From: Sandaracinaceae bacterium
Lineage (GTDB): Bacteria; Myxococcota_A; Polyangia; Polyangiales; Sandaracinaceae
NCBI GenBank assembly: GCA_044220955.1
Contig: JBGAQA010000065.1
Location: 12,612 to 38,082, forward strand
Direction: 5' to 3'
Length of the DNA: 25,471 bases
Positions 1-25,471 of the stretch are shown here, piece by piece (positions within the stretch are counted from its first letter, which is position 1; each line of letters begins with the position of its first letter). The translations under genes and the position numbers were made by a program. The notes under the pieces are model-generated. The model was given only the letters and a program-made list of their open reading frames with translations. It had not been told where the DNA came from and made no database searches.

Positions 1-45
1 GGTCCCCTGTTTCACCAGCGAGATGCGCTGTCCGCCGATGCACGA

Positions 46-354
46 GTGCCGGAGCGAGCGCTGGGTCTGCGAGTGGATCGGGGATTGAAGGGCTCGTTCC
101 TCGTCGCGGCCGGGCTGCTCGCCGCCTGCGGTACGCGAGCACCCGAGCCGCCACCGCCCGACCCGTGCCGCGAGGCCGCGAGCGACGCGCGTACCTACGG
201 CGAGCCTGCGCTCGACGCCCTCGCCGCGCTCGCCGTCCTCATGTCGCTGCCGAACGACGACCTCGCGCGCTCGCCCCGTCGGCGCGCCGAGCTGCTCGCG
301 CAGGCGAGCGGAGCCGCGCGAGCGCTCGTCGAGGACGCCCGACGGGCGCCCTGA
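46..354 (+). CDS. small hypothetical lipoprotein
   Basis: Hydrophobic stretch with lipobox LAAC followed by a Pro-rich linker; ends just before the ligase RBS. Start uncertain. Confidence 0.45.
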   Translation: MPERALGLRVDRGLKGSFLVAAGLLAACGTRAPEPPPPDPCREAASDARTYGEPALDALAALAVLMSLPNDDLARSPRRRAELLAQASGAARALVEDARRAP

Positions 355-390
355 TCGAGCACGTCGCGCTCGCACGCGTGCGCGAAGGAG

Positions 391-1545
391 ATGGCGTATG
401 GTCCCCCCGTGGTCACTCCACGCACGGCCAAGCCGGCCCCACCGCCACCGACGGGGTTCGTCGTCGAGCCGCCGATCGAGCCCATGCTCAGCAAGCCGAC
501 GGAGGGCGAGTCGATCCCTCGCGGGGACTTCGGCTACGAGCCGAAGTGGGACGGGTTCCGCGCGCTCGTGTTCCGGCGAGGGCCGACGATCTACCTCCAG
601 AGCCGCGACTCACGACCGCTCGATCGCTACTTCCCGGAGCTGGTCGAGGCCCTGCGCGCCAACCTCCCCGAGAGCGTCGTCCTCGACGGAGAGATCGTGA
701 TCGCGACCCCGCGCGGGCTCGACTTCGGCGCGCTGCAGCTGCGCCTGCACCCGGCGGCCTCGCGCGTGGCCAGGCTCGCGGCCGAGCGACCGGCGTCGTT
801 CGTCGCGTTCGATCTCCTCGGGCTCGGCGACGACGACCTGCGAGGCCTGCCGCAGGTGGAGCGGCGCGCGCGGCTCGAGGCGGCCCTCGCCGGCGTGCGG
901 CCGCCGGTGCACGTGACCCCGAGCACGCGCGATCCCGCGCTCGCCGAGCAGTGGTTCCGTCACTTCGAGGGCGCGGGCCTCGACGGGATCATCGTCAAGC
1001 CCGACGCGCAGACCTACCAGCCCGGCAAGCGCGTCATGATCAAAGTGAAGCACGCGCGCACCGCCGACTGCGTGCTCGCGGGCTTCCGCTGGCACAAGGA
1101 CGGCGAGGGCGAGCGCGTCGGCTCGCTCTTGCTCGGTCTCTTCGACGCCGAGGGACGGCTGCACCACGTCGGCGTCACGTCGTCGTTCACGATGGACAGG
1201 CGGCGCGCGCTCGTCACCTTGCTCGCGCCGCTGCGCATGGGCGCGCGGGACGCGCACCCTTGGCGGGAGTGGATGGAGCTCTCGAGTCACGAGGCCGAGG
1301 GCGACGCCGTGCAGCGCCTCCCCGGCGGCCAGAGCCGGTGGAGCCAGGGCAAGGATCTCGCCTGGGAGCCGGTGCGGATCGAGCGGGTCTGCGAGGTGAA
1401 GTACGACCACCTCGAGGGAGATCGCTTCCGGCACGGGACGACCTTCGTGCGCTGGCGCGGCGACAAGCGACCCGAGGAGTGCACGTACGAGCAGCTCGAG
1501 GTCACGCCCCCTTACGAGCTGGCGCGGATCTTCGGACAGCCTTGA
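391..1545 (+). CDS. ligC: ATP-dependent DNA ligase, LigC type
   Basis: Motif I EPKWDGFR, VLDGEIV, FVAFDLL, DGIIVK, KVKH, and a C-terminal OB fold (GSLLLGL, EVKYD...RFRH...WRGDK). GGAG RBS immediately upstream. Confidence 0.92.
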   Translation: MAYGPPVVTPRTAKPAPPPPTGFVVEPPIEPMLSKPTEGESIPRGDFGYEPKWDGFRALVFRRGPTIYLQSRDSRPLDRYFPELVEALRANLPESVVLDGEIVIATPRGLDFGALQLRLHPAASRVARLAAERPASFVAFDLLGLGDDDLRGLPQVERRARLEAALAGVRPPVHVTPSTRDPALAEQWFRHFEGAGLDGIIVKPDAQTYQPGKRVMIKVKHARTADCVLAGFRWHKDGEGERVGSLLLGLFDAEGRLHHVGVTSSFTMDRRRALVTLLAPLRMGARDAHPWREWMELSSHEAEGDAVQRLPGGQSRWSQGKDLAWEPVRIERVCEVKYDHLEGDRFRHGTTFVRWRGDKRPEECTYEQLEVTPPYELARIFGQP

Positions 1546-1584
1546 CCGCGGCACGAAGGGCGAGCCGGTCCGGCCGTTCGATCG

Positions 1585-1590
1585 TATCAT
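1585..1590 (+). promoter_or_regulatory. putative -10 box of a leaderless transcript
   Basis: TATCAT 7 nt before GTG 1598; no Shine-Dalgarno. Confidence 0.5.
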
Positions 1591-1597
1591 CCGCGTC

Positions 1598-2317
1598 GTG
1601 AGAGCTCGGCTCGGGGCGCTACTGTTCTTCTTGATCTCGTCGGGGCCGGGGTCGGCCATCGCGCAGTCGACCGAGCCGCCGCCCGAGGAGCCGGATCCGG
1701 CCTCGGCGGCCAGGGACGCCGAGGGGCGGGGGCTCTTCGAGGCCGGGCGCGCGGCGTTCGCGGACGGGCGCTACGAGGACGCGCTCGACTACTTCGATCG
1801 GGCCTACGCGCTCACGCACCGCCCGGAGCTGCTCTACAACATCGGAAGCGCGAACGACCGCCTCCGCCGGGACGCCGCTGCGCTCGTCGCGTTCGAGGAG
1901 TACGTCCGCGTCCTTCCGACCGCCGCGAACGTGCGGGAGGTGGAGGCGCGGATGCGCGTGCTGCGCGAGAGCCTCGCGGCGGCGTCGCCCGCCACACCCC
2001 CGCCGCCCTCCGAGGGCATCGACGCGAGCGAGACGCGCCCCGCGGACGACACCGTCGCGACGGACGCGCAGGCGGTCGAGCGCGACCAGGCGGCCCACGA
2101 GGCCAGGACGGCGCCGCCCGAGGCGCCGGCGCCCGACGAGGGACCGGGCGTCGTCGGTGAGTGGTGGCTGTGGACGCTGGTCGGTGGGGTCGCCGCCGGG
2201 GCGATCGTCCTGGGCGTCGTCCTCGGGACGCAGGGGTCCGGCGGGACGAGCTATCCACCGTATCTCACTGGCGACAACGGGGTCGTCGTGCTCACGCTCA
2301 CGGCGCCGTTGCCATGA
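1598..2317 (+). CDS. TPR-containing exported protein with C-terminal membrane segment
   Basis: Signal peptide; TPR-like helices (FEAGRAAFADGRYEDALDYFDRAY, LLYNIG); Pro/acidic linker; WWLW-led hydrophobic helix. Confidence 0.8.
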   Translation: MRARLGALLFFLISSGPGSAIAQSTEPPPEEPDPASAARDAEGRGLFEAGRAAFADGRYEDALDYFDRAYALTHRPELLYNIGSANDRLRRDAAALVAFEEYVRVLPTAANVREVEARMRVLRESLAAASPATPPPPSEGIDASETRPADDTVATDAQAVERDQAAHEARTAPPEAPAPDEGPGVVGEWWLWTLVGGVAAGAIVLGVVLGTQGSGGTSYPPYLTGDNGVVVLTLTAPLP

Positions 2318-4122
2318 CTGCTCGCTCCTCGCTCCTCGCGCTCGTCTTCGCGCTCGGCGTCCTGCCTGCGTGTCAGAGCGCCGGCGTCAACACCCAGGTG
2401 ATGGTCACGGTCGACGCCGAGGCGAGCGTCCAGCGCACCACGCGCAGCCTCGTCGTGCGCGTCTACGGCGGCCCGCGCGGGACCGCCCAGCTCGATCTGG
2501 ACCTGCTGCAGGAGATCCCGTTTCCGGTCGCGGCGGGGGACGGCTGGCCGACGCTGATCGCGCTCGCGCCGCTCGATCGGGACGCCACCCGCATCTACCG
2601 CGTCGAGGCGGCCGCGTACGACACGCCCACGCCCACGGAGGCGACGGTGCCGGTGGCGCGGGTCCGCGCGATCAGCGGGTACGTCCCGGAGCAGATCGTG
2701 TGGCTGCGCCTGCTGCTGCAGGACGCGTGCATCGGGCTCGAGTGTACGGACATCCAGACGACCTGCTCGGGGGGCGCGTGCGTGTCGGCCATCCGTCCTG
2801 CGTCCGACCTACCTCGCTGGGGCTCGGACGCCGGGGACGGGATGGACGCGCACGTCGATGACGCCGGAGCCCGCGATGCGGGAGCAGAGGGCGGGACGTT
2901 CGACACCGGTGGCCTCGACCTCGGCACGATCGACGGGGGCGCTGCGGACGTCGGGGGCGACGCCGCGAGCGGCGACTCCGGCTCGGACGCCGGCTCGGAC
3001 GCGGCGAGCTCCGACGCGGGCCCGCCGTGCACGCCGACCTCCTGCGACGACGGGCACACCTGCACCGACGACTTCTGCGGACCGGCGGGGTGCGAGCACT
3101 TCGCGGTGCACTCGCGCTGCGACGACGGCCAGCCGTGCACCGACGATCGCTGCGCCGGCGCCACCGGCGACGGCTGTACCCACACGAACAACACCGTCGC
3201 CTGCGACGACGGGCTCTTCTGCAACGGCCTGGACCAGTGCGCCTCCGGTACCTGCTCGAGCCACCCCAGCGCTCCCTGCATGGCCCCGCTCACGTGCGAC
3301 GAGACGATGGACGTCTGTCTCGGGTGCACGGGCACGAGCGGCTGCCCAGCGCCCACGTTCGGTCCGTGGAGCGGGTGCACGTACGCCGCCCTCTGCGCCA
3401 CGTCGGGGACCCAGTCGCGCGCGACGCAGACGTTCACCTGCATGAGCGGCATGTGCGTCGCGAGCTCGGGCACCGAGGTGACCGCGTGCGGTACGCGCAG
3501 CACGGACGGCCTGACGTGCATGAGCTCGAGCTGCGAGTCTCCCGGGGCGTGTCAGTACGGCAGCACCTGCGATACCACCGGGAGCGCGCCTCGGACGTGT
3601 CACGACTACGCATGCATGTCGGGCTTCTGCGCCGACACGTTCTACTCGAGCTCCTCGCCCTGCTCGCGGACGACCGATGGGCTCGGCTGCGACGACGGCA
3701 ACGCATGTACGGGGCCCGACACCTGCAGCATGTCGATGTGCACGGGGCCGACGAGCTGCGACGCGGGCCCCGGCGATGCAGGCACCACCCGCTGCGACGA
3801 CGGCTTCGACTGCACGGTGGACGTGTTCTTCGGCGGAGGCTGCATGTTCATGCCGGACGACCTGTTCTGCGACGACGGGCTCTCGTGCAGCACCGACCAA
3901 TGTGATCCGCTCGCGCCCGGGCACCTTCCCTCGGGGTGCGTCCACTCGTACCTCGTGTGCATGCCCGACGCCGGCTCCCCGCCCGACAGCGGTGCCGCAG
4001 CGTGCATCATGAACCCGGGGCTCTGCGACGACGCCGACCCGTGCACGGTCGATGCCTGCATGCCCGCCGCTCCGCTCGCCGGTCCCGACGGCTGCACGCA
4101 CCTGCCCGGGGCGGACTGCTGA
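2314..4122 (+). CDS. Cys-rich surface lipoprotein with CDDGxxCTxDxC repeats
   Basis: ATG 2314 overlaps the upstream stop (ATGA); lipobox LPAC; N-terminal beta-rich domain; DAG-rich linker; many CDDG..CT.D.C repeats. Confidence 0.85.
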   Translation: MTARSSLLALVFALGVLPACQSAGVNTQVMVTVDAEASVQRTTRSLVVRVYGGPRGTAQLDLDLLQEIPFPVAAGDGWPTLIALAPLDRDATRIYRVEAAAYDTPTPTEATVPVARVRAISGYVPEQIVWLRLLLQDACIGLECTDIQTTCSGGACVSAIRPASDLPRWGSDAGDGMDAHVDDAGARDAGAEGGTFDTGGLDLGTIDGGAADVGGDAASGDSGSDAGSDAASSDAGPPCTPTSCDDGHTCTDDFCGPAGCEHFAVHSRCDDGQPCTDDRCAGATGDGCTHTNNTVACDDGLFCNGLDQCASGTCSSHPSAPCMAPLTCDETMDVCLGCTGTSGCPAPTFGPWSGCTYAALCATSGTQSRATQTFTCMSGMCVASSGTEVTACGTRSTDGLTCMSSSCESPGACQYGSTCDTTGSAPRTCHDYACMSGFCADTFYSSSSPCSRTTDGLGCDDGNACTGPDTCSMSMCTGPTSCDAGPGDAGTTRCDDGFDCTVDVFFGGGCMFMPDDLFCDDGLSCSTDQCDPLAPGHLPSGCVHSYLVCMPDAGSPPDSGAAACIMNPGLCDDADPCTVDACMPAAPLAGPDGCTHLPGADC

Positions 4123-4248
4123 CCCGCTCGCTCGGCCGGCGGGCTCACTTCCTGCTGGGCCAGGCGCGCAGCGCGAGTCGTTCGCTCGAGATCGCTCCGC
4201 GGCTCGTGCATCGGTAGAAGTCGCCGCGGATCCCGCGGAGGCGTCCGC

Positions 4249-4254
4249 TATGCT
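4249..4254 (+). promoter_or_regulatory. putative -10 box
   Basis: TATGCT 8 nt before TTG 4263. Confidence 0.4.
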
Positions 4255-4262
4255 CTCCGCGC

Positions 4263-5627
4263 TTGGCCAAGTCGGAGAAGATCACGATCGAGGTCGGCGG
4301 GCGCGAGGTCACGATCTCCTCGCCGGCGAAGATCTACTTCCCGGACGCGGGCATCACGAAGCTCGACGTCGTGCACTACTTCCTCGGCGTGGCCGACGGG
4401 GCTCTCCGCGGAGCGGGCGGCCGGCCGAACGTGCTCGTGCGCTACGTCGACGGGATCGCGGCGCCGCCCTTCTGGCAGAAGCGCGCGCCCGAGCATCGGC
4501 CCGACTGGCTTCAGGTCGCCTCGCTCCGATTTCCGTCGGGGCGCACCGCCGAGGAGCTCGTGCCCCGTGAGCCGGCCGCCCTCGCGTGGATGGTGAACCT
4601 CGGGTGCATCGAGCTGCATCCGCATCCCGTGCGCGCCGACGACCTCGAGCACCCGGACGAGCTCCGCGTGGATCTCGATCCGGTGCCGGGAGTGGCGTGG
4701 CCGCAGATCCGCGAGGTCGCGCGCGTGGTGCGCGAGACGCTGGCGGACCTGGGGATGGTCGGGTGGCCCAAGACGTCGGGCTCGCGCGGCATCCACGTCA
4801 ACGTTCGGATCGAGCGGCGCTGGAGCTTCCCCGAGGTGCGCCGCGCCGCCCTCGCGCTCGCCCGCGAGGTCGAGCGTCGCGCGCCGGGGCTCGCGACCAG
4901 CAAGTGGTGGAAGGAGGAGCGGCACGGCGTCTTCCTCGACTACAACCAGAACGCCAAGGATCGGACGGTGGCGAGCGCGTACTCCGTGCGGCCCAGGCCC
5001 GACGCGCGCGTGTCGGCGCCCGTGACCTGGGACGAGCTGATGGAGTGCCGGCCCGAGGACTTCACGCTGCGCACCATGCCGGCGCGCTTCGCGGCGATCG
5101 GCGACCGGCACGGGGGGATCGACGCGCACGCCTGCTCGCTCGAGCGGCTGCTCGAGCTCTCGGCGCGCGACGAGGGCTCGGGGCTCGGGGATGCGCCCTG
5201 GCCGCCGCACTACCGGAAGCAAGACGGAGAGCCGCCGCGCGTGCAGCCCTCGCGCGCCCGGAAGAACTGGTCACCGCCCGAGCCGAGGGCGCCGGGCGAG
5301 CTGCCCCGGGCGTCGAGGCGCAAGAGCACGAAGCCCCTGATCGAGATCGGCCGGGCGGAGAAGAAAGAGGACGCCCTCGCCGGCCTCGAGCGCTGGAAGG
5401 CCAAGCACCCGGACGTCGCGCCGCTGCTCGCGCCGGCCGACGTGCTCGTCGACGCGATGCGCGGCCGCTACACGGCGTGGTGGCGCGTGCGCGTGAACCT
5501 CGAGCACGTGCCGGAGCAGAGGCGGCCGGCTCAGGAGGCGCTCGAGGTCGACTACGACCCGGGGGACATCCGTCCGGTGCGCGCGGGTGGTCCGTCGCGG
5601 CGAGCGGGGAGCGAGGGCGAGAGCTAG
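4263..5627 (+). CDS. stand-alone LigD-type primase-polymerase (AEP; Prim-PolC/PolD-like) with C-terminal extension
   Basis: TKLDVVHY, FWQKRAP, LRVDLDP, KTSGSRGIH, VFLDYNQNAKDRTVASAYSVR, VSAPVTWDE; extra C-terminal domain PLIEIGRA...VLVDAMRGR. Confidence 0.92.
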   Translation: MAKSEKITIEVGGREVTISSPAKIYFPDAGITKLDVVHYFLGVADGALRGAGGRPNVLVRYVDGIAAPPFWQKRAPEHRPDWLQVASLRFPSGRTAEELVPREPAALAWMVNLGCIELHPHPVRADDLEHPDELRVDLDPVPGVAWPQIREVARVVRETLADLGMVGWPKTSGSRGIHVNVRIERRWSFPEVRRAALALAREVERRAPGLATSKWWKEERHGVFLDYNQNAKDRTVASAYSVRPRPDARVSAPVTWDELMECRPEDFTLRTMPARFAAIGDRHGGIDAHACSLERLLELSARDEGSGLGDAPWPPHYRKQDGEPPRVQPSRARKNWSPPEPRAPGELPRASRRKSTKPLIEIGRAEKKEDALAGLERWKAKHPDVAPLLAPADVLVDAMRGRYTAWWRVRVNLEHVPEQRRPAQEALEVDYDPGDIRPVRAGGPSRRAGSEGES

Positions 5628-6097
5628 GGCGCGGGCGCGGGCGCGGTCATGCGAGGGATCTCGACCTCGAGCTCGCCCGGAATCTCGATGAAGCCGACGC
5701 CCGCTTGCTGGTGGCAGGCGTTGCAGCCCGTCGTCGTCGTCGCCCACTCGCGCTCGAAGCGCGCCAGGTCGTGCGCGCGCGCCGCCTCCTCGAGCGGCCG
5801 GAGGCACGAGGTGATGAAGGGCTCGATGCGCGCGTGGATCTCGTCGGGCGCAGGCGCCTCGAGGAGCGGGCCCTCGTAGACCTCGACCAGCTCCTCGACC
5901 TCGTAGGTGGCGAGCTCCCAGCGTCCGATGCGCGCGGCGCGCCCGGAGAGCTCGAGGCGGTGCCCGATCTGCAGCATCAGCGGCCCGAAGCGCGCGAGCG
6001 ATCCCCCCGCGGCGGGCGGAGGCGGCGCGTCCTCGGGCTTGCTTCCGCACGACGAGGCGAGCAGGGCGAGAGCGAGAGCGAGAGGCCGCGGACGCAT
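5624..6097 (-). CDS. lipoprotein c-type cytochrome (helical, C-terminal CxxCH)
   Basis: MRPRPLALALALLASSC lipoprotein signal from ATG 6097; helical body; CNACH near the C-terminus, as in class II (c'-like) cytochromes. Confidence 0.75.
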   Translation of the reverse strand: MRPRPLALALALLASSCGSKPEDAPPPPAAGGSLARFGPLMLQIGHRLELSGRAARIGRWELATYEVEELVEVYEGPLLEAPAPDEIHARIEPFITSCLRPLEEAARAHDLARFEREWATTTTGCNACHQQAGVGFIEIPGELEVEIPRMTAPAPAP

Positions 6098-6112
6098 CGG
6101 GTGATCGTGCAC

Positions 6113-6184
6113 GAGCGCGAGAGCGAGGTCGAGGGCGAGGGCGAGGGCGAGGGCGAGGGCGAGGGCGAGGGCGAGGGCGAGGGC
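6113..6184. repeat. intergenic hexanucleotide microsatellite (GAGGGC)9 plus 3 degenerate units
   Basis: Perfect GAGGGC x9 at 6131-6184, preceded by GAGCGC GAGAGC GAGGTC. Confidence 0.95.
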
Positions 6185-6186
6185 GC

Positions 6187-6777
6187 TCAGCGCCCGCGCA
6201 CGATCTCCCGCAGCGTCTCGTAGTCGCGCTCGGCGATCGCGCCCGTGCGCGCGCAGCGGACGTGGCCCGTCGGATCGACGAGCACGTGGATCGGGATCGT
6301 GGCGCCCGCGTCGAGGCCGAGCGCCGTCAGGAGTGCGGGCAGGCCGCCGGGGTCGTCGAGGCGCGCCGTCTCGGGCACGTCCGTGCGCTCGGCGCGAAAC
6401 GCCGCCAGCGCCTCGGCGGTGGCGTCGACCGACAGGAACGCCAGCGTCACCGGTGCGCCGTCGGCGGCGAGGCGGGCAGGCCATCCGCGCAGGACGGGCA
6501 TCTCCTCGAGGCAGGGGTGACACCAGGTCGCCCACACGTTGATCCAGCGCCACCCGTCCGCCGGCAGCGCGGCGCCCTCCGTGTGGGGCAGCGCGAGCAC
6601 GGGTCCCTCGCCCTCGGGCGCCGAGACGTCGCAGAAGCGCTCCGCCGGGTCCGCGTGGCGCGCGGTCACGGCCTCCGTTCGACGGGTCGCCGGCTCCGGG
6701 GTCACCGTCGTGTCGTCTCCGCAGCCGCTCGCCGCGAGGGCGAGCGCCGCGAGCATCAGAGTCTGCAGTCGATCCAT
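6187..6777 (-). CDS. TlpA/ResA-like thioredoxin lipoprotein
   Basis: Lipobox ASGC; INVWATWCHPCLEEMP; IP..VLVDP.G. Start is 6777, or 6756 (TGATG coupling with the upstream stop). Confidence 0.88.
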   Translation of the reverse strand: MDRLQTLMLAALALAASGCGDDTTVTPEPATRRTEAVTARHADPAERFCDVSAPEGEGPVLALPHTEGAALPADGWRWINVWATWCHPCLEEMPVLRGWPARLAADGAPVTLAFLSVDATAEALAAFRAERTDVPETARLDDPGGLPALLTALGLDAGATIPIHVLVDPTGHVRCARTGAIAERDYETLREIVRGR

Positions 6778-7454
6778 GCGACGAACGCGCTCCGGTTGAG
6801 GTCCTCGGGGGCGCACTGCGACTCGGGTCCACTGCGCGTCCACGCGCAGAAGCTCGGGTCGAGCTGCGCGAATTCCTCGCCGAGCCAGAGCAGGCCCACC
6901 TGGCTGGCGAGGTCGGGATCGTGGAACGTCGCCTCGAGGTGGCTCATCACGGCCTGCGCGCGATCGTGCGAGAGCGCGGTGTTCACCTCGGCCGACCCGT
7001 CCGGCGATGCGCGCGCGACGACGAAGAAGTAGCTCGCGCCGCGGCGGTCCGCGAAGACGCGGTCCACGAGCGTGCTGCCGCTCGCGTCGAGCTCGCTCGA
7101 GGCTCGCTCGAACTGCACGATGCCGCCGCGCTCGCGCATCGGCACGAAGAGCGCGTTGAAGTCGTCGCCGCTCATCGTCGCGACGCTGCGCGCCTCGACG
7201 GGCTGGCAGCCGCGTCCGCTGCCGCCGATCAGGCCGCAGCTGGTGAGCACGCGCCGCAGGATCGTGCGGAGCGCCGGCGTGCAGTACGCCTCGTCGGCCT
7301 CGGCCGCGACGGCCACCTGGGGCTCGTCGCTCGCGGCCGCCTCCGACTCGACGAGGCGCGCGGCAGCGGACGACTGCCACGAGCGCACCATCACCGTGGG
7401 GATCAGGAGTGCGATGAGCGCCAGGACGCCCACGAGGATCGCGCGGCCGCTCAT
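6756..7454 (-). CDS. membrane-anchored protein with divergent OmpA/MotB C-terminal-like domain
   Basis: N-terminal TM; QFERASSEL...ARASPDGSAEVNTALSHDRAQAVMSHL...NRSA resembles F...S..L...GHTD..G....N..LS..RA.AV...L...NRR. Confidence 0.7.
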   Translation of the reverse strand: MSGRAILVGVLALIALLIPTVMVRSWQSSAAARLVESEAAASDEPQVAVAAEADEAYCTPALRTILRRVLTSCGLIGGSGRGCQPVEARSVATMSGDDFNALFVPMRERGGIVQFERASSELDASGSTLVDRVFADRRGASYFFVVARASPDGSAEVNTALSHDRAQAVMSHLEATFHDPDLASQVGLLWLGEEFAQLDPSFCAWTRSGPESQCAPEDLNRSAFVAWIDCRL

Positions 7455-8908
7455 CGCGCGCCTCCCTCTTCGCGATCGAGCAGGCGCGAGAGCGCGTAGT
7501 CGAGCCCGAGGTCCGTGTCCTCGTCACAGAGCCGCACCTCGTCCACGTAGACCTGGGGCGTGAGCACCGGCAGCTGGTTCGCCACGGCCCAGCGCAGCGC
7601 TCGGTTGAGCCGCGCGCGCACGGTGGCGGAGCCGACGCACTCGGAGAGGGCGGGGAAGCGAGCGCGAATCATCCGCGCGACCGCCGCCGTCCCGCCGCTG
7701 CCCTGCGCGGCCTCGTGGATCGCCTCCTGGTTCTCGAACGCCCAGCCGAGCACTTCCTCCGCGTCCTCGTCTGCGCAGAGCACGGCCTCGCTCACGACGC
7801 ACGCGCCAGGGTGGATCGACTCGTCGATCATCCAGTTGCACTCGTGATCGAGGGGGAAGAGCACGGCGCGGCGGCTCACCTCGGCGGCGGCCCGGTGGTG
7901 CGAGAAGCGCTCCTCGAACGCGCGGCAGGACGGGCAGAGCGGATCGAGCACCTCGGTCATCGTCACGCTGCGCGTCTGCGAGCCGAGCGAGACGTAGATG
8001 CTGCCGCCCGCGCTCGTCTCGCCCGCGTCGGGGTGCGCGAGCGTCCCGCAGCTCCCGACGAAGTGCGCGAAGTCGGGCGCACCGCTCGCATACGCGCCGA
8101 CGGGGACCAGCACGAACAAGACGCCGAGCCCGAACGCGCTGGCGAGGACGCCGTAGGAGAGCGCGCTCGGCGCGAGGGGCCGGGCGGCGGAACGCGCTCC
8201 CCGCGCGCCGCGCAGCCGGCGGTCCATCTGCGATGCGGTGGCCAGCCGGATGCGCGCGCCGCCGGCCTCGTCGGTCTCGGTCTCGGCGTCGTCGGGAAGC
8301 GTGGAGTCGGCGAGCGCCGTGTCGGCGGCCTCGAGATCCTTGGGGAACCGGGGAGCCGGCTCGGCGCGCTCCAGCACGTCGTCGATCGTCGCGCTCGGCG
8401 AGGCCCACGCGCCGCGCGCGCGCCACCAGGCGATCAGCGCGAGCACGAGCCCGACGGCGCTCGAGCTGTAGATGCCGATGCAGAGCTTGCAGGCGGCGCC
8501 CAGCTCGTGGAGGGAGAGGTATCCGAAGACGAGCGAGGTGCAGAAGGGAAGGCCCCACGCGAGCGCCTGGTAGCCCGTGCCGCGCGGGTCGCCGTCCTTG
8601 CGTGACACGAGCAGCGCGAGCGCGAGGAACGCCAGGTACGCGAAGACCGCCATGGCGGGCAGCGAGACGGGGATGCCGCCCCAGATGCTGTCGCGCAGGA
8701 CCGACGAGTACGGGCTCATCAAGGTCACGTGGCAGCCGCTCGTACCGGCGACGTCCGGGGTGTCCGCGCCGGGCACGAACGAGCAGTGGATCGCGTGAAC
8801 CTGGCGATCGAGGTGCGCCGTGAAGTCCGACGTGGAGACCGACGCGAAGACGAAGCCGACGATCGCGGTGATCAGAACGGAGACGGCCAGGGCTCGCTGG
8901 GCGAACAT
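7451..8908 (-). CDS. vitamin K epoxide reductase (VKOR) domain fused to DsbA-like thioredoxin domain
   Basis: Loop Cys pair (HCSF...SGCHVTLMSPYS), GIPVS, TM CKLC; C-terminal DPLCPSC, FPLDHECN, TPQ cis-Pro loop. Confidence 0.88.
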   Translation of the reverse strand: MFAQRALAVSVLITAIVGFVFASVSTSDFTAHLDRQVHAIHCSFVPGADTPDVAGTSGCHVTLMSPYSSVLRDSIWGGIPVSLPAMAVFAYLAFLALALLVSRKDGDPRGTGYQALAWGLPFCTSLVFGYLSLHELGAACKLCIGIYSSSAVGLVLALIAWWRARGAWASPSATIDDVLERAEPAPRFPKDLEAADTALADSTLPDDAETETDEAGGARIRLATASQMDRRLRGARGARSAARPLAPSALSYGVLASAFGLGVLFVLVPVGAYASGAPDFAHFVGSCGTLAHPDAGETSAGGSIYVSLGSQTRSVTMTEVLDPLCPSCRAFEERFSHHRAAAEVSRRAVLFPLDHECNWMIDESIHPGACVVSEAVLCADEDAEEVLGWAFENQEAIHEAAQGSGGTAAVARMIRARFPALSECVGSATVRARLNRALRWAVANQLPVLTPQVYVDEVRLCDEDTDLGLDYALSRLLDREEGGAR

Positions 8909-8938
8909 GGCCCCGGTTTGGGCGAGGATCCGCGTGAG

Positions 8939-9586
8939 TCAAGGGCTCGCGCTTGATCCGGCGGCGAGCGACAGGGTCCCGAAGCGCTCCGGGACGTGGA
9001 AGCTCGGGCGCCGCGTGTGCGTGGGGAAGCGCGCCAGGAACAGGCGCGGGGCAGGCGAGTGGCTCGTGATGCGGAACAGGCCGACGCGCAGACCGTCGCC
9101 GGCGGCGAAGCGAGCACGATCGAGCGCCGTGGCGGGGACGCGGGCCTCGATGACGAAGCGGTGCGCGTCGTCGTCGACGTGCTGGGCGTGCTGGCTCGCG
9201 CTCGACCACGACGTGTCGCCGTGAGGGCGTGCGTCGAGGTCGACCGCCACGTCGAGCACGTGTCCTCGCGGCCCGAGCTCGATCTCGCGGTACGTCCGCG
9301 GCGTCGAGGGGTCGGCGTCGAGGAAGATCTCGACGACGTCGTAGCCGTAGAGGTGCTCGTGCTCGGCGTCGGGCGGCGCGTCGGGCGCGGTGAGCGGCGG
9401 ATCGAAGGTGCACTCGAACGCGACGTGGAGCGCGTCGTCGGACCACAGGAGGCGGACGAGGGTCGTCGGGGTGGTGAGGGTCTGACCCGCGTAGTCGGTG
9501 GTGATCGCGACGGGGGCGGCGAGGGCCCAGGCGGGATCGTCGAGGAGGCCGTCGAGCGTCGGGGGGGATGCGGTGAACGGGGCCAC
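8939..9586 (-). CDS. carbohydrate-binding family 9-like (CBM9/DOMON-like) protein; 5' end uncertain
   Basis: PPTLDGLLDDPAW, VRLLWSDDALHVAF, DVVEIFLD, YREIELGPRG, VIEARVP, FHVPERFG. The frame stays open to 9772 through a PS/LS repeat; no signal peptide is visible. Confidence 0.75.
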   Translation of the reverse strand: MAPFTASPPTLDGLLDDPAWALAAPVAITTDYAGQTLTTPTTLVRLLWSDDALHVAFECTFDPPLTAPDAPPDAEHEHLYGYDVVEIFLDADPSTPRTYREIELGPRGHVLDVAVDLDARPHGDTSWSSASQHAQHVDDDAHRFVIEARVPATALDRARFAAGDGLRVGLFRITSHSPAPRLFLARFPTHTRRPSFHVPERFGTLSLAAGSSASP

Positions 9587-11465
9587 GAGATCCGAGGGCG
9601 AGGGCGAGGGCGAGGGCGCGGTCGAGGGCGAGGGCGAGAGCGAGAGCGAGAGCGAGAGCGAGAGCGAGAGCGAGGGCGCGAGCGCGAGCGAGAGCGAGCC
9701 GCCGCCCTCCGACGGCGCGTTCGATCTCCCCGTCTTCGGCCGCACCACGTTCTCGATGACGAGCACCACCACGGGGCGCTACCGCGGCAACAACTACGAC
9801 TCGAACCCCTACAACGACGACTTCTTCTCCCTCCGCCAGCGCTTCGACCTCGCGCTCCAGGGCGACGAGCTGCGCCTCGAGGTGCGACTCGACGGCTTCC
9901 TTCCCTTCGGCATCGCCGAGAGCGGCACCGTCCCGCGGCCCTACGATCGCCCTGCCTGGTTCGGCTCCCAGGCCGTCGGCGCGTTCGGCGGGACGAGCTC
10001 GAGCGCCTGCCCGGCGGGGTCGGGCTCGCTCTGTCCGATCGCGTGGGACGTCCGGCCCGAGCGGATGACCCTGCGCTGGGAGCACGAGAGCTGGCTCGTC
10101 GAGGCGGGCGACGCGCAGATCGTCTTCGGCCGCGGCATCGCGCTCTCGTTCCGCAAGGTGGACCTGCTCGGCGTCGACACCGCGCTCCGCGGCGGCCACG
10201 TCCGCTACGACGACGGGCACTTCCGCGCGCGGGTCCACGCCGGCGTCGCGAATCCCCAGAACCAGGATCCCATTTCGCTGCTCATCATCTCGGATCCGAG
10301 CGACATCTTCGCCGCGGCCTCCGTCGGCGCGACGTTCGGTCCCGGCGACGCGCTCTCCGCGAGCGCGCACGCGGTCCGCGCCTGGTTCCAGGACGACCCG
10401 ATCCACAACTCGCGCACGCAGCAGTCGGTCGACGTCGCCGGCTGGACGATCGAGGCGCCGGCGCTGCTCGACGGCAACCTCGCGCTCTACGCCGAGGCGA
10501 ACGGCATGCGCCGGCAGTACACCTTCGACGGTCAGCAGCACGTCGAGTCGGGCCGCGCCGTCTACGCCTCCGCGCAGCTGCTGGCCGAGAACCTGACCAT
10601 CCTGATCGAGTGGAAGGACTACTCGAACTTCCTGCTCTCGGCGTCGGCCTCCGAGCCCAGCCCCTTTCGCATCTACAACGCCTCGCCGAGCCTCGAATTC
10701 GACGGGCCACAGCGGCTTCGCGCCATCGGCAACCAGCGCGGCGGCTCGATCCGTCTCGACTACGGCTTCCTGCCCGGCCCCTGGTCGATCCTGCTCGGCT
10801 CCACGCTCTACGGCCTGGACGGTCACGATCGCTACCGCGACCCCTGGGACGGCGTGCTCGTGTCGCACACCTGGGCCGGCCTCTCGCGGCGGCAGGAGTA
10901 CGACGGCGACCTCACGTGGTCGGTCACCGCCAACGGCGGCTACCGCCGCGAGATGTGCATCCACGACGACAGCGGGAGCGACATCGGCTGCGAGGTCCGC
11001 GGCGAGCGTGCGGGCGACGCGGACCGCGAGATGGTGCACGGCCAGGTCGAGGTCACGCTCGCGAGCGGCGAGCACGGCCTCGACCTCAACGTCGATCACC
11101 GATTCGAGGGCGAGCGCACCGCGTCGGGCTACTTGCGCTTCCAGATCGGCGGCGTCGCGCTCACGTACACGTACGGCGTCGTGCTCGCGATCTCGCTGGG
11201 CCTGCGCTGGACCGACCAGGTCGGCGGCATCGTCAACGCCCGCAACCTGCGCGACTACAACGGGCTCGGCTCGCGCACGGCGACGGACCTGGGCGCCGCG
11301 GGCGCGATGTACCCGTCCCTCGAGGTCCGCTACAACTTCGACCCCTCGAACTCGATCCGCCTCTTCATCGGGCAGACACCGGGTGGTCTCATCTGCGCCG
11401 GTGGCGTGTGCCGGCAGGTGCCGCCGTTCGAGGGCGGCCTGATCGAGCTCGTGCTCCGGCTCTGA
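9498..11465 (+). CDS. outer-membrane beta-barrel, DUF6029-like; start uncertain
   Basis: Amphipathic beta strands; GDAQIVFGRGIAL; EWKDY; C-terminal GGLICAGGVCRQVPPFEG...LRL as I recall it for DUF6029; adjacent TlpA. Full signal peptide is lacking. Confidence 0.7.
   Translation: MVIATGAARAQAGSSRRPSSVGGDAVNGATRSEGEGEGEGAVEGEGESESESESESESEGASASESEPPPSDGAFDLPVFGRTTFSMTSTTTGRYRGNNYDSNPYNDDFFSLRQRFDLALQGDELRLEVRLDGFLPFGIAESGTVPRPYDRPAWFGSQAVGAFGGTSSSACPAGSGSLCPIAWDVRPERMTLRWEHESWLVEAGDAQIVFGRGIALSFRKVDLLGVDTALRGGHVRYDDGHFRARVHAGVANPQNQDPISLLIISDPSDIFAAASVGATFGPGDALSASAHAVRAWFQDDPIHNSRTQQSVDVAGWTIEAPALLDGNLALYAEANGMRRQYTFDGQQHVESGRAVYASAQLLAENLTILIEWKDYSNFLLSASASEPSPFRIYNASPSLEFDGPQRLRAIGNQRGGSIRLDYGFLPGPWSILLGSTLYGLDGHDRYRDPWDGVLVSHTWAGLSRRQEYDGDLTWSVTANGGYRREMCIHDDSGSDIGCEVRGERAGDADREMVHGQVEVTLASGEHGLDLNVDHRFEGERTASGYLRFQIGGVALTYTYGVVLAISLGLRWTDQVGGIVNARNLRDYNGLGSRTATDLGAAGAMYPSLEVRYNFDPSNSIRLFIGQTPGGLICAGGVCRQVPPFEGGLIELVLRL
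9594..9698. repeat. compound hexanucleotide repeat (GAGGGC)n/(GAGAGC)6
   Basis: GAGGGC x4, GCGGTC, GAGGGC x2, GAGAGC x6, then degenerate units. Reads EG/ES on + and PS/LS on -. Confidence 0.92.
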
Positions 11466-11544
11466 GCGGTTGAGCCCGGACGGTCCATTGGTCAGACTGC
11501 GCGGCTGAATGCGGCGCATCACCGCCGCGTCCAGACGAGACCTC

Positions 11545-12210
11545 ATGCACGCACGTCGTTTCCTCGCGCCGATCGCCCTGGCCGCCCTGCTCGCCGGCAC
11601 TGCCTTCGCTCCGGCGTCTCGCGGCGCCGCGCCCGGCGCCGATCGCGGCCTCGATCTCGCCGCCCTCTTCCGGCCGAGCCCCGCGTTCGGCCGCGTCGGC
11701 GGGCAGCCGCCGCCGTTCACGCTCCCCGCCGCGACGGGCGGGCCGAGCACGGGCCAGTTCCGCATGGCCGAGCACCTCGCCGCGCACCACCCGGTGGCGA
11801 TCCTCTTCTGGGCGACGTGGTGCGTGCCCTGTACGCAGGAGCTGCCTTTCTACCAGACGCTCTACACGCGCCACCAGGCGCAGGACTTCCACGTCGTCGC
11901 CATCGCGATGGACGCCGCGAGCACCATCACCCGCGTCGGTCCGGCGGCGCGCCGCCTCGGCATCACGTACGACGTCGTGACCGACCTCGACACGCGCGTC
12001 ACGAGCCAGCTCAACCCCCGCCGCAGCGCGCCCTTCAGCATCTGGGTCAACCGCGACGGCCGCATCACCTGGGAGCGCGAGGGCTTCTCGCCCGCCGAGC
12101 AGTCCACCGTCGAGAACGGTATCCGCGATCTCGTCGCCGGCGCCGCGCCGCCGCCCGCGCCGCCCTCGGGTCCGGCGCCCTCGGCACCGTCCACCACGAC
12201 CGGCGGTTGA
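11545..12210 (+). CDS. TlpA-family thiol-disulfide oxidoreductase
   Basis: Signal peptide, PPFTLP, FWATWCVPCTQELP. Alternative start at 11509. Confidence 0.9.
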   Translation: MHARRFLAPIALAALLAGTAFAPASRGAAPGADRGLDLAALFRPSPAFGRVGGQPPPFTLPAATGGPSTGQFRMAEHLAAHHPVAILFWATWCVPCTQELPFYQTLYTRHQAQDFHVVAIAMDAASTITRVGPAARRLGITYDVVTDLDTRVTSQLNPRRSAPFSIWVNRDGRITWEREGFSPAEQSTVENGIRDLVAGAAPPPAPPSGPAPSAPSTTTGG

Positions 12211-12383
12211 GCGTCCTGCGCGCGCTCGCGCTCGCGTGGCTCGTGGCCCTCGGGGCGAGCGGCTGCGGGGATCGCTGCGCCCGCGGCCCCACGACGACCT
12301 GCTGGTGCCCGGGCGACGCGATCGGGCAGAGCACGTGCGGCGAGGACGGGCTCTACGGCGCCTGCGTGTGCCCGGGGCGCTGA
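12207..12383 (+). CDS. small Cys-rich lipoprotein (58 aa)
   Basis: TTG overlaps the TlpA stop (TTGA); LVALGASGC lipobox; C..G....C.C.....G...C...G....C.C module. Confidence 0.6.
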   Translation: MSVLRALALAWLVALGASGCGDRCARGPTTTCWCPGDAIGQSTCGEDGLYGACVCPGR

Positions 12384-12447
12384 GAAGCGGGGACTTGACG
12401 TCACGCGCCGCCGGCCCGCATCGTCATCGCCTCATCACGGGGGCAGG

Positions 12448-12681
12448 ATGAATCGCGTCACGTTGATTCTCGGGGTCTGCGCGGCGATGGCGACCGTCGC
12501 GTCGAGCGGCTGCACGTCGAACGTCATGCAGGACACGCAGACGATCCACAACCGCGAGGCGACACGCATCTGGGTCATCCATCGATCGCAGGGCATGTCC
12601 TCGTCGCAGGACGAGATCGTCTACTGCGACGCCACGCAGCCGTCCAGTTCGCCTCTCTGCCAGACCTGGTCGCCCAGGTGA
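12448..12681 (+). CDS. small hypothetical lipoprotein
   Basis: Signal peptide with SSGC; purine-rich RBS; one further Cys pair; GTGA coupling to the next gene. Confidence 0.7.
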   Translation: MNRVTLILGVCAAMATVASSGCTSNVMQDTQTIHNREATRIWVIHRSQGMSSSQDEIVYCDATQPSSSPLCQTWSPR

Positions 12682-13424
12682 TCTCGCGGGCGCGGCTCGT
12701 CGCGCTCGGGTGCGGAGTCCTGGCGGGCTGTGCGGCGCAGCCGCCGCAGATGGCCTCCACGCAGCTGCCGCTCGTGCGCGACGCCACGGAGACTCTCACG
12801 GACACTCCCGGGGTCACCGAAGTGGCCATCGTCTACGACGACGAGGGCGCGAGCGCGCTCGAGGTCGGGCTCGTGCAGCCGACGGCCGCGTCCCTCCCCG
12901 AGCCCGTTCGTCGCGCGGCGTCTGCGGCGGTCGAGGGACGCGCGCTCGGCCGGGCGACGTGGGTCGTCGAGGCGACGGGCTTCGCCCTCTACCGGGTCGA
13001 GTCCGACGACGGCAGCGGGCAGCCGTGCGTCGTGCGCGTCTCGGAATCCGGCGAGCTCATCGACGTCGAGTGCGCGCTCGGCCCGAGCGAGGCACTGCCC
13101 GCCGCCGTGAGCGCGACGGCGGATCGGCTCGCGCCGGGTGCGAGGCTCTACGTGGCGCGCCGCCATGGTCCGGGGACGGAGAGCTTCATCGTCCATGCCC
13201 GTCCGAGCGACCGCGTGCAGGTCCTCGAGATCGCCGCCGACGGGACGCTGCTCGAGCATCGCGTCCGCTACACCGGGGTGATCGACCTGCCGTTCTACGG
13301 GCAGCCGAGCGCACCCGGGGCTGCGCTCGCCGCGCCGGCTCCCGCGCCGGAGGCCGAGGCCACCTCGGCGGCCGTCGAACCTTCCAGCCCGCCTGCGCCC
13401 GCGCACCGACGCGCGCGACACTGA
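12678..13424 (+). CDS. hypothetical lipoprotein with duplicated PepSY/BLIP-like modules
   Basis: Lipobox LAGC; two repeats (LPEPVRRAA...VSESGELI and LPAAVSATA...IAADGTLL). Confidence 0.7.
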   Translation: MISRARLVALGCGVLAGCAAQPPQMASTQLPLVRDATETLTDTPGVTEVAIVYDDEGASALEVGLVQPTAASLPEPVRRAASAAVEGRALGRATWVVEATGFALYRVESDDGSGQPCVVRVSESGELIDVECALGPSEALPAAVSATADRLAPGARLYVARRHGPGTESFIVHARPSDRVQVLEIAADGTLLEHRVRYTGVIDLPFYGQPSAPGAALAAPAPAPEAEATSAAVEPSSPPAPAHRRARH

Positions 13425-13503
13425 CGTTCTCCGGGGCGGATGCCCGACCTCGTCGTGCCCGAAGCCGTCGTCGATCGAGGGACGGGATTCGAGCGGGCGC
13501 TGG

Positions 13504-14199
13504 CTACGTCCGGCGGCGGTTGCCCATCGCCATCGCGCGGAAGACGTAGTACGCCAGGGTCGAGAGGGCCGCGAGCGCGGCGCCGACGTAGGTCATCGCC
13601 GCCGCCGTCAGCACCTGCGAGACGCCACGCCGCTCCTCGCCGCCGACCATCCCGAGACGATCGAGCTCGGCCTTGGCGCGGCTCGACGCATCGAGCTCGA
13701 CGGGCAGCGTGATCAGCTGGAACAGGACGGTGCCGCCGAAGAGGAAGATGCCGACCCAGACCAGCTGCGTGAACGAGAGCAAGAACCCCGCGAAGATGAT
13801 GATCATCCCGAGGTTCGAGCCGATGCTCGCGAGCGGCACCGCGAAGCTCCGGAGCGCGAGCGGCGCGTAATTTCGTGCGTGCTGGATGGCGTGGCCAGTC
13901 TCGTGGGCCGCGACGGCCATCGCGCTCACCGAGCGGCCGTAGAACACGGGCTCCGAGAGCCGGACCACCCGCGTCCGTGGGTCGTAGTGATCGCTGAGCG
14001 CGCCCTGGACCGGGACCACCCGCACTGCGCTCAGGCCGTTTCGATCGAGGAGGAAGCGCGCGATCGACTCGCCCGAAGCGCCGCTCTGCGAGGGCACCCG
14101 CGACCACCTCTCGAAGCGTGAGCGCGTCATCCACGACGCCCACATGGAGAGGAGCAGCGCCGGCAGGACGAACACGAAATACATCGGGTCGAGGTACAT
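13504..14199 (-). CDS. YugP-like membrane zinc metallopeptidase (Zn_peptidase_2)
   Basis: LSDHYDP, AVAAHETGHAIQH, LITLPVELDASSRA, VLTAAAMTYV. ATG 14199. Confidence 0.93.
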   Translation of the reverse strand: MYLDPMYFVFVLPALLLSMWASWMTRSRFERWSRVPSQSGASGESIARFLLDRNGLSAVRVVPVQGALSDHYDPRTRVVRLSEPVFYGRSVSAMAVAAHETGHAIQHARNYAPLALRSFAVPLASIGSNLGMIIIFAGFLLSFTQLVWVGIFLFGGTVLFQLITLPVELDASSRAKAELDRLGMVGGEERRGVSQVLTAAAMTYVGAALAALSTLAYYVFRAMAMGNRRRT

Positions 14200-14292
14200 G
14201 GACCGCTCCGTCTGATCGACCCGTAAACACGTGCGCGCGGGTTTCAATCCCCTCGCACGGGCAGCCCCTGGAGTTTGGTAGGCTCCGCGCCG

Positions 14293-15495
14293 ATGCGCGT
14301 CCTCGTCGCCGACAAGCTCTCGTCCTTCGTCCCCGGCCGCCTGCAAGATCTCGGCGCGCGCGTCGAGGTCGACCCCAAGCTCGACGGCGACGCGCTGACG
14401 GCCAAGGTCGGCGAGCTGGATCCGGCGGTGCTCATCGTGCGGAGCACGAGGGTGAGCGCAGCGCAGATCGCCGCCGGCAAGGGGCTCTCGCTCGTCATCC
14501 GGGCGGGCGCCGGCGTGAACACGATCGATCTGCCCGCCTGCTCCGAGCGCGGCATCTACGTCGCGAACTGCCCCGGCAAGAACGCCGTCGCGGTCGCCGA
14601 GCTGGCGATGGGGCACCTCGTGAACATCGATCGCCGGATCGCCGACAACGTCGCGTCGCTCCGCGCCCACCAGTGGGACAAGAAGGCCTTCGGCGAGGCG
14701 CGCGGCCTGCGTGGGCGGACGCTGGCGATCCTCGGCTTCGGCGCGATCGGCAAGGAGGTGGCGCTCCGCGCGAAGGCCTTCGGGATGAAGGTCGTCGCGT
14801 GGTCGCTCTTCGCGCCGGGCGAGGCGGAGGGATACGGCATCGAGAAGGCGACGACGGCGGAGGCGGCGGTCACGAACGCCGACGCCGTGAGCGTCCACCT
14901 GCCGTTCACGCCCGAGACGAGGAGGCGGATCGGCGCGTCGGTGTTCGGCGCGATGAAGCAGGGCGCGTACTTCGTGAACACCTCGCGCGGCGAGGTCGTC
15001 GACCAGGACGCGCTCGTGGAGGCCATCAGGACGCGCGGCATCAAGGCGGGGCTCGACGTGTTCGCCGCGGAGCCGAGCGCGGCCAAGGCCGCGTTCGAGG
15101 ATCCGATCGTGGACCTGCCGGGCGTCTACGGGACCTGCCACATCGGCGCGAGCACCGACGAGGCGGAGGAGGCCGTCGGCGAGGAGGTCGTGCGCATCGT
15201 GGCGGCCTACCGCAACGCCGAGCCGATCCCGAACTGCGTGAACCTCGCGAAGAAGTCCGCGGCGACGCACGTCATCGCGGTGCGCCACGCCGATCGCGTG
15301 GGCGTGCTCGCGCGGGTGCTCGGGGTGCTGAGCGAGGCGCGGCACAACGTGCAGGGCATGGAGAACATCGTGTTCTCGGGCGGGCAGGCCGCGCTCGTGC
15401 GCATCGAGATCGTCGGCGAGCCGGAGGAGCGGGTGCTCGCGGCGATCGCGGCGAGCGCGGACGTCTTCCACGTCGGGGCGAGCTCGATCGGCTGA
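14293..15495 (+). CDS. serA: D-3-phosphoglycerate dehydrogenase-like 2-hydroxyacid dehydrogenase with C-terminal ACT domain
   Basis: RAGAGVNTID, NAVAVAE, GFGAIG, VNTSRG, LDVF..EP, HIGAST.EA; ACT HADRVGVLA. TG-n-TAGGCT -10 box 8 nt before ATG. Confidence 0.85.
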   Translation: MRVLVADKLSSFVPGRLQDLGARVEVDPKLDGDALTAKVGELDPAVLIVRSTRVSAAQIAAGKGLSLVIRAGAGVNTIDLPACSERGIYVANCPGKNAVAVAELAMGHLVNIDRRIADNVASLRAHQWDKKAFGEARGLRGRTLAILGFGAIGKEVALRAKAFGMKVVAWSLFAPGEAEGYGIEKATTAEAAVTNADAVSVHLPFTPETRRRIGASVFGAMKQGAYFVNTSRGEVVDQDALVEAIRTRGIKAGLDVFAAEPSAAKAAFEDPIVDLPGVYGTCHIGASTDEAEEAVGEEVVRIVAAYRNAEPIPNCVNLAKKSAATHVIAVRHADRVGVLARVLGVLSEARHNVQGMENIVFSGGQAALVRIEIVGEPEERVLAAIAASADVFHVGASSIG

Positions 15496-15545
15496 GCGAG
15501 AAGAGGCCGTTGCCCCTCTGCGCGCGAGCGCGCGAGAATCCTCCG

Positions 15546-16571
15546 ATGCGCGCGCTCACCGTCCTCGCTCTCCTGGGTGTCGTCGTCGGGTGCTCGTCGT
15601 CCGGCGCGCTCGCGACCGACGCCGACCCGACGGACGCGCGCACGATCGACGCGGGCGGGCCGGACGCGCTCGATGGCGCCGTCGCTTGCGTCGCTCCACC
15701 TCGGACCACCGCGTGTCCCGATCAGAGCGAGCCGTTCTCGATGGCGTGCCTCGACCGGACCCGCGACTGCGACTGCCCGATCCCGCCCGACGCGACGTGC
15801 ACGGGACGCTTCCCGACCGAGGGGCTCACGCCTGCTGCGCGCTGGGTGCCGGGGCCCTTCACGGACGCGCGCGCGTGGGCCGGCGCGTGGGTGTGGTCGC
15901 CGACGCCAGGGCCTCGGACGCGCCTGCTCGTCACGCTCCACGGCACGGCGGGGCACGCGTCCGCGGAGCTCTACTGGTGGGCCCCGCGCGTTCAGGCGAT
16001 CCGCGACTGCCTCGGCGTCGACCTCGGGATCGTCGCGGTGCAGTACCACGACGAGAGCGCCCCCGACGACGCCGGGTACCTCTCGATCGAATCGACCACC
16101 GGCGGCGAGCCCGACCTCGAGCGGCTGGTCGACACCGTCCTGAGCGCAGAGCGCGACGCGGGTCGCGCCGCGCCCGGCGGGCATCTCTTCCACGGGTTCA
16201 GCCGCGGCTCCGCGAACATGTATCCGCTCGCGGTGCTCGACGGCGCCACGGGCCAGAGGTGGGGCACTCGCTTCATCGCCGACGCCGGGGCATGGCCGCT
16301 CGGCACGCCCGGGCCCTCGCCGATCGCCGACGCGGTCGCCGCGCGCCGGACCGACGCCCTCGCGGGCGTCTCGTTCTACGTCTTCTACGGCGCGCAGGAC
16401 CACGATCCCGACCGGGGTGCGACCCAGCGCAACGCCGCGGACGTGGTGCGGATGCTCGGCGGTGAGGCGACCGTGGTGGAGGACCCCACGGGCTGCCACG
16501 CGGTGATGGAGATGGGGGCCGAGAGCGACCGCGCGTTCGCGGCGCTCCTCTGGGCGCTCGACGCGCCCTGA
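15546..16571 (+). CDS. lipoprotein alpha/beta hydrolase
   Basis: VVVGC lipobox, TLHG, nucleophile elbow GFSRG, G.QD, and C-terminal GCH. Confidence 0.78.
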   Translation: MRALTVLALLGVVVGCSSSGALATDADPTDARTIDAGGPDALDGAVACVAPPRTTACPDQSEPFSMACLDRTRDCDCPIPPDATCTGRFPTEGLTPAARWVPGPFTDARAWAGAWVWSPTPGPRTRLLVTLHGTAGHASAELYWWAPRVQAIRDCLGVDLGIVAVQYHDESAPDDAGYLSIESTTGGEPDLERLVDTVLSAERDAGRAAPGGHLFHGFSRGSANMYPLAVLDGATGQRWGTRFIADAGAWPLGTPGPSPIADAVAARRTDALAGVSFYVFYGAQDHDPDRGATQRNAADVVRMLGGEATVVEDPTGCHAVMEMGAESDRAFAALLWALDAP

Positions 16572-16581
16572 AGGCGCCGGT

Positions 16582-17544
16582 CTACTCGTCGAAGAAGCGC
16601 GGCCTCGGCTCGCTCGGCAGGGCCGTGCGCCACTCGTAGGGCTCCGTGTCGTCGGCGAGCTGCCCGGCGAGTCGCATCAGGGTGGCGGGCTCGAGCGGGT
16701 AGCGCGCCCCCGACGTGATCGCCGACGCGTACACGTCGCGGAACGTCGCGTCGTCGTCAGGGACGGCGGCCCACGCGCGACGCAGCACGCCCGGAGTGAG
16801 CGCCGCATGGAGGTCACCGAGCATCTGCGCGAGCCGCGTGATCCGCGTGCGCTCGGTGCGCAGCTCGTTCGTGATCTCCGGCGAGCCGGTCGACACGCGG
16901 CCGATCATCTCGGGGCTCACCAGCACGTACTCGCGCGAGAGCGCGCGCGATCCGTCGTGCTCGCTCACCTCGTGGATCAAGAGCACGGCGGCCCACAGGT
17001 CCGGCACCTGCGACGCCTCCGCGAAGGGCGCCGAGACGCCGCGCTCGGTCGCGAACCGGACGCTCGGCGGCGCCGTACGCGCGTCGTAGAGGACGAGCAC
17101 CGACTCCGGACGGAGCTCGACGCGCACGAGGTGATCTCCCGCCGGCTCGCGCCCCGGCCAGCCGAGGCGGCTCGCCCAGGGCGAGGGCCACGCGCGACGA
17201 CGACCGCTACGGGCAGGCTCGCGCAGGTGTGCCGCGATCTCGGACGCGTCGCCCTCCATCGCCAGATCGAGGGAGACGTCCGCCGACGAGGGCAGCGTAC
17301 CGATGCTGCCTCCAGCCCGCAGCGCGCCGAGATCCTCGTCGTCCACCCACGCGTAGAGGACCGGCGCGCCGAAGTGCGTCTCGCTGATCGCCTGCGTGCG
17401 AAGCCAGTCACGGACGACCCGCTGCTGCGCGTCGAGGGGCGCCGGCGCGCTCGGAGGCGGGCGCCCCGCGTCGTGCGATCGCGCGTCGGCCTCACAGGCG
17501 CAGCCGGCGGCCATCAAGAGCAGGAGCGCCGCGCCGGTCCGCAC
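16582..17544 (-). CDS. hypothetical lipoprotein
   Basis: GTG 17544 gives VRTGAALLLLMAAGC; TACGCT -10 box lies 7 nt upstream; protein-like composition; fills the gap up to aspS. Confidence 0.7.
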   Translation of the reverse strand: MRTGAALLLLMAAGCACEADARSHDAGRPPPSAPAPLDAQQRVVRDWLRTQAISETHFGAPVLYAWVDDEDLGALRAGGSIGTLPSSADVSLDLAMEGDASEIAAHLREPARSGRRRAWPSPWASRLGWPGREPAGDHLVRVELRPESVLVLYDARTAPPSVRFATERGVSAPFAEASQVPDLWAAVLLIHEVSEHDGSRALSREYVLVSPEMIGRVSTGSPEITNELRTERTRITRLAQMLGDLHAALTPGVLRRAWAAVPDDDATFRDVYASAITSGARYPLEPATLMRLAGQLADDTEPYEWRTALPSEPRPRFFDE

Positions 17545-17581
17545 GCCGCTCAGCGTACGACGTGCTACAGCAGCCGTCCCC

Positions 17582-19462
17582 ATGCGTTTCATCGACGAGC
17601 TCAAGCGAACTGACTACGCCGGCGCGCTCCGGGAGACCGACATCGATCGCGAGGTCGTGCTCTTCGGCTGGGTGCACTCACGGCGGGACCACGGCGGCTG
17701 CATCTTCATCGACCTGCGCGACCGCGAGGGCTTCGCGCAGGTGATGTTCGATCCGAACGTGAACGCCGAGGCGTTCAGGGTCGCGGACCAGGCGCGCAGC
17801 GAGTGGGTGCTCGGCATCCGCGGCAAGGTGCGCGACCGCGGCAACATGCGGAACCCGAAGATCCCCACCGGCGCCGTCGAGGTCGTGGCGAGCGAGGCGG
17901 TCATCTTCAACAAGGCCGAGACGCCCGTCTTCCCGATCGAGGACGCCATCGACACCAACGAGGAGAAGCGGCTCGAGCACCGCTACCTCGACCTCCGCCG
18001 CCCGCGCCTGCAGAAGAACATCCTGACGCGCAGCAAGATCTACCACCACACGCGCAGCCACTTCGTCGACCACGGCTTCGTCGAGGTCGAGACGCCGATC
18101 TTCGTGAAGTACACGCCCGGCGGCGCGCGCAACTTCCTCGTGCCCGCGCGCCTCAACCCCGGCTCGTTCTACGCGCTCGCCGAGTCGCCGCAGCTGTTCA
18201 AGCAGCTGCTGATGGTGAGCGGCTTCGACCGCTACATCCAGATCGTGAAGTGCTTCCGAGACGAGGATCTGCGCGGGGACCGCCAGCCCGAGTTCACGCA
18301 GATCGACGTGGAGATGAGCTTCGTCAACCAGGACGACATCTTCGGCATCATCGAGAAGCTCGTGGTCCGCCTGTGGAAAGAGGTCCTCGGCGTCGATCTC
18401 ACCAAGCGCTATCCCGAGAAGAACGGCAAGCACTTCCCGCGCATGCAGTTCGAGCAGTCGATGTCGAAGTACGGCAACGACAAGCCGGACCTACGCTTCG
18501 ACATGCCGCACGTGGACGTCACGCACGTCGTCGTCGAGCACGGCGGCGGGGGCGTCGCGATGCTGACGCCGATCGCCGAGAAGTTCGCCAGCGGTCAGTA
18601 CCGGAAGGATCTGCCCGAAGAGATCGTCAAGGCCATGGTCGTCCCGGCGGCCAGGGCGGGCGGCCTCTCGCGTGCCGAGCTCGACAAGCTCGAGGCCTTC
18701 GTGAAGCAGATGGGCGCCAAGGGGCTCGCGCGCGCGAAGATCGGCCCAGGCGGCGAGTGGCAGCAGAGCCCGATGGCCAAGACCGCGACCAAGGCGTTCG
18801 TCGAGGCGGTCAACGCCGCGTGCGACGCGAAGGAGGGCGACCTCGTCTTCTTCCAGTTCGGCGCCGAGACGCTGGTCCACACGGTGATGGCGAACCTGCG
18901 CCTGCACCTCGGCAAGAAGCTCGGACTGATCCCGGAGGTCGGGGCCAAGAGCGAGAGCCACCCGCACGGCGACTGGAACTTCCTCTGGGTCGTCGAGCCG
19001 CCGCTCTTCGAGCGCGGCGAGAAGCCGGGGTCGTGGGTCGCGGCCCATCATCCGTTCACGCGTCCGCACGACGGCTCGCTCGCAGATCTCGAGAAGGACC
19101 CGGGCAAGGTGCTCTGCTACCGCTACGACCTCGTGCTCAACGGGGTGGAGCTCGGCGGCGGCTCGATCCGCCTGCACGATCCCGAGGTGCAGAAGCGCGT
19201 GTTCGCGACGCTCGGCATCGACGACGCGACCGCCCAGGAGAAGTTCGGCTTCCTCCTCTCGGGCCTGCGCCACGGCGCCCCGCCCCACGGCGGCATCGCG
19301 CTCGGCCTCGATCGCCTCTGCATGCTGCTCACCGAGAGCGAGAGCCTGCGCGACGTGATCGCCTTCCCCAAGACGGGGAAGGGCTCGGATCTGATGACGG
19401 GCGCGCCGGGCACGGTGCTCCCCGAGCAGCTCGCCGAGCTCAAGATCCGCAGCCTCGCGTAG
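17582..19462 (+). CDS. aspS: aspartate-tRNA ligase, probably non-discriminating Asp/Asn
   Basis: RRDHGG..FIDLRDR, RYLDLRR, TPGGARNF, CFRDEDLRGDRQPEFTQIDVEMSF, GAPPHGGIALGLDR. His in RRDHG is typical of non-discriminating enzymes. Confidence 0.97.
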   Translation: MRFIDELKRTDYAGALRETDIDREVVLFGWVHSRRDHGGCIFIDLRDREGFAQVMFDPNVNAEAFRVADQARSEWVLGIRGKVRDRGNMRNPKIPTGAVEVVASEAVIFNKAETPVFPIEDAIDTNEEKRLEHRYLDLRRPRLQKNILTRSKIYHHTRSHFVDHGFVEVETPIFVKYTPGGARNFLVPARLNPGSFYALAESPQLFKQLLMVSGFDRYIQIVKCFRDEDLRGDRQPEFTQIDVEMSFVNQDDIFGIIEKLVVRLWKEVLGVDLTKRYPEKNGKHFPRMQFEQSMSKYGNDKPDLRFDMPHVDVTHVVVEHGGGGVAMLTPIAEKFASGQYRKDLPEEIVKAMVVPAARAGGLSRAELDKLEAFVKQMGAKGLARAKIGPGGEWQQSPMAKTATKAFVEAVNAACDAKEGDLVFFQFGAETLVHTVMANLRLHLGKKLGLIPEVGAKSESHPHGDWNFLWVVEPPLFERGEKPGSWVAAHHPFTRPHDGSLADLEKDPGKVLCYRYDLVLNGVELGGGSIRLHDPEVQKRVFATLGIDDATAQEKFGFLLSGLRHGAPPHGGIALGLDRLCMLLTESESLRDVIAFPKTGKGSDLMTGAPGTVLPEQLAELKIRSLA

Positions 19463-19534
19463 CTCCGCGCGCGTGCCGCCTTCGGGCGCGAGCGCCTCGC
19501 GAGCGTCGAACACCACGTGGCCGCGACGAGCACG

Positions 19535-19756
19535 TCAGCGCCAGCGATGCACCCACCAGTCGAGCGCAGGCCACGCGGCCGTGTCCCGCAGCGTGCGCAG
19601 CGGCGCGTAGAAGACCTCGAGGGCGGGCCCGACCGAGTCGCACGAGAGGCCGTGGCAGAGCCAGACGGCCGGTCCGATGGAGAGCACGTAGACGATCGGC
19701 ATCAGCACGATCACGACCAGCCCCATCGTGGCTGCCGCTCCCGAGCGCCTCGCCAT
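19535..19756 (-). CDS. small membrane protein
   Basis: TM helix ending YVLSIGP, then FYAPL and a Trp-rich end. Confidence 0.6.
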
Positions 19757-19820
19757 CCGTTCGCCTCGCACTCGGCGTCCGACACCGCTCGACCGCCCCG
19801 GGTTCCGCCCCGCTCGTCGA

Positions 19821-20207
19821 TCAGTGCCAGACGTGCTGGAGCGCGCGCCAGCCGGGCGAGCTCGCGTCGCCCGTCGGGGTCACGACGACCAAGCACCGGT
19901 CGCGGCTCTCCGTGAGCGCCTGCTCGCGCTGCGAGAAGTCCTCCAGCGGAAACGACTCGGGGAGCGCACCGGGCCAGATCCACACGCAGACCCGCACGGT
20001 GTCACCCGCGCTCGTCGCGGCGAAGCACTCGCTGCGGACGACGTCGGGAAACGCCGCCGCACGTGGGTCGCTCGGCGACGACGCAGCGAGCGTGTAGCCC
20101 GCCGCGCTCAGGTTGGCGCGGACCTCCGCGGCGCTCGCCGCGTCGTGGGCGCACGCCGCGAGGAGCGGGATCGCCGACAGGGTGATGGCGGGTCCGGCTC
20201 GTCGCAT
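19821..20207 (-). CDS. hypothetical lipoprotein
   Basis: [21 protein letters not shown]-n-TAGCCT -10 box 7 nt upstream. Confidence 0.65.
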
Positions 20208-20240
20208 GGCGAGGAGGCTACCACCGCCTATCATCGCGCG
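20208..20240. promoter_or_regulatory. putative divergent leaderless promoter pair
   Basis: TAGCCT on - (20215-20220) lies 7 nt from ATG 20207; TATCAT on + (20229-20234) lies 6 nt from ATG 20241. Confidence 0.6.
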
Positions 20241-20798
20241 ATGGTGCGTCCTGACGACGAGGCGCTCGCGGATGAAATCGCGGACGAGTCGTCACGCCGT
20301 GTCGATCTCGCGGGTGAGAGTCCCGCCCGGGAAAGCGTCGGAGCGCCCGGTAGCAGGCCCCCGGTGCGGAGCCGAAAAGCTCTGGCCGAAGCGGGGCGTC
20401 GAAAGCCTGGTGAAAGAGACAGGGAGCGAAGCTGCGGGCCGCAACGCGCAGTGAACGCCGAGCAAGCCTCGTCAGATTATCAGCCGAAAGGTGATTGGGA
20501 GCGCCGAGACGGTCATTTCGCGTCGAAGGCCATGCACAGCGCGCCAGATCCGGAGCGCGCGCTGGGGCTCCCCGGGGTAGTGGCGGCGGCACGCAGCGAC
20601 AGATCGACAGGGAACAGGAGAGGTCCGTCCTCGCAGCATTCGTCGTGCGAGGCGGCGCGTATAAGCGCAGAGCGCGAAGTCGCGTCGTGCGAGGCGGAAG
20701 TCCGAGGGGGTCGTAGTACCGACGAAGCGGCGGACAACGCCGCGGAGGGAAGGACCCCTGCTTCGGTCGTGTGGGCGGATGCAGGTAAGCGCGAGGGC

Positions 20799-22211
20799 AT
20801 GCCCGCGAGGGCCAACGACCCCGCAGTGAAAGTGCGAGAACTGCAACGCGCGCTCTATCGGTGTGCCAAGCGGAGTGGGACGAGGCGCTTCCATGCGCTG
20901 TACGACCGGATCTGCAGGCGTGACGTCCTGCAGGAAGCATGGAAGCGCGTGCGCGCGAACGGCGGAGCGGCCGGCGTCGATGGTGAGAGCATCGATGCGA
21001 TCGAGCGGAGCGGGGTCGAGCAGTTCCTCGCGATGATCGAGGCAGAGCTACGCGAAGGCGACTACCGCCCGAGCCCGGTGCGGCGGCAGAACATCCCGAA
21101 GAGCGACGGCAAGCTGCGTCCACTCGGAATCCCGACGGTGCGGGATCGAGTGGTGCAGCAAGCGACGAAGCTGGTGATCGAGCCGATCTTCGAAGCGGAC
21201 TTCCGTGGGTGCTCCCACGGCTTCCGTCCGAGGCGCGGCGCGCTCGGTGCCAAGGAAGCCATCCGTGTGATGGCGAACCGCGGCTACAACTTCGTCGTCG
21301 ACGCGGACATCCGGAGCTTCTTCGACAGCATCGATCAGCAGAAGCTGATCGCGCTGGTGGAGGAGCGGATCTCGGATCGGCGAGTCGTGAAGCTGATCCG
21401 ACAGTGGCTCGGTGCGGGCGTGATGGAGAGCGGCAACTTCCGCGAGACGATCGCGGGCACGCCGCAGGGAGGGGTGATCTCACCGCTCCTGGCGAACATC
21501 TACCTGCACGCCTTCGATCGAACCTGGCAAGCCGAGCACGGTCACGTCGGCGAGCTGGTGCGGTACGCGGACGACTTCGTCCTGATGTGCAGGTCGGAGT
21601 CGGCAGCGAAGGAGGCGCTCGTGCGCGCGAGAGAAATTCTCGCGCGTCTCGGGCTCGTGCTGCACCCGGACAAGACGCGTCTCGTCGACCTGCGAGGCGG
21701 CAAGGAGGGCTTCGTCTTCCTCGGCTGCGTGTTCCGGAAGCGGCGCAGCATCCAGCGGGCGCCGCACAAGCACTTCATGCAGCGGTGGCCCTCGCCGCGC
21801 GCGATGAAGCGCATCCGGGAGCGGGTCCACGATCTGACCGACGTGCGGCGCACGCGCGCGAGCGACGTGATGGAGATCATCGCGGCGCTCAACCCCGTGC
21901 TCCGCGGGTGGGGCAACTACTTCAAGACCGGCAACGCGGACACGAGGTTCAACCAGATCGACGACTACGTGCACGAGCGCATCGTGCAGTGGCTCGGCCG
22001 ACGCGGTGGACAGCGCACGCGCTTCTGGACCTCGAAGTGGCCCTCCACCCGGCTCCACGAGATGGGCCTGCACCGACTTCGCGGAACCGTCCGCTATCCG
22101 TCGCAAGCCACCGAGCAGAGACCGTCGGTAAGCCGTGTGCGGGAAACCCGCACGCACGGTTTGAACGGGGGTCCTGACGTCAACCGCCGGCCGCGGCCGG
22201 CTTTGGAGTAA
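20799..22211 (+). CDS. ltrA: group II intron reverse transcriptase/maturase
   Basis: RT0 [66 protein letters not shown] domain [12 protein letters not shown]; no HNH domain. The frame is also open from ATG 20241. Confidence 0.96.
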
Positions 22212-22224
22212 GGATCTACCAATG
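22130..22224 (+). ncRNA. group II intron catalytic domains V-VI
   Basis: AAGCCGTGTGCGGGAAACCCGCACGCACGGTTT, followed by the GGGGGTCCT/AGGATCT(A)CC stem. Confidence 0.95.
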
Positions 22225-22809
22225 CGGGTGTTCCGGAGCGTGTGCGTGTTCTGCGGCTCGAGCATCGGCGGCGATCCGCGCTTCGCGCAGAGCGCGCGGG
22301 ACCTCGGTGCTCTGCTCGCCGCGCGCGGCATCGAGCTCGTCTACGGCGGCGCGAGCGTCGGTCTGATGGGCGTCGTCGCCGACGCGGCGCTGGCCGGCGG
22401 CGGGCGCGTCGTCGGCGTCCTGCCGCGCGCGCTCGCCGACCGCGAGCTGGCTCACCGTGGCCTGAGCGAGCTGCACGTCGTGTCCTCGATGCACGAGCGC
22501 AAGGCGCGGATGGCCGCGCGCTCCGACGCGTTCGTCGCCCTCCCTGGCGGGCTCGGTACCCTCGACGAGCTCTTCGAGATCACGACGTGGGCGCAGCTCG
22601 GCATCCACGACAAGCCCATCGGCGTGCTGGACGTCGGCGACTACTATGCGCACCTCTTCTCGTTCCTCGAGCGGGCCGAGCGTGATGGGCTCGTGCGCGC
22701 GGCCCCTCGCCCCGCGCTGCACCGCGCGAGCGCGGCGGAGGTGCTCCTCGGCGCGATGGCCGCTCAGCCGCCGCGCCCGGACGCCGCGCCCGACGTACCG
22801 CCGCCCTGA
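22222..22809 (+). CDS. LOG-family nucleotide phosphoribohydrolase (TIGR00730-type); original ATG at 20241-20243
   Basis: VCVFCGSS, LVYGG..VGLMG, MHERKARM, PGGLGTLDELFE. Confidence 0.93.
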   Translation: MRVFRSVCVFCGSSIGGDPRFAQSARDLGALLAARGIELVYGGASVGLMGVVADAALAGGGRVVGVLPRALADRELAHRGLSELHVVSSMHERKARMAARSDAFVALPGGLGTLDELFEITTWAQLGIHDKPIGVLDVGDYYAHLFSFLERAERDGLVRAAPRPALHRASAAEVLLGAMAAQPPRPDAAPDVPPP

Positions 22810-22914
22810 ACGCGCAGGGCCTGCGCCGTGGGTCGCAGACACTGCGCGAACGGGCGCGGTTTCGCTCGTTTCGCGGCCACCGGGACTGGCCGCGGCCTTG
22901 CACGCCGCGCGGGC

Positions 22915-24003
22915 ATGACCACGCGATGCACCGCCGTCCGCTCGTCGCTCGCCTTCGTCACCGTCTTGCTCACCATGCTCGGCGCTGGCTGCTCCGCCGG
23001 GGAGCAGCGCGGCGACCTCGACGTGGGCCCCGCGACGGACGCCGGCCCCCACGAAGATGTGCGCGACACGGGCGCGCGCGACGGCGGACCACGCGACGGC
23101 GGAGACGTCGGGCCGATCGTGCTCGACGCGGGCGTGGACGTCGGCGGAGCCGGCGACACGGGGCTGGGGTCGGACACGGGGCTGGGGTCGGACACGGGGC
23201 TCGGCATGGACACTGGGCTCGGTACCGACACTGGGCTCGGTACCGACACTGGGCTCGGTACGGACACGGGGCTCGGTATGGACACGGGGCTCGGGTCGGA
23301 CACGGGCGTCGGGTCGGACACCGGGCTGGGGTCGGACACCGGGCTCGGCACCGACACGGGGGTTGGAAGGGACACGGGGGTCGGGTCGGACACGGGGCTC
23401 GGGTCCGACGCGGGCAGCGACGCCGACCTCGGCTCCCGCGACGCCGGGCCGGACGCCGCGCTCCTGTGCCCTCCTGGCTATCCGACGGTCCAGATGTGCA
23501 CCGGCACGAGCACCTGCATGTGCGGCATGGGCTGTCCATGCACGATGACCTGCACGGGCGGATCGACGTGCGTGACCGACTGCATCAACGCCGGTACGCG
23601 CTGCAGCATCGACGGTCGCGGCACGAGCTCGCTCACCACGACCTGCGGCGTGGGCACGAGCTGCGGCGTCAACGCCACGGGCACGAGCGCCTCGACCCTG
23701 ACGTGCACCGGTGCGATCTGCACCATCGCGTCGACGGGCGCGAGCGACACGTCGCTCACGTGCATCGCGGGCGCCCAGTGCTCGATCGACGGTGCCGGGT
23801 CGTCCACCACCGCCGTCACCTGCACGGGCGGCAGCCGATGCGACGTCACCTGCGACCACGCCACCGACTGCGGGCTCGCGTGCATGGGCGGATCGGAGTG
23901 CCTCCTCTCCTGCGCGTCGGCGACTCGATGCGCCATGAGCGGCTGCCCGAGCCCGACGTCGTGCCCCGGCGGCGTCACCGTCTGCAACCGCGCCTGCCCC
24001 TGA
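22915..24003 (+). CDS. surface lipoprotein with (DTGLGx)14 stalk and Cys/Thr-rich C-terminal domain
   Basis: LGAGC lipobox; hexapeptide repeat; regularly spaced Cys. Confidence 0.85.
23155..23406 (+). repeat. 18-bp coding tandem repeat x14
   Basis: GACAC(G/T/C)GG..T.GG... units encoding DTG(L/V)G(S/T/M/R). Confidence 0.95.
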
Positions 24004-24010
24004 GCGGCGC

Positions 24011-24583
24011 TCAAGCCTTCTTCAGGAACTCGGTCTTGAGGACGATCGCGATCCCCTGGACGCGGCCCTCGACGTGCCGCGGGTCGTCGGTGAGCCGGAC
24101 GCCCTTCACGAGCGTGCCACGCTTGGCGGTGAAGCCGGCGCCCTTCACGTCGAGATCCTTGATCAGCGTGACCGAGTCCCCGTCGGCCAGGGCGGCGCCG
24201 TTCGAGTCCTTCACGACGACGCGCTCGTCGTCCGCGCCCGCTGCGCCCGCGCCCTGCTTCGCCCAGGCCAGGACGTCGTCCTCGAGGTAGGCCTGCGCGA
24301 GCAGCTCGCTCGCCCAGTCCGCGTCGCGCAGCCGCTCGAGGAGCCGGTAGCTCGCGACCTTCACCGCCGGCACCTCGCTCCAGATCGCCCCCCCGAGCGC
24401 GCGCCAGTGGTTCGGGTCGAGCGTCGCGCCCGGCGCCAGCTGCGCGTCGCACGTCGCGCAGACGACGATCGTCGCGTCGCGCGGGGACGCGGACGCGACG
24501 ATGTGCGAGCGCGAGGGCTCGGGTGCGCCGCAGAGCTCGCACTGGCCGCCGGCGCGGGCGAGCAGCTTCGGGTCGACGGACAT
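24011..24583 (-). CDS. phnA: PhnA/YjdM-family zinc-ribbon protein
   Basis: CELC...CATC, then KDSNGAALADGDSVTLIKDLDVKG...LKTEFLKKA. ATG 24583. Confidence 0.9.
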   Translation of the reverse strand: MSVDPKLLARAGGQCELCGAPEPSRSHIVASASPRDATIVVCATCDAQLAPGATLDPNHWRALGGAIWSEVPAVKVASYRLLERLRDADWASELLAQAYLEDDVLAWAKQGAGAAGADDERVVVKDSNGAALADGDSVTLIKDLDVKGAGFTAKRGTLVKGVRLTDDPRHVEGRVQGIAIVLKTEFLKKA

Positions 24584-24660
24584 GGTGCGCGCGTCTAGCA
24601 CGCGCGCGCCTGCGCGCGAGAGCGTGGAGCGCCGGGCCGGCCCCGAGCCTGCGGCCCGGC

Positions 24661-25470
24661 TCACATGCACGCGATCGGCGCGCAGTAGCCGTAGGTGACG
24701 CCGTCCGCGACCAAGCGAGGCATCGCGTCCTGACAGGGCGAGCCGTCGGGGCACTGGCCGCCCAGCACGCAGAGTCGCTCGCAGCGTGTCGCACCGCCAG
24801 ACTCGAAGCGGCACGACATGTCGCCGGCGCAGCTGAACGCATTGCACGCGGCGCAGCCCTCGTGATCGGGACCTGGCAGTACGCACTGCGTGTGTGTCAC
24901 GGCCGCGTCGGTGACGTCGTTGTCGTAGACGACCACGCACTTGCCGCTCGGGCAGCCGCTCGCGTCGGTCGGATCGCACACCGGCGAGCAGACCCCGACG
25001 GAGCCTCCGCCGGCGCCCGCGTCGCTGCGGTAGTCGGCTGCCATGCACGCGCTACCCGAGGGACACTCCGCCGAGCTCGCGCAGCGCCTCCGGCAGACCG
25101 CGATGGCGAAGGAGCCGGCCGACGGGTTCACGTCGCAGGCCTCGGTCGGCAGGCAGTCGCGGTCGCCCGAGCACGGCCGCATGCCCCCGTCGACGGGGCC
25201 CGCGTCGCTCGCGCCTCCGGCGTCGCTCGCTCCCGCCGCGCACACCCCGCCCTCGCAGTGTCCGTCCCGCGCGCATTCGGCGTCGCTCGCGCACGACTGC
25301 ACGCAGATCGTCGCGCGACACGTGAGCGTGCCGACGCACGCGCCCGCGCAGACGTCCTGATCGACCGCGCACGCGCCTGCCCCGGCCTCGTCGCGGAGGC
25401 AGAGGCGCCCGGCGCCGCAGTCGCGGTTGTCGACGCACTCGATGCGGCAGCGCCCGAGACGGCAGACGAG
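24661..25470 (-). CDS. Cys-rich repeat protein, 5' part outside the window
   Basis: Frame open to the window edge (LVCRLGRCRIECVDNRDC...); C..D.DC/C.SSAEC repeats and a DAG linker. Confidence 0.8.
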   Translation of the reverse strand, partial: LVCRLGRCRIECVDNRDCGAGRLCLRDEAGAGACAVDQDVCAGACVGTLTCRATICVQSCASDAECARDGHCEGGVCAAGASDAGGASDAGPVDGGMRPCSGDRDCLPTEACDVNPSAGSFAIAVCRRRCASSAECPSGSACMAADYRSDAGAGGGSVGVCSPVCDPTDASGCPSGKCVVVYDNDVTDAAVTHTQCVLPGPDHEGCAACNAFSCAGDMSCRFESGGATRCERLCVLGGQCPDGSPCQDAMPRLVADGVTYGYCAPIACM

Positions 25471-25471
25471 C

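What the first reader, a model, noticed from the sequence alone, without database searches (positions are those of the whole stretch)
20241..22227. Group II intron inserted right after a start codon that ends in AUG and so regenerates it
Seen: the left junction is cgcgATG|GTGCG and the right is CTACCAATG|CGGGTG. With the GTGCG start, only an end at G22224 restores the LOG frame (ATG CGG GTG TTC); the canonical AY end at T22223 gives a frameshift. Two structural points support the G end. First, J2/3 reads AAGTC-CGA-GGGGGTC, so gamma is C20703 (normally a purine pairing with the terminal pyrimidine), giving a swapped C-G gamma-gamma' pair. Second, the bulged A22218 falls at the usual -7 position only with a G end. 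Inference: a lineage specialised on start codons that leaves host genes intact with or without splicing. Bacterial introns near start or stop codons are known (Avi.groEL-like); whether an AUG-terminal type has been described I cannot check.
Basis: partly seen in the sequence, partly recalled or inferred. Interest (0 to 1): 0.92.

Follow-up and report, generated by a model that had tools for sequence, protein, structure and literature searches.

The report
Intron homing to leaderless start codons
A mobile self-splicing intron sits exactly between the start codon and second codon of a promoter-adjacent gene, ends in its own ATG, and belongs to a widespread lineage that does the same at many unrelated genes, a habit I could not find described in print.

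Summary
Window 20244-22224 is an intact endonuclease-less group II intron (Rfam D1D4-4 and D5/D6; RVT_1+GIIM). It is flanked as cgcgATG|GTGCG...CTACCAATG|CGG in front of a LOG gene.

An EBS3 base (G20580) pairs with the first base after the terminal ATG. The same rule holds in 31 of 32 relatives (0 of 10000 shuffles) and 17 of 20 metagenome copies. EBS1 (CAUU, 20514-20517) pairs with the start codon and covaries with it: CAU/CAC/CAA opposite ATG/GTG/TTG.

All 43 3' ends examined finish in ATG followed by unrelated genes.

These are leaderless-type genes. No EBS2 pairing was found.

In most copies, this one included, the host ATG is in frame with the reverse transcriptase through stop-free D1-D3.

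Splicing, the transcription start and translation remain untested.

This scan has noted the same lineage before on other genomes. I found no description in searchable literature. The known start/stop-codon IIB1 lineage differs in defining features.

The parts
20229..20234 (+). -10-like hexamer TATCAT of the host LOG promoter (host DNA, not intron)
   Evidence: TANNNT lies 6-7 nt upstream of the 5' triplet in 31 of 37 insertion sites, against 5 hits over the 38 other offsets. The genome baseline is 221 of 11027 first ATGs. The hexamer is conserved in intron-less orthologues. The two-hexamer sigma-70 scan found no -35 partner.
20241..20243 (+). Host start codon ATG = last three bases of the 5' exon (IBS1 core). 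It also heads a 656-codon open frame 20241-22208 into the RT.
   Evidence: It pairs with EBS1.
20244..22224 (+). Group II intron, 1981 nt, 5' GUGCG ... 3' CUACCAAUG
   Evidence: Rfam hits, IEP domains, boundaries from EBS1/EBS3 pairing.
20308..20449 (+). Domain I segment matching Rfam group-II-D1D4-4
   Evidence: 75.7 bits, E 3.5e-15.
20513..20517 (+). Delta U20513 and EBS1 C20514-A-U-U20517 in a 9-nt hairpin loop. EBS1 pairs with G20243, U20242, A20241 and G20240.
   Evidence: This alignment column is complementary to the last 4 exon bases in 31 of 36 copies. Covariation at -3/-4/-5 is seen.
20579..20580 (+). Delta' A20579 and EBS3 G20580 (after GGGGUA). EBS3 pairs with C22225, the first base of the 3' exon.
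   Evidence: 31 WC + 1 GU of 32, 0 of 10000 shuffles. 17 WC + 1 GU of 20 in metagenome copies.
20703..20705 (+). J2/3 CGA. C20703 is the proposed gamma, partner of terminal G22224.
   Evidence: GTCCGA is invariant in the 28 lineage copies that matched the search pattern. Outgroup L098 has GGA with a C end. RNAalifold instead pairs this C into the D2 stem, so the assignment is not certain.
20799..22211 (+). Intron-encoded RT/maturase ORF counted from its own conserved AUG (GAGGGCAUG). There is no endonuclease domain. The frame runs on through D5/D6 to TAA 22209-22211.
   Evidence: RVT_1 3.9e-36 and GIIM 2.9e-15. TIGR04416 421 bits.
22130..22163 (+). Domain V
   Evidence: Rfam RF00029 alignment and fold.
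22167..22220 (+). Domain VI with bulged branch-point candidate A22218. It contains the SD-like AAGGA at 22210-22214.
   Evidence: Fold and Rfam alignment.
22222..22224 (+). Terminal AUG of the intron. G22224 is the last intron base (gamma').
   Evidence: All 43 3' ends in relatives end in ATG. EBS3 pairing places the junction after G.
22225..22809 (+). 3' exon: LOG (Lysine_decarbox) coding sequence from codon 2 to the stop
   Evidence: N-terminus comparison with homologues.

Best explanation
Window 20244-22224 is an apparently intact, endonuclease-less mobile group II intron. It sits between the start codon and codon 2 of a leaderless-type LOG gene.

Shown by sequence comparison:
- The intron RNA reads its target with only two short pairings. 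EBS1 (CAUU here, CAUGY in most relatives) pairs with the start codon plus one or two bases before it. One EBS3 base pairs with the first base of codon 2.
- This places the 5' splice site after ATG and the 3' splice site after the intron's own terminal AUG. The intron therefore ends in G rather than the usual A-pyrimidine, with a C-G gamma-gamma' pair proposed.
- There is no EBS2 pairing.
- Nearly every insertion site also has a -10 box 6-7 nt upstream of the start codon.

Inferred:
- Transcription starts at or next to the A of the ATG, so the host promoter drives the intron with a 5' exon of about three bases.
- In this copy and most relatives, ribosomes starting on that captured AUG can read through stop-free D1-D3 into the reverse transcriptase.
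- Splicing restores the leaderless AUG-CGG... message.
- Unspliced RNA still offers AUG-CGG..., with an SD-like AAGGA 7 nt upstream.
For: Intron identity.

Lineage pattern:
- 34 of 37 5' junctions follow ATG.
- 43 of 43 3' ends finish in ATG.
- The ORF in frame with that ATG is open for at least 50 codons in 35 of 37 cases. It carries unrelated Pfam families in 17 of the 30 ORFs sent (of 36), often starting at profile position 1-4.

EBS1:
- The column matches the last 4 exon bases in 31 of 36 copies, with compensatory changes.
- In 17 metagenome junctions, CAT/CAC/CAA stand opposite ATG (14), GTG (2) and TTG (1).

EBS3-IBS3:
- 31 WC + 1 GU of 32, 0 of 10000 shuffles. Positions +2, +3 and the G of ATG are at chance.
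- Replicated with 17 WC + 1 GU of 20.

Gamma: L098 has G with a C end; L096 has C with a likely G end.

-10 box:
- 31 of 37 sites and 12 of 17, against 2.0% of first ATGs in this genome. That baseline itself peaks at spacers 6-9.
- The intron-less orthologue L094 reads TAGGAT-N7-ATG-GCA, where L054 has TAGGCT-N7-ATG^intron.

No EBS2: no column exceeded shuffles at exon offsets 3-15.

Frame:
- The 5' triplet is in frame with the RT start and stop-free in 18 of 29 and 9 of 11 copies.
- The other two frames of those same copies carry 2-9 stops.
Against: - No splice junction, lariat or transcript start was observed. RNA-library contigs match parts of the intron exactly but none bridges a junction.
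- The Rfam D5/D6 alignment ends at U22223 and fits the A-pyrimidine consensus.
- Gamma and the terminal base are invariant inside the lineage, so that pair rests on two outgroups. RNAalifold pairs C20703 into the D2 stem.
- 11 of 37 copies do not start with GUGCG: 7 UUGCG, 2 UCGCG, 2 GUGUG.
- The two-hexamer promoter scan finds no -35/-10 pair at 19900-20500.
- The in-frame arrangement is absent from 11 of 29 and 2 of 11 copies. Substitutions between L050 and L052 in D1-D3 show no third-position bias (16/12/7, counted), so the extension is not a conserved protein.
- A 3-nt 5' exon may bind EBS1 too weakly for exon ligation.
Confidence: 0.8

Rival explanations
1. Canonical A-pyrimidine end. The intron ends at U22223 and begins one base earlier (AU|GGUGCG). 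The exon product is the same, the constant G is the first 3' exon base, and it pairs with the C just 5' of AUGY in the EBS1 loop, as in a IIA-style delta-delta' pair.
For: The Rfam alignment ends at AU. Registers 0, -1 and -2 give identical ligated exons (read). 9 of 37 copies have U at the position called intron base 1, so only the ATG's G would give them a 5' G. The loop-target helix CAUGY/RCAUG is continuous in either register.
Against: The base after GGGGUA covaries with the base after the ATG (31 of 32 WC), not with the constant G (12 of 32, which is chance). In IIB-type introns EBS3 pairs with the first 3' exon base (established knowledge, recalled). Delta U / delta' A sit next to EBS1 and EBS3 in all 36 aligned copies. 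Gamma is C. The GCG at intron bases 3-5 is invariant in register 0.
Confidence: 0.1
2. There is no promoter recognition. The intron inserts wherever (R)CAUG|N fits EBS1/EBS3. Only copies behind a leaderless promoter persist, because only there is the intron transcribed, its RT translated and the host gene spared. The -10 association is then a survival filter, not targeting.
For: No RNA pairing to the -10 region or spacer. The in-frame ATG-to-RT arrangement would make RT expression depend on a 5'-terminal AUG. One tandem copy sits behind another intron's terminal ATG without a -10 box (L127).
Against: About five bases of specificity would allow thousands of sites per genome. Yet among 54 5' junctions (37, 17), only the tandem L127 lies at a site that is clearly not promoter-adjacent. 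Most other exceptions are near-miss hexamers or spacers of 5, 8 or 9, and L047 is an unexplained outlier without a start codon. Decayed and ORF-less copies also sit at such sites.
Confidence: 0.35
3. This copy is an immobile relic that no longer splices. LOG is made only from the intron's terminal ATG.
For: No spliced junction was seen in three RNA libraries. An SD-like AAGGA lies 7 nt before the ATG.
Against: The RT frame is intact with RVT_1, GIIM and TIGR04416 at full length. D5, D6 and the J2/3 motif match the lineage consensus. EBS1 and EBS3 still match their own flanks. The contig data could not have shown rare junctions (notes).
Confidence: 0.12

Closest known systems
[quoted passage not shown] Michel et al. 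2007 Biochimie was not readable here; it is known to me only through passages of Gomes et al. 2025, PMC12584367.
   Same: Group II introns tied to translation start or stop codons of host genes, placed so that the host reading frame survives.
   Different: [quoted passage not shown] Its studied members sit in the groEL stop codon. Here there is no En domain. The 5' end reaches the D1D4-4 core after 64 nt in a 1981-nt intron. The 3' end is AUG, and the targets are leaderless-type starts of many unrelated genes.
Bacterial class C (IIC) introns, which insert after transcription terminators or attC hairpins
   Same: RNA pairing to the target is minimal: a short IBS1 plus IBS3, with no EBS2. The real specificity seems to come from a non-coding DNA signal of fixed geometry next to the site. 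The RT lacks En. The closest solved RTs are the group II intron RT of entry 7uim (1.1e-59), which I recall to be a IIC enzyme, and GsI-IIC RT 6ar1 (2.8e-59).
   Different: The signal here is a -10 box plus start codon, not a hairpin. No terminator-like site was found in 19900-20500. The insertion lies inside a gene's first codon boundary rather than after a gene. The 3' end is non-canonical. Class membership by phylogeny was not tested.
Organellar group II introns whose RT ORF is read in frame with the upstream exon (yeast mitochondrial aI1/aI2; recalled, not checked here)
   Same: The intron ORF is open and in frame from upstream exon sequence through domains I-III.
   Different: Here the 'exon' part is only the host start codon. 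The host is bacterial, and the arrangement is inferred from frames only.

Membership tests
Group II intron (general) | 5' GUGYG | tested here: met
   GUGCG at 20244-20248. Among 37 relatives: 26 GUGCG, 7 UUGCG, 2 UCGCG, 2 GUGUG.
Group II intron (general) | Domain V and domain VI with a bulged A | tested here: met
   RF00029 at 42.4 bits against gathering 40. The fold shows bulged A22218.
Group II intron (general) | 3' end A-pyrimidine | tested here: not met
   EBS3 covariation puts the junction after G22224, so the end is UG. An AU end remains a rival reading.
Group II intron (general) | EBS1-IBS1 and EBS3-IBS3 exon pairings | tested here: met
Group II intron (general) | RT/maturase ORF in domain IV | tested here: met
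   RVT_1, GIIM. TIGR04416 at 421 bits against cutoff 300.
Group II intron (general) | Self-splicing / retrohoming activity | not testable with these tools
   RNA-library contigs gave no junction.
Rfam group-II-D1D4-4 (RF02003) | Score at or above the gathering threshold | tested here: met
   75.7 bits against 49, full model 1-138.
IIB1 start/stop-codon lineage (Michel et al. 2007) | RT with C-terminal endonuclease domain | tested here: not met
   Only RVT_1 and GIIM were found. Read against its own consensus, the protein ends soon after the maturase region ([12 protein letters not shown]).
IIB1 start/stop-codon lineage (Michel et al. 2007) | [quoted passage not shown] | tested here: not met
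   The D1D4-4 core starts 64 nt from the 5' end, and the intron is 1981 nt in total.
IIB1 start/stop-codon lineage (Michel et al. 2007) | Insertion in or next to an initiation or termination codon | tested here: met
Class C (IIC) introns | Insertion downstream of a terminator or attC-type hairpin | tested here: not met
   No terminator-like site in 19900-20500. The flanks show a -10 box and a start codon instead.
Class C (IIC) introns | RT of phylogenetic class C | tested here: inconclusive
   The best solved relatives are the group II intron RT of entry 7uim (recalled to be IIC) and GsI-IIC RT 6ar1 (1.1e-59, 2.8e-59), against a maturase RT of entry 6me0 at 8.9e-51. No tree with class references was built.

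The most novel reading that the evidence does not exclude
This lineage has a fourth kind of group II intron target specificity: the promoter-start codon unit of leaderless genes. The RNP would recognise the -10 box / start codon geometry itself. One possibility is that it uses the non-template strand opened by RNA polymerase at the promoter as its single-stranded DNA substrate. After insertion it would capture both the host promoter and the host's 5'-terminal AUG. Its reverse transcriptase would then be made by leaderless translation straight through the ribozyme's domains I-III. Its AUG tail and C-G gamma pair would keep the host gene translatable with or without splicing.
Probability: 0.3. 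Interest if true: 0.92.

Novelty: new variant of a known kind. Interest (0 to 1): 0.82.

Why it matters
- The reviews I could read list three bacterial group II target specificities: homing sites, terminators and attC (PMC4424553 passages). A lineage keyed to leaderless start codons would add a fourth.
- It would also give a natural case of a non-A-pyrimidine 3' end with a swapped gamma pair.
- It raises a testable puzzle: can a group II intron splice with a 5' exon of about three bases?
- It suggests a bacterial intron that borrows a host promoter and start codon to express its own enzyme, with ribosomes crossing the ribozyme.
- The rule (CAUG plus one EBS3 base behind a -10 box) could serve as a sequence-only marker of leaderless genes across phyla.
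- It is also a natural design for gene-sparing insertion.
- A cultured, non-pathogenic carrier (Embleya sp. NBC_00896) makes experiments practical.

Tried and rejected
1. RNA evidence. Three metatranscriptome runs and one DNA run were laid on 19900-22900. RNA-library contigs match intron stretches exactly (for example 20459-20875 and 20551-20812). None bridges either junction, none shows an exon-exon joint, and none lies upstream of 20258. These are contigs only, so there is no verdict on splicing or transcript start.
2. Close intron-less LOG allele. The best LOG relatives in 40 related genomes are at most 60% identical. They served only for N-terminus comparison.
3. Exact empty sites. Orthologues of the L050 and L054 host genes in a sister genome are 75-80% identical. 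They show the conserved -10 box and a single ATG, but they cannot fix the splice register.
4. EBS2 search at exon offsets 3-15: nothing above shuffles.
5. The idea that the -10 hexamer travels with the intron was rejected. Five copies that differ at only a few percent of positions sit at five sites with different hexamers and spacers, and intron-less orthologues keep the hexamer.
6. ORF openness alone is a weak test in these GC-rich genomes: frame +2 is also open for at least 50 codons in 27 of 37 cases. Pfam hits were used instead.
7. The two-hexamer promoter scan found nothing.
8. Literature. Eight searches found no paper on introns at leaderless starts or ending in AUG. These included 'group II intron' with 'leaderless' (14 papers, none on topic by title) and with 'start codon'. 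Michel et al. 2007 and Simon et al. 2008 are not in the library and could bear on priority. No supplements were consulted.
9. Outgroups L075, L080, L082, L083 and L088 gave no usable J2/3 or D5 match with my patterns.
Full report
**What is there.** The window reads ...ccTATCATcgcgcgATG|GTGCGTCCTGACG... at 20229-20256 and ...AAGGATCTACCAATG|CGGGTGTTCCGG... at 22210-22236. Rfam places group-II-D1D4-4 at 20308-20449 (75.7 bits) and the D5/D6 model at 22128-22223 (42.4 bits). The ORF 20799-22211 has RVT_1 and GIIM and matches TIGR04416 end to end, with no endonuclease domain. The ORF starting at the ATG 22222-22224 is a LOG/Lysine_decarbox protein. Its N-terminus MRVFRSVCVFCGSS lines up from residue 1 with intron-less homologues such as MRTFRRVCVYCGSS in L025. 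Only an intron of 20244-22224, or the same length shifted within the ATG repeat, restores the gene.

**The pattern is a lineage trait.**
- The same genome holds further copies about 68% identical, with the same junction types.
- A search by RT similarity returned 50 loci from many phyla.
- With the window, two own-genome copies and one Embleya plasmid copy, I could place 37 5' junctions. Of these, 34 follow ATG, one GTG, one ACG and one GCG.
- Of 43 3' ends, 40 read CTACCAATG, 2 TTACCAATG and 1 CTACCGATG.
- The frame set by that ATG is open for at least 50 codons in 35 of 37 cases with enough sequence. Frame +2 is open in 27 of them too, so openness alone says little.
- I sent 30 of the 36 ORFs of at least 40 codons to Pfam. 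Seventeen hit unrelated families: LOG, gamma-glutamyltranspeptidase, NtrC-type regulator, aldehyde dehydrogenase, Ser/Thr kinases, VKOR, inositol monophosphatase and others. The domains often began at profile position 1-4.
- Several other ORFs start with lipoprotein-type signal peptides directly after the ATG.

**Where the splice sites are.** Because ATG stands on both sides, exon restoration cannot tell registers 0, -1 and -2 apart.

The pairings can.
- *EBS1.* A 9-nt hairpin loop in domain I carries CAUGY (CAUU at 20514-20517 here). That alignment column complements the last four exon bases in 31 of 36 copies.
- *EBS1 covariation.* CAUU stands opposite GAUG in five copies including the window, CAUA opposite UAUG in L046, and CAUC opposite GGUG in L002.
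- *Start-codon covariation.* In an independent metagenome set fetched with a D5 pattern, my pattern placed 21 5' ends. I dropped 4 that did not begin with GTGCG, TTGCG or GTGTG. The remaining 17 showed CAT, CAC and CAA opposite ATG (14), GTG (2) and TTG (1). The loop thus tracks the three bacterial start codons.
- *EBS3.* The base after a conserved GGGGUA (G20580) is Watson-Crick to the first base after the terminal ATG in 31 of 32 sites, with one G-U. Three pair types occur, and 0 of 10000 shuffles reach that count. Pairing to +2, +3 or the G of the ATG is at chance.
- *EBS3 replication.* The metagenome set gives 17 WC, 1 GU and 2 mismatches of 20, and adds the fourth pair type. One mismatch is a tandem insertion. 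The other is a truncated copy where the motif match is out of context.
- *Interpretation.* In IIB-type introns EBS3 pairs with the first 3' exon base (recalled knowledge). The 3' exon therefore starts at C22225 and the intron ends in G22224.
- *Delta pair.* An invariant U just 5' of EBS1 and an invariant A just 5' of EBS3 fit a delta-delta' pair.

- J2/3 is GTC-CGA-GGGG in the 28 copies of the lineage that matched the search pattern.
- Outgroup L098 (Streptomyces plasmid) has GTC-GGA and a D6 tail A-CCC-UAC.
- Outgroup L096 (Paenibacillus plasmid) has GTC-CGA and a tail A-CUC-UAG.
- Each has six bases after the bulged A, as here (A22218-CCAAUG).

The caveats are as follows.
- Gamma rests on two outgroups.
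- RNAalifold pairs C20703 into D2.
- The Rfam alignment stops at U22223.
- Eleven of 37 copies do not begin with GUGCG.

- A TANNNT hexamer lies 6 or 7 nt upstream of the 5' triplet in 31 of 37 sites, against five hits over the 38 other offsets.
- The six exceptions are CACAAT, AACAAT, GATAAT, one spacer of 5, one local duplication and one outlier.
- The metagenome set gives 12 of 17.
- In the window's own 72.5% GC genome, only 221 of 11027 first ATGs of long ORFs (2.0%) have this arrangement. That census itself peaks about tenfold at spacers 6-9, so the architecture is a real host feature.
- The hexamer is host DNA. Five copies that differ at only a few percent of positions sit behind TAGGCT, TAGAGT, TATAAT, TAGGCT and TAGCAT with different spacers.
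- The intron-less orthologue of one host gene reads gtgcTAGGAT-cgacacc-ATG-GCA where the occupied site reads gtgcTAGGCT-cacgcac-ATG^intron.
- An intron-less LOG homologue has TATGGT-N6-ATG.
- This geometry is that of leaderless promoters (recalled from actinobacterial transcript-start studies). The transcript start itself was not observed.
- No exon segment at offsets 3-15 pairs with any intron column above shuffles. RNA recognition is thus about five bases, and the promoter context must act through protein, DNA state or selection.

**Open frame from the host ATG into the RT.**
- Here A20241 is 558 nt (186 codons) upstream of the RT's own conserved AUG. Frame 0 has no stop, while frames +1 and +2 have 3 and 8.
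- The same arrangement (a multiple of three, zero stops) holds in 18 of 29 genome copies with D1-D3 lengths of 546-588 nt. It also holds in 9 of 11 metagenome copies.
- The remaining copies are out of frame or carry stops.
- Substitutions between L050 and L052 in this stretch fall 16/12/7 on codon positions 1/2/3. What is kept is openness, not a protein sequence.
- I infer, but did not show, that ribosomes starting on the captured 5' AUG read into the RT.

**Host gene with or without splicing.** Splicing would restore AUG-CGG. Unspliced RNA offers the same codons, here with AAGGA 7 nt upstream.

**RNA data.** Contigs from three metatranscriptomes match parts of the intron exactly. They bridge no junction and show no exon-exon joint. 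This gives no verdict.

**Comparison with the known.**
- Passages of Gomes et al. 2025 (PMC12584367) describe the IIB1 lineage of Michel et al. 2007 at initiation or termination codons. Its members have an En-containing RT and a 300-700 nt 5' insertion, both absent here.
- Zimmerly and Semper 2015 (passages) list three bacterial target specificities. None involves start codons.
- Passages of Waldern 2020, Nagy 2013, Toro 2013, Miura 2022, Abebe 2013 and Edgell 2011 do not mention such a lineage.
- Eight searches found no description.
- Michel 2007 and Simon 2008 could not be read.
- In function the closest analogue is class C: minimal pairing plus a fixed DNA signal. The best solved RT relatives are the group II intron RT of entry 7uim, which I recall to be a IIC enzyme, and GsI-IIC RT.
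- This scan's own earlier notes describe the same lineage on other genomes. I reached the leaderless and in-frame readings before seeing them, and they are not independent evidence.

**Verdict.** This is a real, apparently intact member of a widespread and, as far as I could search, undescribed group II lineage. It homes to the start codon of leaderless-type genes and ends in AUG. Transcript start, splicing chemistry, RT translation route and the basis of promoter recognition remain to be tested.

Noticed in passing
L072 913-950 and L097 900-935: In two unrelated hosts the intron is preceded by its own first eight bases plus ATG (...GTGCGTCC-ATG^GTGCGTCC...). In L072 this forms three tandem xTGCGTCCATG units. 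It could be a footprint of an earlier copy or a slippage product. It is unexplained.
   Followed up: partly
L127, 5' flank of the intron: One metagenome copy sits directly after the CTACCAATG end of another copy (tandem introns). Here EBS1 position 4 and EBS3 do not match the flanks.
   Followed up: partly
L063-L067, L070, L077 (UUGCG); L043, L061 (UCGCG): Sub-lineages in Solirubrobacterales, Planctomycetia and other MAGs lack the 5' G of GUGYG, yet they have several copies at different sites and the same CUACCAAUG end. How they perform the first splicing step is unclear.
   Followed up: partly
window 19821-20234 (- strand): A divergent ORF with a lipoprotein-type signal ([19 protein letters not shown] from the second Met at 20208) has no Pfam family. 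Its start region overlaps the LOG -10 region on the other strand.
   Followed up: no
G000 genome-wide: TANNNT upstream of first ATGs peaks not only at spacers 6-7 but also at 8-9 (105 and 115 hits against a background of about 12). This suggests many genes with leaders of only 1-3 nt in this organism.
   Followed up: partly
L147 and L154 3' ends: Two metagenome copies end in CTACCAAAG and CTACCAAGG instead of ...AATG while EBS3 still matches the next base. They are probably decayed terminal start codons.
   Followed up: no
L006 (G000:C34) 818-1680: A mosaic region. A full D1D4-6 Rfam match is followed about 540 nt later by a 5'-truncated RT tail, D5/D6 and a TTACCAATG end. It looks like a rearranged or nested intron remnant.
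   Followed up: partly
L095 (Leptospira interrogans plasmids): RTs 55% identical to the window's occur on many Leptospira interrogans plasmids. That intron's D6 tail reads A-CCCUAC, so it seems to have a canonical end and is not obviously at a start codon.
   Followed up: partly

Follow-up and report, generated by a model that had tools for sequence, protein, structure and literature searches.

Known group II introns at start codons and terminators

Group II introns inserted at initiation or termination codons are known from one clade of subgroup IIB1 (CL1), which includes Avi.groEL and EcKTE56.groEL, and the portion of the article cited here calls it unknown how these introns colonise start and stop codons (PMC12584367). 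The intron described in this study shares with that clade the insertion at a start or stop codon (here 87/89 sites). The published clade carries a 5'-subterminal insertion of 300-700 nt, whereas our intron has 68 nt between its 5' end and the conserved GGGUGAGAGUCCC (20244 to 20312), and the CL1 reverse transcriptase (RT) of that clade has a C-terminal endonuclease, whereas ours is composed of RVT_1 and GIIM only, our tree being one without a CL1 reference. Judged by two tested features, and as far as the cited portion of PMC12584367 goes, the start/stop-codon clade is a different lineage; the 4-nt EBS1 and the AUG end also set our intron apart. Neither leaderless genes nor a -10 box are mentioned in that portion.

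Group IIC introns (e.g., B.h.I1) have an EBS1 of 3-4 bp and an EBS3 without EBS2, contain a CGC triad, and insert after terminators, according to the sections of PMC1702495 used here. They resemble our intron in the short EBS1 (4 nt here), in the EBS3, and in having as a target a class of genomic signal and not one gene, but in our intron EBS2 is present and covaries, the triad is AGC, and a terminator upstream is lacking.

The exon recognition set of IIB-type introns is present, with EBS1-IBS1, EBS2-IBS2, EBS3-IBS3, and delta-delta' supported by covariation. However, the EBS1 has 4 nt and the EBS2 is strong at three positions, compared with about 6 bp each in the sections of PMC1702495 mentioned above. 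With IIB1 and IIB2 introns, as outlined in the available part of PMC8643678, our intron shares three bases between the helix and a five-base EBS2, the third being an A (20472-20474), but it differs in the EBS2a-IBS2a pair, which is absent (20473 against the base 5' of IBS2, 2/72).

An RT-X protein of about 430-470 aa and an intron length of about 2 kb are shared with the endonuclease-less introns filed as 'unclassified', class F, and g1-g4 (partial text of PMC3552965) or U1-U3 (partial text of PMC8919778). The nearest named reference in our comparison is Rh.sp.I1 (unclassified), with 47% identity. Two g1, one g2, and one g3 reference, of the varieties described in PMC3552965, fall outside our clade in the FastTree tree used for reference placement (clade support there 0.99), at 36-41% identity, and g2 proteins have FADD where ours has YADD. 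The lineage may already be catalogued as 'unclassified', since g4, g6, U1-U3, core class F, and My.va.I1 lie outside the comparison. The part of the PMC8919778 supplement at hand contained no named loci of the clade, and a literature search of mostly open-access coverage, with most subscription papers and preprint supplements outside it, found no description of such targeting.

An intron directly behind the start codon of a LOG-family gene

The window, i.e., the whole stretch of 25,471 nucleotides analysed from a Sandaracinaceae contig (JBGAQA010000065.1), carries the intron at 20244..22224 on the plus strand (1981 nt, GUGCG...CUACCAAUG), with ends set from relatives. By its sequence hallmarks, the element that carries the hairpin discussed below is a group II intron, and an endonuclease-less one. 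The 5' junction joins GATG to GTGCG at 20243/20244, the GUGCG at 20244 agreeing with the 5' consensus GUGYG, and the 3' end reads CTACCAATG, after which the LOG-family gene continues in frame. Rfam matches cover 20308-20449 (RF02003) and 22128-22223 (RF00029, 42.4 bits), both on the plus strand. The latter comprises domains V and VI (22128..22223), with the triad AGC in domain V and a bulged A22218, the predicted branch point, in domain VI.

The intron ends with an AUG of its own (22222..22224), which is in frame with the host gene (22222..22809), and the gene is intact from this terminal AUG. The encoded protein belongs to the LOG family, where residues 6-176 match positions 2-172 of the 178 in the NCBIfam profile TIGR00730 (also Pfam ID PF03641). 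The host start codon in front of the intron (20241-20243) opens a frame of 656 codons (20241..22211), which runs through domains I-III into the RT/maturase.

Relatives of the intron

Relatives were gathered by similarity to one RT from GTDB genomes (at least 80 loci), metagenomes (at least 80 loci), a phylum sample, and the own genome; the collection counts are lower bounds, so that the set is a sample, and the kin in it are statistically non-independent. The 184 loci gave an RT match in 178 and a domain I anchor in 133, of which 123 are distinct, and 130 rows were tabulated. The RT tree (129 rows) contains a clade of 102 tips with a support of 0.94, defined without exon or EBS features, to which L004 was joined by hand (103 rows). 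One 5' end was set manually (L002), and three doubtful 5' ends and two 3' ends were removed. Three 3' ends were recovered with a pattern that needs a terminal RTG and are circular for the count of the terminal base. Covariation counts exclude six extra copies of multi-copy introns.

UUGCG or UCGCG replaces GUGCG as the 5' end in L018, L034, L036, L039, L075-L077, and others. The outgroup introns L066, L069, L083-L085, L146, L155, and L183 (Bacillota-type records) lie behind T-rich, terminator-like tracts.

Predicted pairing of the EBS1 loop with the start codon

The original prediction described a hairpin in domain I, at 20503..20530, and took its loop for an EBS1. The hairpin is present in the sequence and in the folded model, with GCC (20503-20505), GA, and GACG (20508-20511) on the 5' side, the loop at 20512-20520, and CGTC (20521-20524), GAA, and GGC (20528-20530) on the 3' side. 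The 151-nt fold that contains it is equal in stability to shuffled sequences (z 0.16), and support for the hairpin therefore rests on the comparison of relatives, in which every stem pair is formed in 94-97 of 96-97 clade rows, with compensatory changes.

The CATT at 20514-20517 (EBS1 CAUU) is complementary to the exon end GATG (IBS1, 20240-20243), which includes the host start codon, with three Watson-Crick pairs and one G-U, as had been proposed. Conservation of CAU in homologues, suggested at the outset as a check, is seen in 94 of the 103 clade rows, the others having CAC (7), CAA (1), and AUU (1). The 5' exons of 89 sites end in ATG (70), GTG (15), TTG (2), or another triplet (2). The exceptions in EBS1 match altered exons (CACG/CGTG, CACU/AGTG, CAAG/CTTG, and AUUA/TAAT), which fixes the pairing register, and EBS1 maps to no other loop.

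Watson-Crick pairs at EBS1 positions 1-4 were counted in 82, 83, 74 (plus 8 G-U), and 66 (plus 10 G-U) of 83 rows, position 4 standing against a shuffled mean of 46.8. Loop positions 5-7 are at the level of shuffled exons (15 vs 11.8, 36 vs 36.7, and 17 vs 15.1; n=83), in agreement with the little pairing beyond CATT that had been noted for this loop. Since position 4 pairs and positions 5-7 do not, EBS1 has 4 nt. A longer EBS1 was considered and rejected: C20519 can pair with G20238 here, but the family is at chance (36 vs 36.7 of 83), and position 5 gave 0/9 compensatory contrasts. Among disjoint nearest-neighbour pairs that differ in the intron base, both members pair in 5/5 for position 3 and in 6/17 for position 4, where many others form G-U, with no crossed case. 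For the CAUU loop, the prediction is a pairing with N-A-T-G that makes up part of a longer address.

L107, a clade member, has the EBS1 AUUA behind GTAAT, a 3' end AAG, and TACACT kept upstream, and was apparently retargeted off start codons.

The delta', EBS3, and gamma positions and the 3' end

U20513, next to EBS1, is delta, as originally assigned. Its partner and EBS3 had been sought in the purine-only GA/GAA internal loop of the hairpin, but the five bases of this loop are invariant (96-97/97 rows) while delta and the first base of the 3' exon vary, and the loop cannot track them. Instead, delta' is A20465, on the 5' side of the coordination loop: 20465 pairs with 20513 in 124/124 rows (U-A or G-C), two of these rows being extra outgroup copies, and the delta scan gave a mutual information (MI) of 0.78 at 20465, with 0.36 at the next column.

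The first base of the 3' exon is C22225 (IBS3), and its pairing with a G had been foreseen correctly in kind; the place was wrong, as the G is G20580. A scan of the +1 base over 449 columns yielded the single column 20580 (MI 1.24, next 0.30). The pair is Watson-Crick at 69 of 81 sites, G-U at 5, and mismatched at 7, with all four pair types occurring; shuffling gave a mean of 22.6 and a maximum of 39 (10,000 shuffles). Both members pair in 23/32 nearest-neighbour contrasts, without a crossed case. The original statement that no pyrimidine is offered to a 3' exon starting with G is false for the family, where EBS3 is a pyrimidine at 49/81 sites and 19/81 of the 3' exons start with G. By fold and comparison, A20465 and G20580 flank the helix 20466-20471/20573-20578 and face each other across another internal loop.

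The gamma position in J2/3 is C20703, the partner of the terminal G22224. Gamma is C in 103/103 clade rows, and gamma-gamma' is C-G in 89/89 clade rows, compared with G-C in 10 and C-G in 1 of the outgroup. The terminal triplet of the intron is ATG at 81 of 89 sites, GTG at 6, and AAG at 2. EBS3 tracks the base after the terminal G and the gamma C matches G22224, which fixes the 3' end at G22224. Group II introns usually end in AY, and this one ends in UG. That usual ending, together with the Rfam model, which stops at 22223, would favour an intron that ends at a canonical AU (22223), splits the start codon between its T and its G, and has one more G at the 5' end. This reading has a negligible probability, considering the invariant gamma C, which in the outgroup follows the terminal base, the covariation of EBS3 with the base 3' of the G, and the C at EBS1 position 1, which pairs with the exon G and in L107 becomes an A opposite T.

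In the outgroup intron L069, gamma is C and the end is UAG, a separate change to a G end.

EBS2 and the upstream -10-like box

Of 88 clade sites, 77 have the motif TANNNT 5-7 nt 5' of the start codon, a position at which it precedes 27 of the 4312 control ATGs taken from these flanks (0.6%); the other 11/88 sites lack it at this distance. The spacer is 6 nt in 53 sites and 7 nt in 23. A TANNNT box 5-7 nt before the ATG marks leaderless genes. At our locus, the box is TATCAT (20229..20234, plus strand), 6 nt 5' of the host ATG, which we interpret as a predicted leaderless promoter, and a sigma-70 promoter scan that included the -35 element returned no site at the locus. SD-like 4-mers occur in only 10/82 of the 5' exons. 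A pairing of EBS2 with a ribosome-binding site was also considered and is not supported by the exon comparison.

EBS2 is GAUUA (20475..20479), and IBS2 (20231..20235) is composed of the 3' part of the box and the next base, 4/5 positions pairing here. With the box as anchor, the partner of G20475 is the base that follows the box, that of A20476 the last T of the box, and that of U20477 the base directly 5' of this T. The five positions are Watson-Crick in 49, 72, 56, 30, and 32 of 72 rows, against 30, 72, 28.5, 17.5, and 18.6 after shuffling, although anchoring EBS2 on the box is circular for the fixed letters of the box. Both members pair in 9/18 contrasts at 20475 and 9/16 at 20477, with no crossed case, and support is strong for 20475-20477. 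Contrasts at 20478-20479 are weak (3/18, and 5/22 with 4 crossed). A register taken from the variable EBS2 bases alone recovers the full T-A...T in 31 of 51 unambiguous sites, 31/82 sites being ambiguous. The EBS2 A opposite the last T of the box is invariant in 103/103 clade rows and variable in the outgroup, which points to an adaptation to the box. We found no RNA partner for the TA of the box at 20480-20481 (13 and 6 of 72) or at 20473, covariation being blind to an invariant partner elsewhere. For the hairpin flagged at the start, the comparison confirms EBS1 and corrects the map of delta', EBS2, and EBS3.

On the minus strand, 20207-20220 contains a divergent gene start with a TAGCCT box 7 nt before the ATG. 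The gene is an ORF of 137 codons (20234-19821, likely start 20207) with no Pfam match, so that the divergent gene and the host gene form two back-to-back leaderless-type starts within 40 bp. With a divergent start and its own box upstream, a co-directional read-through transcript is not evident at this site. As a family trait, an upstream divergent leaderless gene is found at 5/64 sites only.

Probable homing to leaderless gene starts

We consider it probable, from the comparison of related sequences, that the loop is the EBS1 of a group II intron without endonuclease, that the relatives of this intron are located directly behind start codons, that CAUU is part of a longer address, and that the lineage likely homes to leaderless gene starts and not to any gene start. 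The comparison shows an EBS1 that reads the start codon together with the base in front of it, an EBS3 that reads the base behind the codon, and an EBS2 of 3-5 nt that reads the 3' half of the TANNNT box, which lies 6-7 nt upstream. Both the -4 base and IBS2 are located 5' of where transcription is predicted to start, suggesting that selection on these pairings acted at the DNA level, during homing. As we found no Watson-Crick partner for the TA, it most likely reflects the need for a working promoter.

One way to meet this need would be that RNA polymerase opens the promoter and the intron invades the exposed strand. The promoter bubble spans about -11 to +2 and, on the target strand of the intron, would overlap IBS2 and IBS1. 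We rank promoter opening first among the explanations of the unpaired TA, at just under an even chance, above a reading of the TA by the RT and above the survival of expressed copies. Once in place, the intron would be read from the promoter of the host gene, behind a 5' exon of just AUG. Splicing would give back the leaderless mRNA with its start codon, and the terminal AUG would offer a second start if the intron remains unspliced. Taken as a whole, the scenario of a cross-phylum lineage that targets promoters as they open, with base-pairing, on the strand exposed by RNA polymerase, to the start codon plus one half of the -10 box, a triphosphorylated AUG exon, ribosome read-through into the RT, and a terminal AUG that returns translation to the host gene, is tentative and has perhaps one chance in three.

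The RT protein might instead read the TA in duplex DNA, so that the promoter sequence is recognised and transcription is not needed. The TA lies directly 5' of IBS2, and in other introns the RT is assumed to touch between one and four positions 5' of IBS2, but our RT protein has no endonuclease domain, and the endonuclease-less RmInt1 invades mainly single-stranded DNA (both statements on other introns from the available part of PMC8643678), leaving this explanation unlikely, at a little over one chance in four.

Somewhat less probable still is a survival filter, in which a match to EBS1, EBS2, and EBS3 would be enough for insertion and the enrichment of the TA would come only from promoter-borne copies being expressed and harmless. 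It would account for the lack of an intron base that pairs with the TA, including the EBS2a-like position, and for the sites missing the box, and such introns carry no promoter of their own according to the cited portion of PMC12584367. However, near-identical, presumably recent copies are equally enriched in the box (19/22), and the invariance of the EBS2 A opposite its last T is difficult to reconcile with a filter.

The anticodon-like rule of the original prediction, in which CAU and AUG would open most gene starts, is very improbable. Its broader part stands, as the family is found at the start codons of unrelated genes, and the conserved CAU, the start codons at nearly all sites, and the unpaired loop positions 5-7 are as the rule would have them. 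The minimal rule itself does not stand, as covariation with the target extends to EBS1 position 4, to EBS3, and to two or more of the variable EBS2 bases, the box is found at most sites and at 0.6% of control ATGs, leadered starts are rare among the sites, judging from the SD-like motifs, and the host genome has 109,580 ATGs compared with six intron 3' ends. The three-base CAU-AUG picture may still fit splicing, for which a leaderless transcript would offer only AUG as the 5' exon. Reverse splicing into the 5' end of a leaderless mRNA, with DNA reached later, would give CAU an AUG at a free 5' end to bind, but is extremely improbable, as the intron covaries with the -4 base and with IBS2, neither of which such an RNA would contain.

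The introns form a separate lineage with an address that can be read by covariation, and each pairing could be checked by one compensatory change. Such a lineage would extend the two targeting habits of gene-specific homing and terminator targeting by a third, would offer a natural example of splicing in which the exon has three bases, and would mark leaderless promoters among uncultured bacteria. Expression-neutral insertion could profit from an address at gene starts that is short and changeable.

RT protein, reading frames, and host genes

The RT/maturase comprises Pfam RVT_1 (residues 285-496, the protein having a YADD motif) and GIIM (residues 522-596). The Pfam search detected no endonuclease domain, and the frame stops 60 residues past GIIM. 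The 656-codon frame from the host ATG stops 10 nt 5' of the terminal ATG and contains a second in-frame ATG at 20799. Among clade members, 39/88 have an open frame from the exon start codon into the RT, compared with 0/88 in both other frames, 0/16 in the outgroup, and a shuffle expectation of about 0.2. The 49/88 members with no open frame into the RT and the in-frame ATG near the RT start in 93/97 count against a need for the read-through frame. The RT stop lies within 20 nt of the intron end in 10/83.

An SD-like AAGGA (22210-22214) lies within the domain VI stem. As a family trait, a spare SD at the intron end was rejected, an SD-like 4-mer preceding the terminal AUG in only 32/83.

Downstream of the intron, a frame of at least 100 codons is open in the frame of the terminal AUG at 55/68 sites, compared with 11 and 27 in the other frames, and is shorter than 100 codons at 13/68. 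From near its first position, a protein family is matched by 26/59 of the downstream proteins, including dnaX, trpS, nadD, mnmE, and aroC. In L060 the target is dnaX (match from residue 1), and the frame after the intron stops at 128 codons. Elsewhere in the window, a Cys-rich ORF with a GxDTGL repeat run lies downstream of the host gene (22828-24003), and two ORFs at 391-1545 and 4263-5627 resemble, by eye, an ATP-dependent DNA ligase and a LigD-type primase-polymerase.

Intron copies and number of targets

The six intron 3' ends of the host genome have the same form, and its three recognisable 5' ends lie behind ATG, ATG, and GTG. The six multi-copy sets (counted by eye) have ATG or GTG at 22/22 copies, the box at 19, and a paired EBS3 at 20/21, which suggests mobility from sequence comparison. 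An intron contig shared by the metagenome runs X2 and X11 starts at 20240. Among the contigs listed for run X2, high-depth intron contigs extend from 20240 to 22225 at a depth of 118-161 with flanks at about 18, depth not being copy number, and their ends indicate that the copies share GATG and the C beyond the intron. Four DNA and four RNA assemblies contained no spliced or empty-site joints among those listed, where a 3-nt exon would not show, and the four RNA runs hold mostly intron pieces and are uninformative on the expression of the locus. An uninterrupted allele was not found among 11 LOG homologues of relatives, which are distant (about 50-61% protein identity) and of which only one has the box.

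The host genome contains 36,231 RATGY sites. With a box and a frame of at least 100 codons, 79 of these are left, and 24 of the 79 fit the EBS2 core, so that the target pool likely amounts to tens of sites in this genome, as counted from its sequence. Boxes before long frames number 216, 143, 165, and 164 for spacers of 6, 7, 8, and 9 nt in the host genome, whereas the intron sites favour 6-7, a comparison of one genome with many.

L013 and L129 follow a 5' exon whose last letters, TACCAATG, are those of the tail of another intron of this kind, indicating that the terminal AUG can itself be a target and give tandem insertions. In L012, GTGTGTCCAGC, the start of another intron, follows directly after domain V, likely a nested insertion. 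L006 (G000:C34), L007 (G000:C52), and L005 (G000:C93) are remnants with domains V-VI and the terminal AUG, most of the RT being gone, and the L007 remnant is followed by a frame of 329 codons.

Follow-up and report, generated by a model that had tools for sequence, protein, structure and literature searches.

The window, a 25,471-nt stretch of DNA from a Sandaracinaceae bacterium, carries a group II intron that lies directly behind the start codon of a host gene and ends in a spare ATG in frame with that gene. Judged from sequences across the intron's relatives, the conserved unit is a frame, presumably translated, that passes through domains V and VI (DV and DVI) and stops shortly before the spare ATG; the window's intron would be its fused form, with the reverse transcriptase (RT) and this relay in one frame. 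We think it likely that termination–reinitiation passes ribosomes along the unspliced intron to the host gene and thereby bypasses splicing, without acting as an on/off switch. The features concerned are as follows.

19821-20234, minus strand: 137-aa ORF, divergent from the intron/LOG unit and overlapping the −10-like box region
20229..20234, plus strand: −10-like box TATCAT of a putative leaderless promoter, with 6 nt between it and the host ATG
20241..20243, plus strand: host ATG, which closes the 5' exon (IBS1) and opens the frame that spans the intron
20241..22211, plus strand: one frame of 656 codons that leads from the host ATG across DI–DIII, the RT and DV–DVI to TAA
20244-22224, plus strand: group II intron of 1,981 nt (GTGCG...CTACCAATG), its RT without endonuclease domain
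20513..20517, plus strand: delta (T) and EBS1 (CATT), complement of the host start codon
20703..20705, plus strand: J2/3 CGA, with gamma = C pairing with the terminal G22224
20799..22211, plus strand: RT/maturase from an internal ATG, 470 aa, YADD, with C-terminal read-through over DV–DVI
22130..22162, plus strand: DV with its AGC triad at 22131-22133 (Rfam and fold)
22167..22220, plus strand: DVI stem (fold), whose bulged branch-site A, 22218, is the 7th base counted back from the intron end
22205..22214, plus strand: GGAG, the TAA stop at 22209-22211 and the SD-like AAGGA, all on the DVI 3' strand (sequence)
22222..22224, plus strand: spare ATG, the final three intron bases, in frame with LOG and 10 nt past the stop
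22222..22809, plus strand: host gene of the LOG/SLOG family, 195 aa (PF03641)
22918-24003, plus strand: ORF 3' of LOG with a signal-like start, tandem G-x-D-T repeats (~23150-23410) and a Cys-rich C-terminal part

The intron shows the DV catalytic triad, the bulged A of DVI and domain I motifs by Rfam and fold. Rfam placed a DV/DVI match at 22128-22223 and a domain I match at 20308-20449, with scores of 42.4 bits for RF00029 and 75.7 bits for RF02003; the plain fold of DI–DIII was uninformative (z −0.49). The RT/maturase in DIV contains RVT_1 and GIIM and scored 421 bits against TIGR04416 (cut-off 300), and the 186-aa ribozyme-encoded N-terminal part of the frame matched no NCBIfam family. Both intron ends are fixed by EBS1–IBS1 and gamma–gamma' pairings. 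Supporting this, a terminal G goes with J2/3 CGA in 54/54 scorable introns, a terminal C with J2/3 GGA in 12/13, and EBS1 position 1 pairs with the final exon base in 87/87. From this register it follows that the 5' exon extends up to and includes the host ATG, and that the ATG at 22222 is wholly intronic; a splice site within the ATG (AT|G, intron end AAU) was thereby ruled out. An earlier note on this DNA had taken that ATG for the start of the host gene: it is in frame with LOG, but the entire triplet, ending at G22224, belongs to the intron. The intron's terminal dinucleotide is UG, and that of group II introns is usually AY. At the branch site, 7th from the intron end, all 83 relatives have A, unpaired in 80. 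Three Paenibacillaceae outgroup introns (L044, L065 and L081) end in TAG and have J2/3 CGA wherever it could be called; a terminal G thus arose outside the start-codon clade as well.

In run X2, contig depth was 118-161 across 20240-22225 and 16-20 in the flanks. This 7-8-fold intron depth is as expected of a multicopy element and, together with the multicopy insertions described below, implies mobility. No exon–exon joint was among the 15 joints listed, and no empty allele or splice joint among those listed for X2, X10, X15 and X16; both sets come from assembled contigs, from which absence cannot be demonstrated. A DNA search of 60 relatives returned only LOG homologues of 70-76% in other contexts and no true empty allele.

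For comparison, 160 related loci were fetched and joined by two copies from the window's own genome. Among these 162 loci, 86 have window-like ends, representing 83 distinct DVIs, 22 end in the ordinary way (20 distinct) and one was mis-called; the 53 without a callable 3' end were left out. The RT tree (103 rows, fetched loci only, quick search, midpoint root) places the 83 window-like relatives in one group (SH-aLRT 95) and its hosts in at least eight phyla. The unpublished genomes G026 (L178) and G573 (L284) carry no claim. In the window's genome (G000), contigs C34, C52, C93, C167 and C290 hold at least five further 3' ends of the lineage, most of them with a TAATG relay; in the C52 copy the relay ATG and a single base of DV are missing. 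The RT of L191 (genome G003) is 84% identical to the window's, and its DVI is of a different type, resembling that of L002; compared with the window's 22163-22224 it is still in phase, with 17 nt between its stop and the start codon. The tail of the window's intron matches those of the distant L112, L023 and L038. Together, the L191 and window tails suggest that DVI modules may have been swapped between co-resident introns. RTs of Leptospira plasmids (hits H2-H15) show 52% identity.

The intron lineage follows a target rule. An NTG codon precedes the intron at 87/94 loci with a callable 5' end, placing these insertions at a start codon, and a TANNNT box lies 5-8 nt upstream of 73/81 distinct insertion sites, compared with 0.7% of 1888 control windows. 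In genome G007, six copies sit at six different genes, every one behind a TANNNT box, in agreement with the earlier proposal that the cassette is portable; in G119 the box precedes 4/5 callable copies. Both kinds of start occur in the host genome: the box is present at 61/658 heuristic starts and 0.26% of internal ATGs, and an SD-like word at 140/658 starts (7.2% in the control). The pairs of EBS1 and start codon (n=87) are CAT:ATG (65), CAT:GTG (7) and CAC:GTG (6), with CAA:TTG, CAT:TTG and CAC:ATG found once each. By covariation at the sequence level, EBS1 (CAU) thus demonstrably reads the host start codon. The boxed sites are probably leaderless starts, as their sequence suggests, and the intron may recognise the promoter or open complex. 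At the window's insertion site no full sigma-70 promoter was found, and no intrinsic terminator in 20100-20400. One relative, L111, sits directly after the terminal CTACCAATG of another intron (5' junction; tandem introns), so the spare ATG is itself an insertion target; the 5' junction of L011 follows a similar TACCAATG. L091 is a clade member off start codons, with EBS1 ATT pairing an exon end AAT and an intron ending in AAG, not ATG.

The host protein matched TIGR00730 above the cut-off and CtkRMPhLog below it, and most intron-free LOG homologues have an in-frame start about 4 codons or less from 22222. The frame downstream of the spare ATG is open for at least 80 codons in 59/66 relatives, and the other frames in 13 and 30. 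The ORFs at 22918-24003 and 19821-20234 had no Pfam match. Elsewhere in the window, genes at 391-1545 and 4263-5627 (plus strand) and at 14275-15495 and 17396-19462 (minus strand) look, by the appearance of their sequence alone, like an ATP-dependent DNA ligase, a LigD polymerase-like protein, a phosphoglycerate dehydrogenase-like protein and an aspartyl-tRNA synthetase.

Upstream of the RT, the frame conserved among the relatives is that of the host ATG. The earlier note had correctly followed the open RT frame across DV and DVI to the TAA at 22209-22211; its beginning, however, is the host ATG at 20241 and not the RT ATG at 20799. In 73/85 introns the host-ATG frame has no stop for at least 300 nt; the other frames reach this length in 0/85. 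In a one-step test with controls, 36 of the 85 reached the RT without interruption and another 34 by a single hand-over (controls 9 and 3), and 15 had no simple 5' hand-over. The RT-dead copies L230 (1,138 nt, with a second frame also stop-free) and L261 (893 nt) each retain a single frame that begins at the host ATG and ends at the DVI stop; phase is lost in the 341-nt remnant L195 and in L199 and L237. A hunt for further RT-less copies in three other phyla produced few loci. Open frames of this kind are explained equally well if translation acts as cover: it would prevent Rho polarity and RNA decay and make the RT, the DVI stop would merely keep elongating ribosomes off the host start, and the host protein would come mainly from spliced leaderless mRNA or fresh initiation. 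Such protection has a precedent in Ll.LtrB RNA, which is shielded from RNase E by ribosome association (accessible part of PMC3851717). We nevertheless regard cover without hand-over as unlikely, given the organisation of the intron's 3' end.

Among the 83 relatives, the RT stops before DV in 63 and reads into DV or DVI in 20; eight RTs, at five places on the tree, stop at the TAA/TAG triplet used in the window. By itself, so small a number would point to a local accident. But this triplet lies in the same DV frame in 19 of the 20 introns carrying it, including 11/11 whose RT stops before DV. Phase is kept in these early-stopping RTs because a start codon is coupled to the RT stop. Indeed, 60 of the 63 early-stopping relatives have an ATG or GTG at −12 to +9 nt of the RT stop (TAATG, TAAccATG, ATGA/GTGA and similar) that opens a frame crossing DV, and three have no relay start. 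These relay ORFs are 30-37 codons long; the nearest such frame stops 5-30 nt before the intron end in 55/60, compared with 6/60 for the other DV-open frame and with 6 and 5 of 60 when the DVI loop was shifted by 1 or 2 nt. None of the 20 outgroup introns shows relay behaviour. An ATG near the end of DIV is found in outgroup introns too and is therefore partly structural. Four relay misses stop on the spare ATG itself, where ATG and exon A form an ATGA overlap. The relay frames of L104, L116, L134, L063, L017 and L208, which have no DVI stop of their own, end on the TGA of an ATGA overlap, and the first exon base is A in merely 27/84 sites overall.

The phase of the relay is conserved as well. 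The relatives are not mutually independent and their 37 length/motif classes only partly so; 29 of these classes are in phase, compared with 13.3 expected (0/200,000 simulations). In two subclades, start and stop have both shifted into the other frame. Consistently, in 34 hold-out tails outside the discovery set, picked by their likeness to the SD-type tail, the relay frame stops in the expected interval in 32 and the other frame in one, and the relay is complete in 24/29 tails with a callable ATG. AGGA, TAA and phase might still be accidents of DVI pairing, high G+C and shared ancestry, in keeping with SD-like bases that are paired and covary as a stem and with a TAA/SD overlap that is itself lineage-specific. 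This is highly improbable in our estimate, because phase persists across seven DV-to-end lengths in the TAR class (19/20), across the frame switches and in the hold-out tails, and because alternative frames are closed (0/174).

The gap between stop and spare ATG is 6 nt in 26 cases, 9 nt in 18 and 10 nt in 7, and mostly 6-11 nt. The stop–start distance lies between −4 and 10 nt in 54/80 relatives with a DV-crossing frame and is 10 nt in the window, within the range of about −8 to +10 nt for coupled pairs. In the accessible text of PMC10666635, gaps of −8 to +10 nt are taken as predictive of termination–reinitiation, and little coupling is left once the gap reaches about 20 nt. In nine relay ORFs the distance is 16-20 nt. 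The gap widens to 24-44 nt in 12 of the 20 read-through relatives, and 11 of these 12 have no SD. These 12 relatives and the many SD-less tails fit translational cover, but stops would then be expected anywhere past DV and not clustered 6-11 nt before the ATG. Cover also leaves unexplained the intron's in-frame terminal AUG with its compensating gamma C, and the SD-like motifs of this clade (33/83 tails, 0/20 in the outgroup). Hand-over by reinitiation therefore remains our preferred reading. The earlier view that ribosomes are steered through DVI to a stop before the spare ATG agrees with this conservation, whereas the RT as their vehicle does not.

In the window's copy, the 3' strand of DVI combines several signals. 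The positions given in the earlier note, GGAG at 22205-22208, TAA at 22209-22211 and TAAGGA at 22209-22214, 7 nt before the ATG at 22222-22224, are all correct. Its reading of TAAGGA as the SD was right for AAGGA and wrong for the T of TAA, which is unpaired with the genome's own 16S tail. Against that tail, AAGGA reaches −4.9 kcal/mol at an aligned spacing of 4, and GGAG −5.9 kcal/mol at a spacing of 11. In the fold, AGGA (22211-22214) pairs with UCCU (22172-22175) below the bulged A, as had been proposed, and this stem covaries over the 83 relatives (UCUU/AGGA 10, CCUC/GAGG 7, UCCU/AGGA 6, CCCU/AGGG 5 and CGUU/AACG 3). The z of the fold is −2.46 for DVI alone and −3.36 with DV, but including 36 nt of exon brings it to just −0.42. 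It takes 6.1 kcal/mol to open AAGGA, more than the 4.9 that binding returns, and 15.8 to open the initiation footprint; folded DVI thus hides the SD, as the note had supposed, and fresh initiation on it is unlikely. Consistently, the bases at −11 to −8 are paired in 30/33 SD-bearing relatives.

The SD was expected by the earlier note to be conserved in related DVIs, and it is not. A threshold of −3.5 kcal/mol is reached in those 33 clade tails and in 16/81 host upstream regions, with best aligned spacings of 4-6 nt in 18 tails and 9-12 nt in 15; a 30-row subclade, mostly Actinomycetota, has no SD and uses a TGA 6 nt before the ATG. By these comparisons the SD is a lineage-specific extra and not the conserved unit. 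Two candidate regularities were rejected: the exact overlap of RT stop, SD and ATG as the conserved unit, and a tie between SD and open 5' frame (19 introns with both, 24 with neither, 10 and 10 discordant, 20 unscorable; confounded with clade).

An RT-specific, SD-dependent DVI switch between branching and host-gene translation, as first imagined, would be true to the window copy's sequence. Its SD is sequestered, and RT stop, SD and ATG coincide in 7/83 relatives at four separate places on the tree. We nonetheless consider such a switch quite improbable. In 25 of the 33 SD-bearing tails the RT stops before DV, and 50/83 tails have no SD. The frame is open across all six domains, so DVI is not special; moreover, the LOG protein would be identical whether made from spliced or unspliced RNA, and both outcomes of a switch would thus yield it.

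We therefore return to the bypass by termination and reinitiation. A start-codon-homing intron would insert just after the ATG or GTG of leaderless genes. On the unspliced RNA, ribosomes would load at the host's leaderless AUG, cross DI–DIII and make the RT. They would then cross DV–DVI by RT read-through in the window's copy or, in most relatives, by a restart at the start codon coupled to the RT stop, that is, in the relay ORF. After terminating on the melted 3' strand of DVI they would reinitiate at the intron's terminal AUG, with the SD-like motif, where present, as an optional aid. Translation, reinitiation and any effect on splicing are what we infer from sequence; on this basis, the host protein is probably still made when the intron stays unspliced. 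Splicing would yield the same host protein from the leaderless mRNA, and the bypass would thereby render insertion nearly harmless and feed RT synthesis. Competition between translation and folding over splicing would be a side effect.

The wider proposal, that the ribozyme including DV and DVI is selected as an mRNA, that CAU homes to leaderless starts and that ribosome traffic sets splicing and mobility, is in our judgement evenly poised between right and wrong. If true, the intron borrows the host promoter and AUG for its RT and conveys the same ribosomes to the spare AUG, and stalled translation lets the RNA fold, splice and move. Two ways are generally supposed to keep group II introns from doing harm, a hidden site between genes and efficient splicing; this lineage points to a third way, sitting at gene starts and passing ribosomes through. 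With it, the competition between translation and ribozyme folding could be tested directly within a single RNA, as could splicing from a 5' exon of just ~3 nt. The intron is also a marker of leaderless starts and could inspire an insertion tool that leaves its target gene unsilenced.

Among known systems, the yeast mitochondrial cox1 introns aI1 and aI2 likewise have an RT whose translation continues the reading frame of the upstream exon across the 5' ribozyme domains. To our knowledge, they occupy a fixed site within the gene, with neither a spare start codon nor an onward hand-over to the 3' exon. In the accessible parts of the open literature, which included PMC4028801, PMC2882425, PMC8919778, PMC7306698, PMC3851717 and PMC12548453, we found neither leaderless targeting nor a DV–DVI relay described; subscription papers such as Michel 2007 lie outside this scope.

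The closest similarity in siting is to the subgroup IIB1 (CL1) introns Avi.groEL and EcKTE56.groEL, which sit at initiation or termination codons (Michel et al. 2007, as cited in the accessible part of PMC12584367). As in the Avi.groEL type, the insertion lies in or beside translation signals and the interrupted codon is rebuilt, and the authors of PMC12584367 speculate in its accessible text that ribosomes could affect intron folding. That type, however, is CL1 with a 300-700-nt 5'-subterminal insertion, whereas the window's intron has neither the insertion nor an endonuclease (En) domain. Its domain I match begins 64 nt in and its RT ATG 555 nt in, leaving no insertion at the base of domain I. 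CL1 is the class with an En domain (PMC3552965, accessible part); the window's protein has only RVT_1 and GIIM, and its end consists of DV–DVI-derived residues. The part of PMC12584367 available to us describes no leaderless or −10 targeting, terminal AUG or DV–DVI relay frame.

Class F/g2-g5 introns are En-less IIB introns, 1.9-2.1 kb long, with RTs of ~430-445 aa (PMC3552965, Table S2, in the part accessible). Their hosts there include Myxococcus, Sorangium and Solibacter, and several lie in 'putative non-coding sequence'. The En-less RT-X and the size of the window's intron fit this class, features that are not class-specific, and some named class F introns (the named members include Mx.xa.I1, Sg.ce.I1 and So.us.I2) may belong to the window's clade. 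No target rule or translation feature is described for the class in the accessible part of PMC3552965. Class C (IIC) introns insert after intrinsic terminators (PMC12584367, PMC8919778 and PMC7306698, each in part). The window's intron resembles them in combining a short EBS1 pairing with a gene-expression landmark, which provides many safe sites, but the class C landmark is a terminator, and that of the window's intron, which does not follow an intrinsic terminator, is a transcription and translation start behind a −10 box.

The proposed hand-over itself resembles translational coupling, with TAATG and ATGA overlaps, gaps of up to ~10 nt and the opening of a hidden ribosome-binding site (PMC10666635 and PMC12548453, accessible parts). 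The unfolding of a hidden site by the upstream ribosome is the model reviewed in PMC12548453, in whose accessible text on coupling the word 'intron' is absent. Unlike the coupled genes known so far from these sources, the upstream ORF of the window's intron lies overprinted on a ribozyme's catalytic and branch domains and moves with the element.
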